A stretch of DNA of 64,000 nucleotides from Escherichia coli (GTDB taxonomy: Bacteria; Pseudomonadota; Gammaproteobacteria; Enterobacterales; Enterobacteriaceae), in NCBI RefSeq assembly GCF_003790525.1, contig NZ_CP033635.1. One strand, given 5' to 3'. A program made the translations under genes and the position numbers. This document shows, piece after piece, positions 1 to 64,000 of the stretch. The notes beneath the pieces are model-generated. The model had not been told where the DNA came from. It saw nothing but the letters and a program-made list of their open reading frames with translations, and ran no database searches. Each line of letters begins with the position of its first letter. Positions within the stretch are counted from its first letter, which is position 1.

Positions 1-1
1 A

Positions 2-3000
2 ACAACCACCATCAAAAATGGCGGTGAGCAAAGAGTATATGAGAGCCGTGCGCTGGACACTACGATTGAAGGCGGAACTCAGTCTCTGAATAGTAATTCA
101 ACGGCAAAAAATACGCAGATCTATTCTGGTGGTACGCAAATTGTTGATTACACCAGCACCTCGGATGTTATTGAAATTTATTCCGGTGGCGTGCTTGATG
201 TTAGAGGTGGTATGGCAACAAATGTTACTCAGCACGATGGAGCCGCTTTAAAAGTAACGACTTACGATTTGACGGTGAGCGGTACGAATAGTGAAGGGGC
301 ATTCTCCATCCACAATAACGTGGCAGACAATGTGTTGCTGGAAAACGGTGGTCATTTAGACGTATATGGTTCGGCAACCAGGACGATAATTAAAGATAAA
401 GGAACAATGTCAGTTTTAACGAATGCTAAAGCTGATGCGACCCGAATAGATAATGGCGGGGTTATGGATGTCGCCGGAAACGCGACCAATACCATAATCA
501 ATGGTGGTACACAGAATATTAATAATCATGGTATTGCCACTGGCACCAATATCAACAGTGGAACGCAAAATATCAAGAGCGGCGGGAAAGCTGACACGAC
601 AAATATATCCTCCGGGAGCCGGCAGATTGTTGAGAAAGATGGTACGGCAACTGGCAGCAATATTAGCGCTGGAGGCTCGCTGATTGTCTATACCGGCGGT
701 ATTGCACATGGGGTTAACCAGGAGACGGGCAGTGCTTTAGTTGCCAACACGGGCGCAGGGACTGATATCGAAGGATACAACAAGCTCTCTCGCTTCACTA
801 TTATCGGAGGAGAGGCTAATTATGTTGTGCTGGAAAATACCGGCGAACTGACGGTAGTGGCTAAAACCTCGGCGAAAAATACTACCATTGATGCTGGCGG
901 TAAGCTGATTGTCCAGAAGGAGGCTAAAACAGATAGCACCAGACTTAATAATGGCGGCGTTCTGGAGGTTCAGGACGGTGGTGAGGCTAAGCATGTTGAG
1001 CAACAATCCGGCGGCGCATTAATTGCTTCCACGACCTCCGGAACACTTATCGAAGGAACCAACAGTTATGGTGATGCTTTCTACATCAGGAATTCAGAAG
1101 CTAAAAATGTAGTGCTGGAAAACGCTGGCTCATTAACAGTCGTCACTGGTTCCCGGGCAGTTGACACGATTATTAATGCCAACGGCAAAATGGATGTTTA
1201 TGGAAAAGATGTTGGTACTGTACTTAATAGTGCGGGTACCCAAACAATATATGCCAGTGCCACTTCTGAAAAAGCAAATATCAAAGGTGGCAAGCAAACG
1301 GTATATGGTTTAGCCACTGAGGCAAATATCGAAAGTGGTGAACAAATTGTTGATGGTGGGTCAACAGATAAAACGCACATCAAAGGCGGCACGCAAACCG
1401 TTCAGAATTATGGTAAGGCGATCAATACCGATATCGTCTCTGGCCTACAACAAATTATGGCAAACGGGACAGCGGAAGGTTCCATTATTAATGGCGGTTC
1501 ACAGGTAGTTAATGAGGGCGGTCTGGCTGAAAACTCGGTACTTAATGACGGCGGCACACTCGATGTGCGGGAGAAAGGCAGCGCTACGGGGATACAGCAG
1601 AGTAGCCAGGGCGCGTTGGTGGCAACCACCAGAGCGACGCGGGTCACAGGGACACGCGCTGATGGCGTCGCGTTCAGCATCGAGCAGGGTGCGGCGAACA
1701 ATATCCTGCTGACAAATGGCGGCGTGTTAACCGTGGAGTCAGACACCTCTTCCGCCAAAACACAGGTCAATGCGGGCGGGCGGGAGATCGTCAAAACAAA
1801 AGCCACTGCGACAGGCACGACGCTCACCGGCGGCGAACAAATCGTCGAGGGTGTGGCGAATGAGACAACGATTAACGACGGCGGAATACAAACAGTTTCG
1901 GCTAACGGTGAGGCAGTAAAAACAACGATTAATGAAGGCGGTACGCTGACAGTCAACGATAATGGCAAAGCGACAGATATCATCCAGAACAGCGGTGCCG
2001 CTCTCCAGACGAGCACGGCTAACGGTATTGAAATCAGCGGTACTCACCAGTACGGCACCTTTTCCATTGCCGGAAATTTAGCGACCAATGCGTTGCTGGA
2101 AAATGGCGGTAATTTATTGGTATTAGCAGGTACCGAAGCCCGTGACTCCACGGTTGGCAAGGGTGGTGCAATGCAAAACCTGGGTCAGGACTCCGCCACA
2201 AAGGTTAACTCTGGCGGGCAATATACCCTTGGGCGGTCAAAAGATGAGTTTCAGGCTCTGGCCCGGGCAGAAGATCTCCAGGTCGCTGGCGGGACGGCAA
2301 TCGTCTATGCAGGTACGCTGGCGGATGCATCGGTCAGTGGCGCGACAGGAAGCCTGTCGTTAATGACGCCACGGGATAATGTTACGCCAGTTAAACTCGA
2401 AGGGGCGATCCGGATTACCGATAGCGCGACATTAACTATCGGAAATGGCGTCGATACGACGCTTACCGACCTGACGGCTGCCAGCCGGGGCAGTGTCTGG
2501 CTTAACAGCAATAATTCCTGTGCAGGTACCAGCAACTGCGAATATAGAGTAAACAGTTTGCTCCTCAACGACGGTGATGTTTATTTATCAGCACAAACAG
2601 CAGCGCCTGCCACAACTAACGGTATCTACAATACGCTGACAACCAGTGAACTTTCCGGCAGCGGTAATTTCTACCTGCATACCAACGTTGCAGGCTCCCG
2701 GGGCGATCAACTGGTCGTCAACAACAACGCCACTGGTAATTTTAAAATCTTTGTTCAGGATACCGGCGTCAGCCCTCAGTCTGACGACGCGATGACGCTG
2801 GTGAAAACAGGGGGAGGGGATGCTTCGTTTACGCTGGGTAATACCGGCGGTTTCGTTGATCTTGGGACCTATGAGTATGTCCTGAAAAGCGACGGCAACA
2901 GCAACTGGAACCTGACCAATGATGTCAAACCCAACCCGGACCCCAACCCAAATCCGAAGCCGGATCCAAAACCAGACCCAAAACCGGATCCGAAACCAGA

Positions 3001-3955
3001 CCCGACTCCCGATCCAACGCCGACACCCGTCCCGGAGAAACGCATCACGCCTTCTACGGCAGCCGTACTCAATATGGCAGCAACATTACCGTTGGTCTTT
3101 GATGCTGAGCTAAACAGTATTCGCGAGCGGTTGAACATAATGAAAGCGAGTCCACACAACAATAATGTCTGGGGGACGACGTATAACACCCGTAATAATG
3201 TCACCACCGATGCGGGTGCCGGGTTTGAGCAGACGCTGACCGGAATGACGGTGGGGATCGATAGCCGTAATGATATTCCTGAGGGGATTGCGACGCTGGG
3301 CGCTTTTATGGGTTATTCCCATTCACATATCGGTTTTGATCGTGGAGGACATGGCAGTGTGGGCAGTTATTCTCTGGGGGGCTATGCCAGCTGGGAACAT
3401 GAAAGTGGTTTCTATCTGGACGGTATCGTGAAGCTGAACCGCTTTGAAAGTAACGTAGCCGGTAAAATGAGCAGCGGTGGAGCCGCCAACGGCAGTTATC
3501 GCAGCAACGGGCTGGGCGGTCACATTGAAACCGGGATGCGATTTACCGATGGTAACTGGAACCTGACGCCGTATGCATCGTTAACGGGGTTCACCGCTGA
3601 TAACCCCGAATATCATTTATCCAATGGCATGGAATCGAAATCAGTCGATACCCGCAGTATATATCGTGAACTGGGCGCAACGCTGAGTTACAACATGCGT
3701 CTGGGGAACGGCATGGAAGTTGAGCCGTGGCTGAAGGCGGCTGTGCGCAAAGAATTTGTCGATGATAACCGGGTGAAAGTGAATAATGACGGTAATTTTG
3801 TCAATGATTTGTCGGGCAGACGTGGAATATACCAGGCAGGTATTAAAGCCTCATTCAGCAGTTCGTTAAGCGGGAATCTCGGGGTGGGGTATAGCCATGG
3901 TGCCGGTGTGGAATCCCCGTGGAACGCAGTGGCTGGTGTGAACTGGTCGTTCTGA
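2..3955 (+). CDS. AIDA-I-type autotransporter adhesin, 5'-partial (reading frame open to the window edge)
   Basis: Frame is open from position 2 with no stop, so the gene starts upstream of the window. Repetitive Gly/Thr/Asn-rich beta-helix-like passenger, Pro-rich PNPDPK linker, C-terminal beta-barrel domain ending in ...NWSF. By position next to ssrA it may be the ypjA ortholog, but that is inferred from context only. Confidence 0.8.
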   Translation, partial: TTTIKNGGEQRVYESRALDTTIEGGTQSLNSNSTAKNTQIYSGGTQIVDYTSTSDVIEIYSGGVLDVRGGMATNVTQHDGAALKVTTYDLTVSGTNSEGAFSIHNNVADNVLLENGGHLDVYGSATRTIIKDKGTMSVLTNAKADATRIDNGGVMDVAGNATNTIINGGTQNINNHGIATGTNINSGTQNIKSGGKADTTNISSGSRQIVEKDGTATGSNISAGGSLIVYTGGIAHGVNQETGSALVANTGAGTDIEGYNKLSRFTIIGGEANYVVLENTGELTVVAKTSAKNTTIDAGGKLIVQKEAKTDSTRLNNGGVLEVQDGGEAKHVEQQSGGALIASTTSGTLIEGTNSYGDAFYIRNSEAKNVVLENAGSLTVVTGSRAVDTIINANGKMDVYGKDVGTVLNSAGTQTIYASATSEKANIKGGKQTVYGLATEANIESGEQIVDGGSTDKTHIKGGTQTVQNYGKAINTDIVSGLQQIMANGTAEGSIINGGSQVVNEGGLAENSVLNDGGTLDVREKGSATGIQQSSQGALVATTRATRVTGTRADGVAFSIEQGAANNILLTNGGVLTVESDTSSAKTQVNAGGREIVKTKATATGTTLTGGEQIVEGVANETTINDGGIQTVSANGEAVKTTINEGGTLTVNDNGKATDIIQNSGAALQTSTANGIEISGTHQYGTFSIAGNLATNALLENGGNLLVLAGTEARDSTVGKGGAMQNLGQDSATKVNSGGQYTLGRSKDEFQALARAEDLQVAGGTAIVYAGTLADASVSGATGSLSLMTPRDNVTPVKLEGAIRITDSATLTIGNGVDTTLTDLTAASRGSVWLNSNNSCAGTSNCEYRVNSLLLNDGDVYLSAQTAAPATTNGIYNTLTTSELSGSGNFYLHTNVAGSRGDQLVVNNNATGNFKIFVQDTGVSPQSDDAMTLVKTGGGDASFTLGNTGGFVDLGTYEYVLKSDGNSNWNLTNDVKPNPDPNPNPKPDPKPDPKPDPKPDPTPDPTPTPVPEKRITPSTAAVLNMAATLPLVFDAELNSIRERLNIMKASPHNNNVWGTTYNTRNNVTTDAGAGFEQTLTGMTVGIDSRNDIPEGIATLGAFMGYSHSHIGFDRGGHGSVGSYSLGGYASWEHESGFYLDGIVKLNRFESNVAGKMSSGGAANGSYRSNGLGGHIETGMRFTDGNWNLTPYASLTGFTADNPEYHLSNGMESKSVDTRSIYRELGATLSYNMRLGNGMEVEPWLKAAVRKEFVDDNRVKVNNDGNFVNDLSGRRGIYQAGIKASFSSSLSGNLGVGYSHGAGVESPWNAVAGVNWSF

Positions 3956-4115
3956 CCATCAACGAAAAAGCCCACATCTGTGGGCTTTCATATCACCAGG
4001 AGCCGCGGCTCCTTTGCGTATCCTTTTTTGTCTCCTCACCGTCTGGTCGGTGTCCTGCTGAGACTGCTAACTTCCTGTTTTTATTGGTGTTGTCCTTACA
4101 CCGTCCAATCATGAT

Positions 4116-4478
4116 TGGTGGAGCTGGCGGGAGTTGAACCCGCGTCCGAAATTCCTACATCCTCGGTACTACATGCTTAGTCAGTCTTTACATTCGCTTG
4201 CCAGCTGCGGACGGACACGCCACTAACAAACTAGCCTGATTAAGTTTTAACGCTTCAACCCCAGGCAGGGCTTCCACGCGATCTCTTTTGGGTTTGACCT
4301 CTCTTGATCCCCGTCCTAAGAGCGGAGGCTAGGGAGAGAGGGCTCTAAGCAGGTTATTAAGCTGCTAAAGCGTAGTTTTCGTCGTTTGCGACTATTTTTT
4401 GCGGCTTTTTACGAGGCCAACCGCCCCTCGGCATGCACCTTGGGTTTCGCAAATCCCGTCGAATCCAGAATCAGCCCC
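4116..4478 (-). ncRNA. ssrA: tmRNA (SsrA), 363 nt
   Basis: Reverse complement reads GGGGCTGATTCTGGATTCGACGGG ... CCAGCTCCACCA and contains the tag reading frame encoding ANDENYALAA; sits downstream of smpB as expected. Confidence 0.95.
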
Positions 4479-4692
4479 AATGTGTGACGGTAAGTATACC
4501 AGATTCATGAGTGCCATGACCAGCCTCAATGGCGTTATCATTAAAGATTTAGCACCCATGTAGCCTGATTTTTATTCGATTAAGCAATGGGATGGCAACA
4601 TTTGTGTCGGAAGTGATAGCCAATAAGATGTTCATTCGCGCCGCCGGAGAGGGAGGCGCGGTGAGGAACTGGTCAATAATTGCAGTGCAGGT

Positions 4693-5175
4693 TTAACGGT
4701 GGGCGTTTTTCATGATACGCGCTTTATCCACCTGCCATTCGCGTTCTTTGATATCTGAACGTTTATCATGCTGTTTCTTACCTTTGGCGACGCCGATTTT
4801 TACTTTGCACCAGGCATTTTTCCAGTACAGGGAGAGCGCCACTACGGTATAGCCTTCTCGATTGACGCGACCGTACAATGAGTCCAGTTCGCGCTGGTTG
4901 AGAAGTAACTTGCGGGTACGGGTAGGATCGCACACCACATGCGTGGAGGCCACAGCCATTGGCGTGATGTTAGCGCCAAACAGAAATGCCTCTCCGTCAC
5001 GCAGAAGGACGTAGCTGTCGCTGATATTGGCTTTTCCTGCGCGCAGGGATTTAACCTCCCAGCCTTGCAGGGCAAGTCCCGCCTCGAACTCTTCTTCGAT
5101 AAAGTATTCGTGACGGGCGCGCTTGTTAAGCGCGATGGTCGCTGAACCAGGTTTATGTGCTTTTTTCTTCGTCAT
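4693..5175 (-). CDS. smpB: SsrA-binding protein SmpB
   Basis: 160-aa [51 protein letters not shown]... recognised as SmpB; adjacent to ssrA. Confidence 0.95.
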
Positions 5176-5306
5176 AAGCGTCGTGAATCATCGGTAATCT
5201 GAAATCGAAAACACCCCATATCAATCCTGCGGGGGACAAGGCTCTATCTTAGCATGAACCCGATGTTACCCAGCGCCGGGATAGCGTTTTTTTTACAGCA
5301 GGATAA

Positions 5307-5783
5307 ATGATATTATTTGTTGGATTTTTGTTGATGGAAATTGTTATGCCTCAGATTAGCCGGACCGCACTGGTACCCTACAGCGCGGAGCAAATGTATC
5401 AGTTAGTGAATGACGTTCAGTCTTATCCTCAGTTTTTGCCGGGTTGTACCGGAAGTCGGATTCTGGAGTCCACTCCTGGGCAGATGACTGCGGCGGTAAA
5501 TGTCTCTAAGGCTGGGATCAGCAAAACGTTTACTACCCGCAACCAGTTGACCAGTAACCAAAGTATTCTTATGAATCTGGTGGATGGGCCGTTCAAGAAA
5601 TTGATCGGTGGATGGAAGTTTACGCCGCTGAGCCAGGAGGCGTGTCGTATCGAGTTTCATCTCGACTTTGAGTTTACCAATAAGTTGATTGAACTCGCCT
5701 TTGGTCGCGTGTTTAAAGAGCTGGCGGCTAATATGGTCCAGGCTTTTACGGTTCGTGCGAAAGAGGTTTACAGTGCCAGGTAA
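5307..5783 (+). CDS. ratA: ribosome association toxin RatA (SRPBCC family)
   Basis: 158-aa ORF divergent from smpB; conserved ratA-ratB pair in this position. Confidence 0.8.
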
Positions 5784-6063
5784 AATTGCCGTTGAGGTGG
5801 CTTATGCGCTACCTGAGAAGCAGTACCTGCAGCGTGTGACGCTGCAGGAGGGTGCGACGGTTGAAGAAGCTATTCGCGCCAGTGGCTTGCTGGAATTGCG
5901 TACCGATATCGATTTAACTAAAAACAAAGTCGGCATTTACAGCCGTCCGGCCAAACTGAGCGATACGGTGCATGATGGCGATCGGGTGGAGATTTATCGT
6001 CCTCTCATTGCCGATCCGAAAGAGCTTCGCAGGCAACGAGCAGAAAAATCAGCGAATAAATAA
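5773..6063 (+). CDS. ratB: RatB (YfjF), small protein co-transcribed with ratA
   Basis: ORF-track frame 5689..6063; likely GTG start at 5773 giving about 96 aa ([22 protein letters not shown]...), overlapping the ratA 3' end. Start position is inferred. Confidence 0.65.
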
Positions 6064-6070
6064 CAGACAG

Positions 6071-6099
6071 AAAAAAGGTGCTCATTGAGCACCTTTTTT
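6071..6099. terminator. bidirectional intrinsic terminator between convergent ratB and bamE
   Basis: AAAAAAGGTGCTCATTGAGCACCTTTTTT: hairpin flanked by an A-run and a T-run. Confidence 0.7.
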
Positions 6100-6124
6100 A
6101 ACCTCTTTGAGAGCAACTTTATTA

Positions 6125-6466
6125 TTAGTTACCACTCAGCGCAGGTTTGTTATCAATGTTGGCCAACACACCGCTACTGTTAAAGGTCAGCGTCAGCGTT
6201 TGCTGCGTTACACCTTCATGACCAGGTTGCTGGCGGAAGACATAGAACCAGGTATTCGTACCAAATGGATCGGACATCAGCGGTGTACCCAATGCGTACG
6301 CAACTTGTTGTTGCGTCATGCCAACACGTATTTTGGATACGTCGTTAGCGGTCAGATAATTCCCCTGGTTGATGTCAGGACGGTAAACCACTCGCTCCAG
6401 AGTGGAACAGCCTGCGGTCAACATCAATAGTACTGCTGCTGCAGCAGTCAGCGTTTTACAGCGCAT
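6125..6466 (-). CDS. bamE: outer membrane protein assembly factor BamE (SmpA lipoprotein)
   Basis: 113-aa ORF with lipoprotein signal ([24 protein letters not shown]...); synteny. Confidence 0.9.
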
Positions 6467-6614
6467 AGTGATTTGATTCCTTTTCGGGCCCGAGCAGTAC
6501 GTGGCTCATCTGTAATATGCCGATGATAATAGACCTTTCATCACTTTAAAACCTTTTGCTTTCCGGTCCTACGGCGTTTTGCTGTTTACTCTGACCGTGA
6601 AGCAGGAAAAAAGT

Positions 6615-8276
6615 TTACGCCGCAAGCAGTTCTTTCGCATTCGCCAGTGTGTTACGTGTGACTTCACTGCCACCAAGCAGGCGCGCCAGCTCTTGTAACC
6701 GCGCTTTTTTGTCCAGCGACTCCATATGCGTTTCTGTCATCGCACCATCGGTTTCTTTGCTGACAAAATAGTGTTGATGACCACATCCCGCGACTTGTGG
6801 CAGGTGGGTAACACACATCACCTGAGTTGATTCGCCGAGTTGACGCAGCAGTTTGCCAACAACTGCCGCTGTTGGGCCGCTAATCCCTACATCCACTTCA
6901 TCAAAAATCAGTGCCGGGGTTTCCATTTTACGCGCCGTGATGACCTGAATTGCCAATGCGATGCGTGACAATTCACCACCGGATGCGACTTTGGCAATAG
7001 GCTGCATTGGCTGACCTGGGTTGGTGGTTACCCGAAATTCAATACGATCAGCGCCGTCAGCGCCCAGGTGATGCTCGTCAAATTTAACATCAATCGTAAA
7101 CTGCCCATGCGGCATAGAGAGTGCATGCATACTGTCGGTGATCAGCTGTGCAAGTTCTTCTGCATAGTGCTGGCGTTGCTGGTGTAATGCGTTCGCGGTT
7201 TCCAGTGCCTGCTGATGATGTTTCGTTACCGCCAGCGCGAGCGTTTCTTGTGAGTCGGCCTGATCGTCCAGTTGCTGCTGTTCTTCCAGTAGCGACTGGT
7301 AATACTGTGGCAATGCCTCAGGGCTGACGTGATGTTTACGTGCCAGCGAAATCTGTTTTGAGATGCGCTGTTCAAGTTCAAACAGTCGGTTAGGATCGAG
7401 GTCCAGACGATCGCAGTAGTGGCGCAGTTCATCGCTGGCTTCAGCAATCTGGATGGTAGCTTCTTCCAGCATATCAAGTACGCCGGACAGTTTGCTGTCC
7501 ATGCCAATCAATTCGCTCACCAGTTGTTTAGCCGTGTAAAGCTGACTTTGCAGGTTTGCGTCTTCACCGTCGGCCATTAATGCCAATGCATTCTGGCTGG
7601 TGGTCAGCAATTGACCGCTGTTCGCCAGACGTTTGTACTCTTCGTCGATTTGCTCAAACTCTCCGGGCTGCGGATTAAATTCGTTAAGTTCTTTTAATTG
7701 GTATTGCAGCAGTTCTGCACGGGCGGCGCGTTCCTGACTTAACTGTTGATGATGCGCGAGGTCACGGCAGCTTTGATGCCACAACTGATAACGTGCGGTC
7801 ATTTCCTGGAGTAGAGAGGTTTCATTGGCATAGCCATCAAGCAGGAATTTTTGGTGCTCGGGTTTGGTGAGTAACTGATGAGCGTGCTGACCATGGATCT
7901 GAATCAGCAACTGACCCAGTTCGCGCAGTTGTGAAAGAGGAACCGCTGTACCGTTGATAAAACCACGGGAGCGACCATCGCTGCTGATTACGCGACGAAG
8001 CAAACATTCATGCCCGTCTTCAAGCTGGTTTTCTTCCAGCCAGCGCAGGGCCGCTGGCGTATCTTTCAGAGAAAAACGGGCGCACAGGTCAGCGCGAGCA
8101 GCGCCGGTACGCACCATGTCGGCTTCAGCGCGACCACCGAGACAAAGACCGAGGGCATCTATTGCAATAGATTTACCCGCGCCGGTCTCGCCAGTTATTA
8201 CGGTCATGCCGCTATGAAAATCAATCTCAAGCTCACGAACGATAGCAAAGTTGCTGATGGTCAGTTGTGCCAACAT
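6615..8276 (-). CDS. recN: DNA repair protein RecN
   Basis: 553-aa SMC-like ORF with Walker A (GETGAGKS); LexA boxes upstream. Confidence 0.95.
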
Positions 8277-8284
8277 AGTTGTTT

Positions 8285-8344
8285 TCCTGTATGAAAAACC
8301 ATTACTGTTATTGTGTACAGTATAAACTGGTTTTATATACAGTA
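8285..8344. promoter_or_regulatory. three tandem LexA (SOS) boxes in the recN promoter
   Basis: CTGT-N8-ACAG-type palindromes: TACTGTTATTGTGTACAGTA (8303..8322), AACTGGTTTTATATACAGTA (8325..8344), and a weaker third overlapping 8285..8304. Confidence 0.8.
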
Positions 8345-8361
8345 AAGAGGCTGGCGTGAAA

Positions 8362-9240
8362 TTAGAATAATTTTTTTGACCAGCCGAGCTTGGTGCTTAA
8401 TGTATTGAAATAACTGTAATCTTTCGGATGAATCAGATTCAGATGGTAATCACAGCGACGAATCAGGACATCTTCACCTTCCTGAATCGGCAGTGCTATC
8501 TGGCTGTCGCAACTGATTTCCAGGTCGTTACGGCGATGCGAAAAACGCAGACGGATCGTGCTGCTGCTGTTTATGACCAGTGGTCGTGCTGACAACGTAT
8601 GCGGGAACATGGGCACCAGGGTAATCGCATCCAGAGAGGGTGTGAGAATAGGACCGCCCGCAGAGAGGGAATAGGCGGTGGAGCCTGTTGGCGTCGAAAT
8701 AATCAGTCCATCGGAACGCTGAGAAAACGCAAAGATCTCGTCGATATACACTTCGAACTCAATCATATGCGCCACTTTGCCAGGATGAAGTACCACTTCG
8801 TTAATCGCGGTGCTGATGCGTTTCTGGCAATCTTGCTGACAAACTTGCGCTTCCAGCAAAAAACGTTTCTCGCTGATGTAGTGGCCTTCCAGCACATCGG
8901 CTAATTGTTGCTGGGCGTTATCGGGGTCAAGGTCAGTCAGGAAACCCAGGTTGCCACGGTTGATTCCAATAACTTTAATATCGTAACGGGCGAGTGTGCG
9001 CGCCGCGCCCAGCATATTACCGTCGCCACCAACAACTACCGCGAGATCTGCCAGTTGCCCAATCTCCGCGAGCGTGCCAGTTTTCACATTCTTCAGTTGC
9101 AGTTCGTGAGCGATTTGTTGCTCAACGATGACCTCGTAACCTTTTGCGCACAGCCAGCGGTAGAGCATTTCATGTGTTGTCAGTGCAGTGGGGTGCCGTG
9201 GGTGTCCCACAATGCCAATACACTTGAAATGATTATTCAT
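8362..9240 (-). CDS. nadK: NAD kinase
   Basis: 292-aa ORF with GGDGN motif; divergent from grpE. Confidence 0.95.
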
Positions 9241-9286
9241 TTTTCCGAGGTCCTTGTTGCGAAGATTGATGACAATGTGAGTGCTT

Positions 9287-9317
9287 CCCTTGAAACCCTG
9301 AAACTGATCCCCATAAT
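9287..9317 (+). promoter_or_regulatory. sigma32 heat-shock promoter of grpE
   Basis: CCCTTGAAA (-35) ... CCCCATAAT (-10), matching the sigma32 consensus, upstream of grpE. Confidence 0.7.
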
Positions 9318-9329
9318 AAGCGAAGTTAG

Positions 9330-9953
<624 letters not shown>

Positions 9954-9960
9954 ATATCTG

Positions 9961-9990
9961 ATGGCCGACGCGAAGTCGGCCATTTTTTTA
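9961..9990. terminator. intrinsic terminator shared by grpE and the convergent acidic ORF
   Basis: ATGGCCGACGCGAAGTCGGCCAT hairpin followed by TTTTTTT on the plus strand; the stop codon of the minus-strand ORF lies in the T-run. Confidence 0.75.
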
Positions 9991-10629
9991 GCTTAAAAAA
10001 TCCTGTACTTCCAGCCACGGCGTGTTGAAATCATCTATTTTTTTATATTCGTTCATTGGCAGAACGACCACGTTATAGGTGTCAGATCCTTCATTCAGAT
10101 CAAAAATCTGAAAGCCCCTTTTATTGAGTTCGGTTTGGATGCGTTCAAAGATTTCGTCAAGGTAACGGTCTCCGGCTTCACAGACATCGGAGATTTCATC
10201 CTCTTGGGTTATTTCGACAAGAAGACTCCTTAATTCCTCAGAAGCTGTCAGGTTTTTTGTGAGCTCATAAAAGCGATCTGCAGCAAAATTAGCCAGCTCA
10301 CCTTCTTCATCTTCACCTTTCCAGTCAACGAGTTGAATTAGTCCTTCACCGCGCAGAACCTGTAAAAATGCCTGCGCCAGGTCATGATTTCCGAGATCGC
10401 CTCCACTGCAATCGAGAACGTCTTGTAATCCATATTCGTCTTCATCTTCGTCTTCAAAGATTTCAGGTTGCGTCGAAAGTTGAGAGAAAATAGTGGGCCA
10501 TAAGGTTGGGGTGTGCTGTAAAAAAACGCTGGCGACGACGTTGAGATCGTCTGCAAAATCCTTATCCCATTCAATTAAATAATCTTCTGACATAACATCA
10601 ATATCCTTTCCGAATGTTTGAAAAGACAT
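9988..10629 (-). CDS. hypothetical highly acidic cytoplasmic protein (213 aa), unrecognised, probably accessory
   Basis: Intact ORF; 51 Asp+Glu versus about 13 Lys+Arg; EDEDEDE run; no signal peptide or TM segment; no motif I recognise. Not part of the K-12 grpE-yfjD arrangement as I recall it. Start may be 10629 (no Shine-Dalgarno) or the Met at 10593 (AAGGA about 10 nt upstream). Confidence 0.6.
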   Translation of the reverse strand: MSFQTFGKDIDVMSEDYLIEWDKDFADDLNVVASVFLQHTPTLWPTIFSQLSTQPEIFEDEDEDEYGLQDVLDCSGGDLGNHDLAQAFLQVLRGEGLIQLVDWKGEDEEGELANFAADRFYELTKNLTASEELRSLLVEITQEDEISDVCEAGDRYLDEIFERIQTELNKRGFQIFDLNEGSDTYNVVVLPMNEYKKIDDFNTPWLEVQDFLS

Positions 10630-10682
10630 TATTACATTGCTAAGTAAATGACAGGAATTGATGGAATCCTAAAAGACGGCGA

Positions 10683-10709
10683 TAAAAAAAAAGGCGAACC
10701 GGAGTTCGC
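10683..10709 (-). terminator. intrinsic terminator downstream of yfjD
   Basis: Minus strand reads GGCGAACTCCGGTTCGCC hairpin followed by a T-run (A9 on the plus strand). Confidence 0.7.
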
Positions 10710-10716
10710 CATTGCG

Positions 10717-11979
10717 TTACTCCGCCACGCTCTCGCGTAGCGGTTTCACAGGAAAAACTTTTACCTGCTTAATCATATTGTCCTGAACGTCGAGAATATC
10801 AATATCGTACTCGCCAATACGCACGCGGGTGCCTGCTACCGGGATCTCCTCCAGCGCTTCCAGAATGACGCCGTTAACAGTACGAGCATCATCTTCCGGT
10901 AGATGCCAGTTAAAGGCTTTGTTAATTTCTCGCACGTTGGCAGTGCCATCAATAATCACCGAACCGTCGTTTTGTGGCGTAACTTCTTCGGCAAGTGTTG
11001 GCGACATCGACGTGGTGAAATCGCCGACAATCTCTTCCAGAATATCTTCAACCGTCACCAGCCCCTGAATGTCTCCATACTCGTTGACGACCAGGCCGAC
11101 TTTCTTTTTGTTGCGCTGAAACTTCACCAACTGCGTGCTGAGCGGCGTACCTTCCGGGACAAAATAGATCTCGTCCGCGGCGCGTAGCATGGTTTCTTTG
11201 GTGAACTCTTTTTTCTCCGACATGAGTCGCCAGGCTTCACGCACACGCAGCATACTGATGGCGTCGTCCAGCGAATCACGGTAGAGCACGATGCGCCCGT
11301 GAGGTGAGTGGGAGAGTTGGCGCAGAATCGATTTCCAGTCATCGTTGATATCAATACCGATAATTTCACTGCGCGGCACCATGATGTCATCAACGGTCAT
11401 TTTTTCCAGATCGAGCACCGACAGCAGCATATCCTGATTGCGACGGGAAATTTGTGAGCGCGATTCGTGCACGATAGTGCGCAACTCTTCTTTGCTCAAA
11501 GAGCCGCTAACCACGATATCGGTTTTGATACCCATCATGCGCATCAGCATACGGGTGATAGCATTCAGCAACCAGACCAGCGGCATCATCAAAATTTGCA
11601 GCGGAGCCAGCAGAAAACTACTCGGATAAGCGACTTTTTCCGGGTACAGCGCGGCAATGGTTTTCGGCAATACCTCAGCAAAAACCAGCACGACAAAAGT
11701 CAGCACACCAGTCGCAATTGCCACGCCCGCATCGCCGTACAAACGCATCCCAACAATAGTGCCTAGCGCGGAGGCAAGAATATTGACCAGGTTATTGCCG
11801 ATTAACACCAGGCTAATCAGGCGGTCTGGCTTACGCAGCAATTTTTCGACGCGTTTGGCCGAGCGATTACCCTGTTTCGCCATATGTCGCAGACGATAGC
11901 GGTTGAGGGTCATCATTCCGGTTTCGGACCCGGAAAAATAGGCTGAAATGACCACCATGATGATCAGAATAATGATCAA
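10717..11979 (-). CDS. yfjD: CNNM/CorC-family inner membrane protein (DUF21, CBS pair, CorC-HlyC domains)
   Basis: 420-aa ORF with N-terminal TM helices and C-terminal transporter-associated domain; frame stays open upstream, so the true start is uncertain. Confidence 0.85.
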   Translation of the reverse strand: MIIILIIMVVISAYFSGSETGMMTLNRYRLRHMAKQGNRSAKRVEKLLRKPDRLISLVLIGNNLVNILASALGTIVGMRLYGDAGVAIATGVLTFVVLVFAEVLPKTIAALYPEKVAYPSSFLLAPLQILMMPLVWLLNAITRMLMRMMGIKTDIVVSGSLSKEELRTIVHESRSQISRRNQDMLLSVLDLEKMTVDDIMVPRSEIIGIDINDDWKSILRQLSHSPHGRIVLYRDSLDDAISMLRVREAWRLMSEKKEFTKETMLRAADEIYFVPEGTPLSTQLVKFQRNKKKVGLVVNEYGDIQGLVTVEDILEEIVGDFTTSMSPTLAEEVTPQNDGSVIIDGTANVREINKAFNWHLPEDDARTVNGVILEALEEIPVAGTRVRIGEYDIDILDVQDNMIKQVKVFPVKPLRESVAE

Positions 11980-12023
11980 CGTAGTAGTAGAAATGTGTTC
12001 CAGGGGAAACTCCTTTTCTGGGT

Positions 12024-12815
12024 TTAGCTGATTAACTGCTGGACAATTCGGCTGCCGAAGTAGGCCAGTGTCAGAATGACTGCACCCGCAACGTTAAACC
12101 AGACGACGCGGCGTCCACGCCATCCTTCATGATAATGTCCCCACAGCAGCACAATATAGACAAACCACGCCACGATAGAGAGCACGGCCTTGTCGATATT
12201 TTCCATGCTAAATAAGTTGTGCATGTAGAACAGGCCAGTGCAAAGCGTGAGCGTTAGCAGCACCACGCCAATCTGCGTGATGTGGAACATTTTACGCTCG
12301 ATACTCATCAATGGCGGCATTTCCTGGTTAAACGCCAGCTTCTTGTTCTTCAGTTGGTAATCAATCCACGCCAGTTGCAGCGCGTACAGGGCGGCGATAA
12401 TCAGCGTGGCATAGGAAAAGAGCGATAAGCCAATGTGCACCAGCATCCCAGGCGTTGCTTCCAGATGGGTGATGTATTCATTGGGCATGAAGGTCGCCAG
12501 CGCCAGGTTGATAAGCGCAAAGGCATAGACAATGGGTAGCAGCAACCAGCCACGATTGCGAGAAGCCACAATGGTCATTACCGTACAGATCATCAAACTG
12601 ACCAATGAACCAACGTTCAGCAGGCTGAGGTTTTGTCCGCTATCACCGTCGGGCAGGATGCGGGCTTCCAGAGCGATTGCGTGGCAGACCAGCGCAATGA
12701 CCGCAGAAATAATAGCCATGCGCCGCCAGCCGCCGTTTTTTTGCAGCAGACCGGGAACAATCAGCGCAAGACTGACGGAGTAGGCGACAAGCGCGAGCAG
12801 AGCAAAAACGGGCAT
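12024..12815 (-). CDS. ypjD: inner membrane protein YpjD (cytochrome c assembly-like family)
   Basis: Polytopic membrane ORF divergent from ffh; start taken at MPVFALLALVAY... Confidence 0.8.
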   Translation of the reverse strand: MPVFALLALVAYSVSLALIVPGLLQKNGGWRRMAIISAVIALVCHAIALEARILPDGDSGQNLSLLNVGSLVSLMICTVMTIVASRNRGWLLLPIVYAFALINLALATFMPNEYITHLEATPGMLVHIGLSLFSYATLIIAALYALQLAWIDYQLKNKKLAFNQEMPPLMSIERKMFHITQIGVVLLTLTLCTGLFYMHNLFSMENIDKAVLSIVAWFVYIVLLWGHYHEGWRGRRVVWFNVAGAVILTLAYFGSRIVQQLIS

Positions 12816-12981
12816 AGTAATGTCGACAGTTTGAGCAATAAGAAAGAGAAGCAGTATAGCGTCAGGTGAACGCTGCTCCAACCGTTGCATAACAACAAAG
12901 ACGCCTTCATGTTATACTGCGGCAAAATACTGATGATGTGTCGCGATTGCGGCCAACCGTTTCCACCCCAGGCGAGAGACA

Positions 12982-14343
12982 ATGTTTGATAATTTAACCG
13001 ATCGTTTGTCGCGCACGCTGCGCAATATCAGTGGCCGTGGACGCCTCACTGAAGACAACGTAAAAGATACGCTGCGCGAAGTGCGCATGGCGCTGCTGGA
13101 GGCGGACGTCGCTCTGCCGGTAGTGCGTGAGTTTATCAATCGCGTAAAAGAGAAAGCGGTTGGTCATGAAGTTAATAAGAGCCTGACGCCGGGGCAGGAG
13201 TTCGTCAAAATCGTCCGTAACGAACTGGTTGCGGCGATGGGCGAAGAGAACCAGACCCTGAATCTGGCTGCGCAACCGCCAGCGGTGGTACTGATGGCGG
13301 GCCTGCAAGGTGCCGGTAAAACAACCAGCGTGGGCAAGCTCGGTAAGTTCCTGCGCGAGAAGCACAAGAAAAAAGTGTTGGTGGTTTCTGCCGACGTTTA
13401 TCGTCCGGCGGCAATCAAACAGCTGGAGACGCTGGCAGAGCAGGTGGGCGTTGATTTCTTCCCTTCTGATGTTGGTCAGAAGCCGGTAGATATCGTTAAC
13501 GCGGCGCTGAAAGAAGCCAAACTGAAATTCTACGACGTGCTGCTGGTGGATACCGCCGGTCGTCTGCACGTTGACGAAGCGATGATGGACGAGATCAAAC
13601 AAGTCCATGCGTCGATTAATCCGGTTGAAACCCTGTTTGTGGTTGACGCCATGACCGGTCAGGATGCGGCCAATACGGCAAAAGCATTTAATGAAGCGTT
13701 ATCGCTTACCGGCGTAGTGTTGACCAAAGTGGACGGCGATGCCCGCGGCGGTGCGGCGCTGTCTATTCGTCACATCACTGGCAAACCGATCAAGTTCCTC
13801 GGTGTTGGCGAGAAAACTGAGGCGCTGGAGCCGTTCCATCCGGACCGCATCGCGTCGCGCATTCTCGGCATGGGCGACGTACTGTCACTGATCGAAGATA
13901 TTGAAAGCAAAGTTGACCGCGCGCAGGCAGAGAAATTAGCCAGCAAGCTGAAAAAAGGCGACGGCTTCGATCTCAACGATTTTCTTGAGCAACTGCGCCA
14001 GATGAAAAATATGGGCGGCATGGCCAGCCTGATGGGCAAACTGCCGGGCATGGGGCAGATCCCGGATAACGTCAAGTCGCAGATGGACGATAAAGTGCTG
14101 GTGCGTATGGAAGCCATCATCAACTCGATGACGATGAAAGAGCGCGCTAAGCCAGAAATCATCAAAGGTTCGCGTAAACGCCGTATCGCTGCCGGTTGCG
14201 GTATGCAGGTGCAGGACGTTAACCGTCTTCTGAAACAGTTCGACGACATGCAGCGCATGATGAAGAAAATGAAGAAGGGCGGAATGGCAAAGATGATGAG
14301 AAGCATGAAAGGGATGATGCCGCCGGGATTTCCTGGTCGCTAA
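12982..14343 (+). CDS. ffh: signal recognition particle protein Ffh
   Basis: 453-aa ORF with GTPase motifs (GLQGAGKTT, DTAGR) and Met-rich M domain. Confidence 0.97.
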   Translation: MFDNLTDRLSRTLRNISGRGRLTEDNVKDTLREVRMALLEADVALPVVREFINRVKEKAVGHEVNKSLTPGQEFVKIVRNELVAAMGEENQTLNLAAQPPAVVLMAGLQGAGKTTSVGKLGKFLREKHKKKVLVVSADVYRPAAIKQLETLAEQVGVDFFPSDVGQKPVDIVNAALKEAKLKFYDVLLVDTAGRLHVDEAMMDEIKQVHASINPVETLFVVDAMTGQDAANTAKAFNEALSLTGVVLTKVDGDARGGAALSIRHITGKPIKFLGVGEKTEALEPFHPDRIASRILGMGDVLSLIEDIESKVDRAQAEKLASKLKKGDGFDLNDFLEQLRQMKNMGGMASLMGKLPGMGQIPDNVKSQMDDKVLVRMEAIINSMTMKERAKPEIIKGSRKRRIAAGCGMQVQDVNRLLKQFDDMQRMMKKMKKGGMAKMMRSMKGMMPPGFPGR

Positions 14344-14401
14344 ATGACCTTATGCGACAGAGTTATTAACTGCTGATTGCATTTTCTCCAGAAATCAGTA
14401 A

Positions 14402-14728
<327 letters not shown>

Positions 14729-14746
14729 TCTGTCACGGTGGTCATG

Positions 14747-15295
14747 ATGAGCAAACAACTCACCGCGCAAGCACCTGTTGATCCCATCGTTTTGGGAAAA
14801 ATGGGTTCGTCTTACGGTATTCGTGGGTGGCTCAGAGTGTTTTCTTCCACCGAAGACGCCGAAAGCATTTTTGACTATCAGCCCTGGTTTATCCAGAAGG
14901 CGGGTCAGTGGCAGCAAGTCCAGCTGGAAAGCTGGAAGCACCACAATCAGGACATGATCATCAAGCTGAAAGGCGTTGACGATCGTGATGCGGCGAACCT
15001 GCTGACGAATTGTGAAATTGTCGTGGATTCATCGCAGTTGCCTCAGCTTGAAGAGGGTGACTACTACTGGAAAGACCTGATGGGCTGCCAGGTAGTAACC
15101 ACTGAAGGCTACGATCTCGGTAAAGTCGTCGATATGATGGAAACCGGATCTAATGACGTTCTCGTCATTAAGGCAAACCTGAAAGATGCGTTTGGTATCA
15201 AGGAACGTCTCGTACCGTTCCTCGATGGGCAGGTTATCAAGAAAGTCGATCTCACTACTCGTTCAATCGAAGTAGATTGGGATCCTGGTTTTTAA
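14747..15295 (+). CDS. rimM: ribosome maturation factor RimM
   Basis: 182-aa ORF starting [29 protein letters not shown]... Confidence 0.95.
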
Positions 15296-15325
15296 ACCAC
15301 CGGATAAACGGTAAAAGACGGCGCT

Positions 15326-16093
15326 ATGTGGATTGGCATAATTAGCCTGTTTCCTGAAATGTTCCGCGCAATTACCGATTACGGGGTAACTGGCCGGGCA
15401 GTTAAAAATGGCCTGCTGAGCATCCAGAGCTGGAGTCCTCGCGACTTCACGCATGACCGGCACCGTACCGTGGACGATCGTCCTTACGGCGGCGGACCGG
15501 GGATGTTAATGATGGTGCAACCCTTGCGGGACGCCATTCATGCAGCAAAAGCCGCGGCGGGTGAAGGCGCAAAGGTGATTTATCTGTCACCACAGGGACG
15601 CAAGCTTGATCAAGCGGGCGTCAGCGAGCTGGCAACGAATCAAAAATTGATTCTGGTGTGCGGTCGCTACGAAGGTATAGATGAGCGCGTGATCCAAACC
15701 GAAATTGATGAAGAATGGTCAATCGGCGATTACGTTCTCAGTGGTGGTGAGTTACCAGCAATGACGCTGATTGACTCCGTTTCCCGGTTTATTCCGGGAG
15801 TACTGGGACATGAGGCCTCGGCAACGGAAGATTCCTTTGCTGAAGGATTGCTGGATTGCCCGCACTATACGCGGCCTGAGGTGTTAGAAGGGATGGAAGT
15901 TCCGCCAGTGTTACTGTCGGGCAACCATGCCGAGATACGTCGCTGGCGTTTGAAACAGTCGCTGGGCCGTACCTGGCTTAGAAGACCTGAACTTCTGGAA
16001 AACCTGGCTCTGACTGAAGAGCAAGCAAGGTTGCTGGCGGAGTTCAAAACGGAACACGCACAACAGCAACATAAACATGATGGGATGGCGTAA
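15326..16093 (+). CDS. trmD: tRNA (guanine37-N1)-methyltransferase TrmD
   Basis: 255-aa [34 protein letters not shown]... Confidence 0.97.
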
Positions 16094-16131
16094 GCCCCCG
16101 AGATATCAGTTTACCCAGGATAAGAGATTAA

Positions 16132-16482
<351 letters not shown>

Positions 16483-16508
16483 GATTTCGCTTAAGCGACA
16501 TCCTGTTA

Positions 16509-16545
16509 AGAAGGGCTGGCCAATTGGCTGGCCCTTTTTTTATCT
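16509..16545. terminator. intrinsic terminator after rplS, shared with convergent yfiB
   Basis: GC-rich palindrome AAGGGCTGGCCAATTGGCTGGCCC followed by a T-run. Confidence 0.7.
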
Positions 16546-16558
16546 ATCAAAATTGCGT

Positions 16559-17041
16559 TTACGGTGCACTAATCACCACAGCGACGCGGCGGTTCTCGGC
16601 GCGGCCCTGGGCGGTCTTGTTACTGGCTATGGGATATTTTTTTCCTAAACCCTGTGTGGTGAGATTGCTGCGCGGAATTTGTCCACCCATAGCCCATGCA
16701 TCGGCCACGACATTCGCCCGTTTTAATGATAAGACTTCGTTGTAACTGTCTTCACCATAGTTGTCGGTGTGTCCATCCATACGGGCATGTGTTAGCCCTG
16801 TCGAGGCCAATTTGGCTGCCATGGTTTGGATTTGTTGCTGGCTTTCCGGGAGCAATTTGTAGTCATTTTTTGCGAACAGAATGGCATCTGATAAGCCCAG
16901 CGACCAGTCGCCGGCGGATTCAGTAAATCCATAAGATTGCATAGCGGCGACTTGCTCAGGAGTAAACTTTCCCTGAGGGGACTGGCAGCCAGTAAGTATT
17001 AGCGAGGTGAAAATCAGGGGTGCTACCAGGTGCTTTATCAT
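16559..17041 (-). CDS. yfiB: OmpA-family outer membrane lipoprotein YfiB
   Basis: 160-aa ORF with lipobox (LTGCQS) and OmpA-like peptidoglycan-binding C-terminus. Confidence 0.9.
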   Translation of the reverse strand: MIKHLVAPLIFTSLILTGCQSPQGKFTPEQVAAMQSYGFTESAGDWSLGLSDAILFAKNDYKLLPESQQQIQTMAAKLASTGLTHARMDGHTDNYGEDSYNEVLSLKRANVVADAWAMGGQIPRSNLTTQGLGKKYPIASNKTAQGRAENRRVAVVISAP

Positions 17042-17056
17042 ATCGATATATCCTTG

Positions 17057-18283
17057 TTATCTCACCAGCTTTTCGGCACGCTGGTGTTTGGCCTGATACA
17101 TATTGTGATCGGCAAGCTCTTGTAAATTTTCCGCAGAGGCGTGCTCAATGGTCATCGCGTAACCAATGCTTAATGTCATGGTAGTCTGATGGCCATTATG
17201 AAGATCAAACGGGAGATTAAAAATTTGTGTCAGTGCTGAGCATATCTGCTGCACTTCAGATTCCGATTGTACATCATAGAGCACCATAGCGAATTCATCG
17301 CCGCCCAGGCGGTATGCTTTATGTCGCAGCCCGCCAAATTCAGTTAACCGTTTTGCTATTTCAATCAAGACTCTATCGCCCGTCGCATGACCCCAGGTAT
17401 CATTGATATATTTGAAATTATCGCCATCAAGAAATAGTAACGCCGACGTTTTTCGGGCATCGGAACTGTTCATCAACGTGTTGATACCGCTACGAAACGC
17501 TGCGCGGTTAGCCAGCCCGGTTAATGGGTCATGTAGTGCGGTACGTAGAAGCTGCGCATTTTTGGCCTGTAAACGAAGCTGCCACTCTTCCATTTCATCC
17601 AGCAGACTGTTGAAGTCGAGAGCGAAGCGGTGAAACTCTGCGATACGTTCTTCCGAAACTCGTCGGGAAAAATTGCGGTTGGAACGCACATCATGTACGA
17701 CATCGGTGATGTTTTTTAACGCTTCAACCAGACCATTGTGCAAATGGCGGGTGAGGGTAATTGCGATGCCTGACGCTAGCAGAATGCAGGCGGTCAGGAC
17801 AGCGAGCGAAAACCAGATGAAATGGCTGATTGAACTGTCGCGAGCGGTTAAGCGAACTTCGCCAATGGTTTCACCATTGTGACGAATCGGCTGAATGATG
17901 GGGGCAGGGAAGAGCCAGTGGCTTATGAAATTACTGAAAGTATCGCCTGGATCCTTACGGGTGTAATGCCAGGATGCCAGAATATTTTGCTGCTTATCAC
18001 GCACTTCTGCAGTTGAAAATTGGCCTTGCTGCCCCAGCGCTGCCAGTGTTTCAGTTGCTGCAGGGCCATCGGCAAAAACGACCGCTGCTTCCAGACTGTA
18101 AGTCATTGTTGCTGCTGTCAGTGCCAGGTTTTTTTGCGCGTACTGTTTCAGGGTCAGCACCGAGGTCACGGAAAGCAGCAACCAGATCAGCATCATAGTG
18201 ATAAATATGCTGGTCATACTGATGTTGCGTAATGCTCTTTTAAACGTGGGGCGCTTATGAAGAGAATTATCGTTATCCATCAT
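17057..18283 (-). CDS. dgcN: membrane diguanylate cyclase DgcN (YfiN), GGDEF domain
   Basis: 408-aa ORF with TM segments, HAMP-like region and a GGDEF motif (RLGGDEF). Confidence 0.9.
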
Positions 18284-18791
18284 TTTTCTTCCGTGCGAGC
18301 ATTAAGACATCCGGGTTGACCTTTACACCGCTACGCGATAAGGCATCCAGGTTTACGGCAAATCTGACGTCATTATTGTGGATGATTAGACAAAAGGCGC
18401 TACCAATAATGCACTCGGTATTTTGTTCGGCAATTAATAATAACGCCTTTGACGGATATTGTTCGGTTAATTCCATCTGGAATGTCGGTGACTCGTTGCC
18501 AAAATAAAAACCATTGCAGCCTGAAATCATCGCCTCTTGTTGAGTGTGAATGATGACAGGTAGATAAGGCAAAGATGTCGTGCCATTCTCTTGTAGGGCG
18601 TTACTAAAATGTGAAGATGAAAAGATACATAACTTTGGTGGCCCTGATAGCGCAGGCCAGCGGGTGTAACTGACAATACCGGAAACCATCATACGCACGT
18701 TTTTCGCAACGTCAGAAGGTTCCTGAGCGAGTATTGGTGCTCCCGTCAGCAGGAGAATCAGCAGTAAGAACAGTCGGTGAGAAAAACGCAT
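18273..18791 (-). CDS. yfiR: periplasmic repressor of DgcN, YfiR
   Basis: 172-aa ORF with signal peptide; 11-bp overlap with dgcN start, operon order yfiR-yfiN-yfiB. Confidence 0.85.
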
Positions 18792-18940
18792 TCAGGGATC
18801 CTCACCATCTTCGCTCGAAATGCATCGATATTTTTTCAGAATGCTCATTAAAATATCATTCTTTCATGCGGTCGTCATCAATGTGAGAAATAAAACACAA
18901 TGAGTAGAATCTCATGTTTAATTTATTTGTGGGGGTTTAA

Positions 18941-19306
18941 TTAATTTAATCGTATTGTGCTGGCATTTTCATCAGCCCCTTTTTGCCATACTTCATGCAG
19001 TTGGCTGGCATTTTCAACATTGTTGCAGCTGGCAGGAAAGCTTTTACCGGAAAGTCCTCGGGCATAAGTAAAATCGGTCTGGCAAGTTTTCTTTTGTCCT
19101 TCGGCATATCCTTTAAGGTATAGACCGCGATCCGCCTGTGAATCGCTAAATGCATCGTCATCTTTTATGGCGTTGCCCGATATCGCATCTTCCATACCAA
19201 CATCATACCAGTCGGTGCTGGTCAAGGTTGGCGCGTGAGTATAAGGATCAATCTGACATCCGCTAACCAGTAAAGCCAACAAGGGGGCGATAAACTTTTT
19301 CATCAT
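18941..19306 (-). CDS. yfiL: lipoprotein YfiL
   Basis: ORF with lipobox (LLVSGCQ); start taken at MMKKFIAPLL. Confidence 0.7.
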   Translation of the reverse strand: MMKKFIAPLLALLVSGCQIDPYTHAPTLTSTDWYDVGMEDAISGNAIKDDDAFSDSQADRGLYLKGYAEGQKKTCQTDFTYARGLSGKSFPASCNNVENASQLHEVWQKGADENASTIRLN

Positions 19307-19351
19307 TTCTTTCTCCTTTTTCAAAGCATAGCGGATTGTTTTCAAAGGTGG

Positions 19352-19421
19352 TGTAAATTTATTTATACATAAACAAGGGTTAAAAGCGCGAATAAATTGC
19401 TTGTGTAAAGAAAAATGTACG
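19352..19421. promoter_or_regulatory. TyrR boxes in the aroF promoter
   Basis: TGTAAATTTATTTATACA (19352..19369) and TGTAAAGAAAAATGTAC (19404..19420) fit TGTAAA-N6-TTTACA. Confidence 0.7.
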
Positions 19422-19515
19422 AAATATGGATTGAAAACTTTACTTTATGTGTTATCGTTACGTCATCCTCGCTGAGGATCAACTATCGCAAACGAGCATA
19501 AACAGGATCGCCATC

Positions 19516-20586
19516 ATGCAAAAAGACGCGCTGAATAACGTACATATTACCGACGAACAAGTTTTAATGACTCCGGAACAACTGAAGGCCGCTTTTCCAT
19601 TAAGCCTGCAACAGGAAGCCCAGATTGCTGACTCGCGTAAAACCATTTCAGATATTATCGCCGGGCGCGATCCTCGTCTGTTGGTAGTATGTGGTCCTTG
19701 TTCCATTCATGATCCGGAAACTGCTCTGGAATATGCTCGTCGATTTAAAGCCCTTGCCGCAGAGGTCAGCGATAGCCTCTATCTGGTAATGCGCGTCTAT
19801 TTTGAAAAACCCCGTACCACTGTCGGTTGGAAAGGGTTGATTAACGATCCCCATATGGATGGCTCTTTTGATGTAGAAGCCGGGCTGCAGATCGCGCGTA
19901 AATTGCTGCTTGAGCTGGTGAATATGGGACTGCCACTGGCGACGGAAGCGTTAGATCCGAATAGCCCGCAATACCTGGGCGATCTGTTTAGCTGGTCAGC
20001 AATTGGTGCTCGTACAACGGAATCGCAAACACACCGTGAAATGGCCTCCGGGCTTTCCATGCCGGTTGGTTTTAAAAACGGCACCGACGGCAGCCTTGCA
20101 ACGGCTATTAACGCTATGCGTGCCGCCGCCCAGCCGCACCGTTTTGTTGGCATTAACCAGGCAGGGCAGGTGGCGTTGCTACAAACTCAGGGGAATCCGG
20201 ACGGGCATGTGATCCTGCGCGGTGGTAAAGCGCCGAACTATAGCCCTGCGGATGTTGCGCAATGTGAAAAAGAGATGGAACAGGCGGGACTGCGCCCGTC
20301 TCTGATGGTAGATTGCAGCCACGGTAATTCCAATAAAGATTATCGCCGTCAGCCTGCGGTGGCAGAATCCGTGGTTGCTCAAATCAAAGATGGCAATCGC
20401 TCAATTATTGGTCTGATGATTGAAAGTAATATCCACGAGGGCAATCAGTCTTCCGAGCAACCGCGCAGTGAAATGAAATACGGTGTATCCGTCACCGATG
20501 CCTGCATTAGTTGGGAAATGACCGATGCCTTGCTGCGTGAAATTCATCAGGATCTGAACGGGCAGCTGACGGCTCGCGTGGCTTAA
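19516..20586 (+). CDS. aroF: Tyr-sensitive DAHP synthase AroF
   Basis: 356-aa ORF from [29 protein letters not shown]... Confidence 0.95.
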
Positions 20587-20596
20587 GAGGTTTATT

Positions 20597-21718
20597 ATGG
20601 TTGCTGAATTGACCGCATTACGCGATCAAATTGATGAAGTCGATAAAGCGCTGCTGAATTTATTAGCGAAGCGTCTGGAACTGGTTGCTGAAGTTGGCGA
20701 GGTGAAAAGCCGCTTTGGACTGCCTATTTATGTTCCGGAGCGCGAGGCATCTATGCTGGCCTCGCGGCGTGCAGAGGCGGAAGCTCTGGGTGTACCGCCA
20801 GATCTGATTGAGGATGTTTTGCGTCGGGTGATGCGTGAATCTTACTCCAGTGAAAACGACAAAGGATTTAAAACGCTTTGTCCGTCACTGCGTCCGGTGG
20901 TTATCGTCGGCGGTGGCGGTCAGATGGGACGTCTGTTCGAGAAGATGCTGACACTATCGGGTTATCAGGTGCGGATTCTGGAGCAACATGACTGGGATCG
21001 CGCGGCTGATATTGTTGCCGATGCCGGAATGGTGATTGTTAGTGTGCCAATCCACGTTACTGAGCAAGTTATCGGCAAATTACCGCCTTTACCGAAAGAT
21101 TGTATTCTGGTCGATCTGGCATCGGTGAAAAATGGACCATTACAGGCCATGCTGGCGGCGCATGATGGTCCGGTGCTGGGGTTACACCCGATGTTCGGCC
21201 CGGACAGCGGTAGCCTGGCAAAGCAAGTTGTGGTCTGGTGTGATGGACGTAAGCCGGAAGCATACCAATGGTTTCTGGAGCAAATTCAGGTCTGGGGCGC
21301 TCGGCTGCATCGTATTAGCGCTGTCGAGCACGATCAGAATATGGCGTTTATTCAGGCTCTGCGCCACTTTGCTACTTTTGCTTATGGGCTGCACCTGGCA
21401 GAAGAAAATGTTCAGCTTGAGCAACTTCTGGCGCTTTCTTCGCCGATTTACCGCCTTGAGCTGGCGATGGTTGGGCGACTGTTTGCCCAGGATCCGCAAC
21501 TGTATGCCGACATTATTATGTCGTCAGAGCGTAATCTGGCGTTAATCAAACGTTACTATAAGCGTTTCGGCGAGGCGATTGAGTTGCTGGAGCAGGGCGA
21601 TAAGCAGGCGTTTATTGACAGTTTCCGCAAGGTGGAGCACTGGTTCGGCGATTACGCACAGCGTTTTCAGAGTGAAAGCCGCGTGTTATTGCGTCAGGCG
21701 AATGACAATCGCCAGTAA
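20597..21718 (+). CDS. tyrA: bifunctional chorismate mutase / prephenate dehydrogenase TyrA
   Basis: 373-aa [33 protein letters not shown]... Confidence 0.95.
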
Positions 21719-21724
21719 TAATCC

Positions 21725-21756
21725 AGTGCCGGATGATTCACATCATCCGGCACTTT
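21725..21756. terminator. bidirectional terminator between convergent tyrA and pheA
   Basis: GTGCCGGATGATTCACATCATCCGGCAC hairpin followed by TTTTT. Confidence 0.75.
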
Positions 21757-21760
21757 TTCA

Positions 21761-22921
21761 TCAGGTTGGATCAACAGGCACTACGTTCTCACTTGGGTAA
21801 CAGCCCAATACCTTCATCGAACGGGTGATTTCCCCTAACTCTTTCAATGCTTTTTGCATTTCCGCTGATTCAAGATTGGCCTGAATATCCAGATAAAACA
21901 TCTCTTCCCACGGATTACCGTGAATCGGACGTGATTCCAGACGGGTCATAATTAGACTGTGGTTGCGCAGTACCAGCAACGCTTCAACCAGTGCACCAGC
22001 TTGTTGTCCGGTCGCCATTAACAACGTCGTTTTCGCCGGAACCTGGTCAGAAACGTTAATGGCTTTACGTGCCAACACCACAAATCGGGTGAAGTTTTGT
22101 CGCTGATTCGCTTCAATACGCTCCAGTACCTGCAAACCGTACAAAGTGCCGCCAGCTTCGCTTCCCAACGCAGCAACATGCGGTGATTTTGCCTGTGCAA
22201 CCTTTTCCATTGCCGCAGACGTACTTTCGGTATATTCAATCTTCCAGTGCGGATAACGATTAAGGAATTTGCTGCATTGCTGGAATGGCTGCGGATGGCT
22301 GTAGACCGTATTAATGGTGGATAAATCAGTAGTGCCGGAGACCAACAAACAATGATCGATAGTTAACGTCATCTCGCCAACAATCGACAAACTGGTATGT
22401 TGCAGCAGATCGTAAACGTCGTTTATGGCACCGGAGCTGGTATTTTCAATCGGTACGACGGCATAGTCGGCCTGGCCGGTTTCCACCTGATTAAAAATAT
22501 CGGCAAATTTGGCGCAGCCACTTTCAATGAATTGCTCAAAGTGACGCGCAGCGTACTGACGAGCGGCAAGATGTGAATAGGAGCCTTTGGGGCCGAGAAA
22601 AGCGATGCGTGCTGAGTGCGGATTAATTTTATTGAGATGTTGCTGGAGCAAAGCCTGCTGAGTTAATACGGAATCTTCAATGATGAGCTGGAACAGGCGA
22701 GTAATGTAATGGGCGTCCAGATGGTGCGCTTTACCGAGCGTAATTAATCTTTCCAGCAAATCGCGTTCACGATCAATATCACGTACCGGGCGATGCGAGA
22801 GTAGTTTGGCTTTTCCCACCTCGACGGCCAGTTCGCGTCGCTCTGCCAGTAATGCTAATAATTTTTCATCCAGCGCGCTGATTTTCTCTCGCAGCGCCAG
22901 TAACGGGTTTTCCGATGTCAT
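21761..22921 (-). CDS. pheA: bifunctional chorismate mutase / prephenate dehydratase PheA
   Basis: 386-aa [35 protein letters not shown]... Confidence 0.95.
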
Positions 22922-22943
22922 AGTGTTGCCTTTTTGTTATCAA

Positions 22944-22972
22944 TAAAAAAGGCCCCCCGATTTGGGAGGCCT
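22944..22972 (-). terminator. pheA attenuator terminator
   Basis: Minus strand reads AGGCCTCCCAAATCGGGGGGCCT followed by a T-run, between pheL and pheA. Confidence 0.75.
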
Positions 22973-23019
22973 TATTGTTCGTCTTCGCATTCTGTTTCAC
23001 ACGACGAAACGCCTCCCAT

Positions 23020-23067
23020 TCAGGGGAAGGTAAAAAAGAATGCGAAGAAAAACGGTGTGTGTTTCAT
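23020..23067 (-). CDS. pheL: pheA leader peptide PheL (15 aa, Phe-rich)
   Basis: Minus strand ATG AAA CAC ACA CCG TTT TTC TTC GCA TTC TTT TTT ACC TTC CCC TGA = [15 protein letters not shown]. Confidence 0.9.
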   Translation of the reverse strand: [15 protein letters not shown]

Positions 23068-23120
23068 GTTTGTTTCCTTAAGTGACTTTAGTACAGTACC
23101 CGTACTGTTTTCACGCTGTC

Positions 23121-23147
23121 AACAAAAAACGCGCCCGAAGGCGCGTT
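23121..23147 (-). terminator. intrinsic terminator after raiA
   Basis: AACGCGCCCGAAGGCGCGTT hairpin with an A-run on the plus strand (T-run on minus). Confidence 0.7.
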
Positions 23148-23170
23148 GGCGATACACTCAATATAAAGGA

Positions 23171-23566
<396 letters not shown>

Positions 23567-23734
23567 TCAAAATGTGTGATGGAAATCTCATAATCTTGTC
23601 ACTTTTTGTCAACGAATCTTTTTTGTGAGAAATCGCAGGAAGAGGTGTTTTTTTACTTGAGGAATATCTCAAAGCGAGCCATATTTGATGAGATCGATAG
23701 TGACTAAATCGCTTCAGTTTCACAACTAACAGAA

Positions 23735-23768
23735 TAAAAAAACGGCAGCTCAAGGGCTGCCGTTTTGT
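23735..23768 (-). terminator. intrinsic terminator after bamD
   Basis: AACGGCAGCTCAAGGGCTGCCGTT hairpin preceded by A7 on the plus strand. Confidence 0.65.
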
Positions 23769-23782
23769 GTTTCAGGTTTTTG

Positions 23783-24520
23783 TTATGTATTGCTGCTGTT
23801 TGCAGCGATGATTTTCGCTACTTTTTCAGCTTGCGCATTCATCTGCATCTGACGGTATGCATTTTCCATCAGCGGCAGCGCATCACGCGTAGCCTGGGTA
23901 TCCGGGTAGTCGCGCAACATGCCTTCTACGCGGTTAACGACGGCAACCCATGCACCACGTTCTGTATAGTACTCGGCAACGGAGTATTCATATTTCGCCA
24001 GACGATCTTTCAGGAATACCAGACGTTTGGTGGCATCGGTGGTGTACTGACTGTTCGGATAGCCGCGCACCAGTTTGGAAAAGTCACTAAACGCAGCTCG
24101 TGCATGTTGAGGATCGCGATCGCTACGGTCAACGCCAAAGAACCCTTGCAGCGCACTGTCATCCAGCGCCATATTGGTCAGGCCACGCATGTACATGACA
24201 TAATCGATATTCGGATGGGTCGGGTTAAGGCGAATAAAACGATCGATGGCAGCCTGTGCTAACGGCAAATCGGCGTTTTTATAGTAGGCGTAGATGAGAT
24301 CCAGCTGCACCTGCTGCGAATACGGACCAAACGGATAGCGATTATCTAACGCTTCCAGTTGCGTTATTGCCTGTCTCCAGTTACCGTCCTGCAGCTTTTG
24401 TTGTGCAGTCGCGTAAATTTCATTTGGCGGATTATCAGGTACTTCTTCCTTTGACCCCGAGCAACCCGCCAAAAACAGGCTTAGTGTGGCGGCTGCCACC
24501 AGATATTTCATGCGCGTCAT
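23783..24520 (-). CDS. bamD: outer membrane protein assembly factor BamD (TPR lipoprotein)
   Basis: 245-aa ORF with lipobox (LFLAGCSG) and TPR-like repeats. Confidence 0.95.
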
Positions 24521-24654
24521 GACGTTTTGACTTTCCTCAAAATGTAATACGGGAGATTCTCTGTTCCTGCTCCCGGTTAAGACCAGCTACAATAGCACAC
24601 TATATTAAACGGCAAAGCCGTAAAACCCCAACGATAAACGAAGAAGCAGTATAT

Positions 24655-25635
24655 ATGGCACAACGAGTACAGCTCACTGCAACGGTGTCCGAAAACCAAC
24701 TCGGTCAACGCTTAGATCAGGCTTTGGCCGAAATGTTCCCGGATTATTCACGTTCGCGGATAAAAGAATGGATCCTCGACCAGCGCGTGCTGGTTAACGG
24801 CAAAGTTTGTGATAAGCCGAAAGAAAAAGTATTGGGTGGCGAGCAGGTTGCCATCAACGCTGAGATTGAAGAAGAAGCGCGTTTTGAACCGCAGGATATC
24901 CCGCTGGATATCGTCTATGAAGATGACGATATCATCGTCATTAATAAACCGCGCGACCTGGTGGTACATCCTGGCGCGGGTAACCCGGATGGCACGGTAC
25001 TGAATGCATTGCTTCATTATTATCCGCCCATTGCCGATGTACCGCGTGCAGGCATCGTCCATCGTCTGGATAAAGACACCACTGGCCTGATGGTTGTGGC
25101 AAAAACCGTTCCGGCTCAGACGCGTTTAGTCGAATCTTTGCAAAGGCGTGAAATTACTCGTGAGTATGAAGCGGTGGCAATTGGTCATATGACCGCTGGC
25201 GGTACAGTAGATGAACCAATCAGCCGCCACCCGACCAAACGTACCCATATGGCGGTGCATCCGATGGGCAAACCAGCGGTGACTCACTATCGCATCATGG
25301 AACACTTCCGTGTGCACACGCGTCTGCGGTTGCGTCTGGAAACTGGACGTACGCACCAGATCCGCGTGCATATGGCCCATATCACTCATCCGCTGGTGGG
25401 CGATCCGGTTTATGGTGGCCGTCCGCGTCCGCCAAAAGGTGCTTCGGAAGCGTTTATCTCCACGCTGCGTAAATTTGACCGCCAGGCGCTTCATGCAACC
25501 ATGCTGCGTCTTTATCACCCGATCTCCGGTATCGAAATGGAATGGCATGCGCCTATTCCACAAGATATGGTGGAGCTGATTGAGGTGATGCGCGCCGATT
25601 TCGAAGAGCATAAAGATGAAGTGGACTGGTTATGA
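24655..25635 (+). CDS. rluD: 23S rRNA pseudouridine synthase RluD
   Basis: 326-aa ORF with S4 domain and RluA-family catalytic motif (HRLDKDTTGL). Confidence 0.95.
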   Translation: MAQRVQLTATVSENQLGQRLDQALAEMFPDYSRSRIKEWILDQRVLVNGKVCDKPKEKVLGGEQVAINAEIEEEARFEPQDIPLDIVYEDDDIIVINKPRDLVVHPGAGNPDGTVLNALLHYYPPIADVPRAGIVHRLDKDTTGLMVVAKTVPAQTRLVESLQRREITREYEAVAIGHMTAGGTVDEPISRHPTKRTHMAVHPMGKPAVTHYRIMEHFRVHTRLRLRLETGRTHQIRVHMAHITHPLVGDPVYGGRPRPPKGASEAFISTLRKFDRQALHATMLRLYHPISGIEMEWHAPIPQDMVELIEVMRADFEEHKDEVDWL

Positions 25636-26363
25636 GTAAGCTGATTGTCCCGCAGTGGCCGCTGCCAAAAGGTGTTGCGGCCTGTAGCTCTACTCGTATC
25701 GGCGGCGTGAGCTTGCCCCCGTATGACTCGCTCAACCTCGGTGCCCATTGTGGCGATAACCCGGATCACGTTGAGGAGAATCGCAAGCGACTTTTTGCTG
25801 CGGGCAATTTGCCTTCTAAACCGGTCTGGCTTGAGCAGGTACACGGCAAAGATGTGCTTAAGCTTACTGGCGAACCTTATGCCTCAAAACGAGCAGATGC
25901 CTCTTATAGCAATACGCCCGGCACGGTTTGCGCAGTGATGACTGCCGACTGCCTCCCTGTGCTGTTTTGCAATCGAGCGGGAACGGAAGTCGCCGCCGCT
26001 CATGCTGGCTGGCGTGGACTGTGCGCAGGCGTGCTGGAAGAGACAGTTTCCTGTTTTGCTGATAATCCAGAAAATATTCTCGCCTGGTTAGGGCCGGCAA
26101 TTGGTCCACGCGCGTTTGAAGTGGGGGCGGAGGTTCGCGAGGCGTTTATGGCAGTAGACGCCGAAGCGAGTACAGCTTTCATTCAGCATGGTGATAAGTA
26201 TCTGGCGGACATTTATCAGCTTGCCCGGCAGCGTCTGGCGAGCGTTGGTGTTGAACAAATTTTCGGCGGCGACCGTTGTACATATACGGAAAATGAGACT
26301 TTCTTCTCTTATCGTCGCGACAAGACCACCGGTCGTATGGCAAGTTTCATTTGGCTGATATAA
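25632..26363 (+). CDS. pgeF: YfiH/PgeF (peptidoglycan editing factor family)
   Basis: 243-aa ORF overlapping the rluD stop by 4 bp; conserved rluD-yfiH pair. Confidence 0.9.
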   Translation: MSKLIVPQWPLPKGVAACSSTRIGGVSLPPYDSLNLGAHCGDNPDHVEENRKRLFAAGNLPSKPVWLEQVHGKDVLKLTGEPYASKRADASYSNTPGTVCAVMTADCLPVLFCNRAGTEVAAAHAGWRGLCAGVLEETVSCFADNPENILAWLGPAIGPRAFEVGAEVREAFMAVDAEASTAFIQHGDKYLADIYQLARQRLASVGVEQIFGGDRCTYTENETFFSYRRDKTTGRMASFIWLI

Positions 26364-26424
26364 CCTAAAGAATCAAGACGATCCGGTACGCGTGATTTTC
26401 TTTTCACATTAATCTGGTCAATAA

Positions 26425-26460
26425 CCTTGAATAATTGAGGGATGACCTCATTTAATCTCC
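26425..26460 (+). promoter_or_regulatory. sigma32 heat-shock promoter of clpB
   Basis: CCTTGAATAA ... GACCTCATTTAAT, resembling the sigma32 -35/-10 consensus. Confidence 0.55.
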
Positions 26461-26492
26461 AGTAGCAACTTTGATCCGTTATGGGAGGAGTT

Positions 26493-29066
26493 ATGCGTCT
26501 GGATCGTCTTACTAATAAATTCCAGCTTGCTCTTGCCGATGCCCAATCACTTGCACTCGGGCACGACAACCAATTCATCGAACCACTTCATTTAATGAGC
26601 GCCCTGCTGAATCAGGAAGGGGGTTCGGTTAGTCCTTTATTAACATCCGCTGGCATAAATGCTGGCCAGTTGCGCACAGATATCAATCAGGCATTAAATC
26701 GTTTACCGCAGGTTGAAGGTACTGGTGGTGATGTCCAGCCATCACAGGATCTGGTGCGCGTTCTTAATCTTTGCGACAAGCTGGCGCAAAAACGTGGTGA
26801 TAACTTTATCTCGTCAGAACTGTTCGTTCTGGCGGCACTTGAGTCTCGCGGCACGCTGGCCGACATCCTGAAAGCAGCAGGGGCGACCACCGCCAACATT
26901 ACTCAAGCGATTGAACAAATGCGTGGAGGTGAAAGCGTGAACGATCAAGGTGCTGAAGACCAACGTCAGGCTTTGAAAAAATATACCATCGACCTTACCG
27001 AACGAGCCGAACAGGGTAAACTCGATCCGGTGATTGGTCGTGATGAAGAAATTCGCCGTACCATTCAGGTGCTGCAACGTCGTACTAAAAATAACCCGGT
27101 ACTGATTGGTGAACCAGGCGTCGGTAAGACTGCCATCGTTGAAGGTCTGGCGCAGCGTATTATCAACGGCGAAGTGCCCGAAGGGTTGAAAGGCCGCCGC
27201 GTACTGGCGCTGGATATGGGCGCGCTGGTGGCTGGGGCGAAATATCGCGGTGAGTTTGAAGAACGTTTAAAAGGCGTACTTAACGATCTTGCCAAACAGG
27301 AAGGCAACGTCATCCTGTTTATCGACGAATTACATACCATGGTCGGCGCGGGTAAAGCCGATGGCGCAATGGACGCCGGAAACATGCTGAAACCGGCGCT
27401 GGCGCGTGGTGAATTGCACTGCGTAGGTGCCACGACGCTTGACGAATATCGCCAGTACATCGAAAAAGATGCTGCGCTGGAACGTCGTTTCCAGAAAGTG
27501 TTTGTTGCCGAGCCTTCTGTTGAAGATACGATTGCGATTCTGCGTGGCCTGAAAGAACGTTACGAGCTGCACCACCATGTGCAAATTACTGACCCGGCAA
27601 TTGTTGCAGCGGCGACGTTGTCTCATCGCTACATTGCTGACCGTCAGCTGCCAGATAAAGCCATCGACCTGATCGATGAGGCAGCATCCAGCATTCGTAT
27701 GCAGATTGACTCAAAACCAGAAGAACTCGACCGACTCGATCGCCGTATCATCCAGCTCAAACTGGAACAACAGGCGTTAATGAAAGAGTCTGATGAAGCC
27801 AGTAAAAAACGTCTGGATATGCTCAATGAAGAACTGAGCGACAAAGAACGTCAGTACTCCGAGTTAGAAGAAGAGTGGAAAGCAGAGAAAGCATCGCTTT
27901 CTGGTACGCAGACCATTAAAGCGGAACTGGAACAGGCGAAAATCGCTATTGAACAGGCTCGCCGTGTGGGTGACCTGGCGCGGATGTCTGAACTGCAATA
28001 CGGCAAAATCCCGGAACTGGAAAAGCAACTGGAAGCCGCAACGCAGCTCGAAGGCAAAACTATGCGTCTGTTGCGTAATAAAGTGACCGATGCCGAAATT
28101 GCTGAAGTGCTGGCGCGTTGGACGGGGATTCCGGTTTCTCGCATGATGGAAAGCGAGCGCGAAAAACTGCTGCGTATGGAGCAAGAACTGCACCATCGCG
28201 TTATTGGTCAGAACGAAGCGGTTGATGCGGTATCTAACGCTATTCGTCGTAGCCGTGCGGGGCTGGCGGATCCAAATCGCCCGATTGGTTCATTCCTGTT
28301 CCTCGGCCCAACGGGTGTGGGGAAAACTGAGCTTTGTAAGGCGCTGGCGAACTTTATGTTTGATAGCGACGAGGCGATGGTCCGTATCGATATGTCCGAG
28401 TTTATGGAGAAACACTCGGTGTCTCGTCTGGTTGGTGCGCCTCCGGGATATGTCGGTTATGAAGAAGGTGGCTACCTGACCGAAGCGGTGCGTCGTCGTC
28501 CGTATTCCGTCATCCTGCTGGATGAAGTGGAAAAAGCGCATCCGGATGTCTTCAACATTCTGTTGCAGGTACTGGATGATGGGCGTCTGACTGACGGGCA
28601 GGGGAGAACGGTCGACTTCCGTAATACGGTTGTCATTATGACCTCTAACCTCGGTTCCGATTTGATTCAGGAACGCTTCGGTGAACTGGATTATGCGCAC
28701 ATGAAAGAGCTGGTGCTCGGTGTGGTAAGCCATAACTTCCGTCCGGAATTCATTAACCGTATCGATGAAGTGGTGGTCTTCCATCCGCTGGGTGAACAGC
28801 ACATTGCGTCGATTGCGCAGATTCAGTTGAAACGTCTGTATAAACGTCTGGAAGAACGTGGTTATGAAATCCACATTTCTGACGAGGCGCTGAAACTGCT
28901 GAGCGAGAACGGTTACGATCCGGTCTATGGTGCACGTCCTCTGAAACGTGCAATTCAGCAGCAGATCGAAAACCCGCTGGCACAGCAAATACTGTCTGGT
29001 GAATTGGTTCCGGGTAAAGTGATTCGCCTGGAAGTTAATGAAGACCGGATTGTCGCCGTCCAGTAA
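26493..29066 (+). CDS. clpB: disaggregase chaperone ClpB
   Basis: 857-aa ORF from [35 protein letters not shown]... with two AAA+ modules. Confidence 0.97.
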
Positions 29067-29072
29067 ATGATA

Positions 29073-29100
29073 AAACGAGCCCTTCGGGGCTCGTTTTTGT
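29073..29100 (+). terminator. clpB intrinsic terminator
   Basis: AAAACGAGCCCTTCGGGGCTCGTTTTTGT. Confidence 0.8.
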
Positions 29101-29181
29101 CTATAAGTTAGACGGGAAAGACTATATTTAAGATGTTTTGCCTGAAAAATGAGCGAACGATAAAGTTTTTATATTTTCCTC

Positions 29182-29210
29182 TTGTCAGGCCGGAATAACT
29201 CCCTATAATG
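29182..29210 (+). promoter_or_regulatory. rRNA operon promoter P1
   Basis: TTGTCA -17 bp- TATAAT followed by GC-rich discriminator GCGCC, with an AT-rich UP-like region upstream. Confidence 0.75.
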
Positions 29211-29299
29211 CGCCACCACTGACACAGAACAACGGCAAACACGCCGCCGGGTCAGCGGGGTTCTCCTGAGAATCTCAACAGAGAAAGCAAAAATAAATG

Positions 29300-29328
29300 C
29301 TTGACTCTGTAGCGGGAAAGCGTATTAT
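29300..29328 (+). promoter_or_regulatory. rRNA operon promoter P2
   Basis: TTGACT -17 bp- TATTAT. Confidence 0.75.
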
Positions 29329-29509
29329 GCACACCCCGCGCCGCTGAGAAAAAGCGAAGCGGCACTGCTCTTTAACAATTTATCAGACAATCTGTGTGGG
29401 CACTCGAAGATACGGATTCTTAACGTCGCAAGACGAAAAATGAATACCAAGTCTCAAGAGTGAACACGTAATTCATTACGAAGTTTAATTCTTTGAGCAT
29501 CAAACTTTT

Positions 29510-31051
<1,542 letters not shown>

Positions 31052-31136
31052 CCTTAAAGAAGCGTACTTTGAAGTGCTCACACAGATTGTCTGATAGAAA
31101 GTGAAAAGCAAGGCGTCTTGCGAAGCAGACTGATAC

Positions 31137-31212
31137 GTCCCCTTCGTCTAGAGGCCCAGGACACCGCCCTTTCACGGCGGTAACAGGGGTTCGAATCCCC
31201 TAGGGGACGCCA
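31137..31212 (+). tRNA. gltW: tRNA-Glu (spacer tRNA)
   Basis: GTCCCCTTCGTCTAGAGGCCCAGGACACCGCCCTTTCACGGCGGTAACAGGGGTTCGAATCCCCTAGGGGACGCCA. Confidence 0.95.
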
Positions 31213-31405
31213 CTTGCTGGTTTGTGAGTGAAAGTCACCTGCCTTAATATCTCAAAACTCATCTTCGGGTGACGTTTGAGATATTTGCTCTTTAAAAATC
31301 TGGATCAAGCTGAAAATTGAAACACTGAACAACGAAAGTTGTTCGTGAGTCTCTCAAATTTTCGCAACACGATGATGAATCGCAAGAAACATCTTCGGGT
31401 TGTGA

Positions 31406-34309
<2,904 letters not shown>

Positions 34310-34401
34310 ACAACGCCGAAGATGTTTTGGCGGAAGAGAGAAGATTTTCAGCCTGATACAGATTAAATCAGAACGCAGAAGCGGTCTGATGAAACAGAAT
34401 T

Positions 34402-34521
34402 TGCCTGGCGGCCGTAGCGCGGTGGTCCCACCTGACCCCATGCCGAACTCAGAAGTGAAACGCCGTAGCGCCGATGGTAGTGTGGGGTCTCCCCATGCGA
34501 GAGTAGGGAACTGCCAGGCAT
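34402..34521 (+). rRNA. rrfG: 5S ribosomal RNA
   Basis: TGCCTGGCGGCCGTAGCGCGGTGGTCCCACCTGACCCCATGCCGAACTCAG ... CTGCCAGGCAT; 120 nt. Confidence 0.97.
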
Positions 34522-34533
34522 CAAATTAAGCAG

Positions 34534-34562
34534 AAGGCCATCCGTCAGGATGGCCTTTTTGC
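34534..34562 (+). terminator. rRNA operon terminator
   Basis: AAGGCCATCCGTCAGGATGGCCTTTTT immediately after the 5S gene. Confidence 0.85.
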
Positions 34563-34843
34563 ATTGGTGCAGAAAAAAATGCCTGATGCGATGCTGCGCG
34601 TCTTATACTCCCACATATGCCAGATTCAGCAACGGATACGGTTTCCCCAACTTGCCTACTTCCATACGTGTCCTCCTTACCAGAAATTTATCCTTAAGCT
34701 CCTCAATAACCATTTTCCTGCTAACTAAATTCATGGTTAAGGTTGCATAATGATACGCAACAAATGTATAACATTTTTTTACCAAAAAAAATAAACAACA
34801 GCGACTGACAAAAGCATCGGATTACGGCAGGAGACATAATGGC

Positions 34844-36142
34844 ATGGCTGAAAGTACTGTAACGGCAGACAGCAAACTGACAAGTAGTGATACTCGTCGC
34901 CGCATTTGGGCGATTGTGGGGGCCTCTTCAGGTAATCTGGTCGAGTGGTTCGATTTCTATGTCTACTCGTTCTGTTCACTCTACTTTGCCCACATCTTCT
35001 TCCCTTCCGGGAACACGACGACTCAACTACTACAAACAGCAGGTGTTTTTGCTGCGGGATTTCTGATGCGCCCAATAGGCGGTTGGCTATTTGGCCGCAT
35101 AGCCGATAAACATGGTCGCAAAAAATCGATGCTATTATCGGTGTGTATGATGTGTTTCGGCTCACTGGTTATCGCCTGTTTGCCAGGCTACGAAACAATC
35201 GGTACCTGGGCTCCGGCATTATTGCTTCTTGCTCGTTTATTCCAGGGATTATCCGTTGGCGGAGAATATGGCACCAGCGCCACCTATATGAGTGAAGTTG
35301 CCGTTGAAGGGCGCAAAGGTTTTTACGCATCATTTCAGTATGTGACGTTGATCGGCGGGCAACTGCTAGCTCTACTGGTTGTCGTGGTTTTACAACACAC
35401 CATGGAAGACGCTGCACTCAGAGAGTGGGGATGGCGTATTCCTTTCGCGTTAGGAGCTGTGTTAGCTGTTGTGGCGTTGTGGTTACGTCGTCAGTTAGAT
35501 GAAACTTCACAACAAGAAACGCGCGCTTTAAAAGAAGCTGGATCTCTGAAAGGATTATGGCGCAATCGCCGTGCATTCATCATGGTTCTCGGTTTTACCG
35601 CTGCGGGCTCCCTTTGTTTCTATACCTTCACCACTTATATGCAGAAGTATCTGGTAAATACTGCGGGAATGCATGCCAACGTGGCGAGTGGCATTATGAC
35701 TGCCGCATTGTTTGTATTCATGCTTATTCAACCACTCATTGGCGCGCTGTCGGATAAGATTGGTCGCCGTACCTCAATGTTATGTTTCGGTTCGCTGGCA
35801 GCCATTTTTACCGTTCCTATTCTCTCAGCATTGCAGAACGTTTCCTCGCCTTATGCCGCTTTTGGTCTGGTGATGTGCGCCCTGCTGATAGTGAGTTTTT
35901 ATACTTCAATCAGTGGAATACTGAAGGCTGAGATGTTCCCGGCACAGGTTCGCGCATTAGGCGTTGGTCTGTCATATGCGGTCGCCAATGCTATATTTGG
36001 TGGGTCGGCGGAGTACGTAGCGTTGTCGCTGAAATCAATAGGAATGGAAACAGCCTTCTTCTGGTATGTGACCTTGATGGCCGTGGTGGCGTTTCTGGTT
36101 TCACTAACATTGCACCGTAAAGGAAAAGGGATGCGGCTTTAG
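34844..36142 (+). CDS. kgtP: alpha-ketoglutarate:H+ symporter (MFS)
   Basis: 432-aa 12-[46 protein letters not shown]... Confidence 0.95.
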
Positions 36143-36483
36143 TGACGAGTCAGTTGCCAGACGGTATAGCCGGTGCTTGCACCGGCGATATCCCAGGCAA
36201 AATCCTTCCAGCTCCAGCCGCTCCCCTCAGGGCGGCTATCCCAAAGCTCTTTTGACGCCCCCAGACTGACAGAGAACATCAATCCAAACATGGCACTGCG
36301 ATCCCGGCTCATCCCCTGATGCTGTGCATATTCATTTCCGGCGGCGGAAAGCATCGCCGAGGCGATAAAGTGTTGAGCTTTATCCTGCCCGCTCCAGCTA
36401 TCGTTAGCCATATGGCTGCATCCAGAAAGTAACAATAGCGAGCAGACAAAAAGAATACGCAAAACGTGGCCTCCAAAAAACAA
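36139..36483 (-). CDS. yfiM: lipoprotein YfiM
   Basis: Small ORF with lipobox (LLSGCSH); exact start uncertain. Confidence 0.7.
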
Positions 36484-36507
36484 ACCCCGTACAGGACGGG
36501 GTTGTGA

Positions 36508-37863
36508 TTACAGGATGCGGCTAATTAATCGGTCGATGCGGATACGGCGCAAACGACGGATGAGTTTACGAACCTTCACCGGATAATCGGCAATACTTTG
36601 CAGATCGCGATAGTGCTTAACGATGGTGGTATGCTCGCGGATCAGCTCCAGTTCTTTCTCTCGCTGTGGCGCAAGCTCCAGTTGCGGATCGTGGATCAAA
36701 ATGGCGTTTTCCAGATCCAGACGCCAGGCGCGCGGGTTCAGGTTATTACCGGTGATCAACATCCACTTATCATCAACCCACATCCCTTTCAGGTGATAGG
36801 TGTTGTCGTCATCTTTCCATAACCGAACCACTAATTGGTCAGTATTGACGTAATACTGCAAACGGCTCAGGAAACGACGCAGATTGATCTCATAGAGATA
36901 AGGCAATGCGCCAATTATCTTGAAAGGTTCATCTTCCGGAATGTAGAAGTCATTCGCGGTTTTATCACCAACAATAATTTCGACCTTTTTCCCTTCGCGC
37001 AGCAACTGGATAATATTGCGCACAAGGATTGCTGGCAGGTTGAAGTAAGGTGTGCAGATGGTTAGTTTCTGCTCGGCACAAGGCATAAGATGGAAAATAG
37101 TCTTGTTCAACAGACTCGATTTCCCCAGCCCCACTAGCGGCGTTACGGAAAGCTGATCGTTGTCGGCATCGCCCTGGAAATGATAAGCGGCATCACGCAG
37201 CTCCTGGCGGAACAGGCGAATGTCGTTCTTGATTTCCGGGCTTTTTGGCCGATTAACATCATCCAGACGATTAACGCCGCGGCCATTCATAATATTCTGT
37301 GTAACCCATTCAAACATAATGTCTGACATCTTACGGTTACGGATCAGATGATAACGGTCGTAGCGATATTTATCGTGCTGATGCAGGTAAACATCGTTCA
37401 GGCTGGCACCGCTATAAAGTACGCTATCGTCGATGATAAAGCCTTTAAAGTGCAGAACACCAAGGGCTTCACGGGTATTGATTGGAACGCCATAAACCGG
37501 AACATCTACGCCCGGATTTTCCTGCGCCATGCGGCAGTACCAGTCAGCGTTAGTGTTAGATGCCGCAGCGCCAATGCGTCCACGTTGTGCACGATGCCAG
37601 TCGACCAGCACCCGCACATCCAGTTCCGGACGCTGCCTTTTAGCCTCATACAACGCGTTCAGAATGCCTTTGCCACCGTCATCCTGTTCGAGATACAGGG
37701 CGACAATGCAAATGCGCTGCTTCGCGCTGGCTATTTTTTCCAGCAGCGTCTCCCGGAAGTCGGCGGGAGCGTAAAAGAAATCGACATCATCAACTGATTG
37801 AGAAATCTTGGGTAGTTGGGCAAGGTGTTGTTGATGTTTATTACGCTTAAATTTTGACAACAT
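36508..37863 (-). CDS. pssA: CDP-diacylglycerol--serine O-phosphatidyltransferase
   Basis: 451-aa ORF MLSKFKRNKHQQHLAQLPKISQSVDDVDFFYAP... with two PLD-like HKD motifs. Confidence 0.95.
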   Translation of the reverse strand: MLSKFKRNKHQQHLAQLPKISQSVDDVDFFYAPADFRETLLEKIASAKQRICIVALYLEQDDGGKGILNALYEAKRQRPELDVRVLVDWHRAQRGRIGAAASNTNADWYCRMAQENPGVDVPVYGVPINTREALGVLHFKGFIIDDSVLYSGASLNDVYLHQHDKYRYDRYHLIRNRKMSDIMFEWVTQNIMNGRGVNRLDDVNRPKSPEIKNDIRLFRQELRDAAYHFQGDADNDQLSVTPLVGLGKSSLLNKTIFHLMPCAEQKLTICTPYFNLPAILVRNIIQLLREGKKVEIIVGDKTANDFYIPEDEPFKIIGALPYLYEINLRRFLSRLQYYVNTDQLVVRLWKDDDNTYHLKGMWVDDKWMLITGNNLNPRAWRLDLENAILIHDPQLELAPQREKELELIREHTTIVKHYRDLQSIADYPVKVRKLIRRLRRIRIDRLISRIL

Positions 37864-37976
37864 CACAGTGCATTTCTTCTCTGTTCATTGAAGGGTCCTC
37901 TGTGCAATGCAGACGACATAAGCGGGCAATAATAACACCAGTCCCGATTAAGTGGTCAACATTTCCAGTACCTTAC

Positions 37977-40637
37977 TCATGATTCCTCGCGCTGGGCAAG
38001 ATTTAGCGTAAGCCCAACGATCCCCTCTTCGAGCTGGATATCAACGTTAAACCCGAGCTTGCGGGCCAGCGCCACCATGCCACGATTGTTTGGCATCGTA
38101 ATACCATTCAGACGTTGCAGTCCGTGATCTCGCGTATAGGTAATCAACTTTTCCATTAAGCGTCGACCTAAGCCTAACCCTTTGAGATCCGAGCGAACCA
38201 GCACGGCAAATTCGGCATCGATGTTATCAGGGTCGGAGATCGCACGCGTGACGCCGAGGATCTCTTCCGTTTGATCAATACGTCGTACCGCTACAAATGC
38301 CATTTCCCGATCGTAGTCGATCTGCGTCATGTTGGCTAAATCTTCATGGGTAAATTCGTTGATCTCGCTAAAGTAGCGGTAATAAAGATCTTCTTTGGTG
38401 ACTCGCGAAATGAACTGCTGAAGTTGTGGCTCATCTTCTGGCAAAATCGGGCGGAACAAGCAGCGTTCACCGTTTTTCAATTCTACCCACTCTTCCAGCT
38501 GATGCGGATAAGGGCGCACTGCCAGCCGGCTCTCGTTATCGCCTTCAAACGGCGCGATATCCAGCGTGACATCCAGCGCGGTAAATTCACTGCCAGAAGC
38601 CAGCAAAGGATGAATATCCAGACGTTGAATTTCCGGACAATCGACAATCAAGTTGGAAACCTGTACCAGAAGCTGGCTCAAGCCTGCAACATCCAATGGG
38701 CGTAGCGCACTGCGCGCACGAATCTTTTTACTTTTGATCCCCTGAATAACCAGATAGCGGGCCAGGTTCATGTTCAGCGGTGGTAACGCGACGACGGCTT
38801 GATCTTCAGGACGCCACTCCACACCGCCTTCGCCCAGCATGATCAACGGCCCGAAAACCGGATCGTGCTCAACCACAACCCGCAACTCCTGAGCGCCAGC
38901 ACGGTTAGCCATACTTTGCACCAACAGGCCGTGGATCCGCGCCTGCGGCCAGGCCATTTTTACGCGATCGAAAATAGCGTTTGCCGCTTGCTGGACTTCA
39001 TTAGCTGTACGCAGGTAGAGCATGACGCCCTGAACTTCCGATTTATGTGGAATATCCGGCGAACGCAATTTCAGCGCCACCGGATAACCAATCTGTTCGG
39101 CAATATGCACCGCTTCGGTGCTATCGCTGGCAATCCAGGTGGGGAGCGTGTTCATGCCATATGCTTGCAGGATGGGCTGAACTTCATGGGTATCGAGTGA
39201 CGTTGCTCCTTCGGCAATCGCCTGTTGCAACAGAAGATGCGCTTCTGCGGTATTGGAGGTCAGATTGCTGGGCAACGCCGGCGTTTCGCGTAGTTGCTTC
39301 TGATTACGCCGGTACTCCACCATATGCATAAAAGCAGTGATGGTTCCTTCCGGCGTGCGATAGGTCGGCAGCCCGGCTTCACTGAATAATCGTCGTGCCT
39401 CTTGCGAGGAGTGCTCGCCACACCAGTTCGTCAGCAGAGAAACATACTTGCTGCGGGGATGATGCTTTACCGCTTCAATTAATGCTTGCGCGCTTTCTGT
39501 TGCGGGAGCAGCGGCGCTGGGCGAATGAATAACCATCAGCGCGTCAAAATCCTGGCTGTGGAGCAGGATATCCAGCGTTTTAATATAGTGCTCACTGCTG
39601 GCGTCATCGCGTAGATCGAGCGGGTTAGAGATTGCCACATGTTCTGGCAGTGCATCGCGCAGTTTCTGGCAGGTTTCTTCGCTTAGCGTTGCCAGCTTGC
39701 CATTGCGTGACCATAAGGCATCCAGCGCCAGCGCGGCAGGCGCAGCACCGTTGCTGATAATCATCAACCGGTCACCACGCAGCGGGCGCATATGGCTAAG
39801 GGTTTCCACCGCCGAAAACAGTTCGTGGGTATCCTGTACCCGCAACAAACCGGCACGCTGAATAGCCGCATCCCACGCTGGATCCATTCCTGCCGTGGTG
39901 TTCAACAGACGTTGAGCCGCCGGGCTACGTCCGCTTTTAATCACCAGAATCGGTTTATTGCGCGAGGCACTACGGGCCGCCGAAACAAAGCGTCGCGCGT
40001 CGCTTAACTGTTCGAGATAGAGCAGGATGGCGCTGGTTTTACTGTCGCGCGCCAGATAGTCGAGCAATTCATCAACGTCGATATCCAGGCTGTCGCCGAG
40101 CGCAATAAAGTAGGAAAAGCCCATCTCACGCTGTTGCGCCCAGTCGAGGATGGTGTTGGAGACAGCAGCCGATTGCGAAATAAACGCCAGCTTGCCGCGT
40201 TTAATCGGCACAGGCGAAAAGCTGGCATTCAGACCTTGCCAGGGAGCCAGTAAACCCAGACTGTTTGGTCCAAGCAGGCGCATGTTATGGCGCAGGGCGC
40301 AGGCGCGGAGATCTTCGTGTTGCGATGACGGGGCGGAAAGAATAATGCAGGTTTTACAGCCTTTCTCGCCGAGCTCTTCCAGAAGAGCAAGATTACGGCT
40401 GGCATTGGTACATAAAACCGCAAGGTCTGGTGTAAAGGGCAAGCTGGCAATATCCGGCCAGGCCAACACACCCAACACTGCTTTCCAGGCAGGCGTCACC
40501 GGGAGTACCGGTCCGTTAAAGCCTCCCGCCAGCAGGTTACGCATCATCAGGTAACCTGCGCGATTGGGTTTCATCGATGCGCCAATTACCGCAATCGATT
40601 TTGGTCGCAGTAGTGCTTCCAGTCCTCGCTGACTCAT
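37977..40637 (-). CDS. patZ: protein lysine acetyltransferase PatZ/Pka (NDP-forming acyl-CoA synthetase-like + GNAT)
   Basis: 886-aa ORF with CoA-binding N-terminus and C-terminal GNAT domain; synteny. Confidence 0.9.
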   Translation of the reverse strand: MSQRGLEALLRPKSIAVIGASMKPNRAGYLMMRNLLAGGFNGPVLPVTPAWKAVLGVLAWPDIASLPFTPDLAVLCTNASRNLALLEELGEKGCKTCIILSAPSSQHEDLRACALRHNMRLLGPNSLGLLAPWQGLNASFSPVPIKRGKLAFISQSAAVSNTILDWAQQREMGFSYFIALGDSLDIDVDELLDYLARDSKTSAILLYLEQLSDARRFVSAARSASRNKPILVIKSGRSPAAQRLLNTTAGMDPAWDAAIQRAGLLRVQDTHELFSAVETLSHMRPLRGDRLMIISNGAAPAALALDALWSRNGKLATLSEETCQKLRDALPEHVAISNPLDLRDDASSEHYIKTLDILLHSQDFDALMVIHSPSAAAPATESAQALIEAVKHHPRSKYVSLLTNWCGEHSSQEARRLFSEAGLPTYRTPEGTITAFMHMVEYRRNQKQLRETPALPSNLTSNTAEAHLLLQQAIAEGATSLDTHEVQPILQAYGMNTLPTWIASDSTEAVHIAEQIGYPVALKLRSPDIPHKSEVQGVMLYLRTANEVQQAANAIFDRVKMAWPQARIHGLLVQSMANRAGAQELRVVVEHDPVFGPLIMLGEGGVEWRPEDQAVVALPPLNMNLARYLVIQGIKSKKIRARSALRPLDVAGLSQLLVQVSNLIVDCPEIQRLDIHPLLASGSEFTALDVTLDIAPFEGDNESRLAVRPYPHQLEEWVELKNGERCLFRPILPEDEPQLQQFISRVTKEDLYYRYFSEINEFTHEDLANMTQIDYDREMAFVAVRRIDQTEEILGVTRAISDPDNIDAEFAVLVRSDLKGLGLGRRLMEKLITYTRDHGLQRLNGITMPNNRGMVALARKLGFNVDIQLEEGIVGLTLNLAQREES

Positions 40638-40668
40638 ACCGGTCTCCCGCAGAAGTGACCGAATGATT

Positions 40669-41367
40669 TTAAACGCTTTCTAACTGTTCTGCTGTGATGC
40701 TACCCAGATGTTGCGTTTTTCCTGCCAGATAGCGTGTTTTAAAGCGGGTAAAATGCTCGCCTAACCCTGCCGCCGCCCCGGTATCGCCGACCATATCTAA
40801 CAGTGCGATGGCTACCTCGGCAGTACAATATTGGCCTTCAGCCTGGGCTTCACGCAGGCGATAGGCAGAAAGCCGGGAAAGATCGACGGAAATGACGGGA
40901 AGATTATCCAGATACGGACTTTTACGAAACATCTTGCGAGCTTCCGGCCAGGTACCATCGAGCATGATAAATAGCGGAGGCTTACCGGCAGGTGGTGTGA
41001 AGATCACTTCCCGTTGCTCATCAGCATACGAGGCGGGAAAGACCACCATTGGCTGATAGTCCGGGTTTTGTACCAGATCCAGCAAATCTAGCGAGGGTTC
41101 GGTACGCGACCATTGAAACGCAACGGTATCAGGCAAAATATCAGCAATCAGACGCCCGGTATTACTGGGCTTCATTGGCTCGGTGTCGAACATCAGCAAA
41201 CAGAAGCGACTTTTTGCTTGTGCTGGGGTAATTGTCGAACAGAGACATAATTTCTCTGGCAAAAGACAGCGTTGGCAGCGACGAACGCGATTACCGCGGG
41301 CAAGAAAAGGACGTGTTGCGCGCGCAATACGCTCGGCGCGTAACTGGAGAACAGCGTTTTCGGTCAT
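40669..41367 (-). CDS. yfiP: DTW-domain tRNA acp3U aminocarboxypropyltransferase (YfiP/TapT)
   Basis: ORF containing the DTW motif (MLDGTWPEARKM); start taken at MTENAVLQL. Confidence 0.8.
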   Translation of the reverse strand: MTENAVLQLRAERIARATRPFLARGNRVRRCQRCLLPEKLCLCSTITPAQAKSRFCLLMFDTEPMKPSNTGRLIADILPDTVAFQWSRTEPSLDLLDLVQNPDYQPMVVFPASYADEQREVIFTPPAGKPPLFIMLDGTWPEARKMFRKSPYLDNLPVISVDLSRLSAYRLREAQAEGQYCTAEVAIALLDMVGDTGAAAGLGEHFTRFKTRYLAGKTQHLGSITAEQLESV

Positions 41368-41435
41368 AAGAGAGCGTCGAAAAAACGCCATTGTCGCAGA
41401 GGAGAAAACGGGGCACAAGATGCGCCCCGGTAAGA

Positions 41436-41855
41436 TTAAAGAGATTCGTTCAGCCAGCTATCAAACGGCGCTTTCGGTACTGCGCCATTAAGCATGTCGA
41501 CAACCTGACCGTTTTTGAAAATCATGATCGTCGGTATACTACGAATTCCAAAGCGACTGCTTAATTCACGTTCAGCTTCGGTATTCACTTTCACAAAGCG
41601 CACTTTACCGCTACGCTCTTGCGCGACATCTTCAAAAATTGGTGCGAAATTACGGCAGGGGCCGCACCACGGTGCCCAGAAGTCGATCACCACAGGTAGA
41701 TCATCTTTCAGCAATTTGTCGAGCGTTTCACCGGTCGCATTAATCACCTCTCCGTCAAACAAGTCGTGACCGCAGCGTCCGCATTTTGCCGCATCTTCGA
41801 TCCGATCGTCGGGAATGCGATTGATGGCCTGACAATGGGTACAAACGGTATTCAT
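41436..41855 (-). CDS. trxC: thioredoxin 2
   Basis: 139-aa ORF with N-terminal Zn-finger cysteines ([11 protein letters not shown]...CGRCGH) and a WCGPC active site. Confidence 0.95.
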
Positions 41856-42061
41856 AACTAACCTCGGGATGAGTAAGGAGACTTATCGGCAACGACGCCG
41901 GTATGTTTCTAATATGTTACATATTATCGGGGACATTGTTCCAGACAACAATCTGTTTTATTCAATGGGTATGATAGACACAGGCTTTGGAACGAAATCA
42001 TGGCGAACCGCGCGGACTTCGGGTAATCTGCGCGCTTCGCGCAGCGCTGGTGGAGAAAAGC

Positions 42062-43099
42062 ATGAACGATGAAATGAAAGGTAAAAGCGGCAAGGTCAAA
42101 GTGATGTATGTCCGCAGTGATGATGATTCTGATAAACGTACCCACAACCCGCGTACCGGGAAAGGGGGCGGGCGTCCAGGAAAATCTCGTGCTGACGGTG
42201 GCCGTCGCCCCGCCCGCGATGACAAACAGAGTCAGCCCCGTGACCGCAAGTGGGAAGATTCGCCGTGGCGCACGGTTTCCCGCGCGCCGGGTGATGAGAC
42301 GCCGGAAAAGGCCGATCACGGTGGCATCAGTGGTAAAAGTTTTATTGATCCGGAAGTTTTGCGTCGTCAGCGTGCGGAAGAAACCCGCGTCTACGGAGAA
42401 AACGCCTGTCAGGCACTGTTCCAGAGCCGTCCGGAAGCGATTGTTCGCGCCTGGTTTATCCAGAGCGTAACGCCACGTTTTAAAGAAGCCTTGCGCTGGA
42501 TGGCGGCAAACCGCAAAGCGTACCATGTGGTGGATGAAGCGGAACTGACAAAAGCGTCAGGCACGGAACATCACGGCGGCGTTTGCTTCCTGATCAAAAA
42601 GCGTAACGGTACAACCGTGCAGCAGTGGGTAAGCCAGGCTGGCGCGCAGGATTGTGTACTGGCCCTGGAAAACGAATCTAACCCGCATAACCTGGGCGGC
42701 ATGATGCGTAGCTGTGCGCACTTCGGCGTGAAAGGTGTTGTGGTGCAGGATGCAGCACTGCTGGAGTCTGGGGCGGCTATCCGTACCGCAGAAGGCGGCG
42801 CAGAGCACGTTCAGCCGATTACTGGCGACAACATTGTTAACGTGCTGGATGATTTCCGTCAGGCGGGTTACACCGTAGTGACAACTTCCAGCGAGCAGGG
42901 TAAACCGCTGTTCAAAACCAGTCTGCCAGCGAAAATGGTACTGGTGCTGGGTCAGGAATATGAAGGGTTACCGGATGCCGCACGCGATCCGAACGATCTG
43001 CGCGTGAAGATTGATGGTACTGGCAACGTTGCCGGGCTGAATATCTCTGTCGCAACCGGCGTTCTTCTTGGCGAATGGTGGCGTCAGAATAAAGCCTGA
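42062..43099 (+). CDS. yfiF: SpoU/TrmH-family RNA methyltransferase YfiF
   Basis: 345-aa ORF from [22 protein letters not shown]... with Arg/Gly-rich basic N-terminal region. Confidence 0.85.
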
Positions 43100-43146
43100 T
43101 AAATCAGCCGGGTGGCAACTCTGCCATCCGGCATTTTCCCGCAAAT

Positions 43147-43836
43147 TTACTCACTCTCTGCCGGTAATACTGGCATCCAGTCAATCGGCGTCTCGCCACG
43201 TTGTTCCAGCCACTGATTTGCCAGCACAAAATGGTTGCAGCCAAAGAATCCACGATGCGCCGAAAGCGGCGACGGATGCGGTGCTTTCAGTACATGATGG
43301 CGTTGCTTATCTATAATCGCCCCTTTCTTTTGCGCATGCGATCCCCACAACAAAAACACCACGCCTTCGCGATGCTGGTTAATCAGGCTGATCACTTTAT
43401 CGGTGAAGGTTTCCCAGCCGAGGCTGGCGTGGGAATGCGCCTGACCTGCGCGTACCGTCAACACAGTATTGAGTAGCAGAACGCCCTGACGCGCCCAGCT
43501 TTCAAGATAACCATGATTAGGGCGGGTGAAACCGGGAATAGTATTTTCCAGCTCTTTATACATATTCAGCAGTGACGGCGGTGTCGCAATGCCGGGGCGA
43601 ACGGAAAATGCCAGACCATGCGCCTGTCCCGGTCCGTGATAAGGATCCTGGCCGAGAATCACCACTTTAACGTCACCCAACTCTGTAAAGCGGAACGCGT
43701 TAAAGACATCCTTTTGTGGCGGATAGATAGTGACGCCGGACTGCCGCTCGCTGGCGACGGTCTGAAGGGTATTAAGAAAATAGGGTTGCTGCTTCTCTTC
43801 AGCCAGCACATCATGCCAGGTTAATTCGTTAGCCAT
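43147..43836 (-). CDS. ung: uracil-DNA glycosylase
   Basis: 229-aa [55 protein letters not shown]... with GQDPYH motif. Confidence 0.97.
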
Positions 43837-43966
43837 CTCGCTCTCCTGCGAATCTTCAATCCGCCTAGCTTAACTGCTTCTTTCTACAGAACAAAATCAT
43901 GCTCATTTTTTAGACTTAAACGAGTGCAAAAAAATGTAAATTGGTAAAATTTCACACCTGCATAAG

Positions 43967-44033
43967 TTGATGTAAAACAATAAAATCCATTTGTGACCAC
44001 ATTCGATATGTGGTTTCTATTGATTTAAATCAA
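43967..44033. promoter_or_regulatory. FNR-type sites in the grcA promoter
   Basis: TTGATTTAAATCAA (44020..44033) is a perfect TTGAT-N4-ATCAA; TTGATGTAAAACAA (43967..43980) is a half-site match. Confidence 0.7.
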
Positions 44034-44140
44034 AGAATCAAGGGTGTTTGAGGAGTATATATACACTCAAGCAACAATGGTTTTACCAATTGGCCGCGAC
44101 AGGCTGAACAAATCAAATAATTTTGCCGGGGAGGCATCAC

Positions 44141-44524
44141 ATGATTACAGGTATCCAGATTACTAAAGCCGCTAACGACGATCTGCTGAACTCTTTCTGG
44201 CTGCTGGACAGCGAAAAAGGCGAAGCGCGTTGCATCGTTGCGAAAGCAGGTTTTGCAGAAGACGAAGTGGTTGCAGTAAGCAAACTGGGTGACATTGAGT
44301 ACCGTGAAGTTCCAGTAGAAGTGAAACCAGAAGTTCGCGTTGAAGGTGGTCAACACCTGAACGTAAACGTTCTGCGTCGTGAAACTCTGGAAGATGCAGT
44401 TAAGCATCCGGAAAAATATCCGCAGCTGACCATCCGTGTATCCGGTTATGCAGTTCGCTTTAACTCTCTGACTCCGGAACAGCAGCGCGACGTTATCGCT
44501 CGTACCTTTACTGAAAGCCTGTAA
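44141..44524 (+). CDS. grcA: autonomous glycyl radical cofactor GrcA (YfiD)
   Basis: 127-aa [40 protein letters not shown]... with C-terminal glycyl-radical motif (RVSGYAV). Confidence 0.95.
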
Positions 44525-44578
44525 GGCTTAAGTAGCAAGTTACTAAGCGGAAGAGGGCGACCTCTTCCGCTTTTTTCA

Positions 44579-45166
44579 TTAATAGAAAATGCGTACCGCG
44601 CAATAGACCAGCAGCAGCGCGAGCACGATATTTAACTGGCGACCATACTGGCGAAACAATCGCTGAAACAGGTGCCCCGCCAGCGCCCAGCACACATTGC
44701 CAAACGTCCCAATCATCGCCAGCAAAACGCTGACGCCAATCACCCAGCTTAACGCCTGCGTTTGTGGCAGGACAAATGTCGACAGTGCTGTAATGCCATA
44801 CAAAATGATTTTGACGTTCACAAACTGCAAAGCAAAGCTGGCCCAAAAACTGATTGGTTTTGTCTGAAGCCCATCTTCCTTTGTTGGACTGGTAGCGATT
44901 TTCCACGCCAGCCAGACAATATATGCCGCCCCCGCCCAACTCAAAAGGTGTACCACTGCCGGGTCAATCACTGCCAGTGAAAATGAAATGCCCGCACACA
45001 GTAACATCACAATCAAAAATCCCAGACTCATCCCTGCCAGCACGCGAGTACTTTGACGAAATCCATGCGACGTAGCAGAGCTAAGGGCGAGAATATTGTT
45101 CGGTCCTGGCGTCATGGCGGTAATCAGGGTGTAAGTCCAAAAAGCACTTAAAAGGGTCGGTGTCAC
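44579..45166 (-). CDS. eamB: LysE/RhtB-family cysteine/O-acetylserine exporter
   Basis: 195-aa 6-TM ORF; synteny (yfiK). Confidence 0.85.
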   Translation of the reverse strand: MTPTLLSAFWTYTLITAMTPGPNNILALSSATSHGFRQSTRVLAGMSLGFLIVMLLCAGISFSLAVIDPAVVHLLSWAGAAYIVWLAWKIATSPTKEDGLQTKPISFWASFALQFVNVKIILYGITALSTFVLPQTQALSWVIGVSVLLAMIGTFGNVCWALAGHLFQRLFRQYGRQLNIVLALLLVYCAVRIFY

Positions 45167-45268
45167 TTGTTATCTCCTCTGTTTTGGTAGACAGTACCCG
45201 ACACGAAACATTTAAAAAAATGAATGTTTTAATATTCTAAATTCGATATTTTCGATAGGTTTGGGGTT

Positions 45269-46150
45269 ATGGATCTGCGCCGTTTTATTACACTTAAAAC
45301 CGTGGTGGAAGAGGGTTCCTTTTTGCGAGCTTCGCAAAAATTGTGCTGCACACAATCGACGGTGACTTTTCATATTCAGCAGCTTGAGCAGGAGTTCTCA
45401 GTCCAGTTATTTGAGAAAATTGGTCGACGAATGTGCCTTACCCGCGAAGGAAAAAAGCTGCTGCCGCACATCTATGAACTCACCAGAGTGATGGATACCC
45501 TTCGTGAGGCTGCCAAAAAAGAGTCGGATCCGGACGGGGAACTACGCGTTGTTTCAGGCGAAACGTTGCTTTCTTACCGAATGCCGCAGGTGTTGCAGCG
45601 TTTTCGGCAACGCGCACCAAAAGTGTGTTTATCGTTGCAGTCTCTGAACTGTTACGTGATCCGTGATGCGCTACTGAATGATGAGGCTGATGTCGGCGTC
45701 TTTTACCGCGTAGGGAATGATGATGCTCTGAACCGACGAGAGTTGGGTGAACAATCGCTGGTGCTGGTAGCTTCACCGCAAATTGCAGATGTCGATTTTA
45801 CTGAGCCGGGAAGACATAACGCCTGTAGTTTTATTATCAATGAACCGCAATGTGTCTTCCGCCAGATATTTGAGAGCACGCTGCGCCAGCGACGGATCAC
45901 GGTGGAAAACACCATTGAGCTTATAAGTATCGAAAGCATCAAGCGTTGTGTCGCGGCAAATATCGGGGTCAGTTACCTGCCGCGCTTTACAGTGGCAAAT
46001 GAACTTGCGAGTGGCGAATTAATCGAATTGCCTTTTGGCGAACAGTCGCAGACCATTACGGCAATGTGCGCTCACCATGCCGGAAAAGCGGTTAGCCCGG
46101 CGATGCACATTTTTATTCAGTGTGTTGAAGAGTGTTTTTTGCCGGGATAA
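45269..46150 (+). CDS. yfiE: LysR-family transcriptional regulator YfiE
   Basis: 293-aa ORF with N-terminal HTH; divergent from eamB. Confidence 0.85.
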   Translation: MDLRRFITLKTVVEEGSFLRASQKLCCTQSTVTFHIQQLEQEFSVQLFEKIGRRMCLTREGKKLLPHIYELTRVMDTLREAAKKESDPDGELRVVSGETLLSYRMPQVLQRFRQRAPKVCLSLQSLNCYVIRDALLNDEADVGVFYRVGNDDALNRRELGEQSLVLVASPQIADVDFTEPGRHNACSFIINEPQCVFRQIFESTLRQRRITVENTIELISIESIKRCVAANIGVSYLPRFTVANELASGELIELPFGEQSQTITAMCAHHAGKAVSPAMHIFIQCVEECFLPG

Positions 46151-46182
46151 AAATAATGCCGGGCTTAAACCCGGCATTGAGA

Positions 46183-47517
46183 TTACTCTTCTGTCGTTTG
46201 CGGTGGCACGCCCGTTCCGCTCGGTTTACGGCGCTTACCAATATTTTTGGTGTCGCGATGGCGTTTTTTCACCCGCGGCTTCTCTTTCTCTTTAGCTTTT
46301 TTCTTCTCGGCGCGTTTTGCCAGTACTTTCTTCGATGGCTTGCCGGTCTGCTTCTCGCTTGGCGCACGCGTTTTCGGGCGTAACTCGTCAATTACGCGAG
46401 CTTTAATTGGCTCTTCAATATAGCGACCAACTTTGCCCAGCAGCAGATGGTCATGGGCTTCCACCAGCGAAATCGCGGTGCCTTTACGACCGGCGCGCGC
46501 GGTACGTCCGATACGGTGCAAATAAGTATCGCCACTGCGCGGCATATCGAAGTTAAAGACGTGGCTGACGTCAGGAATGTCGATACCGCGCGCGGCAACA
46601 TCGGTTGCAACCAGTACGTTTACGCGACCTTCGGTCAAACGCTTGATCGCTTCGTTACGCTTGCCCTGTACCATCTCACCTTCGAGATAGCAGTTGTTGA
46701 TGCCCGCTTCGCGCAGCCAGTTTGCCAGCTCATGCACACGCTCACGCTTACGCACAAACACAATTGAGCGGGTCGCTTCCGGCTGTTTTAACAGGTGCAC
46801 CAGCAATGCGGTTTTATGTTCCAGGTCATCGGCGCGGTAATACCACTGATGAATTTTTTTGCGCTCACGGGTGGACGGATTGGCAGAAACCTCCACCGGA
46901 TCTTCCAGCAGACGCTCGGCAAAGTCCTGAATCGCATCGCCTTCCAGCGTTGCCGAAAAGAGCAGGGTCTGTTTACGCCAGCGCGTTTCGCCAGCAATAT
47001 GTTCGATATCCTGAGCGAAGCCCATATCCAGCATACGGTCTGCTTCGTCGAGGATCAGCGTTTCAACCGCGCGGCAATCGAAGTTCTCTTCTTTTATGTA
47101 TTGCAGCAGACGTCCGGTCGTGGCGACCACGATGTCCTGATTTTCGCTGAACACTTCCGCGTGGTTCATATAGGCCACGCCGCCGGTGATGGTGGCGATA
47201 TCCAGATGCGTATGTTTCGCCAGTTCGCGGGCATGATCGGCCACCTGCATCGCCAGCTCGCGAGTTGGGGTGAGGATCAAAATACGCGGCGGACCGGATT
47301 TCTTACGTGGGAAATCGAGCAGGTGCTGCAACGCTGGCAGCAGATACGCCGCCGTTTTACCGGTGCCTGTCGGCGCAGAACCGAGTACATCACGGCCATC
47401 GAGCGCAGGCGGAATGGCGGCAGCCTGAATGGCGGTCGGGCGAGTGAAACCTTTATCCTGGAGGGCTTCCAGCAGGCTTTCGTCGAGTTCAAGTTCGGAA
47501 AAAGTCGTTACAGTCAT
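46183..47517 (-). CDS. srmB: DEAD-box RNA helicase SrmB
   Basis: 444-aa ORF with Q, Walker A (APTGTGKT), DEAD and SAT motifs and a basic C-terminal tail. Confidence 0.95.
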
Positions 47518-47648
47518 GTTCTACCTCTGTGTGGGGCGCTGATTATAGACGTTACGGCTGCAATCTTCATCTGTTTGTATGGATATCGCTTCTCGGGTAT
47601 TGTTCTCACCCGGTGCTATCGCCGTTTTTCCTGCAAGGTTTTATTTTC

Positions 47649-50002
<2,354 letters not shown>

Positions 50003-50290
50003 TTAATTTACTAAACATGGTTTGGTCAGCATAGCATCATGTTGTGCGAATAAACACCTGCTATTTTAATATTTGTTACAGTTGCTAAACACGCTGACGC
50101 AGGGCGGCGAGAAAAAGAGAAGTTACTGGCTGGTGGAGGATTAGGTGGTGAAATAAAAAGGCCGTTGGGTTACTCTTCAGGCAGTTAAATGGGCATTTCT
50201 ACACAGATAATGCGATGTTCAGATTCTGTAGACTTATAATGATAGATAATGATCCGTCTACAGCATGACAAACAAAAACAGATGCGTTAC

Positions 50291-50319
50291 GGAACTTTAC
50301 AAAAACGAGACACTCTAAC
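50291..50319 (+). promoter_or_regulatory. sigmaE-dependent promoter of rpoE
   Basis: GGAACTT (-35) about 17 bp from TCTAA (-10), matching the sigmaE consensus. Confidence 0.7.
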
Positions 50320-50400
50320 CCTTTGCTTGCTCAAATTGCAGCTAATGGAGTGGCGTTTCGATAGCGCGTGGAAATTTGGTTTGGGGAGACTTTACCTCGG

Positions 50401-50976
50401 ATGAGCGAGCAGTTAACGGACCAGGTCCTGGTTGAACGGGTCCAGAAGGGAGATCAGAAAGCCTTTAACTTACTGGTAGTGCGCTATCAGCATAAAGTGG
50501 CGAGTCTGGTTTCCCGCTATGTGCCGTCGGGTGATGTTCCCGATGTGGTACAAGAAGCTTTTATTAAAGCCTATCGTGCGCTGGATTCGTTCCGGGGAGA
50601 TAGCGCTTTTTATACATGGCTGTATCGGATTGCTGTAAATACAGCGAAAAATTACCTGGTTGCTCAGGGGCGTCGTCCACCTTCCAGTGATGTGGATGCC
50701 ATTGAAGCTGAAAACTTCGAAAGTGGCGGCGCGTTGAAAGAAATTTCGAACCCTGAGAACTTAATGTTGTCAGAAGAACTGAGACAGATAGTTTTCCGAA
50801 CTATTGAGTCCCTCCCGGAAGATTTACGCATGGCAATAACCTTGCGGGAGCTGGATGGCCTGAGCTATGAAGAGATAGCCGCTATCATGGATTGTCCGGT
50901 AGGTACGGTGCGTTCACGTATCTTCCGAGCGAGGGAAGCTATTGATAACAAAGTTCAACCGCTTATCAGGCGTTGA
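50401..50976 (+). CDS. rpoE: RNA polymerase sigma factor sigmaE
   Basis: 191-aa ORF MSEQLTDQVLVERVQKGDQKAFNLLVVRYQHKV... Confidence 0.97.
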   Translation: MSEQLTDQVLVERVQKGDQKAFNLLVVRYQHKVASLVSRYVPSGDVPDVVQEAFIKAYRALDSFRGDSAFYTWLYRIAVNTAKNYLVAQGRRPPSSDVDAIEAENFESGGALKEISNPENLMLSEELRQIVFRTIESLPEDLRMAITLRELDGLSYEEIAAIMDCPVGTVRSRIFRAREAIDNKVQPLIRR

Positions 50977-51008
50977 CGATAGCGGGATACTGGATAAGGG
51001 TATTAGGC

Positions 51009-51659
51009 ATGCAGAAAGAACAACTTTCCGCTTTAATGGATGGCGAAACGCTGGATAGTGAGCTGCTTAACGAACTGGCTCATAACCCAGAAATGCAGAA
51101 AACCTGGGAAAGCTATCACTTAATCCGTGACTCAATGCGGGGTGATACTCCCGAGGTGCTCCATTTCGATATCTCTTCACGAGTGATGGCCGCCATTGAA
51201 GAAGAGCCAGTACGTCAACCGGCGACATTGATCCCGGAAGCCCAGCCTGCGCCGCATCAATGGCAGAAAATGCCATTCTGGCAGAAAGTACGTCCGTGGG
51301 CGGCACAGCTTACCCAAATGGGCGTAGCCGCATGCGTATCGCTTGCAGTTATCGTTGGCGTCCAGCACTATAATGGACAATCTGAAACGTCCCAGCAGCC
51401 CGAAACGCCGGTATTTAATACACTGCCGATGATGGGTAAAGCCAGCCCGGTAAGCCTGGGAGTACCTTCTGAAGCGACCGCAAACAATGGTCAACAGCAG
51501 CAGGTACAGGAGCAGCGTCGTCGCATTAATGCAATGTTGCAGGATTACGAACTGCAACGCCGACTCCACTCTGAACAGCTTCAGTTTGAGCAGGCGCAAA
51601 CCCAGCAAGCCGCTGTACAGGTGCCAGGAATTCAAACTTTAGGAACGCAATCGCAGTAA
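51009..51659 (+). CDS. rseA: anti-sigmaE factor RseA
   Basis: 216-aa ORF MQKEQLSALMDGETLDSELLNELAHNPEMQKTWESYHLIRD... with central TM segment and Gln-rich C-terminus. Confidence 0.95.
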   Translation: MQKEQLSALMDGETLDSELLNELAHNPEMQKTWESYHLIRDSMRGDTPEVLHFDISSRVMAAIEEEPVRQPATLIPEAQPAPHQWQKMPFWQKVRPWAAQLTQMGVAACVSLAVIVGVQHYNGQSETSQQPETPVFNTLPMMGKASPVSLGVPSEATANNGQQQQVQEQRRRINAMLQDYELQRRLHSEQLQFEQAQTQQAAVQVPGIQTLGTQSQ

Positions 51660-52615
51660 TGAAGCAACTTTGGTTTGCCATGTCATTAGTGACAGGTAGC
51701 CTGTTATTCTCTGCTAACGCCTCGGCCACTCCCGCGTCCGGGGCGTTATTACAGCAGATGAACCTGGCCAGTCAGTCACTGAATTACGAGCTGTCATTCA
51801 TCAGCATCAATAAACAGGGTGTTGAGTCTCTGCGTTATCGACATGCACGCCTCGATAACCGTCCTCTTGCACAATTGTTGCAAATGGATGGCCCGCGCCG
51901 GGAAGTGGTACAGCGCGGCAATGAGATCAGCTATTTTGAACCGGGACTTGAACCGTTCACGCTTAATGGCGATTACATTGTTGATTCTCTGCCATCGCTC
52001 ATCTATACCGATTTCAAACGCCTTTCTCCTTACTACGACTTTATCTCCGTCGGGCGCACGCGTATTGCTGATCGTCTTTGCGAAGTTATTCGCGTGGTTG
52101 CCCGAGATGGTACACGCTACAGCTACATCGTGTGGATGGACACCGAATCGAAATTACCGATGAGGGTTGATCTCCTTGATCGCGATGGTGAAACGCTGGA
52201 ACAATTTCGCGTGATTGCTTTTAATGTCAATCAGGATATCAGCAGCAGTATGCAGACGCTGGCGAAGGCAAATTTGCCGCCGTTGCTTTCTGTTCCTGTA
52301 GGTGAAAAAGCTAAATTCAGCTGGACGCCAACCTGGTTGCCACAGGGTTTTAGCGAAGTTTCCAGTAGTCGACGTCCGCTACCGACGATGGACAACATGC
52401 CTATTGAATCACGTCTCTATTCCGACGGATTATTCAGCTTCTCGGTAAACGTTAACCGCGCTACGCCATCGAGCACCGATCAGATGTTGCGCACCGGACG
52501 CAGAACCGTCAGTACAAGCGTACGTGATAACGCCGAAATCACCATTGTCGGTGAACTGCCGCCGCAAACGGCGAAACGCATTGCCGAGAATATTAAGTTC
52601 GGGGCAGCGCAATGA
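51659..52615 (+). CDS. rseB: sigmaE regulatory protein RseB
   Basis: 318-aa secreted ORF; operon position. Confidence 0.95.
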   Translation: MKQLWFAMSLVTGSLLFSANASATPASGALLQQMNLASQSLNYELSFISINKQGVESLRYRHARLDNRPLAQLLQMDGPRREVVQRGNEISYFEPGLEPFTLNGDYIVDSLPSLIYTDFKRLSPYYDFISVGRTRIADRLCEVIRVVARDGTRYSYIVWMDTESKLPMRVDLLDRDGETLEQFRVIAFNVNQDISSSMQTLAKANLPPLLSVPVGEKAKFSWTPTWLPQGFSEVSSSRRPLPTMDNMPIESRLYSDGLFSFSVNVNRATPSSTDQMLRTGRRTVSTSVRDNAEITIVGELPPQTAKRIAENIKFGAAQ

Positions 52616-53091
52616 TCAAAGAGTGGGCTACCGTCGTCTCCTGGGAAAACGGGCAGGCGCTGGTTAGTTGTGATGTTAAAGCCTCATGCAGCAGCTGCGC
52701 TTCACGCGCCGGTTGCGGTAGCCGCGTGTTGAATAAACTTGGCCCGCAAACCACGCATACCATTGTCGTACCCTGTGATGAACCGTTAGTGCCGGGGCAA
52801 AAAGTAGAATTAGGAATCGCCGAAGGCAGCCTGCTTAGCTCCGCATTACTGGTTTATATGTCGCCGTTGGTGGGACTATTCCTCATCGCTTCACTATTTC
52901 AGCTACTCTTTGCTTCAGATATTGCAGCATTATGCGGTGCGATTCTCGGTGGCGTTGGTGGATTCCTGATTGCACGTGGCTGCTCTCGAAAGTTTGCTGC
53001 CCGGTCTGAATGGCAACCGATCATCTTAAGCGTGGCCTTGCCGCCTGGCCTTGTGCGATTTGAAACATCTTCGGAAGACGCGAGCCAGTGA
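52612..53091 (+). CDS. rseC: RseC (SoxR-reducing system component)
   Basis: 159-aa membrane ORF with CSSCASRAGC motif. Confidence 0.9.
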   Translation: MIKEWATVVSWENGQALVSCDVKASCSSCASRAGCGSRVLNKLGPQTTHTIVVPCDEPLVPGQKVELGIAEGSLLSSALLVYMSPLVGLFLIASLFQLLFASDIAALCGAILGGVGGFLIARGCSRKFAARSEWQPIILSVALPPGLVRFETSSEDASQ

Positions 53092-53287
53092 TTTCACTGG
53101 CTTTGTTGCATTTTGCATAACAAATGCGAGGACGTTTCCAGATACCCAATCCATACGGTATGAACATTTCCTCGCCTCAATGTTGTAGTGTAGAATGCGG
53201 CGTTTCTATTAATACAGACGTTAAGCTCAGAACAGCGACTTCTAAAAGCCTGGTTAACCGGGCATTAAGGCACAATAATCATACTTT

Positions 53288-55087
<1,800 letters not shown>

Positions 55088-55102
55088 CCCTTAGGAGTTG
55101 GC

Positions 55103-56077
55103 ATGGCGAATATGTTTGCCCTGATTCTGGTGATTGCCACACTAGTGACGGGCATTTTATGGTGCGTGGATAAATTCTTTTTCGCACCTAAACGGCGGGA
55201 ACGTCAGGCAGCGGCGCAGGCGGCTGCCGGTGACTCACTGGATAAAGCAACGTTGAAAAAGGTTGCGCCGAAGCCTGGCTGGCTGGAAACCGGTGCTTCT
55301 GTTTTTCCGGTGCTGGCTATCGTATTGATTGTGCGTTCGTTTATTTATGAACCGTTCCAGATCCCGTCAGGTTCGATGATGCCGACTCTGTTAATCGGTG
55401 ATTTTATTCTGGTAGAGAAGTTTGCTTATGGCATTAAAGATCCTATCTACCAGAAAACGCTGATCGAAACCGGTCATCCGAAACGCGGCGATATCGTGGT
55501 CTTTAAATATCCGGAAGATCCAAAGCTTGATTACATCAAGCGCGCGGTGGGTTTACCGGGCGATAAAGTCACTTATGATCCGGTCTCGAAAGAGCTGACG
55601 ATTCAACCGGGATGCAGTTCCGGCCAGGCATGTGAAAACGCGCTGCCGGTCACCTACTCCAACGTGGAACCGAGCGATTTCGTTCAGACCTTCTCACGCC
55701 GTAATGGTGGGGAAGCGACCAGCGGATTCTTTGAAGTGCCGAAAAACGAAACCAAAGAAAATGGAATTCGTCTTTCCGAGCGTAAAGAGACACTGGGTGA
55801 TGTGACGCACCGCATTCTGACAGTGCCGATTGCGCAGGACCAGGTGGGGATGTATTACCAGCAGCCAGGGCAACAACTGGCAACCTGGATTGTTCCGCCG
55901 GGACAATACTTCATGATGGGTGACAACCGCGACAACAGCGCGGACAGCCGTTACTGGGGCTTTGTGCCGGAAGCGAATCTGGTCGGTCGGGCAACGGCTA
56001 TCTGGATGAGTTTCGATAAGCAAGAAGGCGAATGGCCGACAGGTGTGCGCTTAAGTCGCATTGGCGGCATCCATTAA
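55103..56077 (+). CDS. lepB: signal peptidase I
   Basis: 324-aa ORF with S26 catalytic Ser motif (PSGSMMPTL) and GDNRDNSADSRYWG box. Confidence 0.97.
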   Translation: MANMFALILVIATLVTGILWCVDKFFFAPKRRERQAAAQAAAGDSLDKATLKKVAPKPGWLETGASVFPVLAIVLIVRSFIYEPFQIPSGSMMPTLLIGDFILVEKFAYGIKDPIYQKTLIETGHPKRGDIVVFKYPEDPKLDYIKRAVGLPGDKVTYDPVSKELTIQPGCSSGQACENALPVTYSNVEPSDFVQTFSRRNGGEATSGFFEVPKNETKENGIRLSERKETLGDVTHRILTVPIAQDQVGMYYQQPGQQLATWIVPPGQYFMMGDNRDNSADSRYWGFVPEANLVGRATAIWMSFDKQEGEWPTGVRLSRIGGIH

Positions 56078-56085
56078 TAGCCCAT

Positions 56086-56120
56086 CTTCGTTCACGTTGT
56101 CGCCGTTATGGCGACAACGT
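56086..56120 (+). terminator. perfect 14-bp inverted repeat after lepB, in the rnc leader
   Basis: TTCACGTTGTCGCC GTTATG GCGACAACGTGAA; not followed by a clear T-run, so it may be an RNA processing or stability hairpin rather than a terminator. Confidence 0.5.
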
Positions 56121-56319
56121 GAATTATTTATGAGATAAATCTCCCGTGGCTAACGACATCCCCCGTCGTTGTGTATAGAATATTCCCCCGAAGTTTAAGG
56201 TTGGCACCTCCAGGTTGCCACGGCACACGAAACAGCGTTGGTCCCCATATACCGGTAAACTGAAACTGCAGCGAAGCAGTTAGCAGAACCATGTATATCA
56301 GGTCTGTTTCGTGTGCTGA

Positions 56320-57932
<1,613 letters not shown>

Positions 57933-57943
57933 GAGTAACTCCG

Positions 57944-58672
57944 ATGGAAGGCTGGCAGCGCGCATTTGTCCTGCATAGTCGCCCGTGGAGCGAAACCAGC
58001 CTGATGCTGGACGTCTTCACGGAGGAATCGGGTCGCGTGCGTCTGGTTGCCAAAGGCGCACGCTCTAAACGCTCTACTCTGAAAGGTGCATTACAGCCTT
58101 TCACCCCTCTCTTGCTACGTTTTGGCGGGCGTGGCGAAGTCAAAACGCTGCGCAGTGCTGAAGCTGTCTCGCTGGCGCTGCCATTAAGCGGTATCACGCT
58201 TTACAGCGGTCTGTACATCAACGAACTTCTCTCCCGCGTACTGGAATACGAGACGCGCTTCTCTGAACTCTTTTTCGATTACTTGCACTGCATTCAGTCA
58301 CTTGCAGGTGCCACTGGTACGCCAGAACCCGCGCTGCGCCGCTTTGAACTGGCACTGCTCGGGCATCTGGGCTATGGCGTCAATTTTACTCATTGTGCGG
58401 GTAGCGGCGAGCCGGTAGATGACACCATGACGTATCGTTATCGCGAAGAAAAAGGGTTTATCGCAAGCGTCGTTATCGACAATAAAACGTTCACCGGAAG
58501 GCAGTTAAAAGCGTTAAACGCGCGGGAATTTCCTGACGCAGACACACTGCGCGCCGCGAAACGCTTTACCCGCATGGCGCTTAAGCCGTATCTTGGCGGT
58601 AAACCATTAAAGAGCAGGGAACTGTTCCGGCAGTTTATGCCTAAGCGAACGGTGAAAACACATTATGAATGA
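57944..58672 (+). CDS. recO: DNA repair protein RecO
   Basis: 242-aa [44 protein letters not shown]... Confidence 0.95.
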
Positions 58673-58683
58673 TGAGGATTGTC

Positions 58684-59415
58684 ATGGCTGAATTACTGTT
58701 AGGCGTCAACATTGACCATATTGCAACGCTGCGTAACGCACGCGGTACTGCTTACCCAGATCCGGTGCAGGCGGCGTTTATTGCTGAGCAGGCGGGAGCG
58801 GACGGCATTACCGTGCATTTACGTGAAGATCGCCGCCACATTACCGACCGCGATGTGCGCATCCTGCGTCAGACGCTGGATACCCGCATGAATCTGGAGA
58901 TGGCGGTGACCGAAGAGATGCTGGCGATCGCCGTTGAGACGAAGCCACATTTTTGCTGTCTGGTACCGGAAAAGCGTCAGGAAGTAACAACCGAAGGCGG
59001 CCTGGACGTCGCTGGACAGCGTGAAAAAATGCGCGATGCCTGCAAACGTCTGGCGGAGGCCGGGATCCAGGTTTCTCTGTTTATCGACGCCGATGAAGAG
59101 CAGATCAAAGCTGCGGCAGAGGTTGGCGCACCGTTTATCGAGATCCACACAGGTTGCTATGCTGATGCCAAAACTGACGCCGAACAGGCGCAAGAGCTGG
59201 CGCGTATCGCCAAAGCCGCGACCTTTGCCGCTAGTCTCGGTCTGAAAGTTAACGCTGGTCACGGTCTGACCTATCACAACGTGAAAGCCATTGCCGCCAT
59301 CCCTGAGATGCATGAACTGAATATCGGTCATGCCATTATTGGTCGTGCAGTGATGACTGGACTGAAAGATGCGGTGGCAGAAATGAAGCGTTTGATGCTG
59401 GAAGCGCGTGGCTAA
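58684..59415 (+). CDS. pdxJ: pyridoxine 5'-phosphate synthase
   Basis: 243-aa [56 protein letters not shown]... Confidence 0.97.
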
Positions 59416-59795
59416 TGGCAATATTAGGTTTAGGTACGGATATTGTGGAGATCGCTCGCATTGAATCGGTGATCGCCCGATCCGGTGAGCGCCTGGCACG
59501 CCGCGTATTAAGCGATAACGAATGGGCAATCTGGAAAACGCACCACCAGCCGGTGCGTTTTCTGGCGAAGCGTTTTGCTGTGAAAGAAGCGGCGGCAAAA
59601 GCGTTTGGCACCGGGATCCGCAATGGTCTGGCGTTTAATCAATTTGAAGTATTCAATGATGAGCTCGGCAAACCACGGCTACGGCTATGGGGTGAGGCAT
59701 TAAAACTGGCGGAAAAGCTCGGCGTTGTAAATATGCATGTAACGCTGGCAGATGAACGCCACTATGCTTGTGCCACGGTAATTATTGAAAGTTAA
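59415..59795 (+). CDS. acpS: holo-ACP synthase
   Basis: 126-aa [40 protein letters not shown]... Confidence 0.97.
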
Positions 59796-60215
59796 AAAAA
59801 TACCGTTCTCTTTATAAAGTAAAACCCCCGAACTGGTAAGGAACGGGGGTTTTACTTTACAACTTTAATTTTGTGCAGCACACGATTCCAACGGAAATGA
59901 TTATGGATCAATTTAGTTGACCTGTACAAGCAACTTGCAATCTCTGACATAAAAAACGCGAGCCTTTACGAAGAAATCGACATTGATGAAAAGATTAACG
60001 TGACCGCTTTTTGATAAGTACATTAAAATCGGTTTCGTTATTGGCAATTTTGCTGTGCTTTACACCATGCCACTGAATTCCCCCATTGAAACGAGTGGTG
60101 TCGTCAAAGCTCTGGTGTGGAGTGCAGCACTCGATTCCAATAACTCGCACGTTCAGTTTTGGGGTGATGTAAGGGCTAATCTGAACGGCTGCATTCCTTG
60201 TTTAAGGAAAAACGA

Positions 60216-60296
60216 ATGACTGATTGCCGATACCTGATTAAACGGGTTATCAAAATCATCATTGCTGTTTTACAGCTGCTCCTTTTGTTCTTATAA
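60216..60296 (+). CDS. shoB: type I toxin ShoB (26-aa hydrophobic peptide)
   Basis: AAGGA Shine-Dalgarno then ATG...TAA encoding MTDCRYLIKRVIKIIIAVLQLLLLFL, in the acpS-yfhL intergenic region where shoB/ohsC lies in K-12. Below the ORF track's size cutoff. Confidence 0.75.
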   Translation: MTDCRYLIKRVIKIIIAVLQLLLLFL

Positions 60297-60489
60297 CACA
60301 AGGAAACGTACTTAAGGTGCGTCCGGTGAACCAATCGGACGCGCCTTTAATAACTATAAATAAGTGTCTGGGCAGATACTATATAAATTTACTTAGTGAA
60401 TGATTATGCTAATTTCATCATTTAAATAAATATAATAGCGTTAAGGTTTCTCTATAAAATAATTAACACTCTACTTCCAGAGCAGAATA

Positions 60490-60786
<297 letters not shown>

Positions 60787-60805
60787 TTATACGCGCATTC
60801 TTTAC

Positions 60806-61654
60806 TCAGACCAGTTTTTTCACCAGCGCTTCACTATGACGAATACGTTCTGGTGCCAGTTCCAGATCCTGCTGAATCAGCGCAATGAACAGCAAATCCG
60901 TTAACATTCCCTGCGCGTGACAAGCAGAGATTGAAGCACTGTTTGTCGCTTGTTCTTCGGCAATGGTATACAGGCAATGAGAAGCACGCTGTTGCAGGGC
61001 ATTGGGAGTAAAGCCGGTAATCGCCAGCACTTTTCCGCCCACTCGCAGCATCTCATCTGCCGCCAGGTTTAACTCGCGTCGTACACCGGTGTAGGAAATG
61101 GCTAATAACAGATCGTCAGGGGACGACGCCTGTACTGTAGCGAGTAGCGCATGCATATCGCGCACTGCGGCAGCATTGAAGCCAATCTTCATCAGCTTCC
61201 AGGCAAAGTTTTGCGCCACCAGACCCGAAGCGCCAATACCGGTCAGAATTATCCGCCGCGCAGAGCGCAACATTGTTACGCATTCATGCAGTTTCTCTTC
61301 ACTATTAACGTTTAGCGTTGCGTACATGGCGGCAGTATTTTCTTTAATCAGTTTTTCGCCGACCAGCCGTAACGGATCATCACCGCGGATTTGGTTATGA
61401 ATGGGCACGGAGGGAGATTCCGGCTGGCTTGCCAGCGCTTCACTCAACGCCAACTTAAGTGCCGGAAAACCTTTATAGCCGAGTTTTTGCGCGAACTTCA
61501 CGACGCTGGACTGACTGACTCCGGCTTCGTTGGCCAGTTGCTGAGAGCTTAAATGGCGCGCCGTATCAGGTTGTAGCAGCAGATAATCCGCCAGTTTTTT
61601 ATCACTCTGGGCAAGCCCCTGGTAACGCTGACGGATACGAAGTAAGCCGTTCAT
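60806..61654 (-). CDS. yfhH: RpiR/MurR-family transcriptional regulator (HTH + SIS domains), YfhH
   Basis: ORF with N-terminal HTH and C-terminal SIS domain; start at MNGLL inferred. Confidence 0.75.
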   Translation of the reverse strand: MNGLLRIRQRYQGLAQSDKKLADYLLLQPDTARHLSSQQLANEAGVSQSSVVKFAQKLGYKGFPALKLALSEALASQPESPSVPIHNQIRGDDPLRLVGEKLIKENTAAMYATLNVNSEEKLHECVTMLRSARRIILTGIGASGLVAQNFAWKLMKIGFNAAAVRDMHALLATVQASSPDDLLLAISYTGVRRELNLAADEMLRVGGKVLAITGFTPNALQQRASHCLYTIAEEQATNSASISACHAQGMLTDLLFIALIQQDLELAPERIRHSEALVKKLV

Positions 61655-61862
61655 ATCTTTCCTCGCGATGAAATAGTGGCGACAACAGGCAATATGAGAC
61701 AAACGCGAGTGAATTTTATATTCCATTGCCGCTAATTGCCATGAATTAAAAATTCCAGTTAGCCATGATGCGGTCGATTGTTGCCGGAAAAGTGATGATC
61801 TATCTGTTAGGCTATGTAGTAGCGAAAATTAATCAGGATGTTTCAGTCCAGAGGAGTATGGT

Positions 61863-62498
61863 TTGGCAACTCACGAGCGTCGTGTGGTGTTTTTTGACTT
61901 AGATGGAACATTGCATCAGCAGGATATGTTCGGCAGTTTTTTGCGTTATTTACTGCGTCGCCAACCGCTGAATGCGTTGCTTGTCCTGCCGTTGTTGCCG
62001 ATCATAGCCATTGCGTTATTGATAAAAGGCCGTGCGGCACGCTGGCCGATGAGTCTGCTTCTGTGGGGATGCACTTTTGGTCACAATGAAGCGCGTTTGC
62101 AGGCGTTGCAGGCCGATTTCGTACGCTGGTTTCGTGACAATGTTACCGCCTTTCCGCTGGTTCAGGAGCGATTAACCACCTACCTGTTAAGTTCCGATGC
62201 TGATATCTGGTTGATTACCGGCTCTCCGCAGCCGCTGGTTGAAGCGGTTTATTTCGATACGCCCTGGTTGCCGCGGGTTAATCTTATCGCCAGTCAGATT
62301 CAGCGTGGCTATGGTGGTTGGGTATTGACGATGCGTTGCCTCGGGCATGAGAAGGTCGCGCAACTGGAGCGCAAAATCGGCACGCCGCTGCGGCTGTACA
62401 GTGGCTATAGCGACAGTAATCAGGACAACCCGCTGCTTTATTTCTGTCAGCATCGTTGGCGAGTAACCCCGCGCGGTGAACTCCAGCAACTGGAATAG
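61863..62498 (+). CDS. pgpC: phosphatidylglycerophosphatase C (HAD-like), YfhB
   Basis: 211-aa ORF with HAD motif I (FFDLDGTL). Confidence 0.85.
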   Translation: MATHERRVVFFDLDGTLHQQDMFGSFLRYLLRRQPLNALLVLPLLPIIAIALLIKGRAARWPMSLLLWGCTFGHNEARLQALQADFVRWFRDNVTAFPLVQERLTTYLLSSDADIWLITGSPQPLVEAVYFDTPWLPRVNLIASQIQRGYGGWVLTMRCLGHEKVAQLERKIGTPLRLYSGYSDSNQDNPLLYFCQHRWRVTPRGELQQLE

Positions 62499-62510
62499 AG
62501 TAAAGCATAG

Positions 62511-64000
<1,490 letters not shown>

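What the first reader, a model, noticed from the sequence alone, without database searches (positions are those of the whole stretch)
2..3955. Modular repeat architecture in the autotransporter passenger domain
The passenger region is built from recurring modules of about 90-130 residues, each containing a motif like N-V-[VL]-L-E-N-[GA]-G-x-L-[TD]-V, embedded in shorter GG-T-Q-x-[IV] beta-helix rungs. Instances start near nt 333, 828, 1113, 1706 and 2093. Repeat modules like this are a substrate for recombinational expansion and contraction, and so for antigenic or adhesive variation between strains. The gene is 5'-truncated by the window, so the signal peptide and first modules are missing.
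Basis: seen in the sequence. Interest (0 to 1): 0.4.

Follow-up and report, generated by a model that had tools for sequence, protein, structure and literature searches.

The report
Repeat modules in E. coli YpjA adhesin
The region is the well-known E. coli autotransporter adhesin gene ypjA/ehaD, whose surface-exposed part really is built from short repeated turns plus five copies of a larger module, but these modules are old, diverged and constant in number between strains, so the finding is ordinary.

Summary
Window 2-3955 (+) is the last 1317 codons of ypjA/ehaD, an AIDA-I-type autotransporter, and matches E. coli SC516 at 100%.

The five N-V-L-L-E-N-G-G sites lie at nt 329, about 821, 1106, 1700 and 2087. 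Each sits in a 65-68-residue module set among 18-19-residue rungs. Left-out modules score 45-77 bits, against 4 bits or less for other rungs and 9.3 or less in shuffles. Pfam (PF16168) and NCBIfam (TIGR04415) already describe these repeats.

The recombination reading is not supported for the modules:
- They are only 34-45% identical in protein and 45-54% in DNA, and the longest exact repeat is 12 nt.
- 45 of 46 sampled complete genomes keep the same passenger length; the other has an IS3 insertion.

Length varies between strains in the proline-rich linker (2927-3017), a true tandem repeat with at least five alleles.

Module number differs only over longer timescales:
- E. coli YpjA has 5.
- The E. 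albertii ortholog has 4.
- A paralog at ymgJ-minE has 3.
- Ag43/TibA-like relatives have 1-3.

Modules align to Ag43's hairpin bend region. Already known; low interest.

The parts
2..3955 (+). 3' 1317 codons plus stop of ypjA/ehaD (adhesin-like AIDA-I-type autotransporter). The first 205 codons lie upstream of the window.
   Evidence: the ORF is open from the window edge. 100% DNA match to E. coli SC516, where the annotated ypjA is 1522 aa. Pfam finds AIDA, Pertactin and Autotransporter.
2..172 (+). Last three simple 18-19-residue beta-helix rungs (G-G-x-Q-x-V type) of the N-terminal run of 11 rungs.
   Evidence: Rung HMM map. NCBIfam TIGR04415 strand-loop-strand repeat, 238 bits against a cut-off of 30.
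173..367 (+). Module A (full-length aa 263-327), with the NVLLENGG motif at nt 329.
   Evidence: Module HMM E=3e-31. Leave-one-out score 61.6 bits.
659..859 (+). Module B (aa 425-491), with the YVVLENTG motif at about nt 821.
   Evidence: Module HMM E=4e-30. Leave-one-out score 45.0 bits.
941..1144 (+). Module C (aa 519-586), with the NVVLENAG motif at nt 1106.
   Evidence: Module HMM E=5e-33. Leave-one-out score 77.0 bits.
1541..1738 (+). Module D (aa 719-784), with the NILLTNGG motif at nt 1700.
   Evidence: Module HMM E=2e-29. Leave-one-out score 58.6 bits.
1925..2125 (+). Module E (aa 847-913), with the NALLENGG motif at nt 2087. This copy is shared with Ag43 and TibA relatives.
   Evidence: Module HMM E=5e-31. 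Aligns to Ag43a 4KH3 residues 234-312 and TibA 4Q1Q residues 240-305. The L-x-E columns of the motif (L-L-E-N-G-G) are invariant, and the other motif positions nearly invariant, in 49 homologs.
2549..2917 (+). [quoted passage not shown]
   Evidence: Pfam PF03212, E=4.3e-45, window-protein residues 850-972. Sequence matches to pertactin 1DAB.
2927..3017 (+). Proline-rich linker (PN/PDPK)n. It is the only true DNA tandem repeat in the gene and the site of length polymorphism between strains.
   Evidence: TRF periods 12 and 24. The repeat finder family D5. Three linker lengths in five alleles, and (PN)21-29 in the paralog. Spans of 237, 261, 267, 273 and 321 nt in 59 sampled genomes.
3167..3955 (+). 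C-terminal 12-stranded translocator beta-barrel, ending W-S-F-stop.
   Evidence: Pfam PF03797, E=1e-45. TIGR01414, 331 bits. Sequence matches to the BrkA 3QQ2 and Vag8 7AKV barrels.

Best explanation
This is the passenger, linker and barrel of YpjA/EhaD, a classical (type Va) AIDA-I-type autotransporter adhesin of E. coli.

Architecture. The passenger is a long right-handed beta-helix. Most turns are simple 18-19-residue rungs of the type x-T-x-I-x-G-G-x-Q-x-V. At five places a 65-68-residue module replaces the plain rungs. Its consensus is L-N-x-G-G-x-L-x-V ... Q-x-x-G-G-A-L-x-A-x-T ... G-T-N-x-x-G-x-F-x-I ... A-x-N-V-L-L-E-N-G-G-x-L-T-V.

What the module is. It is homologous to the element present twice in tandem in Antigen 43, where it lies in the hairpin-flanked bend of the L-shaped helix, and once at the end of the TibA fragment. 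The modules are therefore most likely structural hairpin or bend elements of the helix (inferred). They arose by ancient internal duplication (shown by divergence).

Why copy number is stable. The copies are now too diverged to recombine homologously, so module number is fixed within E. coli. Changes have happened only rarely, by in-register events at short G-G-codon microhomologies. Such changes are visible between species and between ypjA and its paralog at ymgJ-minE.

Where strains do differ. Present-day length variation arises in the proline-rich linker, which is a real tandem DNA repeat and probably changes by slippage (inferred).

Function. Adhesion and biofilm promotion are taken from the literature, not tested here.
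For: Identity of the gene:
- 100% DNA match to the SC516 ypjA region, annotated 'adhesin-like autotransporter YpjA/EhaD'.
- Pfam AIDA, Pertactin and Autotransporter.
- TIGR01414 and TIGR04415.

Repeat architecture:
- Dot-plot against shuffles.
- Rung map.
- Five modules by HMM, with leave-one-out controls.

Age of the modules:
- 34-45% amino-acid identity and 45-54% nucleotide identity.
- Longest exact repeat 12 nt.

Stability across strains:
-.
- No complete genome carries the P0003 or P0007 junctions.

Long-term copy-number change:
- YpjA has 5 modules.
- The E. albertii ortholog P0011 has 4.
- The ymgJ-minE paralog has 3.
- Distant relatives have 1 (89 proteins), 2 (18) or 3 (2).

Junctions:
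- The paralog junctions are in register and lie at 14/16-nt (ACTTAAT..GGCGGC) and about 12/15-nt microhomologies.

Linker polymorphism:
-.

Structural homology:
- Module E aligns to Ag43a residues 234-312 (54.7 bits) and 309-391 (25.6 bits).
- Ag43 structures are described as bent by beta-hairpin motifs flanking three rungs after 13 turns (PMC8993888).
- The AlphaFold2 model (mean pLDDT 82.9) is all-beta. In each module four longer strands replace the three-strand rung pattern.
- The best solved-structure matches are Ag43 and TibA.

Literature:
- YpjA is placed with the self-associating autotransporters and linked to biofilm formation. No structure has been published (PMC9289746; PMC12547504).
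Against: - The bend or hairpin role of the modules is inferred from alignment to Ag43 and from the secondary-structure string. Model coordinates could not be inspected, so no bend angle was measured.
- Modules A and B have low model confidence in their central part (pLDDT about 48-53).
- Constancy of module number rests on spread samples of 45 and 28 genomes plus 5 full alignments, not on a census of all genomes with the gene. Rare variants of up to about 6-7% cannot be excluded.
- Draft assemblies do contain apparent variants: a one-rung deletion in P0003 and a duplication of about 160 residues in P0010. These may be real rare events rather than artefacts.
Confidence: 0.85

Rival explanations
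1. One reading: the modules are an active substrate for homologous recombination. Module number therefore expands and contracts between strains, giving antigenic or adhesive variation in the manner of a contingency locus.
For: - In-register differences in module number exist between ypjA and its ymgJ-minE paralog: 216 and 199 residues, with junctions at equivalent rung positions.
- The E. albertii ortholog also differs in module number.
- Draft assemblies show a 19-residue single-rung deletion (P0003) and a duplication (P0010).
Against: - Module DNA identity is only 45-54%, and the longest exact repeat is 12 nt.
- All five aligned alleles have five modules.
- 45 of 46 and 28 of 28 sampled complete genomes are unchanged.
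- The P0003 and P0007 junctions are absent from 5426 complete genomes.
- The common lesions are inactivating deletions and IS insertions, not in-frame module changes.
Confidence: 0.07
2. There is no real modular repeat. The apparent motifs are only the generic G/T/N/V-rich composition of a beta-helix.
For: The composition is strongly biased, and simple rungs resemble each other weakly. Many rung HMM hits are marginal (E-values between 1e-4 and 1).
Against: - The dot-plot maximum is 88 against a shuffle maximum of 52, with 1300 against 1.1 high-scoring cells.
- Left-out modules score 45-77 bits, against 4 bits or less for all other rungs and 9.3 or less in shuffles.
- The independent Pfam AIDA model gives E=4.9e-132.
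Confidence: 0.02
3. The modules are primarily functional adhesive or self-association units rather than bend elements. Their number (five) would be held constant by selection for avidity or reach.
For: - Module number and sequence are conserved across E. coli.
- Relatives in the same phylogenetic group self-associate through their beta-helix surfaces (PMC8993888; PMC9289746).
Against: - No binding data exist for YpjA modules.
- About half of the complete genomes lack an intact gene. It covers at least 80% of the query in 2445 of 5426, and many carry inactivating lesions. This argues against strong selection.
- The homologous Ag43 segment is described as the bend, not as the interaction interface.
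Confidence: 0.2

Closest known systems
YpjA / EhaD of E. coli K-12 and O157:H7 (adhesin-like AIDA-I-type autotransporter)
   Same: - About 95% protein identity over the full length.
- The same five modules, pertactin domain, linker and barrel.
- The same chromosomal neighbourhood next to ssrA.
   Different: - This allele is 1522 aa, against 1526 (K-12-like) and 1528 (O157).
- It has a 2-residue indel after module A and a linker that is 2-4 residues shorter.
- No prophage or island lies between ypjA and ssrA here, unlike the K-12-like strain. In the O157 strain the match ends near window nt 4121, before ssrA.
YpjA paralog at the ymgJ-minE locus (the position of the K-12 ycgI remnant; PGAP also names it ypjA)
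   Same: - The same family, the same upstream 39-codon ORF, and the same pertactin, linker and barrel.
- 95-98% DNA identity in the 3' two-thirds.
   Different: - 1118-1134 aa with three modules.
- It lacks aa 121-337 (including module A) and aa 529-718 (a fusion of modules C and D). Both gaps are in register with the rungs.
- The 5' part is only 84-87% identical.
- The linker is (PN)21-29.
- It is intact in 409 of 5426 complete genomes.
Antigen 43 (Ag43a 4KH3; 7KO9, 7KOH, 7KOB) and TibA (4Q1Q), self-associating autotransporters
   Same: - A beta-helix of about 19-residue rungs.
- The same module, present twice in tandem in Ag43a (residues 234-312 and 309-391) and once at the end of the TibA fragment.
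- A pertactin-type autochaperone and a barrel.
- They are the best matches among solved structures.
   Different: - Only 32-38% identity.
- NCBIfam Ag43 scores 347 bits and AIDA-I 271 bits, against cut-offs of 1200.
- YpjA has five dispersed modules instead of one or two adjacent ones, and is about 500 residues longer.
- Global superposition is poor (rmsd 17-19 A), as expected if the overall shape differs.
Pfam AIDA repeat PF16168 and NCBIfam TIGR04415 (O-heptosyltransferase target strand-loop-strand repeat)
   Same: PF16168 gives 9 stretches at E=4.9e-132, and TIGR04415 gives 238 bits.
   Different: - The Pfam model is 63 residues long and is in a different register from the 67-residue module defined here. 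Its best stretch runs from the third part of module B into the start of module C.
- No heptosyltransferase gene is adjacent.

Membership tests
Classical (type Va) autotransporter | C-terminal 12-stranded translocator beta-barrel ending in an aromatic residue | tested here: met
   PF03797 E=1e-45. TIGR01414 331 bits against a cut-off of 16. The protein ends ...NWSF.
Classical (type Va) autotransporter | N-terminal Sec signal peptide | tested here: inconclusive
   It lies outside the window. The full gene in L001 begins MNRTSLHYCRRSVLSLWISALIYAPPGMAAF, which looks like a signal peptide. No signal-peptide predictor was available.
Classical (type Va) autotransporter | Beta-helical passenger with a C-terminal autochaperone (pertactin-type) domain | tested here: met
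   PF03212 E=4.3e-45. The AlphaFold2 model is all-beta with mean pLDDT 82.9. Foldseek hits Ag43, TibA and pertactin.
AIDA-I-type / self-associating autotransporter group (Ag43, AIDA-I, TibA) | Imperfect repeats of about 19 residues, plus the AIDA repeat domain | tested here: met
   PF16168 in 9 stretches. TIGR04415 238 bits. Rung spacing 16-20 residues.
AIDA-I-type / self-associating autotransporter group (Ag43, AIDA-I, TibA) | Orthology to Ag43 or AIDA-I itself (NCBIfam equivalog cut-offs) | tested here: not met
   NF033177 scores 347 bits and NF033176 scores 271 bits, each against a cut-off of 1200. It is a relative, not an Ag43 or AIDA-I ortholog.
AIDA-I-type / self-associating autotransporter group (Ag43, AIDA-I, TibA) | Cell-cell self-association or aggregation | not testable with these tools
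   Only literature is available. It links YpjA to biofilm formation and says the mechanism is unknown (PMC9289746).
AIDA-I-type / self-associating autotransporter group (Ag43, AIDA-I, TibA) | Adjacent heptosyltransferase gene (aah or tibC) that glycosylates the repeats | tested here: not met
   The upstream neighbours are a 39-codon ORF, a recombinase fragment and ypjC. Downstream is ssrA.
YpjA/EhaD orthologous group | High full-length identity to K-12 and O157 YpjA, and the same locus beside ssrA | tested here: met
   94-95% protein identity. Annotated ypjA in all sampled genomes, with ssrA, smpB, ratA, bamE and recN downstream.
Repeat-driven contingency (copy-number variable) locus | Near-identical DNA repeats long enough for recombination or slippage | tested here: not met
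   For the modules, nucleotide identity is 45-54% and the longest exact repeat is 12 nt. The feature is met only by the proline-rich linker at 2927-3017.
Repeat-driven contingency (copy-number variable) locus | Copy-number polymorphism among strains | tested here: not met
   For the modules, 5 of 5 alleles, 45 of 46 sampled genomes and 28 of 28 sampled genomes are unchanged. For the linker it is met, with at least 5 length alleles.

The most novel reading that the evidence does not exclude
YpjA may be a multiply kinked beta-helix. Each of its five modules would be a hairpin bend element of the kind that gives Ag43 its L-shape, so the passenger would be a zig-zag or superhelical rod rather than straight or L-shaped.

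The 5-, 4- and 3-module versions (E. coli YpjA, E. albertii YpjA and the ymgJ-minE paralog) would then be natural shape variants. They would have been made by rare in-register recombination at G-G-codon microhomologies. Gene conversion between the two loci would homogenise the 3' part.
Probability: 0.3. Interest if true: 0.35.

Novelty: already known. Interest (0 to 1): 0.15.

Why it matters
It matters little beyond annotation. The gene, its family and its repeats are already in Pfam, NCBIfam and the autotransporter literature.

Four points are useful in practice:
- Module number in ypjA is not a strain-typing or antigenic-variation marker, but the length of the proline-rich linker is polymorphic.
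- PGAP gives the name ypjA to two different loci: the one beside ssrA and a three-module paralog at ymgJ-minE. Presence/absence surveys of 'ypjA' may therefore mix them.
- Short-read assemblies can produce chimeric or truncated ypjA products.
- If the five modules are bend elements like those of Ag43, YpjA would be a good test case for how bends shape the function of self-associating autotransporters.

Tried and rejected
- BLASTP of the protein against itself returned only the main diagonal. I replaced it with a windowed BLOSUM62 dot-plot and shuffles.
- The exact-sequence cluster look-up found none of four full-length sequences, so no length census came from that collection. The protein search returned mostly fragments and did not list the full-length cluster.
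- P0007 (ypjA 5' part plus the C/D-fusion module arrangement) first looked like a four-module allele at the ssrA locus. Its contig ends inside the gene, and no complete genome holds the junction together with module A in one piece. I treat it as a probable assembly chimera of ypjA and the ymgJ-minE paralog.
- P0003 (a one-rung, 19-residue deletion) is not found in any complete genome. The best hits are the undeleted form in two pieces. It is a rare variant or an artefact.
- P0004, P0006, P0009 and P0005 are in-frame deletions that remove the pertactin domain, the linker or the helix. Their junctions are not between modules, and all four are single-sequence clusters (member_sequences 1; P0004 on 17 contigs, P0009 on 3).
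- The 1.3-kb deletion in H15/H16-type genomes joins the region after module E to the middle of the barrel at a GGCAnnGGTGGnGC microhomology. A frameshift follows it. It is inactivation, not module contraction.
- AlphaFold2 model coordinates are not exposed to scripts, so bend angles could not be measured.
- The original Ag43 structure paper was not in the searchable library.


Full report
WHAT IS THERE

Window 2-3955 on the + strand is an open frame running from the window edge to a stop at 3953-3955.
- Pfam finds the AIDA repeat (PF16168, E=4.9e-132, nine stretches), a pertactin domain (PF03212) and the autotransporter barrel (PF03797).
- The first 4200 bases match E. coli SC516 at 100%, where the gene is annotated ypjA, 'adhesin-like autotransporter YpjA/EhaD'.
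- The full gene there is 1522 codons, so the window lacks the first 205.
- Downstream lie ssrA (window about 4116-4478, minus strand), smpB, ratA, yfjF, bamE and recN.
- The rest of the window is core chromosome, including one rRNA operon, clpB, rpoE and lepA.

CHECKING THE OBSERVATION

The five motif sites exist.

A self dot-plot of the passenger (30-residue windows, BLOSUM62) has a maximum of 88, against a maximum of 52 in 30 composition-preserving shuffles. It has 1300 cells at or above 45, against a mean of 1.1.

Two levels of repeat are present.
- A rung HMM maps about 32 units spaced 16-20 residues apart, of the type T-x-I-x-G-G-x-Q-x-V.
- Between them lie five larger modules at full-length residues 263-327, 425-491, 519-586, 719-784 and 847-913. 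In window coordinates these are 173-367, 659-859, 941-1144, 1541-1738 and 1925-2125.

Leave-one-out tests show the modules are a class of their own. A model built from four modules scores the fifth at 45-77 bits. Nothing else in the protein exceeds 4 bits, and 100 shuffled passengers reach at most 9.3 bits.

Two details need correcting.
- Spacing between modules is 94-200 residues, not 90-130.
- The missing 5' part contains the signal peptide and simple rungs only, with no large module.

TESTING THE INTERPRETATION

DNA level. The copies are only 45-54% identical (34-45% in protein). Exact in-register runs are 5-12 nt, and the longest exact direct repeat in the passenger-coding part is 12 nt. 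From my own knowledge, that is well below the roughly 25 bp that RecA-dependent recombination needs in E. coli. Tandem Repeats Finder reports only the proline-rich linker at 2948-3017.

Aligned alleles. Five full-length alleles (SC516, a K-12-like strain, O157:H7, ECN24 and E275a) are 1522-1528 residues long and all have five modules. The only indels are two residues after module A and two to four residues in the linker.

Spread samples of 5426 complete genomes.
- Among 46 hits covering the whole repeat region, 45 span 2914-2920 nt. The exception has an IS3 insertion.
- In a second sample, 28 of 28 keep the 597-nt interval between modules C and D.

What recurs instead is gene inactivation.
- A 1.3-kb deletion runs from just after module E into the barrel. 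Its junction is a GGCAnnGGTGGnGC microhomology, a frameshift follows it, and it accounts for roughly a tenth of sampled carriers.
- IS5 and IS3 insertions and truncations also occur.
- The gene covers at least 80% of the query in only 2445 of 5426 genomes.

APPARENT COUNTER-EXAMPLES

A protein search turned up shorter relatives.
- Several (P0005, P0009, P0010) proved to be a paralog, not alleles. It sits between ymgJ and minE, where K-12 has only the ycgI barrel remnant, and it has the same 39-codon ORF upstream.
- The paralog is intact (1118-1134 residues) in 409 complete genomes. PGAP also calls it ypjA.
- Relative to YpjA it lacks residues 121-337 (including module A) and 529-718 (which fuses the start of module C to module D), so it has three modules.
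- Both junctions are in register with the rungs and lie at short imperfect homologies: 14 of 16 nt, ACTTAAT..GGCGGC, encoding L-N-x-G-G, and about 12 of 15 nt.
- P0007 combined a ypjA-type 5' end with the paralog's C/D fusion. Its contig ends inside the gene, and no complete genome has that arrangement. It is probably an assembly chimera.
- P0003 has a clean one-rung (19-residue) deletion, but no complete genome shares it.

Across the family, the module HMM counts 5 modules in E. coli YpjA, 4 in the E. albertii ortholog (53% identity; module A is absent and rung numbers between modules differ), 3 in the paralog, and 1, 2 or 3 in 89, 18 and 2 distant Ag43/TibA-like relatives. Module and rung numbers have therefore changed during evolution, in register. 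These are rare old events, not strain-level variation.

WHERE LENGTH REALLY VARIES

The proline-rich linker (window 2927-3017) is a genuine 6/12/24-nt tandem repeat.
- In 59 sampled genomes a 261-nt query across it spans 237, 261, 267, 273 or 321 nt.
- Three linker lengths occur among the five aligned alleles.
- The paralog carries (PN)21 to (PN)29.

WHAT THE MODULES PROBABLY ARE

- Module E aligns to Ag43a (4KH3) residues 234-312 (54.7 bits) and again to 309-391 (25.6 bits). It also aligns to the last 66 residues of the TibA fragment 4Q1Q.
- In a 49-sequence alignment, the L-x-E columns of the L-L-E-N-G-G motif of module E are invariant and the other motif positions nearly invariant.
- The Ag43 structures are described as L-shaped. 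[quoted passage not shown] This places the bend where the two Ag43 modules lie.
- An AlphaFold2 model of residues 29-1185 (mean pLDDT 82.9) is all-beta. In each module it shows four longer strands separated by 4-5-residue turns in place of the three-strand rung pattern. Confidence dips in the centre of modules A and B.
- Foldseek ranks the Ag43 structures and TibA first.

I infer that each module is a hairpin-bearing, possibly bending, element of the helix. This is not shown, because the model coordinates could not be inspected.

COMPARISON WITH WHAT IS KNOWN

- The protein is an ortholog of K-12 and O157 YpjA/EhaD (94-95% identity, same locus).
- It meets the tested defining features of a classical autotransporter and of the AIDA-I-type group. 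TIGR01414 and TIGR04415 score above their cut-offs.
- It is not an Ag43 or AIDA-I ortholog: 347 and 271 bits against cut-offs of 1200.
- It has no adjacent heptosyltransferase gene.
- Reviews place YpjA with the self-associating autotransporters. They link it to biofilm formation and note that no structure or mechanism has been published.

VERDICT

The proposed recombinational variability does not hold for the modules within E. coli. It applies to the linker instead, and to the modules only over long evolutionary time. Interest is low (0.15).

The most novel reading left open is that YpjA is a multiply kinked helix whose 5-, 4- and 3-module relatives are natural shape variants (probability about 0.3).

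Noticed in passing
L014:5132-8536, L015:5132-8494, L016:5132-8488 (not in the window); related to window 2-3955: An intact three-module paralog of ypjA sits between ymgJ and minE in 409 of 5426 complete E. coli genomes, and PGAP also names it ypjA. K-12-like genomes keep only a barrel remnant there, which matches window 3611-3965 at about 96%. That remnant explains the median of two places per genome.
   Followed up: partly
L009 gene against L001 gene; corresponds to window 381-3955: DNA identity between ypjA and the ymgJ-minE paralog rises from 84% at the 5' end, through 87% and 96%, to 98% at the 3' end. This pattern suggests gene conversion between the two loci, or unequal constraint.
   Followed up: no
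L001:2203-2322 (upstream of the window); also L014:4948-5067: A conserved 39-codon ORF lies 64 nt upstream of both ypjA and its paralog. It is annotated variously as hypothetical protein or 'ATPase'. Its function is unknown, and it could be a leader or regulatory peptide.
   Followed up: no
window 4116-4478 (-): ssrA (tmRNA) lies directly after ypjA here. In K-12-like strains the match to the window stops at about nt 4138, and prophage genes (ypjF, yfjZ, ypjJ) follow ypjA instead. In O157 strains the match stops at about nt 4121-4129. This strain therefore has an unoccupied ssrA integration site.
   Followed up: partly
window about 2157-3471: A recurrent 1.3-kb deletion with the same endpoints (GGCAnnGGTGGnGC microhomology) is seen in strains from a baboon, a dog, poultry and humans. 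Seven of 60 spread rows end at that breakpoint. I did not resolve whether it is clonal or recurrent.
   Followed up: partly
window 386 (after module A; full-length aa 329): A 6-nt (2-codon) indel polymorphism, with a locally divergent patch (DVYG--SATR against DINAYGSANK or EVSH--SANK), lies immediately after the LLENGG motif of module A. It splits sampled genomes into classes with 2914-nt and 2920-nt repeat regions.
   Followed up: partly
L013:3001-5594 (P0010): A draft-assembly copy of the paralog shows an apparent internal duplication of about 160 residues (it re-enters at NGEAIKTTINEGG after NNNAT), which gives a fourth module. The contig ends in the gene, so it may be an assembly artefact.
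   Followed up: no

What the first reader, a model, noticed from the sequence alone, without database searches (positions are those of the whole stretch)
2927..3040. Short tandem Pro-Asp/Lys/Thr dipeptide-repeat linker encoded by near-repetitive 6- and 12-nt units
The linker between passenger and beta-barrel reads PNPDPNPNPKPDPKPDPKPDPKPDPTPDPTPTPVP. The DNA consists of near-identical CCG/CCA-GAT/GAC-CCA-AAA units. Such microsatellite-like coding repeats are prone to slipped-strand mispairing and in-frame length changes, which would alter how far the passenger projects from the cell surface. It is a likely hypervariable site between isolates.
Basis: seen in the sequence. Interest (0 to 1): 0.4.

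Follow-up and report, generated by a model that had tools for sequence, protein, structure and literature searches.

The report
Proline-rich spacer in E. coli YpjA
This is the proline-rich spacer that links the adhesin part of the known E. coli surface protein YpjA/EhaD to its membrane anchor; its length differs a little between E. coli lineages through rare in-frame repeat slippage, but it is not a fast-changing site and is an ordinary feature.

Summary
Window 2930-3034 encodes 35 residues of strict Pro-X repeat in ypjA/ehaD, and the window is identical to E. coli SC516 over the 7,110 nt compared. The repeat lies between the pertactin-type autochaperone domain and the pore helix and beta-barrel. 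The DNA repeat is imperfect: periods of 12 and 24 nt, 76-82% matches, and a longest exact repeat of 11 nt.

Among 5,426 complete E. coli genomes, about 2,480 carry an intact ypjA 3' region. In 121 sampled rows, three linker lengths cover about 98%: 35 aa (33%), 37 aa (53%, K-12 type) and 39 aa (12%, O157 type). Rare alleles exist. Two independent 24-nt deletions have breakpoints inside short direct repeats. One 6-nt deletion occurs in 2-3 genomes against about 366 records carrying the 39-aa type.

A paralog next to minE, which is not in the window, has a pure (CCAAAT)n tract. It shows about 20 lengths among its 60 nearest relatives, so the census would have detected hypervariability at ypjA.

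TibA's proline-rich domain and pertactin's R1/R2 repeats are known equivalents. The feature is known and of low interest.

The parts
1..3955 (+). 3' 3.95 kb of ypjA/ehaD, an AIDA-type type Va autotransporter adhesin. The CDS runs off the left edge of the window. Stop codon TGA at 3953-3955.
   Evidence: ORF and translation. Pfam hits: AIDA x9, Pertactin and Autotransporter. The window is 100% identical to E. coli SC516 ypjA, CDS 1474294-1478862. PGAP names it 'adhesin-like autotransporter YpjA/EhaD'.
2549..2917 (+). Pertactin-type C-terminal passenger (autochaperone) domain immediately upstream of the linker.
   Evidence: PF03212 at residues 850-972 of the 1317-aa translation, E=4.3e-45. It aligns to pertactin 1dab and 2iou residues 430-534. 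Beta strands are modelled up to residue 123 of the 468-aa model.
2930..3034 (+). Pro-X dipeptide-repeat spacer, 35 aa: PNPDPNPNPKPDPKPDPKPDPKPDPTPDPTPTPVP.
   Evidence: AlphaFold2 gives pLDDT below 50 and no secondary structure for model residues 130-161. There is a weak Pfam Trypan_PARP (procyclin Pro-repeat) match below the curated cut-off.
2948..3017 (+). Imperfect coding tandem array with periods of 12 and 24 nt (PDPK units).
   Evidence: TRF reports 2948-3005 at period 12 (4.8 copies, 76% matches) and 2960-3017 at period 24 (2.4 copies, 82% matches).
2969..3003 (+). Pair of 11-nt exact direct repeats, AAACCAGACCC, at 2969-2979 and 2993-3003. This is the breakpoint zone of the 24-nt deletion in strain GN25.
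   Evidence: The GN25 allele equals the window allele minus 24 nt starting at 2969-2980, plus 1 SNP.
2960..2991 (+). Pair of 8-nt exact direct repeats, CCGGATCC, at 2960-2967 and 2984-2991. This is the breakpoint zone of the independent 24-nt deletion in strain SCU-172.
   Evidence: The SCU-172 allele equals the window allele minus 24 nt starting at 2960-2968, with 0 mismatches. The flank backgrounds of the two strains differ.
2942..2953 (+). 12-nt unit CCCAACCCAAAT (PNPN), tandemly duplicated in the 39-aa alleles of O157:H7, O145:H28 and NCTC10444.
3050..3142 (+). Predicted alpha-helix that plugs the barrel pore. It begins at the conserved ITPSTAAVLNMA anchor.
   Evidence: AlphaFold2 helix H168-198, pLDDT about 78-92. 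The anchor is conserved across the family. The pore location is inferred from knowledge of type Va translocators.
3164..3949 (+). Outer-membrane beta-barrel translocator domain.
   Evidence: PF03797 at residues 1056-1295, E=1e-45. It aligns to the BrkA barrel 3qq2 and to Vag8 7akv. AlphaFold2 models strands E206-467 at pLDDT about 90.

Best explanation
The segment is the extracellular proline-rich spacer of the E. coli autotransporter adhesin YpjA/EhaD. It joins the base of the beta-helical passenger (the pertactin-type autochaperone domain) to the alpha-helix that runs through the C-terminal beta-barrel. A strict Pro-X alternation with Asp, Lys, Asn or Thr cannot form a globular fold. It most likely forms an extended, fairly stiff polyproline-II-like stalk, about 10 nm if fully extended, that holds the passenger away from the outer-membrane and LPS surface (inferred). 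The spacer is encoded by an imperfect 6/12/24-nt periodic repeat. Short exact repeats of 8-12 nt within it occasionally cause in-frame duplications or deletions of 6, 12 or 24 nt, by replication slippage or illegitimate recombination. Because synonymous codon variation breaks up the repeat, these events are rare. They become lineage markers (35, 37 or 39 aa) plus a few private alleles. They do not cause isolate-to-isolate hypervariation, and they can never switch the gene off.
For: Shown:
- Gene identity and domain order.
- The linker is modelled as a low-confidence coil between the beta-helix and the pore helix.
- The repeat is imperfect, with a longest exact repeat of 11 nt and no perfect tandem hexamer.
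- Ten distinct linker sequences of 27, 35, 37 and 39 aa, all in frame.
- Length classes track flanking haplotypes. Their sampled frequencies are about 33%, 53% and 12%, with about 2% rare.
- A recent 6-nt deletion with 0 of 2,115 flank differences, present in 2-3 genomes against about 366 with the parental type.
- Two independent 24-nt deletions with non-overlapping breakpoints inside direct repeats.
- Five indel events in 105 nt of linker, against one (a pseudogene frameshift) in 2,115 nt of flanks among the 11 aligned orthologs.
- Across the family the anchors are conserved, but the spacer ranges from 0 aa (YejO type) to about 95 aa. It is usually Pro-rich, so it is a dispensable spacer of variable length.
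- TibA has a proline-rich domain in the same position (PMC3835316).
- Proline-rich repeats are described as loosely structured or as polyproline-II stalks (PMC8931430).

Inferred: the extended conformation, the spacing function and the slippage mechanism itself.
Against: No experiment or solved structure covers this linker; none of the PDB relatives aligns over it. Low pLDDT in AlphaFold2 says the segment is not globular but does not show a polyproline-II rod. YejO-type relatives lack any spacer, so it is not needed for secretion and its benefit is unproven. The major 37-aa K-12 allele differs from the 35-aa allele by many synonymous changes as well as the 6-nt insertion. It may therefore have arisen by recombination rather than by a single slippage event. 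The census rests on systematic samples totalling 127 rows plus identity-band counts, not on a full extraction from all genomes. The rare alleles were sought deliberately, which inflates the indel-enrichment ratio.
Confidence: 0.85

Rival explanations
1. One reading: the linker is a microsatellite-like hypervariable site that changes length readily between isolates and within populations, tuning surface projection.
For: In-frame length alleles exist, and two independent deletions share the same 24-nt period. A closely related paralog does behave this way.
Against: Three lengths cover about 98% of sampled genomes and follow flanking haplotypes. K-12 derivatives and the O157 clone are uniform, with variants below 1%. 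There is no perfect tandem hexamer, and the longest exact repeat is 11 nt.
Confidence: 0.07
2. The common length classes (35, 37, 39 aa) arose or spread mainly by homologous recombination or gene conversion. This could be between ypjA alleles or with the roughly 97%-identical minE-locus paralog, rather than by local slippage.
For: The flanks are mosaic. GN25 differs from the window at 38 of 1,200 nt upstream but only 6 of 915 downstream. The paralog's C-terminal 2 kb is as close to ypjA as ypjA alleles are to each other (40/1200 and 30/915). The K-12 allele carries many synonymous differences clustered in the linker.
Against: The 39-aa allele is a clean tandem duplication of a 12-nt unit. The rare alleles are clean deletions between direct repeats on otherwise identical or near-identical backgrounds. 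Recombination moves alleles around but does not create new lengths.
Confidence: 0.3
3. The repeat is an exposed immunodominant epitope or ligand-binding motif, and its variation is driven by diversifying (immune) selection, as proposed for pertactin regions R1 and R2.
For: The position and proline-rich composition resemble pertactin R2 (PMC8931430). Some amino-acid substitutions occur at X positions: D/G, N/I, D/E and D/A.
Against: Variation is low, and most DNA differences in the linker are synonymous. YpjA is mostly a commensal, poorly characterised biofilm adhesin (PMC9289746). The gene is absent or degraded in more than half of the genomes.
Confidence: 0.08
4. The length differences are sequencing or assembly artefacts in repetitive DNA.
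For: Repeats are error-prone in some assemblies. Some paralog lengths are off by 1 nt.
Against: All ypjA linker differences are multiples of 6 nt. They are shared by many independently sequenced complete genomes of the same lineage and are tied to flanking SNP haplotypes.
Confidence: 0.02

Closest known systems
TibA proline-rich domain (E. coli self-associating autotransporter, residues 627-677)
   Same: Same protein class (AIDA-type type Va autotransporter). [quoted passage not shown] It is proline-rich and of similar size, about 50 aa against 35 aa.
   Different: It is a different gene, and its sequence was not compared here. TibA is glycosylated and ETEC-specific. No population length data were examined for TibA.
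Pertactin repeat regions R1 (GGXXP)n and R2 (PQP)n of Bordetella
   Same: These are proline-rich repeats in an autotransporter passenger whose copy number differs in frame between alleles and species on a slow timescale (PMC8931430; PMC98445 is cited there). The YpjA domain upstream of the linker is homologous to the pertactin C-terminal passenger.
   Different: R1 and R2 are loops within or at the end of the beta-helix, not a spacer between the autochaperone and the pore helix. The repeat units differ. Vaccine-driven selection is discussed for pertactin, and nothing comparable is known for YpjA.
minE-adjacent paralog of ypjA in E. coli (also named 'ypjA' by PGAP; K-12 retains only a 3' remnant)
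   Same: About 97% identical over the C-terminal 2 kb, with the same anchors and the same 3' part of the linker (PDPTPxPTPTPVP).
   Different: Its linker is a (PN)n tract encoded by perfect CCAAAT/CCGAAC runs of up to 15 copies. Lengths of 19, 55, 63 and 85 aa were read, and about 20 lengths occur among its 60 nearest relatives. It is intact in only 417 of 5,426 genomes and is not present in the window.
Ser-Asp dipeptide repeats of staphylococcal surface adhesins (ClfA and Sdr proteins)
   Same: A dipeptide-repeat stalk between the ligand-binding region and the cell-surface anchor. It is encoded by imperfect repeats of an 18-nt type and changes copy number in frame without frameshifts (PMC3324548).
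   Different: Gram-positive, sortase-anchored proteins. The tracts are much longer and experimentally shown to be unstable. The chemistry differs (Ser-Asp, glycosylated).
TonB Pro-Glu/Pro-Lys region and trypanosome procyclin (EP/DP) repeats
   Same: Alternating Pro-charged residue repeats regarded as extended spacers (own knowledge). There is a weak Pfam Trypan_PARP match of 31 bits, below the 100-bit cut-off.
   Different: The proteins and cellular compartments are unrelated. The similarity is compositional only, not homology.

Membership tests
Type Va (classical) autotransporter, AIDA-I/pertactin-like | C-terminal 12-stranded beta-barrel translocator domain (PF03797) | tested here: met
   PF03797 E=1e-45. 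Aligns to the BrkA barrel 3qq2 at E=8e-25. AlphaFold2 models a barrel at pLDDT about 90.
Type Va (classical) autotransporter, AIDA-I/pertactin-like | Beta-helical passenger with a C-terminal autochaperone (pertactin-type) domain | tested here: met
   PF16168 AIDA x9 (E=5e-132) and PF03212 Pertactin (E=4e-45). Aligns to pertactin 1dab.
Type Va (classical) autotransporter, AIDA-I/pertactin-like | N-terminal Sec signal peptide | not tested
   The 5' end of the gene lies outside the window. The full CDS exists in SC516 but its N-terminus was not analysed.
YpjA/EhaD orthologue | High identity to K-12 ypjA and a position next to the ssrA island attachment site | tested here: met
   95.5% nt identity to K-12 over 801 nt. 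A shared 165-nt 3' intergenic region runs up to ssrA or the attachment site, and the paralog lacks it. ssrA, smpB, ratA, bamE and recN lie downstream.
Contingency locus / phase-variable simple sequence repeat | Long perfect tandem repeat tract | tested here: not met
   No hexamer is repeated perfectly in tandem, and the longest exact direct repeat is 11 nt.
Contingency locus / phase-variable simple sequence repeat | Repeat unit not divisible by 3, or a promoter location, so that copy-number change switches expression | tested here: not met
   The units are 6, 12 and 24 nt inside the CDS, and all observed alleles remain in frame.
Contingency locus / phase-variable simple sequence repeat | Length differs among closely related isolates | tested here: not met
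   2-3 variants against about 366 records with the 39-aa type. K-12 derivatives are uniform. The paralog serves as a positive control.
In-frame coding tandem-repeat polymorphism of surface proteins (pertactin R1/R2, ClfA SD type) | Tandem coding repeat in a surface-exposed protein, with in-frame copy-number differences between isolates | tested here: met
   TRF arrays. Alleles of 27, 35, 37 and 39 aa differ by whole 6, 12 or 24-nt units.
Polyproline-II rigid spacer (TonB-like Pro-X rod) | Strict Pro-X alternation over tens of residues | tested here: met
   18 consecutive Pro-X dipeptides.
Polyproline-II rigid spacer (TonB-like Pro-X rod) | Extended polyproline-II conformation and a spacing function | not testable with these tools
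   AlphaFold2 gives only a low-confidence coil. This needs CD, NMR or SAXS, plus linker-length mutants.

The most novel reading that the evidence does not exclude
ypjA and its minE-locus paralog carry the same spacer in two evolutionary regimes. In ypjA it is a codon-scrambled, nearly frozen PDPK tract. In the paralog it is a pure (CCAAAT)n tract that expands from 19 to at least 85 residues, roughly 6 to 26 nm if extended. If stalk length matters for reaching past the O-antigen or capsule, the paralog would be a tunable-reach adhesin. The codon scrambling in ypjA would then reflect selection against such instability, with repeat purity setting how evolvable adhesin projection is.
Probability: 0.12. 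Interest if true: 0.45.

Novelty: already known. Interest (0 to 1): 0.18.

Why it matters
It matters little. The gene, the protein class, proline-rich spacers between junction and barrel (TibA), and in-frame repeat-number polymorphism in autotransporters (pertactin) are all established. The practical value is modest. The linker length (35, 37 or 39 aa) is a stable lineage marker rather than a fast clock. ypjA-based surface-display constructs can probably tolerate linker length changes, because natural relatives range from 0 to about 95 aa. PGAP gives the same name to two different loci, which can mislead allele comparisons. The hypervariable (PN)n tract of the paralog is the more promising object for typing, or for testing whether stalk length affects adhesin function.

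Tried and rejected
1. Two extreme 'alleles' from the first BLAST tables (about -48 nt in O55:H7 RM12579 and about +150 nt in ETEC4068) were first taken as ypjA variants. I rejected this after synteny showed they lie next to minE/minD, so they are a paralog that PGAP also names ypjA.
2. FDAARGOS_497 looked like the source strain because it is 100% identical over 801 nt, but it has 10 SNPs in the flanks. SC516 is identical over 7,110 nt.
3. A strict (P-X)n regex on family members missed most linkers. I replaced it with an anchor-based extraction from a MAFFT alignment.
4. MAFFT misplaces gaps inside the repeat, so I reconstructed events hexamer by hexamer and by simulating deletions.
The successful run returned mostly proteins of 820 aa or fewer and fragments, so it shows family diversity only and is not a census.
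6. Literature searches for YpjA/EhaD linker or repeat polymorphism found nothing specific. Drobnak et al. 2015, 'Of linkers and autochaperones', is not held.
7. The PDB sequence search found no solved structure covering the linker. The only hit on it was a low-complexity match to an AcfD homolog, which I disregarded.
8. The minus-strand ORF 2869-3207 (112 aa) overlapping the linker was not pursued. It lies antisense inside a well-supported, conserved CDS.
Full report
**What is there.** Window 191-3955 (+) is the only long ORF over the finding, and it continues off the left edge of the window. Its translation contains ...NLTNDVK PNPDPNPNPKPDPKPDPKPDPKPDPTPDPTPTPVP EKRITPSTAAVLNMA.... The strict Pro-X run is 35 aa at window 2930-3034. 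Tandem Repeats Finder reports a period-12 array (2948-3005, 4.8 copies, 76% matches) and a period-24 array (2960-3017, 2.4 copies, 82% matches).

The DNA repeat is imperfect. Pro codons alternate among CCG, CCA and CCC, and Asp alternates between GAT and GAC. No hexamer is repeated perfectly in tandem. The longest exact direct repeat is 11 nt (AAACCAGACCC at 2969 and 2993), followed by an 8-nt pair (CCGGATCC at 2960 and 2984).

**Which gene.** The DNA is E. coli ypjA/ehaD, which PGAP names 'adhesin-like autotransporter YpjA/EhaD'. The window is identical over its first 7,110 nt to strain SC516, a chicken liver isolate from China. Pfam finds nine AIDA repeats, a Pertactin domain (window 2549-2917) and an Autotransporter beta-domain (3167-3886). 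The Pro-X run lies between the last two.

An AlphaFold2 model of the C-terminal 468 aa has mean pLDDT 84.8 and pTM 0.79. It shows beta-helix strands up to residue 123, a coil with pLDDT below 50 at residues 130-161 (the linker), an alpha-helix at 168-198, and then the barrel. The nearest solved relatives are Vag8 (7akv), the BrkA barrel (3qq2) and pertactin (1dab). None of them aligns over the linker. Downstream of the gene lie ssrA, smpB, ratA, yfjF, bamE and recN. The rest of the window is ordinary core chromosome.

**Is the linker variable between isolates?** I searched 5,426 complete E. coli genomes. About 2,480 carry an intact ypjA 3' region when the query is anchored on the ypjA-specific 3' intergenic sequence. 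Three systematic samples of 40, 60 and 60 rows gave 121 full-length orthologous rows (127 including partials and paralogs):

| Length relative to the window | Linker | Rows |
|---|---|---|
| 0 nt | 35 aa | 40 |
| +6 nt | 37 aa, K-12 type | 64 |
| +6 nt | 37' (O157 background) | 1 |
| +12 nt | 39 aa, O157/O145 type | 15 |
| -24 nt | 27 aa | 1 |

Each length goes with a characteristic flanking identity, so it is lineage-bound. All sampled K-12 laboratory derivatives have the 37-aa allele. All 28 listed O157-type rows have the 39-aa allele.

**What the alleles look like.**
- The 39-aa allele is the window allele plus a tandem duplication of CCCAACCCAAAT.
- The K-12 37-aa allele has an extra CCAAAT and many synonymous differences.
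- NCCP 14541 and CEC08123 carry the O157 allele minus 6 nt. Their flanks are identical to EDL933 (0 differences in 2,115 nt). This allele occurs in 2-3 genomes, against about 366 records of the 39-aa type.
- The 27-aa length occurs in only two genomes, GN25 and SCU-172, and these are independent events. The GN25 allele equals the window allele minus 24 nt, with a breakpoint at 2969-2980 inside the 11-nt repeat. The SCU-172 allele equals it minus 24 nt, with a breakpoint at 2960-2968 inside the 8-nt repeat. The two strains also have different flank backgrounds.

In the 11 aligned ortholog loci plus SCU-172, the 105-nt linker holds five indel events. The 2,115 nt of flanks in the 11 aligned loci hold one, a frameshift in a pseudogene. 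The rare alleles were sought deliberately, so this ratio is inflated.

**Positive control.** Two apparent extreme alleles turned out to be a paralog next to minE/minD, which PGAP also names ypjA. K-12 retains only a 3' remnant of it, and it is intact in 417 genomes. Its C-terminal 2 kb is about 97% identical to ypjA. Its linker, however, is a (PN)n tract encoded by perfect CCAAAT/CCGAAC runs of up to 15 copies. Lengths of 19, 55, 63 and 85 aa were read. Among the 60 nearest relatives of the 55-aa allele (at least 97.6% identity) there are about 20 different lengths, from -34 to +96 nt, including different lengths within serotype O166:H15. The same census method therefore reveals true hypervariability where it exists, and the ypjA linker does not show it.

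**Family view.** Relatives with the same Pertactin-plus-barrel architecture keep the anchors YEYxLK..W.L and ITPSTAAVLNMA. The segment between the anchors ranges from absent (YejO type, more than 70 clusters) to about 95 aa (an Erwinia protein), and it is usually Pro-rich. The closest relatives, two of them labelled E. albertii, have PDPK linkers of 17, 29 and 31 aa. The spacer is therefore dispensable for secretion and evolutionarily elastic.

**Mechanism.** Two points are shown. The segment is a non-globular Pro-X segment between the autochaperone domain and the pore helix. Its length changes only by in-frame indels that coincide with short direct repeats. The rest is inferred:
- It forms an extended polyproline-II-like stalk, about 10.8 nm for 35 aa at 3.1 Å per residue, that spaces the passenger from the outer-membrane surface.
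- The indels arise by replication slippage or illegitimate recombination.
- Synonymous scrambling of the repeat keeps the indel rate low.

The common alleles differ by only 2-4 residues (0.6-1.2 nm), so they are probably near-neutral.

**Comparison with what is known.**
[quoted passage not shown] This is the same position in the same protein class.
- Pertactin's proline-rich R1 and R2 repeats vary in copy number between alleles and species on a slow timescale, and a polyproline-II stalk role has been suggested for them (PMC8931430).
- Staphylococcal Ser-Asp repeats are an analogous in-frame, reversible dipeptide-repeat stalk (PMC3324548).
- YpjA itself is listed among the biofilm-associated AIDA-group autotransporters, with no structural study published (PMC9289746).

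I found no paper on YpjA linker polymorphism, but it is a routine instance of a known phenomenon in a known gene.

**Verdict.** I rate it as already known, with interest about 0.18.

Noticed in passing
Not in the window; loci L004 1599-1853, L006 1629-1685, L013 370-534, L014 370-558: A paralogous autotransporter next to minE/minD, also named 'ypjA' by PGAP, has a hypervariable (PN)n linker. It is encoded by perfect CCAAAT/CCGAAC runs of up to 15 copies. Lengths of 19-85 aa were read, and about 20 lengths occur among its 60 nearest relatives, including differences within serotype O166:H15. It is intact in only 417 of 5,426 complete genomes, and K-12 keeps only a 3' remnant.
   Followed up: partly
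window 3956-4120 (ypjA stop to the 3' end of ssrA at about 4116): In this strain ypjA directly abuts ssrA (tmRNA, minus strand, about 4116-4478). In K-12, EDL933, GF66.1 and O145:H28, different islands or prophages begin about 165 nt after the ypjA stop, at the ssrA attachment site. Their first genes are ypjF toxin, a DUF6387 protein, an AbaSI-family endonuclease and IS3 respectively.
   Followed up: partly
window 3965-3988: A terminator-like hairpin, GCCCACA-TC-TGTGGGC (3970-3985), lies 15 nt after the ypjA stop. It is flanked by AAAAA on the left and TTT on the right, so it could act on either strand. It is conserved in all ypjA orthologs examined and absent from the paralog.
   Followed up: no
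ypjA locus in other genomes (H124 CUWW10; L010 QA-1986 630; L007 NCTC10444; H39, H128): ypjA is frequently degraded. Fewer than half of complete genomes have an intact 3' region (2,478 of 5,426). Individual genomes show an IS1 insertion, a frameshift, or 5' or 3' truncation.
   Followed up: no
window 1-2900 compared with loci L001, L005 and L018: The ypjA flanks are mosaic. GN25 differs from the window at 38 of 1,200 nt upstream of the linker but at only 6 of 915 nt downstream. This suggests recombination breakpoints within or near the gene.
   Followed up: no
proteins P0002, P0005 and P0006 (closest relatives; P0005 and P0006 are labelled E. albertii): These closest relatives of YpjA also differ in linker length (17, 29 and 31 aa of PDPK-type repeats). 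In-frame length polymorphism of this spacer is therefore not confined to E. coli.
   Followed up: no
window 14249-64000 (SC516 1414249-1464000): The rest of the window is ordinary E. coli core chromosome, running from ffh and rpsP-rimM-trmD-rplS to mltF. It includes dgcN/yfiR/yfiB, aroF-tyrA, pheA, bamD, clpB, an rRNA operon, the rpoE-rseABC cluster, and lepA-lepB-rnc-era-recO. Nothing unusual was seen in the annotation.
   Followed up: no

What the first reader, a model, noticed from the sequence alone, without database searches (positions are those of the whole stretch)
3956..4478. Unoccupied tmRNA (ssrA) 3' integration site with the autotransporter only about 160 bp away
The 3' end of ssrA is one of the most heavily used attachment sites for prophages and genomic islands (K-12 carries the CP4-57 cryptic prophage there). 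Here no integrase, attachment-site repeat or phage gene follows ssrA; the large autotransporter gene ends at 3955 and ssrA's 3' end is at 4116. This locus therefore looks like the ancestral, island-free state, and the autotransporter is chromosomal backbone rather than island cargo.
Basis: partly seen in the sequence, partly recalled or inferred. Interest (0 to 1): 0.45.

Follow-up and report, generated by a model that had tools for sequence, protein, structure and literature searches.

The report
Empty tmRNA integration site, not ancestral
The tmRNA gene of this E. coli strain has no prophage or island at its integration site, as in about a quarter of E. coli, but the neighbouring autotransporter belongs to an old 10.7-kb accessory insertion, so the locus is ordinary and is not the ancestral island-free state.

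Summary
Observation confirmed. An intact ssrA (tmRNA) lies at 4116..4478 (- strand). ypjA/ehaD stops at 3955. The 160 bp between them hold no integrase, no phage gene and no copy of the ssrA 3' end. The window is E. coli SC516 (100% identity). Up to 1519 of 5426 complete E. coli genomes share the uninterrupted ssrA-spacer-ypjA junction. K-12 has CP4-57 inserted exactly at the ssrA 3' end, so the site is an unoccupied attB.

About 1050-1100 E. coli genomes (NC101, ST131) and E. whittamii have ssrA-spacer-~0.5 kb-glaH. They have no ypjA, invertase fragment, ypjCB, ileY or ygaQ. In the window's lineage a 10.7-kb block beginning with ypjA replaces about 320 bp of that shared filler. ypjA is therefore old accessory DNA, not backbone. 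Only 45% of genomes keep at least 80% of it, and no orthologue was found outside E. coli.

The spacer is also not neutral. Its 151 nt form a four-hairpin ssrA trailer with a terminator and show covariation. The same module, fused to an ssrA 3' fragment, sits in the attP of LLS-like lambdoid phages in several enterobacterial genera. Trailer alleles appear to be exchanged between phages and chromosomes. Low-to-moderate interest.

The parts
4116..4478 (-). ssrA (tmRNA), intact, tag ANDENYALAA, T357 present
   Evidence: ARAGORN; Rfam RF00023 at 295.8 bits, full length; annotated ssrA in SC516
4493..4522 (-). sigma-70-like promoter upstream of ssrA (TGGTCA-18-TATACT with extended TG)
   Evidence: Consensus scan; a pattern match only, and the count is no higher than in shuffles
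4116..4144 (-). Unoccupied attB core region: the last 29 nt of ssrA are identical to the phage LLS attP segment, and the last ~23 nt are repeated in decayed form at K-12 CP4-57 attR
   Evidence: Alignment A1; K-12 ypjA-side match starts at window 4138; LLS paper PMC12315714
3965..4115 (-). 151-nt structured ssrA 3' trailer with terminator, homologous to the attP arm of LLS-like lambdoid phages. Homology to all phage copies, NC101 and E. whittamii ends at 3965
4086..4102 (-). Trailer hairpin H1 (GGTGT/ACACC), the covarying helix
   Evidence: Pair 14-30 GC42/AU37; pair 18-26 AU40/UA22/CG19
4037..4052 (-). Trailer hairpin H2 (CACCG/CGGTG)
   Evidence: Predicted by RNAalifold and by the single-sequence fold. 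It lies inside the search motif, so variation could not be assessed. The Klebsiella relative L160 has CACTAAC/GTTAGTG
3999..4012 (-). Trailer hairpin/palindrome H3 (GGAGCCGCGGCTCC)
   Evidence: The NC101 allele has the compensatory GGAGTCGCGACTCC
3965..3988 (-). Intrinsic terminator of the ssrA transcript (AAAGCCCAC-AGAT-GTGGGCTTT, then T-run)
   Evidence: Fold. Compensatory pair GC71/AU11 separates phage-borne from ypjA-linked copies. The simple terminator scanner did not call it
1..3955 (+). 3' 3955 bp of ypjA/ehaD (AIDA-type autotransporter adhesin), convergent with ssrA. It is the first gene of a 10.7-kb accessory block that continues beyond the window start
   Evidence: NCBIfam autotransporter barrel and AIDA/Ag43 repeats; PGAP annotation; block limits from the NC101 comparison
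4693..5175 (-). smpB, the backbone gene upstream of ssrA
   Evidence: NCBIfam equivalog at 222 bits

Best explanation
Positions 3956-4478 hold an intact tmRNA gene whose 3' end is an unoccupied attachment site (attB). At least two unrelated integrase families use this site: P4/CP4-57-type islands and LLS-type lambdoid phages. The 151 nt after the CCA end are the ssrA 3' trailer. It has an AU-rich single-stranded start, three hairpins and an intrinsic terminator. I infer that it ends the strong ssrA transcript and permits 3' maturation. LLS-like phages carry the same module in attP, fused to the last 25-39 nt of ssrA, so that integration rebuilds ssrA together with a working trailer. Because attL and attR then share about 180 bp, trailer alleles can be exchanged between phage and chromosome. 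The site is empty, but the locus is not the ancestral island-free state. That state is ssrA-trailer-~0.5 kb-glaH, as in NC101/ST131-type E. coli and in E. whittamii. In the window's lineage a 10.7-kb accessory block (ypjA, a 39-aa ORF, a pin invertase fragment, the ypjCB pseudogene, tRNA-Ile2 ileY and ygaQ) was fixed immediately after the terminator. ypjA is therefore old, immobilised accessory DNA that lies outside the currently mobile islands. Shown here: the coordinates, the emptiness of the site, the junction classes and their counts, the homology to phage attP, the structure covariation, and the block indel with its polarity. Inferred: the trailer's role in termination and processing, how alleles are exchanged, and how the block arrived.
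For: Identity and emptiness. K-12 attL/attR against this attB: with ΔT357 on excision from PMC10107115. Each element family brings its own arm after CCA: the CP4-57-type arm is identical in E. coli and Klebsiella, and scars without an integrase occur in L159 and L161. Trailer in phage attP: LLS 90%, phiNP 88%, Ayreon 87% and the CT01 phage 84-86%. It always sits 62 nt after an ssrA 3' copy. About 86 of 120 IMG/VR loci carry it without ypjA. Int lies just upstream in attP-type and attR-type loci. Structure: 97.1% of cells paired against 35-48% for slid controls, with H1 covariation, z = -3.46, and compensatory changes in H3 and the terminator. Block polarity: E. whittamii and NC101 are collinear from ssrA to glaH; SC516 homology stops at L001 22536 (window 3965) and resumes at L001 33255 against NC101 or 33321 against E. 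whittamii. Counts: 1104 genomes with the filler, 1048 with the NC101-type junction, 2800 with the spacer|ypjA junction. ypjA is accessory: and 61.5% PCR prevalence in PMC10931464. GC and gene content of the block. Allele exchange: the E. whittamii trailer is 4-6 differences from E. coli prophage-borne copies, against 11 from NC101, while its backbone is about 7% diverged.
Against: Nothing contradicts the emptiness of the site. On 'derived block': ypjA itself has backbone-like GC (49.8%). The block has no target-site duplication, no terminal repeats and no att remnant at its right end, so the insertion mechanism is unknown. Ancestral presence followed by one shared loss plus filler gain cannot be formally excluded without a species tree. 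Other Escherichia species (E. albertii, E. fergusonii, E. marmotae) were not sampled at this locus. No expression data were available for the trailer's function. H2 and H3 lie inside the search motif, so most sequences cannot vary there by construction. The simple terminator scanner did not call the terminator.
Confidence: 0.8

Rival explanations
1. One reading: the locus is the ancestral, never-occupied state, and ypjA is core chromosomal backbone directly flanking ssrA.
For: No integrase, att repeat or phage gene lies in the window downstream of ssrA. ypjA lies outside CP4-57 in K-12, beyond attR. ypjA GC is 49.8%, equal to backbone. The junction is common.
Against: NC101-type E. coli (about 19-20% of complete genomes) and E. 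whittamii lack the whole ypjA-ygaQ block and share a filler sequence that the window's genome lacks. ypjA is 80% or more covered in only 45% of genomes. No orthologue was found outside E. coli, and the E. albertii hit is at the ycgV locus. The rest of the block is 31-38% GC with a pseudogene, an invertase fragment and a cargo-type tRNA.
Confidence: 0.07
2. Fossil-prophage reading. The trailer and the ypjA block together are the left end (attL arm, cargo, tail-fibre invertase) of an ancient LLS-like lambdoid prophage that integrated into ssrA. Its right part (int, attR, the original trailer and about 320 bp of filler) was later deleted, so ypjA would be former phage cargo.
For: The left boundary of the block coincides to the base with the arm/cargo boundary in every phage copy (L001 22536 = window 3965). 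Intact phages have a Fin/Pin invertase on the opposite strand 2.1-4.7 kb after CCA, and the pinH fragment lies on the same strand 3.8-5.3 kb after CCA. c1-17 shows the parallel layout ssrA-arm-cargo-pin'-tail fibres. The ypjA-linked trailer allele is a distinct, tight lineage, 15-18 differences from the NC101 allele, against about 6-8 expected from the flanking divergence. Similar right-end deletions are seen in c1-17.
Against: The block has no DNA or protein similarity to phage structural or cargo genes apart from the 55-aa invertase fragment, which is only 53-56% identical to LLS Fin. There is no attR or int remnant. The excess divergence rests on 151 nt of non-coding DNA. ypjA GC is backbone-like. 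A terminator end is also a natural breakpoint for unrelated events.
Confidence: 0.3
3. Native-trailer reading. The 151-nt trailer is original Escherichia chromosomal DNA (the natural ssrA terminator region). An ancestor of LLS-like phages captured it together with the ssrA 3' fragment, and the chromosome is the donor, not the recipient.
For: The ssrA fragment in attP must ultimately be bacterial, and the adjoining trailer could have come with it. The trailer is present in the ancestral-like state of both E. coli NC101 and E. whittamii, at 92.8% identity, similar to their backbone divergence.
Against: Phage-borne copies are much more diverse than chromosomal ones: mean 17.8 differences against 5.1, with deep variants in phiNP/Mixta and Klebsiella phages. 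In Klebsiella all ten contexts had an element-specific arm after CCA and no recognisable 'native' flank. The core motif is patchy across genera: 17 of about 100,000 species representatives, though the exact-match scan misses variants such as the B2 allele. The E. whittamii allele is nearer to E. coli prophage copies than to NC101.
Confidence: 0.3
4. Recent precise excision: an island or prophage sat at this ssrA until recently and left without a trace.
For: Precise Int/Xis excision restores attB. ssrA islands and prophages are common in close relatives.
Against: It cannot be told apart from 'never occupied' by sequence. The K-12-type excision product would lack T357 (PMC10107115), whereas the window has it. 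The trailer is the standard ypjA-linked allele, 4-7 differences from other ypjA-linked copies and 8 or more from any phage-borne copy, so there is no sign of a recent LLS-like visit leaving a phage allele.
Confidence: 0.1

Closest known systems
CP4-57 attachment site at ssrA in E. coli K-12 (attL/attR; IntA/AlpA-driven excision)
   Same: Same gene, same insertion point at the ssrA 3' end, and the same right-hand flank: K-12 attR is a decayed ssrA 3' copy followed by this trailer and ypjA.
   Different: Here the site is empty and ssrA is wild type. The K-12 excision product loses T357 and inactivates tmRNA (PMC10107115), so the window is a naturally intact attB and not the equivalent of ΔCP4-57. 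The CP4-57-type arm and terminator are unrelated in sequence to this trailer.
attP of lambdoid phage LLS and relatives (phiNP, Ayreon, c1-17 prophage, many IMG/VR prophages)
   Same: The last 29 nt of ssrA and the next ~151 nt are 84-97% identical to the phage attP arm, in the same register and with the same hairpins and terminator.
   Different: In the window the module is followed by ypjA, not by phage cargo, and no Int gene is nearby. The LLS paper (PMC12315714) reports only a 29-bp identity, because K-12 has CP4-57 between ssrA and this flank.
3' trailers and intrinsic terminators of stable-RNA genes (pre-tmRNA 3' processing by RNase E and exonucleases; from my own knowledge of Lin-Chao et al. 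1999 and Li et al. 1998, not verified here)
   Same: An AU-rich single-stranded start directly after CCA, then hairpins and a GC-stem/U-run terminator on the ssrA strand.
   Different: The processing sites were defined in K-12, whose trailer is CP4-57-derived. No experimental data exist for this trailer. It is longer (about 150 nt) and carries three extra conserved hairpins.
tRNA/tmRNA-gene integration hot spots with tandem and decayed islands
   Same: Multiple element families target one gene. Tandem arrays occur (c1-17: a prophage followed by a P4-type island), and scars retain only the element arm (Klebsiella L159 and L161).
   Different: The ypjA block has no recognisable att or int remnant, so its membership as a former ssrA island is inferred from its position and its distribution only.

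Membership tests
Unoccupied tmRNA-gene attB | Intact, full-length tmRNA gene | tested here: met
   ARAGORN and Rfam at 295.8 bits, model positions 1-374
Unoccupied tmRNA-gene attB | No integrase or mobile-element gene between the gene's 3' end and the conserved flank | tested here: met
   Only 160 bp without a credible ORF lies before ypjA. A 1-nt indel among copies breaks the 44-aa antisense ORF
Unoccupied tmRNA-gene attB | No direct repeat of the 3' end (attL/attR pair) | tested here: met
   window; 24 kb downstream in the source genome
Unoccupied tmRNA-gene attB | The same junction is split by elements in other strains, with duplication of the 3' end | tested here: met
   K-12 CP4-57; E2 island; c1-17 prophage with a 32-bp copy; attR-type loci with Int
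Core chromosomal backbone (claim made for ypjA) | Present at this locus throughout the species and in sister species | tested here: not met
   Absent in about 1050-1100 of 5426 E. coli genomes and in E. whittamii; 80% or more covered in only 2456; no orthologue found outside E. coli
Core chromosomal backbone (claim made for ypjA) | Host-typical composition and no mobile-gene remnants in the segment | tested here: inconclusive
   ypjA is 49.8% GC (host-like), but the rest of the block is 31-38% GC with a pin fragment, an IS3-like 96-bp piece, a pseudogene and a CAT-anticodon tRNA
Prophage attL junction (bacterial gene + phage arm) of LLS-like lambdoid phages | Sequence after the core is homologous to the phage attP arm | tested here: met
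   84-97% identity over about 151 nt to LLS, the CT01 phage and the c1-17 and L152 prophages; 87-88% over the first ~115-120 nt to phiNP and Ayreon, which lack this terminator
Prophage attL junction (bacterial gene + phage arm) of LLS-like lambdoid phages | Phage genes follow the arm | tested here: not met
   ypjA follows. The only phage-like remnant is a 55-aa invertase fragment about 5 kb away, outside the window
Prophage attL junction (bacterial gene + phage arm) of LLS-like lambdoid phages | Arm-type Int, IHF or Xis binding sites in the arm | not testable with these tools
   No binding-site models for this integrase. The covariation points to a folded transcript, not to protein-binding sites
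Intrinsic (rho-independent) terminator | GC-rich hairpin followed by a U-run on the transcribed strand, maintained by compensatory change | tested here: met
   Nine-pair stem with a T-run at 3965-3988. Pair 139-148 is GC71/AU11. The simple scanner did not call it
Described RNA family (Rfam) for the trailer | Match at or near a gathering score | tested here: not met
   Only tmRNA itself passes; all other hits fall far below their gathering scores (best E = 0.028)

The most novel reading that the evidence does not exclude
The 151-nt trailer could be a mobile, phage-borne structured RNA module that exploits the very strong ssrA promoter. On integration an LLS-like phage places its own trailer directly behind ssrA, so the trailer is transcribed at high level. 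It could then be processed into a stable RNA with its own function, for example modulating tmRNA maturation, acting as a lysogeny-associated sRNA, or insulating prophage cargo. Fossil or exchanged copies, like the one in this window, would still produce it. In addition, the ~180-bp attP-attB homology would allow RecA-dependent, Int-independent integration, excision and allele swapping.
Probability: 0.12. Interest if true: 0.6.

Novelty: already known. Interest (0 to 1): 0.27.

Why it matters
As reported, the finding is ordinary: ssrA is a known integration hot spot, and many E. coli strains lack CP4-57. The follow-up has two uses. First, it corrects an easy annotation mistake: "no integrase next to the tRNA/tmRNA gene" does not mean "ancestral backbone". 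The real island-free reference for this locus is the NC101/ST131-type ssrA-trailer-glaH arrangement, and ypjA/ehaD (used as a 'supplementary virulence gene' marker) is part of a fixed accessory block. Second, it shows that attP of a widespread group of lambdoid phages shares not 29 bp but about 180 bp with the natural E. coli site, including a covarying structured trailer. K-12 hides this because CP4-57 separates ssrA from that flank. This bears on choosing hosts for integration studies, on prophage boundary calling (31 of 120 IMG/VR hits were host flank swept into prophage predictions), and on how ssrA transcription is terminated in non-K-12 strains.

Tried and rejected
1. Scar search. I looked for partial copies of the ssrA 3' end and of the spacer in the window and in 24 kb downstream in SC516. 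Only chance-level matches appeared.

2. Other element arms. I searched between ypjA and glaH for CP4-57-type, E2-type and four other arm types. The only weak hit is the ileY tRNA, which resembles the tRNA-like end of tmRNA.

3. Phage similarity of the block. I compared the ypjA-ygaQ block with the phage ends (LLS, phiNP, Ayreon, CT01, c1-17) at DNA and translated level. Nothing matched except the invertase fragment and a 96-bp IS3-like piece.

4. PHROGs search of the block's small ORFs. The call failed because of stop codons in the pseudogene, and I did not repeat it.

5. Rfam at a permissive threshold on the spacer. No family matched.

6. Coding potential of the 44-aa and 72-aa ORFs overlapping the spacer. 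I rejected them: a 1-nt indel and the substitutions among copies do not respect a reading frame.

7. Reaching Salmonella and Cronobacter ssrA through SmpB. This failed because an SPI-9-like bapABCD locus lies between smpB and ssrA there.

8. The E. albertii YpjA-like protein (53% identity). It sits at the ycgV/minCDE locus and is a paralogue.

9. E. whittamii as proof on its own of ancestral absence. I first doubted this because its trailer is of the phage type and its filler had no hit among the held loci. It was resolved when the filler turned out to be orthologous chromosomal DNA in 1104 E. coli genomes and absent from the phage collection.

10. Target-site duplication or terminal repeats at the block ends. 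None were found.

11. The exact-motif scan of species genomes as a measure of distribution. It is only a lower bound, because one SNP (for example in the B2 allele) removes a hit.

12. Two further SmpB loci. An Escherichia sp. MAG was occupied by a P4-type integrase, and Cronobacter was uninformative for the native flank.

Full report
**1. The observation**

The window is the reverse complement of E. coli SC516 (chicken liver isolate, NZ_CP025048.1), matched at 100% identity over 6.5 kb.
- ARAGORN finds a tmRNA at 4116..4478 on the - strand with tag ANDENYALAA. Rfam RF00023 matches it end to end at 295.8 bits.
- smpB (4693..5175, -) lies upstream, followed by ratA, yfjF, bamE and recN.
- On the + strand the ypjA/ehaD frame ends with a TGA at 3953-3955 and is convergent with ssrA. 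The frame is open from window base 2, and the full gene is 4569 bp in SC516. The '191' start in the ORF list is therefore an artefact.
- The 160-bp spacer (3956-4115) holds no credible ORF.
- The ssrA 3' 25-mer with up to 3 mismatches occurs only at its own position, and 15-mer hits are at chance level.
- No decayed copy lies within 24 kb further downstream in SC516.

**2. Is the site unoccupied?**

Yes.
- A 361-nt query across ypjA-end/spacer/ssrA-end is covered at 80% or more in 1519 of 5426 complete E. coli genomes. The 6.5-kb query is covered in 1172.
- In K-12 the ypjA-side match begins about 23 nt inside ssrA. Alignment shows that K-12 attR is a decayed ssrA 3' copy (…ACTCCGCCAGC-CCACCA) followed by this same spacer and ypjA. 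K-12 attL is ssrA followed by unrelated CP4-57 DNA with its own terminator.
- The missing T in attR explains why CP4-57 excision deletes T357 and inactivates tmRNA (PMC10107115). The window has T357, so it is a naturally intact attB, not an excision product of that kind.
- Other genomes carry different P4-type islands or lambdoid prophages at the same point. Strain c1-17 has a prophage followed by a P4-type island, with a 32-bp ssrA copy between them.

**3. The spacer is not neutral DNA**

Homology to phage attP:
- Phage LLS is 90% identical over the last 25 nt of ssrA plus 151 nt of spacer, at its annotated 'tmRNA pseudogene/attP'. Citrobacter phage phiNP (88%), phage Ayreon (87%) and a circular phage-like replicon of strain CT01 (84-86%) also carry it.
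- The LLS order is xis-int-gp31-[ssrA' + spacer]-cargo-Fin invertase-tail fibres. Integration therefore places the phage's copy directly after ssrA, as seen in c1-17 and L152.
- The LLS authors reported only a 29-bp identity with ssrA (PMC12315714). K-12 hides the rest because CP4-57 intervenes.

Distribution of the conserved core:
- In almost every case it lies exactly 62 nt after an ssrA 3' copy, with or without a complete tmRNA.
- After removing 31 IMG/VR loci that are E. coli attR flank (spacer + ypjA), about 86 carry the module with other cargo. Of these, 30 have a full ssrA (attL type), 40 have a partial ssrA (attP/attR type, some with Int just upstream), and 16 have no recognisable ssrA fragment.

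Structure:
- On 87 distinct copies, a four-helix model is 97.1% paired, against 35-48% when partners are slid.
- Helix 1 shows real covariation: pair 14-30 is GC 42/AU 37, and pair 18-26 is AU 40/UA 22/CG 19. One terminator pair is GC 71/AU 11.
- The SC516 sequence alone folds into the same helices (-47.2 kcal/mol, z = -3.46).
- The B2-type allele has a compensatory GGAGTCGCGACTCC in helix 3.
- No Rfam family matches.

I read the module as the ssrA 3' trailer plus intrinsic terminator. This is inferred from its position, strand and structure.

**4. Every element brings its own arm**

Ten different Klebsiella contexts of one SmpB protein each have element-specific DNA directly after CCA:
- a CP4-57-type arm identical to K-12 attL, twice without any integrase (scars);
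- an E2-type arm and two other types;
- the LLS-type trailer at 88%, followed by S24/DinI/resolvase genes;
- two diverged relatives of the LLS-type trailer.

The sequence next to ssrA therefore generally reflects the mobile element that last occupied the site.

**5. The true island-free state, and the status of ypjA**

- In E. whittamii, homology to SC516 runs through ssrA and the trailer, stops at L001 22536 (window 3965, 10 nt before the ypjA stop) and resumes 146 bp upstream of glaH. A 430-bp filler lies in between.
- That filler is not phage DNA. It is orthologous (81-88%) to chromosomal DNA in 1104 E. coli genomes.
- In NC101 the order is smpB-ssrA-trailer-filler-glaH-lhgO-gabDTP, collinear with E. 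whittamii at 90% over 1.3 kb.
- The NC101-type junction is covered at 80% or more in 1048 genomes, including O25b:H4-ST131.
- In SC516 a 10.7-kb block (L001 22537-33254) replaces about 320 bp of filler. The block holds ypjA, a 39-aa ORF, a recombinase fragment, the ypjCB pseudogene, a CAT-anticodon tRNA annotated tRNA-Ile, and ygaQ. It has no target duplication or terminal repeats.
- Two lineages share a filler that the third lacks, so the block-bearing state is the derived one.
- ypjA is otherwise accessory. The spacer|ypjA junction is present in 2800 genomes, and 80% or more of the gene in 2456. ehaD was PCR-positive in 61.5% of isolates in one survey (PMC10931464).
- The best non-E. coli homologue (E. 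albertii, 53%) sits at the ycgV/minCDE locus.
- ypjA is 49.8% GC, but the rest of the block is 31-38%.

**6. Origin of the trailer and of the block (unresolved)**

- ypjA-linked trailers form a tight group (mean 5.1 differences per 151 nt). Phage-borne copies are far more diverse (mean 17.8, maximum 83).
- The NC101 allele is 15-18 differences from the ypjA-linked ones. That is about twice what the flanking divergence predicts (90.1% identity against 95-96%).
- The E. whittamii allele is only 4-6 differences from E. coli prophage-borne copies, although its backbone is about 7% diverged. Alleles therefore move between phages and chromosomes. A plausible route is recombination between the ~180-bp repeats that flank an integrated LLS-like prophage.
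- Two sub-hypotheses remain open. In one, the trailer and ypjA block are the left-end fossil of an LLS-like prophage. The shared boundary at 3965 and the position and strand of the pin fragment fit this. No other phage similarity and no attR remnant were found. In the other, the trailer is native Escherichia DNA that phages captured.

**7. Verdict**

The coordinates and the 'empty site' claim hold. 'Ancestral' and 'backbone' do not hold. The feature is a known kind of thing at a known hot spot. The added value is the correct empty-state reference for this locus, the accessory nature of ypjA/ehaD, and the extended, structured attP-attB homology.

Noticed in passing
window ~9988-10593 (L001 15908-16513): A DUF6630-family gene lies between yfjD and grpE in SC516, c1-17 and the Salmonella loci. 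It is absent in strain E2 (L005), NC101 and L148, so it is a small presence/absence polymorphism in otherwise conserved backbone.
   Followed up: no
L004 5982-6161 and 10176-10239 (E. coli CT01 'plasmid unnamed3'): This 43.7-kb 'plasmid' looks like a circular phage genome with a dusA-type integrase and a dusA' fragment. It still carries a relic ssrA' + trailer, plus a second partial trailer-like copy between cargo genes. This suggests an integrase-module swap, with the old attP retained.
   Followed up: partly
L156/L157 (Salmonella), L172 (Cronobacter), L022/L027 (Citrobacter, Trabulsiella): In Salmonella and Cronobacter an SPI-9-like bapABCD type I secretion locus follows smpB directly, with no tmRNA gene in between. 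In Citrobacter and Trabulsiella the T1SS transporter genes lie immediately upstream of ssrA. Both patterns indicate that smpB and ssrA are separated in these genera.
   Followed up: partly
L159 and L161 (Klebsiella): A CP4-57-type arm and terminator, identical to K-12 attL, is retained right after ssrA, but no integrase follows. T6SS genes or acetyltransferase/PTS genes follow instead, so these are scars of decayed P4-type islands.
   Followed up: partly
L170 13931-13944 (NC101 trailer helix 3): B2-type E. coli carry GGAGTCGCGACTCC where other copies have GGAGCCGCGGCTCC. This is a compensatory double change, and it also explains why the exact-motif scan of species genomes missed the E. coli representative.
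   Followed up: yes
L019 (E. whittamii) trailer: The trailer is only 4-6 differences from E. coli prophage-borne copies, against 11 from NC101, although the surrounding backbone is about 7% diverged. This is evidence that trailer alleles are exchanged between phages and chromosomes.
   Followed up: partly
L001 27522-27770 (outside the window, about 5.1 kb beyond ssrA): The recombinase (pinH-like) fragment is 53-56% identical to LLS Fin over 55 aa. Next to it is a 96-bp stretch 78% identical to IS3.
   Followed up: partly
L001 38734-41206 (outside the window): An ISApl1 (IS30-like) element splits the gabP permease gene in SC516.
   Followed up: no
window 31137-31212: A tRNA-Glu (TTC) gene; I did not examine its surroundings.
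   Followed up: no
IMG/VR loci L032-L147 (31 of 120): About a quarter of the 'viral' contigs carrying the trailer include the ypjA 3' end, meaning host flank beyond attR was swept into the prophage prediction. This is a boundary-calling artefact caused by the repeated trailer.
   Followed up: yes

Follow-up and report, generated by a model that had tools for sequence, protein, structure and literature searches.

The SOS-controlled recN promoter of Escherichia coli, with two strong LexA operators and probably a weak third one

Introduction

The literature has described multiple operators for recN since 1987. Rostas, Morton, Picksley and Lloyd (1987, Nucleic Acids Res 15:5041) reportedly characterized the K-12 promoter of recN together with its operators, lists of LexA boxes are said to be given by Fernandez de Henestrosa et al. 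(2000) and by Courcelle et al. (2001) (cited through PMC10714372 and PMC5999292), and recN reportedly appears with two or three boxes in Rostas et al. (1987) and Courcelle et al. (2001). Standard SOS control consists of the occlusion of promoters by operator-bound LexA and its RecA-stimulated self-cleavage (PMC6590174). The gammaproteobacterial LexA operator has the consensus TACTG(TA)5CAGTA, with a 16-bp core CTG-N10-CAG and an A/T-rich centre, and a gene repressed by LexA is customarily expected to have a heterology index (HI) under about 15 (PMC11002266). Most SOS promoters have one operator, with recN, lexA and the colicin genes cited as examples of multiple operators, and the double operator of lexA is reported to add little to its regulation (PMC7440846). 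For the K-12 recN promoter, three SOS boxes and tight regulation by LexA have been reported (PMC10714372; PMC3323433; PMC7440846). The recN gene of Salmonella, which nalidixic acid induces 39-fold, is preceded by three boxes whose distances from the ATG are 8, 26 and 48 bp and whose HI values are 12.97, 7.72 and 8.82, respectively (PMC8072944).

Here, we analyze a window of 64,000 nucleotides, the whole stretch of DNA under study, in which a sequence-only reading had placed three closely packed LexA operators upstream of recN. The three-box recN array is already known, down to its individual bases, and is not a novelty; recN is a textbook SOS gene, and as a discovery the array matters little. 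Its value is that of a positive control, in which a reader of raw sequence placed the recN operators to the exact base.

Results

The window comes from the E. coli chromosome in the orientation opposite to the usual K-12 layout. The recN gene (Table 1) encodes a protein with the Walker A motif GETGAGKS near its N terminus and the C-terminal end ...KELLAA, and it is separated from the upstream nadK by a spacer of 85 bp that reads ...cctcTTTACTGTATATAAAACCAGTTTATACTGTACACAATAACAGTAATGGTTTTTCATACAGGAaaacaactATG on the recN strand. Over 801 bp around the operators the window is 100% identical to several complete genomes, SMS-3-5 among these, and the same stretch was matched in 5,425 of 5,426 complete E. 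coli genomes; for the 60-mer that holds the boxes, 5,357 of 5,425 genomes show an identity of 99% or more. Comparison with the characterized recN operators, a check that the sequence-only reading had itself proposed, revealed that the block is base-for-base identical to that of K-12 MG1655 (NC_000913.3; 60 of 60 positions), with the same promoter hexamers and the same gene order nadK-recN-bamE. The operators thus do not differ from those of the K-12 recN promoter, and a 114-bp comparison gave only two differences, both outside the operators: the first lies upstream of the -35 hexamer, the second in the gap that separates the Shine-Dalgarno sequence from the ATG. All variation also fell outside the 60-bp operator block in an alignment of five E. 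coli strains that comprised the window, K-12 and three strains from across the identity range, including the most divergent strain listed. There is very little doubt that the locus is a LexA-repressed recN promoter.

Two further observations concern the surroundings. The end of RecN, ...AKELLAA (6615-6635), resembles the LAA of the ssrA tag (ANDENYALAA) and fits the reported degradation of RecN by ClpXP; the tag itself is encoded 2 kb from the 3' end of recN by the tmRNA gene. All of the Rfam matches in the window are expected for this region of E. coli.

Table 1. Coordinates of the recN operators, promoter elements, neighbouring genes and RNA features in the window
Feature	Position	Strand	Remarks
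SOS box 1, promoter-distal LexA operator	8344..8325	(-)	TACTGTATATAAAACCAGTT; ends 48 nt before ATG
SOS box 2	8322..8303	(-)	TACTGTACACAATAACAGTA; perfect CTGT-N8-ACAG; ends 26 nt before ATG
SOS box 3, weak	8304..8285	(-)	TAATGGTTTTTCATACAGGA; ATG-N10-CAG; ends 8 nt before ATG
Candidate -35 hexamer	8346..8341	(-)	TTTACT; consensus scan
Candidate -10 hexamer	8324..8319	(-)	TATACT; consensus scan
Shine-Dalgarno sequence	8288..8285	(-)	AGGA; 8 nt upstream of recN ATG; inside right end of box 3
recN CDS	6615..8276	(-)	553 aa; ORF list and RefSeq annotation of 100%-identical E. coli genomes
nadK	9240..8362	(-)	Upstream of recN
grpE	9363..9953	(+)	
tmRNA	4116-4478		Rfam match
Phe leader	22943-23068		Rfam match
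RyfD	26374-26512		Rfam match
Complete rRNA operon with tRNA-Glu	29510-34519		Rfam match
AsrC	52576-53406		Rfam match
rncO	56190-56404		Rfam match
ohsC	59816-59892		Rfam match

The outer limits of the three 20-mers are exactly 8285-8344. Boxes 1 and 2 lie 22 bp apart from centre to centre and boxes 2 and 3 lie 18 bp apart, the 20-mers of the latter pair having 2 bp in common. The sequence-only reading had described three palindromes of the CTGT-N8-ACAG type within 60 bp, and although all three are present, a strict pattern test gave an exact match for box 2 only, with one mismatch in box 1 and two in box 3, which fits the pattern loosely. Compared with CTG-N10-CAG, the hallmark of the gammaproteobacterial operator, boxes 1 and 2 are full matches and box 3 is a partial one, with a single mismatch (ATG in place of CTG). 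In inverted orientation, box 3 moreover nearly repeats box 1 (84% over 19 nt).

The window was scored with a position weight matrix (PWM) trained on 16 other E. coli LexA sites, recN being excluded, that had been recovered upstream of UV-induced genes in a tiling-array study (PMC3009722, Table 4). Boxes 1, 2 and 3 scored 25.1, 17.6 and 13.4 bits and ranked 1, 2 and 3 of the 63,981 positions in the window, with exact per-position probabilities of ~1e-9, 5e-7 and 6e-6, respectively. Sites of at least 13 bits arose at a mean of 0.26 per window in 100 first-order Markov simulations, none of which (0/100) placed two such sites inside 60 bp. The bare CTG-N10-CAG pattern occurs 29 times in the window as opposed to 13.5 expected, and because it is so common the significance of the array rests on the full matrix and the clustering, not on the trinucleotides. 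Leave-one-out scores of the 16 accepted sites extend from 27.5 to 7.3 bits, and on this scale boxes 1, 2 and 3 rank 5th, 13th and 16th. The sequence-only reading had offered matrix scoring as its test, with two sites of the three under threshold counting against it; box 3 alone proved marginal.

The fourth-best match to the LexA matrix in the window (45177-45196, 12.4 bits, CTCTGTTTTGGTAGACAGTA) is a perfect CTGT-N8-ACAG in the intergenic region from which eamB and yfiE, a gene for a LysR-family regulator, diverge. A LysR-type (T-N11-A) box is a likelier assignment for it than a LexA site.

Published data bear unequally on the three boxes. The exact sequences of boxes 1 and 2 are tabled as experimentally verified LexA-binding boxes with HI values of 5.16 and 9.38 (PMC12527982 supplement, Table S3), both under the customary limit of 15, and MEME recovered box 1 upstream of genes induced by UV (PMC3009722). 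The supplement of PMC12527982 does not list box 3 in its tables of experimentally verified LexA boxes. Direct LexA-binding data for box 3 were not found in the accessible literature, and a text search for its sequence or a published HI returned nothing useful. Its published HI is reportedly about 11.5.

For comparison across species, 120 recN starts were retrieved with a degenerate DNA pattern for the RecN N terminus from contigs of one genome per species, spanning Enterobacterales, Aeromonadales and a few Alteromonadales. The RecN N terminus is encoded in all 120 loci, and the Walker A motif was reached within the available stretch in 118 of them. Our comparison set comprises the 109 promoters with a scorable box 1, in which a complete CTG-N10-CAG is present at box 1 in 103, at box 2 in 83 and at box 3 in 23; because the species are related, such conservation counts are not independent events. 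The spacing of boxes 1 and 2 is 22 bp in 100 of the 109 promoters and 20 bp in the other 9, which belong to Aeromonadales. At the position of box 3, ATG-N10-CAG is the commonest form (54 promoters), next to the 23 with CTG, 14 with GTG and 4 with TTG, so that xTG-N10-CAG is found in 95 of 109 and is kept in most Enterobacterales, a retention that speaks for box 3. Mean column information amounts to 1.78 bits in box 1 and 1.49 bits in box 2 versus 0.86 bits in the spacer upstream of box 1. In a column profile of 61 species the -10 hexamer is invariant, and so is the -35 hexamer, for which the result is confounded with box 1.

Two groups of species have additional repeats or sites near the promoter. 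Several Enterobacter species (loci L007, L051, L052 and L091) have a possible fourth weak LexA-like site of 10-12 bits, 71 nt upstream of the recN ATG and just upstream of the -35 hexamer, that is absent from the E. coli window. In Xenorhabdus mauleonii (L059, 5245-5318) and X. ehlersii (L021), the recN leader contains tandem units of ~19 bp that are similar to box 3 (ACATGTTTTTATACACAGT-like). Tandem Repeats Finder (TRF) reports these with a period of 19, ~3 copies and 78-83% matches, and inspection by eye gives up to ~7 degenerate copies for L059 and 3 for L021. As LexA sites, most of the copies have poor scores.

We consider box 3 to be probably a working LexA operator. It would be otherwise if only two operators were functional and box 3 were a relic half-site together with the ribosome-binding site and leader, conserved for translation, an account to which we assign a minority share of the probability. 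The scores can be read both ways: an ATG-N10-CAG match of 13.4 bits lies under all of the training sites when those are scored self-included, as befits a relic, but the leave-one-out score of 13.2 bits falls inside the range of the accepted sites, between dinB (13.7) and polB (7.3). Similarly, the median at this position is a low 9.2 bits over the 109 species, but individual scores rise to 18 bits in Erwinia, 23 species have the complete CTG-N10-CAG, and at least 9 bits are reached by 72 of 109 real promoters versus 0.1% of shuffled ones.

The pattern of conservation within the box also bears on the question. Box 3 lacks the C of CTG, which is among the most conserved operator positions, and this counts against it. 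All of the species with the same register (61 of 61) share T and G in its left half and ACAG in its right half, the inner columns being variable. Box 3 lies in the 5' untranslated leader with its CAG half overlapping the Shine-Dalgarno AGGA, the GGA of which is kept in 60 of the 61 species, and because of this overlap part of the conservation may be translational, as the relic account proposes. The invariant TG, however, lies ten bases upstream of the invariant CAG and outside any ribosome-binding site; a LexA box predicts this arrangement, whereas a ribosome-binding site alone does not. Leader RNA structure was rejected as the reason for the conservation, the predicted fold not being significant (z = -0.70; an equally good fold was obtained for 41 of 200 shuffles), and the 3' arm of the predicted U-run/GGAAAAC hairpin varies across species.

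The relic account draws further on the absence of box 3 from the tables of verified boxes and on its Salmonella counterpart, the box nearest the ATG, which was missed by FIMO and added by hand (PMC8072944), and against it stands the practice of the literature, which counts this site as the third box (PMC8072944 for Salmonella; PMC10714372; PMC3323433). It also draws on two natural disruptions. In Cedecea neteri (L080) and Enterobacter sp. Cy-643 (L095), an ERIC/IRU-like element of ~120 bp (…AAGTGACTGGGGTAAGTGAAAGCAGCCAAC…), which in both occupies ~20-140 nt upstream of the recN ATG, has come to lie between box 2 and the right half of box 3, with boxes 1 and 2 left intact at what are now 170 and 148 nt from the ATG. 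The recN promoters of the Aeromonadales have two boxes only. Given these insertions and the two-box Aeromonadales, the third site is not indispensable.

Whether boxes 2 and 3 might work as one coupled unit is a separate question, and from the comparison of promoters we think this rather doubtful. The outer half-sites of the pair (CTGTAT... and ...ATACAG) are almost always kept, and of the inner half-sites now one and now the other is the stronger, depending on the lineage. Enterobacteriaceae have a complete box 2 and ATG-N10-CAG at box 3; Erwiniaceae are the mirror image, with CTG-N10-CAT at box 2 (~10-12 bits) and a complete CTG-N10-CAG at box 3 (12-18 bits); both boxes are complete in a few genera (Rahnella, Mangrovibacter and Entomohabitans). 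The scores of the two boxes are negatively correlated (Spearman -0.41, essentially the product of one clade and without phylogenetic correction), and grouping by pattern shows that Erwiniaceae drive the relationship, which amounts to one or a few evolutionary events, so that we take compensation between the boxes as a hint at most. If the coupled unit were real, the stretch from the -10 hexamer to the ribosome-binding site would be under selection to hold one or more full LexA sites together with a helper half-site, perhaps by way of cooperative binding between adjacent dimers.

Inverted symmetry between the two boxes was also seen. In many Enterobacteriaceae (e.g. L018, L025 and L036), a perfect inverted repeat of 11 bp has one arm in the left half of box 2, CTGTATGAAAA, and the other, 12 nt away, in the right half of box 3, TTTTCATACAG. 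This repeat is lost in E. coli because its box 2 begins CTGTACACAAT. The box 2 of Erwiniaceae (CTGTATGAAAAACCAT) is the reverse complement of the E. coli box 3.

Turning to the promoter itself, the candidate TTTACT/TATACT pair matches the consensus at 9 of 12 positions with a 16-bp spacer, and positions 8000 to 8700 contain no other sigma-70-like match on the recN strand; from the usual distance of 7 nt, transcription would start at about 8312. Box 1 extends over the final four bases of the -35 hexamer and the greater part of the spacer, and box 2 over the final four bases of the -10 hexamer together with the predicted start. The overlap of operators and promoter that the sequence-only reading had described is thereby confirmed for boxes 1 and 2. 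Each of these boxes opens with TACT, the last four bases of a promoter hexamer, which accounts for their 22-bp spacing (a hexamer of 6 bp plus the spacer of 16 bp).

This geometry bears on the proposal that the array serves mainly as a roadblock to read-through from nadK, a housekeeping gene 85 bp upstream, and not in simple promoter occlusion. A repressor bound at box 3, downstream of the predicted start, could act only as a roadblock, and a simple scan of the interval from nadK to recN gave no canonical terminator. On the other hand, occlusion fully accounts for the exact placement of boxes 1 and 2 on the promoter hexamers. There is, moreover, a hairpin at the 3' end of nadK (8385..8349, (-)), with a stem GGCUGGU/GCCAGCC and an inner stem that holds the nadK stop codon, which the simple scan missed because its apical part is long. 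The 96-nt stretch that contains it has a predicted folding energy of -17.5 kcal/mol (z = -3.72), and TCTTT follows directly, running into the recN -35 hexamer. Hairpin and TCTTT together may terminate nadK transcription just before the -35 hexamer, and given the stable hairpin we regard a roadblock to nadK read-through as improbable. As for chance matches in an AT-rich intergenic spacer that bind no protein, for which the frequency of the bare CTG-N10-CAG might speak, this reading carries practically no weight and is refuted by the PWM ranks, with the top three of 63,981 positions all within 60 bp, by the simulations, no window of which held such a cluster, and by the conservation profile, in which conservation of the boxes extends over more than 100 species and the flanking spacer is variable.

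Discussion

Taken together, these data identify the array as the SOS-controlled promoter of E. coli recN, with two strong LexA sites and probably one weak one, a reading that we hold with a probability of roughly 0.93. In undamaged cells, LexA dimers would sit on box 1, and hence on the -35 hexamer and spacer, as well as on box 2, which takes in the -10 hexamer and start. Box 3, from the leader to the ribosome-binding site, is probably occupied by LexA too and may contribute to repression. Together the occupied boxes would exclude RNA polymerase from a near-consensus promoter, and neighbouring LexA dimers at recN may bind cooperatively. Upon DNA damage, RecA filaments formed on single-stranded DNA would stimulate LexA to cleave itself, and the emptied operators would then allow strong transcription of recN.

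Tight SOS repression of recN, a further proposal of the sequence-only reading, finds support in the literature (PMC10714372; PMC3323433; PMC7440846). Induction of recN by UV (PMC3009722), nalidixic acid (PMC8072944) and ciprofloxacin (PMC11002266) has been reported, with ciprofloxacin raising recN mRNA by up to ~4.6 log2 units and RecN protein by up to ~6.8 log2 units (PMC11002266), and recN induction is among the largest in the SOS regulon. Since RecN is also degraded by ClpXP (PMC10714372), its expression is restricted to damaged cells twice over, through transcription and through the protein. The putative occupancy of box 3 and its retention in Enterobacterales bear on the basal leakiness and the induction amplitude of SOS promoters with multiple operators. 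We found no dissection of the recN operators in the literature equivalent to that of lexA.

The closest known counterpart of this promoter outside E. coli is the recN promoter of Salmonella enterica serovar Typhimurium, in which the three boxes lie at the same distances from the ATG and the box nearest the ATG is likewise the weakest (PMC8072944). The Salmonella boxes 2 and 3 differ in sequence from those of E. coli, and the order of the two strong boxes differs as well, with box 2 (HI 7.72) stronger than box 1 (HI 8.82) in Salmonella and box 1 the strongest in E. coli. In contrast to the lexA promoter with its tandem operators and the colicin genes with their overlapping ones (PMC7440846, citing Lloubes et al. 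1991), which have two boxes each, recN combines two strong boxes with a weak third.

What the first reader, a model, noticed from the sequence alone, without database searches (positions are those of the whole stretch)
9954..10716. Unrecognised acidic ORF inserted between grpE and yfjD in otherwise core backbone
Every other gene in the window is a recognisable core-genome gene in conserved order. This interval holds an intact 213-codon minus-strand ORF (9988..10629) that I do not recognise and that, as I recall the K-12 map, is not part of the grpE-yfjD arrangement. It is neatly bracketed: the yfjD terminator lies just upstream (10683..10709) and its stop sits inside the grpE terminator T-run. 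Sampled 60-nt segments look somewhat AT-rich (roughly 35-50% G+C by hand count), hinting at horizontal origin. A single small cargo gene dropped into a housekeeping locus is the pattern expected for an orphan immunity protein, an anti-restriction or DNA-mimic protein, or another small accessory gene. It is the only plausible candidate for something undescribed in this window.
Basis: partly seen in the sequence, partly recalled or inferred. Interest (0 to 1): 0.75.

Follow-up and report, generated by a model that had tools for sequence, protein, structure and literature searches.

The report
Accessory DUF6630 gene beside grpE
The ORF is a real, selectively maintained gene for a small, very acidic cytoplasmic protein of the catalogued but uncharacterised DUF6630 family; it sits in an old, swappable slot between grpE and yfjD that about 94% of E. 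coli have emptied, and its function is still unknown, with a role in bacterial conflict (immunity or defence) the best guess.

Summary
A minus-strand ORF (9988..10629) lies between the grpE and yfjD terminators. It has 42% G+C against 51% for the window, and its product has pI 4.05. The likely start is the ATG at 10593 (201 aa), as in RefSeq WP_001287889.1, "DUF6630 family protein" (Pfam PF20335, E=1e-10).

It is accessory in E. coli: 303 of 5426 complete genomes, always single-copy in this slot. It is not a private insertion. The same yfjD–DUF6630–grpE order occurs in E. whittamii, Salmonella enterica, Superficieibacter electus and Klebsiella spallanzanii. There are no repeats, integrase, phage or true plasmid copies.

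The cassette evolves separately from its flanks. A Salmonella allele is 90–95% nt identical to the window (flanks 77–89%). Other Salmonella and E. coli alleles are only 61% and 81% aa identical. dN/dS is 0.09–0.14, so the gene is under purifying selection.

Best guess, at low confidence: a stand-alone immunity-type binding protein. The gene is catalogued but uncharacterised. Interest is moderate to low.

The parts
9988..10593 (-). DUF6630 family protein coding sequence (201 aa plus stop), identical to RefSeq WP_001287889.1
   Evidence: ORF list; RefSeq annotation in strain SC516, whose DNA is 100% identical; Pfam PF20335 E=1.3e-10; dN/dS 0.09-0.14; AF2 pLDDT 91
10594..10629 (-). In-frame 12-codon upstream extension to the first ATG, probably not translated
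   Evidence: Homologues start at the position of M13. The first ATG overlaps the -10-like box and has no Shine-Dalgarno sequence. This is inference.
10604..10611 (-). Putative Shine-Dalgarno sequence GGAAAGGA, 10 nt before the ATG at 10593
   Evidence: Read from the sequence; conserved in the Salmonella S2122 cassette
10628..10636 (-). Putative extended -10 promoter element TGTAATAAT (inferred; the consensus scan found no canonical sigma-70 promoter)
   Evidence: Read from the sequence. The scan gave 0 promoter-like sites. The upstream region is about 95% conserved between E. coli and Salmonella S2122.
10684..10710 (-). yfjD intrinsic terminator (GGCGAACTCCGGTTCGCC followed by T9), which separates yfjD from the DUF6630 gene
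   Evidence: Terminator scan; coordinates
9960..9989 (+). grpE intrinsic terminator (10-bp stem plus T-run). It is flanked by an A-run on the other strand, so it probably also ends the DUF6630 transcript. The DUF6630 stop codon overlaps its T-run.
   Evidence: Terminator scan; sequence
9954..10716 (.). The whole 763-bp polymorphic cassette, from the grpE stop to the yfjD stop. In 94% of E. coli it is replaced by an unrelated 54-bp spacer.
   Evidence: Alignment with an empty site; sliding identity shows that the cassette has a history separate from its flanks

Best explanation
Shown: the interval holds one intact gene with its own terminator-bounded unit. It encodes a 201-aa, very acidic, cytoplasmic protein of the uncharacterised DUF6630 family and is under purifying selection. 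The gene occupies an old chromosomal slot between yfjD and grpE that is shared by at least four enterobacterial genera. In that slot, highly divergent alleles and an empty state replace one another by homologous recombination through the conserved flanking genes. Most E. coli have the empty state. Inferred, at low confidence: the protein is a stand-alone conflict-related binding protein, most likely an orphan immunity-type protein. Its acidic surface and the invariant DWxGE...F...D patch would bind and neutralise an incoming basic effector, for example a nuclease delivered by Rhs, T6SS or CDI systems. It would be kept or lost according to which competitors a lineage meets.
For: Identity: Pfam PF20335 E=1.3e-10, with 17 of 18 aligned homologues matching; RefSeq name; Foldseek against AFDB50 returns only DUF6630 models or close homologues named 'cytoplasmic protein'. 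Selection: dN/dS 0.09-0.14. Polymorphism: 303/5426 E. coli genomes, single copy, chromosomal. Shared slot: Salmonella, K. spallanzanii, E. whittamii and Superficieibacter. Decoupled history: against Salmonella S2122 the cassette is 90-95% nt identical and the flanks 77-89%, with dS 0.29 against 0.54 and 1.28. Two Salmonella alleles are only 61% aa identical while their flanks have dS 0.07-0.15. E. coli SCU-172 is 81% aa identical with flanks 96-100% nt identical. There are no repeats or integrase. Conflict link: homologues lie between PDC-S31 and PD-T4-1 defence genes (L031), about 300 bp beyond a small-gene array downstream of an Rhs-core/AHH-nuclease toxin (L030), in a DUF4123 (T6SS adaptor)-linked small-gene array with an IS and Avs2 fragments (L012), and next to MobC and an IS (L023). 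Acidity (pI 4.05-4.4) is conserved across the proteobacterial clade. G+C is low in every host.
Against: No toxin gene lies next to the gene in the window, and in none of about 12 distinct contexts is a DUF6630 gene immediately downstream of a toxin. In L030 it is on the opposite strand to the array. Seven contexts are solitary genes among housekeeping genes. There is no match to any Imm/SUKH Pfam family, PADLOC or NCBIfam model. No codon window shows pN/pS above 1, so there is no sign of a diversifying interface. The invariant D, E, D and near-invariant R would also fit an enzyme active site. The island association rests on 4 of about 12 contexts and was judged after the fact. Expression was not tested, and no canonical promoter was found.
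Confidence: 0.35

Rival explanations
1. A single-gene anti-phage defence protein, or an accessory or sensor component of one. The DUF6630 protein would act against phage rather than against bacterial toxins.
For: The 45%-identical homologue in L031 sits directly between PDC-S31 (E=3.7e-98) and PD-T4-1 (E=5.9e-185). L012 carries Avs2 fragments and L030 a KAP NTPase. Presence/absence polymorphism and divergent alleles are typical of defence genes.
Against: No PADLOC model matches the protein. It has no recognisable effector domain such as a nuclease, NADase or pore. In Enterobacteriaceae it sits alone in a housekeeping locus, not in a defence island.
Confidence: 0.15
2. An enzyme of unknown activity. 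The invariant acidic residues (D90, E94, D171) and R107 would form a metal- or substrate-binding site on a new alpha/beta fold.
For: These residues are invariant or nearly so down to about 20% identity. Purifying selection is uniform along the gene. Many homologues are solitary, with no partner gene.
Confidence: 0.15
3. A locus-specific partner of a neighbouring gene. It could modulate the CNNM/CorB-type transporter YfjD (for example as an acidic divalent-cation-binding protein), or be a factor linked to the heat-shock chaperones.
For: It lies immediately downstream of yfjD and in the same orientation in four genera. It is next to grpE here, and a distant homologue lies between recR and htpG (L015). 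It has 49 acidic residues.
Against: A strong terminator separates it from yfjD, and it is convergent with grpE. Homologues in L008, L011, L012, L014, L024, L027, L030 and L031 have neither a CNNM nor a chaperone neighbour. Most E. coli keep yfjD and grpE without it.
Confidence: 0.1
4. A DNA-mimic or anti-restriction protein left behind by a mobile element (one of the first reader's suggestions).
For: Strong acidity (pI 4.05), small size and low G+C.
Against: There are no homologues in 50,697 phage records, BFVD or IMG/VR. The only two 'plasmid' hits carry the chromosomal ffh-bamE block. There is no fold match to ArdA, Ocr or other solved mimics. The distant relatives are not very acidic (pI about 5.0-5.4).
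Confidence: 0.04
5. A decaying relic with no current function.
For: It has been lost from 94% of E. coli. Many truncated versions (83-187 aa) exist in databases.
Against: It is intact here and in 303 genomes. dN/dS is 0.09-0.14 at every divergence level measured, from closely related E. coli alleles to other genera. The fold is confidently predicted.
Confidence: 0.05

Closest known systems
Pfam PF20335 (DUF6630) / RefSeq 'DUF6630 family protein' WP_001287889.1
   Same: HMM match (E=1.3e-10). Shares the DWxGE...F...D motif. The predicted fold superposes on AFDB DUF6630 models (TM 0.5-0.98). The sequence is identical to the RefSeq protein.
   Different: Nothing differs; it is a member. The enterobacterial clade is a divergent, more acidic branch with an extra N-terminal helical region. 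The family has no known function, no solved structure, and no paper in the searched library.
Orphan immunity proteins of polymorphic toxin systems (Rhs / CDI / T6SS; Zhang et al. 2012 classification, cited from memory)
   Same: Small, cytoplasmic, acidic and AT-rich. Shows strain-level presence/absence with deeply divergent alleles. Some homologues lie beside Rhs-AHH or T6SS-linked small-gene arrays.
   Different: There is no adjacent toxin, no match to any Imm or SUKH family, and no locally elevated dN/dS. Here it sits at a fixed housekeeping slot rather than in an rhs or cdi locus.
Single-gene anti-phage systems found in the E. coli pangenome (e.g. PD-T4-1; Vassallo et al., bioRxiv 10.1101/2022.05.12.491691)
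   Same: A variable accessory single gene. A homologue is the immediate neighbour of PD-T4-1 in a defence island.
   Different: No PADLOC model matches, it has no recognisable effector domain, and it has not been reported as protective.
DNA-mimic anti-restriction proteins (ArdA, Ocr)
   Same: Strongly acidic small protein.
   Different: There is no sequence or fold similarity, and it is not carried by phages or plasmids.

Membership tests
DUF6630 (Pfam PF20335) | Significant match to the family HMM | tested here: met
   E=1.3e-10, 42.3 bits, residues 54-199 of the 213-aa ORF; 17 of 18 aligned homologues match at E<=0.001
DUF6630 (Pfam PF20335) | Conserved core motif (V/I)DWxGE...F...R and a later GxDxY turn | tested here: met
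   D90, E94 and F103 are invariant; G93, G98, R107 and D171 are nearly invariant. D, W, G, E, F and D are invariant in the distant set.
DUF6630 (Pfam PF20335) | Same predicted fold as other members | tested here: met
   In Foldseek against AFDB50, every hit at E<=0.001 is a DUF6630 protein or a close homologue named 'cytoplasmic protein', including Budvicia, Providencia, Bacteroides and Paenibacillus
Polymorphic-toxin immunity protein | Encoded immediately downstream of, and co-oriented with, its cognate toxin (or within an orphan toxin-tip/immunity array) | tested here: not met
   The neighbours in the window are grpE and yfjD. No context has an adjacent toxin. L030 and L012 are only near such arrays.
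Polymorphic-toxin immunity protein | Membership of a described immunity family (Pfam Imm*, SUKH/SMI1_KNR4, etc.) | tested here: not met
Polymorphic-toxin immunity protein | Binds and neutralises a specific toxin domain | not testable with these tools
   Needs co-expression, pull-down or competition assays
Anti-phage defence system | Match to a known or candidate defence model | tested here: not met
   PADLOC gave 0 families at E<=1
Anti-phage defence system | Located in defence islands | tested here: inconclusive
   Not in the window. Yes for the L031 homologue (PDC-S31 and PD-T4-1 as neighbours), and partly for L012 and L030.
DNA mimic / anti-restriction (ArdA, Ocr) | Sequence or fold similarity to a known mimic | tested here: not met
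DNA mimic / anti-restriction (ArdA, Ocr) | Carried by phages, plasmids or other mobile elements | tested here: not met
   No phage match; no BFVD match; no IMG/VR match; the plasmid hits are chromosomal blocks
Site-specifically inserted genomic islet | Flanking direct repeats, or an integrase, transposase or tRNA target | tested here: not met
   Only short chance repeats. There is no integrase. The boundaries fall exactly at the two stop codons.

The most novel reading that the evidence does not exclude
DUF6630 would be the first example of a new-fold family of stand-alone immunity or defence proteins. Enterobacteria would keep it as a trans-species set of divergent allelic cassettes, plus a null allele, at a fixed housekeeping slot, exchanged between genera by flank-mediated recombination. 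This would be a mode of immunity-gene carriage distinct from rhs, cdi or T6SS loci and from defence islands.
Probability: 0.2. Interest if true: 0.6.

Novelty: already known. Interest (0 to 1): 0.3.

Why it matters
As a sequence, this gene is already in RefSeq and Pfam, so the window does not reveal a new entity. What remains open is the function of DUF6630. The family has a confidently predicted fold with no solved relative and no literature. It recurs in defence and toxin-immunity neighbourhoods. In enterobacteria it behaves as a swappable allelic cassette next to grpE, shared across genera. That makes it a cheap and well-defined candidate for a competition or phage-resistance assay, since natural carrier strains such as E24377A and O103:H2 12009 can be compared with K-12, which lacks it. 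If it does nothing measurable, it is one more orphan accessory gene.

Tried and rejected
- Family libraries: NCBIfam, PADLOC and PHROGs gave nothing significant.
- Solved structures by sequence: single-sequence and profile searches of the PDB gave only chance hits at E>0.1.
- Domain fusions: two profile searches of 5.8 billion proteins found no multidomain relatives.
- Family size: an exhaustive HMMER search of 1.84 billion representatives found only 34 at E<=0.001, so the family is narrow at the sequence level.
- Literature: searches for DUF6630, PF20335, the three WP accessions, STM2680 (a locus tag recalled from memory) and DUF4240 all returned 0 papers.
- Phage and plasmid origin: rejected.
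- Insertion signatures (repeats, integrase): none.
- Localised positive selection: not seen.
- Genome and metagenome scans: mostly re-found the same slot because the peptide patterns were narrow. The first attempt, with the wide alignment, failed for lack of a conserved stretch.
- Canonical sigma-70 promoter scan: none found.

Full report
**Observation**

The window has a minus-strand ORF at 9988..10629, 213 codons from the first ATG. It lies between grpE (9363..9953, +) and yfjD (10717..12003, -).

Its stop codon overlaps the T-run of the grpE terminator (hairpin 9960-9984). The yfjD terminator (stem 10710-10693, T9 10692-10684) lies just upstream.

The 213-codon ORF is 42.1% G+C with GC3 39%. 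The window is 50.7% G+C, and the neighbouring genes have GC3 51-64%.

One correction concerns the start. The probable start is the ATG at 10593, which gives 201 aa. RefSeq annotates that start. Nearly all full-length homologues are 199-203 aa and begin at that position. A GGAAAGGA box lies 10 nt upstream of it. The first ATG (10629) has no ribosome-binding site and overlaps an extended -10-like TGTAATAAT. The promoter assignment is inference only, because the consensus scan found no canonical sigma-70 site.

**What it is**

The protein matches Pfam PF20335 (DUF6630) at E=1.3e-10. It is identical to RefSeq WP_001287889.1, "DUF6630 family protein", in E. coli SC516. That strain's DNA is 100% identical to the window over 2.1 kb.

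No other library recognises it:
- NCBIfam, PADLOC and PHROGs gave nothing significant.
- Sequence and profile searches of the PDB gave only chance hits.

An AlphaFold2 model built from an 18-sequence alignment is confident (pLDDT 91, pTM 0.88). It has an N-terminal helical region followed by an alpha/beta part with four strands.
- Foldseek against BFVD gave nothing.
- Foldseek against AFDB50 returned only DUF6630 proteins or close homologues named "cytoplasmic protein", from Enterobacterales, Bacteroidota, Bacillota and others.

At the sequence level the family is narrow. Only 34 of 1.84 billion representatives scored E<=0.001. The conserved core is (V/I)DWKGEDEEGQLAxFAxxR plus a later GxDxY turn. 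D90, E94 and F103 are invariant, and G93, G98, R107 and D171 are nearly so. No domain fusions were found. No paper in the searchable library mentions the family or its accessions.

**Is it a real gene?**

Yes. Pairwise Nei-Gojobori dN/dS is 0.09-0.14 at every divergence level measured, from E. coli alleles to Salmonella and Superficieibacter. No 30-codon window has pN/pS above 1.

**Distribution and evolution**

In 5426 complete E. coli genomes the grpE-yfjD region is universal, but the gene is present in only 303 (5.6%). It is always single-copy, chromosomal and in this slot. Carriers include E24377A, O103:H2 12009 and O45:H2 strains.

The other genomes have an unrelated 54-bp spacer with a different terminator. 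The breakpoints fall at the last codons of grpE and at the yfjD stop. GrpE is 196 aa in carriers and 197 aa in the empty-site strain examined.

There are no flanking repeats, no integrase and no transposase.

The same yfjD-DUF6630-grpE order is found in:
- Salmonella enterica
- Klebsiella spallanzanii
- Escherichia whittamii and Superficieibacter electus
- E. coli- and Salmonella-like metagenome contigs

The slot is therefore old, and the K-12 state is most simply a loss.

The cassette does not share the history of its flanks:

| Comparison with the window | Cassette | Flanks |
|---|---|---|
| Salmonella S2122 / Senftenberg | 90-95% nt identical, including both terminators and the upstream region; dS 0.29 | 77-89% nt identical; dS 0.54 (grpE), 1.28 (yfjD) |
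| Other Salmonella (class B allele) | 61% aa identical | about 75-92% nt identical |
| E. coli SCU-172 | 81% aa identical; dS 0.75 | 96-100% nt identical |

In addition, the two Salmonella allele classes differ from each other at 61% aa identity, while their flanks have dS of only 0.07-0.15.

GC3 stays at 0.40-0.49 in every host.

The picture is a set of deeply divergent allelic cassettes, plus a null allele, that replace one another by homologous recombination through grpE and yfjD, including across genera.

**Mobile-element origin**

There is no relative in 50,697 phage records or in IMG/VR. The only two plasmid-collection hits are Salmonella records that carry the whole chromosomal ffh-bamE block.

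**Function**

Nothing identifies the function directly, so context is the only lead.

In seven contexts the homologue is a solitary gene among housekeeping genes:
- L008/L022 and L011
- L014
- L015, between recR and htpG
- L024-26
- L027
- the enterobacterial grpE slot itself

In four contexts it lies in conflict-type neighbourhoods:
- **L031** (45% identity): it sits between a PDC-S31 candidate defence gene (E=3.7e-98), a DUF4240 gene, and the experimentally defined single-gene system PD-T4-1 (E=5.9e-185; system from bioRxiv 10.1101/2022.05.12.491691).
- **L030** (Chitinophaga): it is about 300 bp beyond an eight-gene array of small ORFs, one with a faint Imm26 hit. The array lies downstream of a protein with an Rhs core (TIGR03696, above cut-off) and an AHH nuclease tip. 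The DUF6630 gene is on the opposite strand to the array.
- **L012** (38% identity): it ends a duplicated small-gene array downstream of a T6SS DUF4123 adaptor, next to an IS and Avs2 fragments.
- **L023**: it is near an IS and the conjugal-transfer gene MobC.

I therefore commit to this reading: a stand-alone conflict-related binding protein, most likely of the orphan-immunity type. This rests on the island contexts together with the small size, the cytoplasmic location, the acidity (conserved at pI 4.05-4.4 in the proteobacterial clade), the low G+C, the presence/absence polymorphism and the deep allele classes.

Confidence is low, about 0.35, for these reasons:
- No cognate toxin is adjacent in any context.
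- No known immunity family matches.
- There is no diversifying signal.
- The invariant D/E/D/R set would suit an enzyme equally well.

The rivals are a single-gene defence protein, an unknown enzyme, a YfjD- or chaperone-linked partner, a DNA mimic (largely excluded by distribution) and a decaying relic (contradicted by dN/dS).

**Comparison with the known, and verdict**

It is a member of DUF6630, and all three membership features were tested and met. It fails the testable membership criteria for described immunity families, PADLOC defence systems, DNA mimics and site-specific islets. It may still work like an immunity protein.

As an entity it is already catalogued, so novelty is "already known". 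The open question is the function of the family. Interest is moderate to low (0.3). The most novel reading not excluded is a new-fold immunity or defence family carried as a trans-species allelic cassette at a housekeeping slot, which I put at about 0.2.

Noticed in passing
window 191-4478: The tmRNA gene ssrA (4116-4478, -) is followed directly by a large autotransporter-type ORF (191..3955, +; more than 1254 aa, with a PNPKPDPKPDP linker and a beta-barrel-like C-terminus). No integrase or prophage lies between them. From memory, K-12 has the CP4-57 prophage at this ssrA site, so this strain appears to lack it.
   Followed up: no
window 9940-9953 vs L002 1640-1660: The C-terminus of GrpE depends on the state of the slot. 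Carriers in E. coli, Salmonella, Superficieibacter and E. whittamii end ...VAKAK (196 aa). The empty-site E. coli ends ...AKAKD (197 aa). The event that emptied the slot therefore rewrote the last grpE codons.
   Followed up: partly
L028 (NZ_CP110658.1, pS2122_1) and L029 (NZ_LN868944.1): Two Salmonella records filed as plasmids carry the core chromosomal block ffh-ypjD-yfjD-DUF6630-grpE-nadK-recN-bamE. One is a 272-kb record typed IncHI2A and the other is a 728-kb 'plasmid 2'. They are probably misassemblies or chromosome fragments, but a real plasmid-chromosome hybrid is possible.
   Followed up: no
L031 1692-6056: A metagenome contig (RCUN01000046.1, 43% G+C) holds a compact defence island: PDC-S31, DUF4240, DUF6630 and PD-T4-1. 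Nearby is an HNH-like small ORF pair and an unannotated 332-aa gene.
   Followed up: partly
L015 4044-7647: A distant DUF6630 gene (185 aa) sits between recR and htpG. This is a second case of the family lying beside a heat-shock chaperone gene, after grpE here. It may be coincidence.
   Followed up: no
L009 (E. coli SCU-172), aligned to window 10000-10700: The divergent E. coli allele is mosaic. It is 94-99% identical to the window allele at the 3' end of the gene (window 10000-10100) but only 75-77% in the middle (10200-10400). This indicates recombination within the gene between allele classes.
   Followed up: partly
window 12001-12003: The RefSeq yfjD model (1287 nt) begins at a CTG codon in this sequence, whereas the mechanical ORF list starts at a TTG 24 nt downstream (11979). 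The true start of yfjD is uncertain.
   Followed up: no
window 29510-34519, 52576-53406, 59816-59892: Rfam hits elsewhere in the window are the expected core features: an rRNA operon with a spacer tRNA and StyR-44, the AsrC antisense RNA, rncO, the Phe leader, RyfD, and the ohsC antitoxin sRNA of a type I toxin-antitoxin pair. None looked unusual.
   Followed up: no

Follow-up and report, generated by a model that had tools for sequence, protein, structure and literature searches.

A fast-evolving, highly acidic DUF6630 protein in an exchangeable cassette between yfjD and grpE of Escherichia coli, tentatively read as a polyanionic binder of a basic protein

In barstar and the colicin E Im proteins, an acidic surface works as the plug of a basic nucleic-acid-binding cleft. 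The PoNi proteins (DUF1910/DUF1911), on their part, were shown experimentally to be immunity proteins which bind the PoNe DNase toxins, and they can also occur as orphans (Jana et al. 2019, PMC6688995). About 90% of the PoNe genes carry a DUF1911 gene immediately downstream, and the list of Jana et al. contains no PoNe toxins in E. coli or Salmonella (PMC6688995).

The gene described here encodes a very acidic protein and lies in a window of 64,000 nucleotides (the whole stretch of DNA that was analyzed) of the E. coli chromosome, taken from contig NZ_CP033635.1 of RefSeq assembly GCF_003790525.1. The gene order is ssrA-smpB-ratA-yfjF-bamE-recN-nadK-grpE-ORF-yfjD-ypjD-ffh-rpsP-rimM-trmD, and the features of the locus are the following:

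9363..9953, plus strand: grpE, convergent with the DUF6630 gene
9954..10716, no strand assigned: the whole replaceable cassette, from the grpE stop to the yfjD stop
about 9960..9990, plus strand: hairpin terminator of grpE (terminator scan), directly past the DUF6630 stop codon
9988..10593, minus strand: coding sequence of the DUF6630 family protein, 201 amino acids plus stop, equal to RefSeq WP_001287889.1
10594..10629, minus strand: in-frame 5' extension of the maximal open reading frame, 12 codons
10604..10611, minus strand: Shine-Dalgarno sequence GGAAAGGA, 10 nt 5' of the ATG at 10593
10628..10636, minus strand: putative extended -10 element TGTAATAAT, proposed from the alignment
10684..10710, minus strand: intrinsic terminator of yfjD, GGCGAACTCCGGTTCGCC plus a T9 run (terminator scan), which separates yfjD from the DUF6630 gene
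from 10717, minus strand: yfjD/corB, upstream of the DUF6630 gene and co-oriented with it

The maximal open reading frame described by the first-pass annotation is there and translates as it had claimed, with 213 codons on the minus strand (9988..10629) starting at the ATG at 10629. RefSeq and every orthologue start instead at the second ATG, window position 10593, and when the upstream regions are aligned, the ATG at 10629, which overlaps the putative -10 element, turns out to be missing in Salmonella and Superficieibacter and to stand out of frame, followed by a stop, in E. whittamii. The 12-codon extension is therefore probably a 5' untranslated leader and not coding, as judged from this alignment, and the conserved start at 10593 gives a protein of 201 amino acids with 49 acidic and 12 basic residues, that is, a net charge of -37. 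In the same upstream alignment, the Shine-Dalgarno sequence reads GGAAAGGA in E. coli, Superficieibacter, and Salmonella, with the variant AGAAAGGA in E. whittamii. A TG-N-(A/T)ATAA(T/A) element, of which the ATAA core never varies, is also aligned at one and the same position in the four genera compared. It may function as an extended -10 promoter (10628-10636 in the window); a simple sigma-70 scan upstream of the gene found no two-hexamer promoter.

The acidic excess that had drawn attention to this reading frame was confirmed by counting, with 26 Asp and 25 Glu (51 acidic) against 7 Lys and 6 Arg (13 basic) in the 213-residue product, the EDEDEDE run included, and with a calculated pI of about 4.05. 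This is far outside the local background, given that its net charge of -0.178 per residue is the most negative of the 57 reading frames of at least 150 amino acids in the window, where the next value is -0.077 and the mean is 0.001. The lack of a hydrophobic segment was likewise borne out, as the 19-residue Kyte-Doolittle mean of the protein peaks at 0.93, and so was the lack of catalytic or nucleotide-binding motifs, since none of the four types searched for in the protein sequence (Walker A, GxGxxG, HExxH, and CxxC) is present. In RefSeq, this very protein carries the name "DUF6630 family protein" or "cytoplasmic protein", and the identical protein sequence is found on at least 1000 contigs. 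Pairwise dN/dS values of 0.04-0.13 against five orthologues indicate purifying selection, and the length (about 201 amino acids), start codon, Shine-Dalgarno sequence, and C-terminus are kept among orthologues down to 31% identity. It is therefore nearly certain that this is a genuine and selectively maintained gene for a 201-residue cytoplasmic protein, and its product is an expressed-looking protein with a conserved fold and a conserved bulk negative charge.

The description of this gene as an orphan did not survive the family searches, because residues 54-199 of the 213-residue frame match positions 25-145 of the 158 in the Pfam model DUF6630 (PF20335) with an i-Evalue of 1.3e-10, the RefSeq annotation agrees, and relatives occur in many phyla. 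Membership in this catalogued, uncharacterised family is nearly certain, and with the gene and the family already catalogued, the locus is no new kind of element. When 1.84 billion cluster representatives were searched exhaustively with a profile, 56 members came out at E <= 1e-3, and the Foldseek matches include DUF6630 entries from Bacteroidota, Firmicutes, Actinobacteria, and Proteobacteria, the predicted fold of the window protein being common to the AlphaFold DUF6630 entries. The genome and metagenome scans, which worked with peptide patterns, gave few loci because this method requires conserved 7-10-mers. Residues D90, W91, G93, E94, and D171 are invariant or nearly so across two sets of 26 and 40 diverse members, and the window protein shares with the family the D-W-x-G-E motif after the first β-strand and the Asp in the β2/β3 hairpin. 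The enterobacterial clade differs from the distant members in having an extra N-terminal helical bundle, in its net charge of -24 to -41 against +4 to -33 in the distant proteins, and in the absence of the C-terminal zinc ribbon or extra domain of about 80 amino acids which many of the latter carry. Two profile searches of a 5.8-billion-protein set found PF20335-only architectures and no fusion to a known Pfam domain; the protein gave no match to any immunity family in the Pfam scan and nothing significant in the NCBIfam, PADLOC, and PHROGs scans, and in full-text literature no paper was found on DUF6630, PF20335, STM2680, or WP_001287889.

The AlphaFold2 model, built with 15 orthologues, is confident (mean pLDDT 87.5, pTM 0.85) and starts with a five-helix bundle (residues 11-82), followed by a strand (86-90) bearing the D-W-x-G-E motif of the family, four more helices, and a β-hairpin (161-167 and 172-179) with the invariant Asp171, after which comes the last strand. 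As modeled, the protein is a compact helical bundle plus a four-stranded sheet with about 49 carboxylates, and a sequence search of the PDB with it gave no match below E = 0.06. The first-pass annotation had also proposed a two-repeat architecture based on a repeated D-V-x-C-x-x-G-D motif. Both motifs are indeed present, as DVLDCSGGD at residues 70-78 and DVCEAGD at residues 148-154 of the 213-residue frame, but an internal duplication is rejected, since the local alignment of the N-terminal with the C-terminal half scores 27 against 28 +/- 5 for shuffled sequences, and the comparison of the two halves of the orthologue alignment with hhalign, while placing the C-x-x-G-D motifs in register, gives P = 0.08-0.14 and a probability below 1%. 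The motif residues themselves are not conserved either: among the orthologues, the first Cys is replaced by Asp or Glu and the second by Trp, Ser, or Tyr, the Val positions vary likewise, and only the Gly (G65 and G141) persists. In the model, both motifs are a Gly-Asp turn that opens a long helix (69-82 and 143-158) leading into a β-strand (86-90 and 161-167), and thus they would most simply be a structural parallel, namely a helix-capping motif used twice, and not a repeat.

Regarding the charge, each of 12 orthologues with 31-91% identity keeps 44-52 acidic and 12-21 basic residues. Of the columns in their alignment, however, no more than 9 are acidic throughout and 20 in at least 80% of the sequences, against 99 in at least one. 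In the enterobacterial clade, the total negative charge is, therefore, more conserved than the positions that bear it, as would be anticipated if the protein were an electrostatic binder or mimic and not an enzyme. The family-wide residues D90, E94, and D171 could equally mark a metal-binding or active site, as far as their conservation in the alignments tells.

The evolution of the gene gave the most distinctive result. The slot between yfjD and grpE holds a DUF6630 gene in E. coli, E. whittamii, Salmonella, Klebsiella spallanzanii, and Superficieibacter electus; in Entomohabitans, the gene comes directly after yfjD, and on a sequencing-run contig (L006), it adjoins grpE. The identity to the window protein is 91% in E. 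whittamii, 67% in Superficieibacter electus, 61% in Salmonella, 46% in K. spallanzanii, 40% in Entomohabitans, and 33% in L006, whereas GrpE, YfjD, and NadK have 88-100% identity in the same comparisons, and GrpE still keeps 88-93% where the DUF6630 identity drops to 61%, 46%, and 33%. The dN to Salmonella is 0.26 for the DUF6630 gene versus 0.02-0.04 for yfjD, nadK, and grpE. The gene evolves 5-10 times faster than its neighbors and does so under purifying selection. Its GC content is 42-45% in every genus (42% for the window cassette) against 50-55% in the flanks, and being low in every genus, it is a stable property of the gene and no sign of a recent arrival.

Among 5426 complete E. coli genomes, the cassette is present in 303 (~6%), always as a single copy and always chromosomal, and SMS-3-5 (F group) and O103:H2 12009 (EHEC) are among the strains that carry it; segment 9954-10716 is 100% identical to that of SMS-3-5 and of about 20 other complete genomes. 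The remaining 94% have an empty site with an unrelated 54-bp spacer that contains another terminator, and their grpE is longer by one codon; copies of the DUF6630 gene with a frameshift or a truncation also exist. Compared with the empty-site strain ATCC 8739, the window has a background identity of about 98%, which drops to 93.2% over the final 330 bp of grpE and to 92.4% over the final 250 bp of yfjD. This raised divergence, which covers 250-350 bp at the end of both genes, suggests that homologous recombination there is how the cassette is exchanged. The cassette has no direct or inverted repeats at its flanks, no integrase, and no Rfam family above threshold. In Salmonella, there are two allele classes, one (L010) with 59-73% and the other (L028) with 92-97% nucleotide identity to the window cassette, while the flanks of both have 80-85%; given that the L028 allele is closer to E. 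coli than its own flanks are, the cassette has moved between Escherichia and Salmonella. Old and deeply diverged alleles thus coexist at this slot, as these sequence comparisons show, and it is nearly certain that the slot is conserved across enterobacterial genera and that its occupant is often lost, evolves fast, and is exchanged between lineages and even between genera. In this sense, the locus is a clean case, provided by nature, of a presence/absence polymorphism that has persisted for long, with alleles common to E. coli and Salmonella.

About 12 genomic contexts of the DUF6630 family were inspected, and no conserved gene partner was found across them. The contexts of homologues outside the yfjD-grpE slot are the following:

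between recR and htpG (distant homologue P0056)
after an opp ABC operon
between folA-lysE and hcp-vgrG-DcrB-Rhs
between folA-lysE and a multicopper oxidase gene
at the end of a vgrG-DUF4123-small-ORF array, adjoining an IS3 element
beside thiamine and SMR genes
after an ECF sigma/anti-sigma pair
adjoining a DUF4258 gene
adjoining an IS200/IS605 TnpB-like reading frame (by eye)
near a TraG/VirD4-like conjugation gene in Chitinophaga (by eye)

Pfam scans of 34 neighboring reading frames gave only DUF4123, DUF4258, KfrA_N, and sigma/anti-sigma-type matches, none of them recurrent, and no known toxin or immunity domain directly beside any DUF6630 gene. Only 2 of the approximately 12 contexts adjoin type VI secretion (T6SS) genes, with no identified toxin domain directly upstream in any, and a related Providencia locus has no T6SS genes at the same site; we take the T6SS adjacency as suggestive, not compelling. 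Neither the window copy, whose neighbors are grpE and yfjD, nor the syntenic copies of Salmonella, Klebsiella, and Superficieibacter adjoin a toxin gene. An orphan immunity gene would likewise have no toxin gene beside it.

The general idea, already put forward in the first-pass annotation, of an acidic and non-catalytic binder of a basic partner fits these findings, so far as they go on sequence and on a predicted fold. In the reading that we prefer, with a rough probability of 0.3, the protein would be a non-catalytic, one-to-one polyanionic binder of a basic protein whose nucleic-acid-binding surface it would cover, and the likeliest target would be an incoming nuclease-type toxin delivered by a competitor. 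In that case, it would be an immunity or decoy protein that stands alone as an orphan; less likely, the target would be a DNA- or RNA-binding protein resident in the cell. Several immunity-like traits are present, as this is a small cytoplasmic protein with a patchy distribution and rapid diversification, and a diversity of targets would explain its fast, allele-rich evolution together with its presence/absence polymorphism. Of the readings considered, immunity or decoy would best account for the diversity of alleles, for how often the gene is lost, for its absence from mobile elements, and for the weak links to PoNi and T6SS. The PoNi link, which is the only one to a characterised family and a weak one, comes from a single structural match of the model to some part of the 430-residue protein A0A0Q7XFC9, in a one-in-ten sample of the AlphaFold database clusters. 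To our knowledge, a C-terminal zinc ribbon, as found in many of the distant DUF6630 members, is not a usual feature of immunity proteins.

We also put forward, as a more speculative and rather doubtful extension, that DUF6630 may be a class, so far unrecognised, of polyanionic proteins that stand alone and act in immunity or as decoys, with a fold distantly related to that of PoNi, carried at the yfjD-grpE slot as a recombining cassette whose diverged cross-genus alleles would be kept by diversifying or balancing selection exerted by nuclease toxins. If the preferred immunity or decoy role is correct, a family that is spread over Proteobacteria, Bacteroidota, Firmicutes, and Actinobacteria and has neither literature nor a solved structure would obtain a function, and it would mean that interbacterial-defence genes can be exchangeable one-gene cassettes in core housekeeping neighborhoods and not only residents of islands.

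The main rival to a toxin target is a host target, in which case the protein would imitate nucleic acid electrostatically and so regulate a basic nucleic-acid-binding protein of the cell itself, with a nucleoid-associated protein, a surface of RNA polymerase or sigma, or a ribosomal or RNA-processing factor as candidates; we hold this to be possible, if somewhat doubtful. An Ocr/ArdA-type anti-restriction protein, one of the options offered in the first-pass annotation, would also be a mimic, in this case of DNA, which binds type I restriction enzymes and thereby protects incoming DNA. ArdA and Ocr likewise combine an extreme negative charge density with a small size and no enzymatic motifs, and a charge density of -0.18 per residue, such as that of the window protein, is similar to that of known DNA mimics. 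However, neither ArdA nor Ocr appears in the Pfam scan even at E <= 10, the PDB sequence search gave no such relative, and the comparison of the model with solved DNA mimics, which that annotation had suggested, found no structural similarity. Furthermore, tblastn with the protein gave 0 matches in 50,697 phage records, and motif-limited peptide patterns for the enterobacterial and a distant subfamily found 0 relatives in 2.9 million IMG/VR contigs; the only two plasmid records matched are both large, non-mobilizable Salmonella records, of which the one inspected holds a chromosomal ffh-yfjD-grpE-recN block. As such genes travel on the DNA that they protect, these results are strong evidence against an Ocr/ArdA role, and we now consider it very unlikely.

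A divalent-cation (Mg2+ or Ca2+) buffer, or an accessory of the CorB/YfjD Mg2+ transporter, holding the metal on its carboxylate-rich surface, seems improbable to us, though not as remote as the anti-restriction role. The gene does lie directly downstream of yfjD and co-oriented with it in every enterobacterial genome examined, with only 61 bp between the two in K. spallanzanii, and the acidic residues D90, E94, and D171 are invariant in the family, but in E. coli a strong terminator stands between both genes, most E. coli keep yfjD without the DUF6630 gene, and the DUF6630 genes elsewhere do not adjoin CNNM/CorC genes. A heat-shock or chaperone-linked acidic co-factor, also among the earlier suggestions, has little beyond the coincidence of grpE and htpG as neighbors in its favor (the window copy adjoins grpE, and homologue P0056 lies between recR and htpG) and is given very little credit here, because the gene is convergent with grpE, so that the two are not co-transcribed, no sigma-32 consensus was seen by eye upstream of either DUF6630 copy, the sigma-32 promoter of htpG in L007 is downstream of the DUF6630 gene, and the other family contexts are without chaperone genes. 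Just as small a chance is left to a decaying remnant with no present function, which would account for the gene missing from 94% of E. coli and for its frameshifted and truncated copies, but is disfavored by the purifying selection already described (dN/dS 0.04-0.13) and by the conservation of length, start codon, Shine-Dalgarno sequence, and total charge in at least five genera.

Coming back to the tentative reading of the DUF6630 protein as an immunity or decoy protein, it differs from PoNi in sequence, as neither of the Pfam models PoNi_N and PoNi_C matches it, and in its setting, given that most PoNe genes are directly followed by a DUF1911 gene, whereas the DUF6630 gene stands alone between housekeeping genes, with no PoNe or other toxin gene upstream. 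Barstar and the colicin E Im proteins, in turn, have an unrelated fold and were not among the structural matches, and no toxin gene adjoins the DUF6630 gene; what the DUF6630 protein would share with them, by analogy, is the same mode of action, that is, the covering of a basic nucleic-acid-binding surface by an acidic one.

When the edges of the cassette were compared with the empty site of E. coli ATCC 8739, local divergence was found to peak on both sides of this presence/absence element, namely at the grpE end and at the yfjD end: identity is 93.2% over the final 330 bp of grpE (window 9615-9942) and 92.4% over the final 250 bp of yfjD (window 10711-10960), against ~98% in the rest of the 20 kb compared. 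The C-terminus of GrpE also differs, reading KAK* in the window vs. KAKA* in empty-site strains.

At the same site of Salmonella enterica, the cassette occurs as two alleles that have diverged deeply (L010 vs. L028, positions 5001-5606 of each locus), one with 59-73% and the other with 92-97% nucleotide identity to E. coli, with the flanks of both being 80-85% identical. The E. coli-like Salmonella allele is frequently shortened to 185 aa, several truncated DUF6630 forms (118-187 aa) are included in the E. coli and Salmonella protein clusters, and in the STEC strain E. coli 2013C-3181 (L003 689-1293) the annotation gives the gene as a pseudogene with a frameshift. Given this pseudogene and the truncated forms in the clusters, decay of the DUF6630 gene is therefore ongoing in some lineages.

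Two plasmid records match DUF6630. In the Salmonella record labelled as the 272-kb IncHI2A plasmid pS2122_1 (L029, NZ_CP110658.1 138709-145311), the chromosomal core block ffh-ypjD-yfjD-DUF6630-grpE-nadK-recN is present; either the assembly is chimeric or the plasmid has taken up chromosomal DNA. The other record is NZ_LN868944.1, of 728 kb. Separately, a 413-bp low-coverage contig of a Streptomyces cahuitamycinicus assembly (L017, NZ_POUC01000996.1) codes for part of a DUF6630 protein, with 93% identity to that of E. coli; this contig almost certainly stems from contaminating enterobacterial DNA.

In many of the distant members, the N-terminal helical bundle is mostly missing, and a CxxC...CxxC zinc-ribbon-like tail is present at the C-terminus. 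A second group (P0062, P0073, P0074, P0081, and P0084) carries a C-terminal domain of ~80 aa that is not recognized by Pfam, and the 801-aa protein P0059 has a proline-rich linker followed by two DUF6630 copies. The zinc-ribbon-like members, and the features of a metagenomic contig where DUF6630 ends a vgrG-DUF4123-small-ORF array (L005), in which none of the small ORFs has a Pfam match, are as follows.

Zinc-ribbon-like-tail DUF6630 members: proteins P0066, P0068, P0075, P0083, P0090, and P0091; loci L020 5917-6531 and L033 5899-6549
L005 340-5968: the contig stretch, with the C-terminal part of vgrG and then a gene for a DUF4123 adaptor
L005, after the DUF4123 gene: an apparently fragmented effector region, its ORF having an E-L-K motif
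L005 3264-4206 and 4221-5182: a tandem gene pair present twice, ~290 aa in total, apparently frameshifted
L005, after the tandem pairs: a 182-aa ORF, then the DUF6630 gene, then an IS3 transposase

Heat-shock genes neighbor DUF6630 genes in two cases, grpE in the window and htpG in L007, where a distant DUF6630 gene (6001-6558, 28% identity) sits between recR and htpG, preceded by a 350-bp AT-rich region and closely followed by the sigma-32 promoter of htpG (6680-6710, CTTGAAA-N14-CCCCATCT); no evidence of common regulation was seen. In the window, a semi-conserved inverted repeat of the GGAAT-N6/7-ATTCC-like type (10652-10670; AGGATTCCATCAATTCCT in its E. coli version) is located upstream of the DUF6630 gene's putative -10 element; this repeat was seen in four genera (the window and the aligned positions of the related loci L015, L016, and L010) and may be a candidate operator for some regulator.
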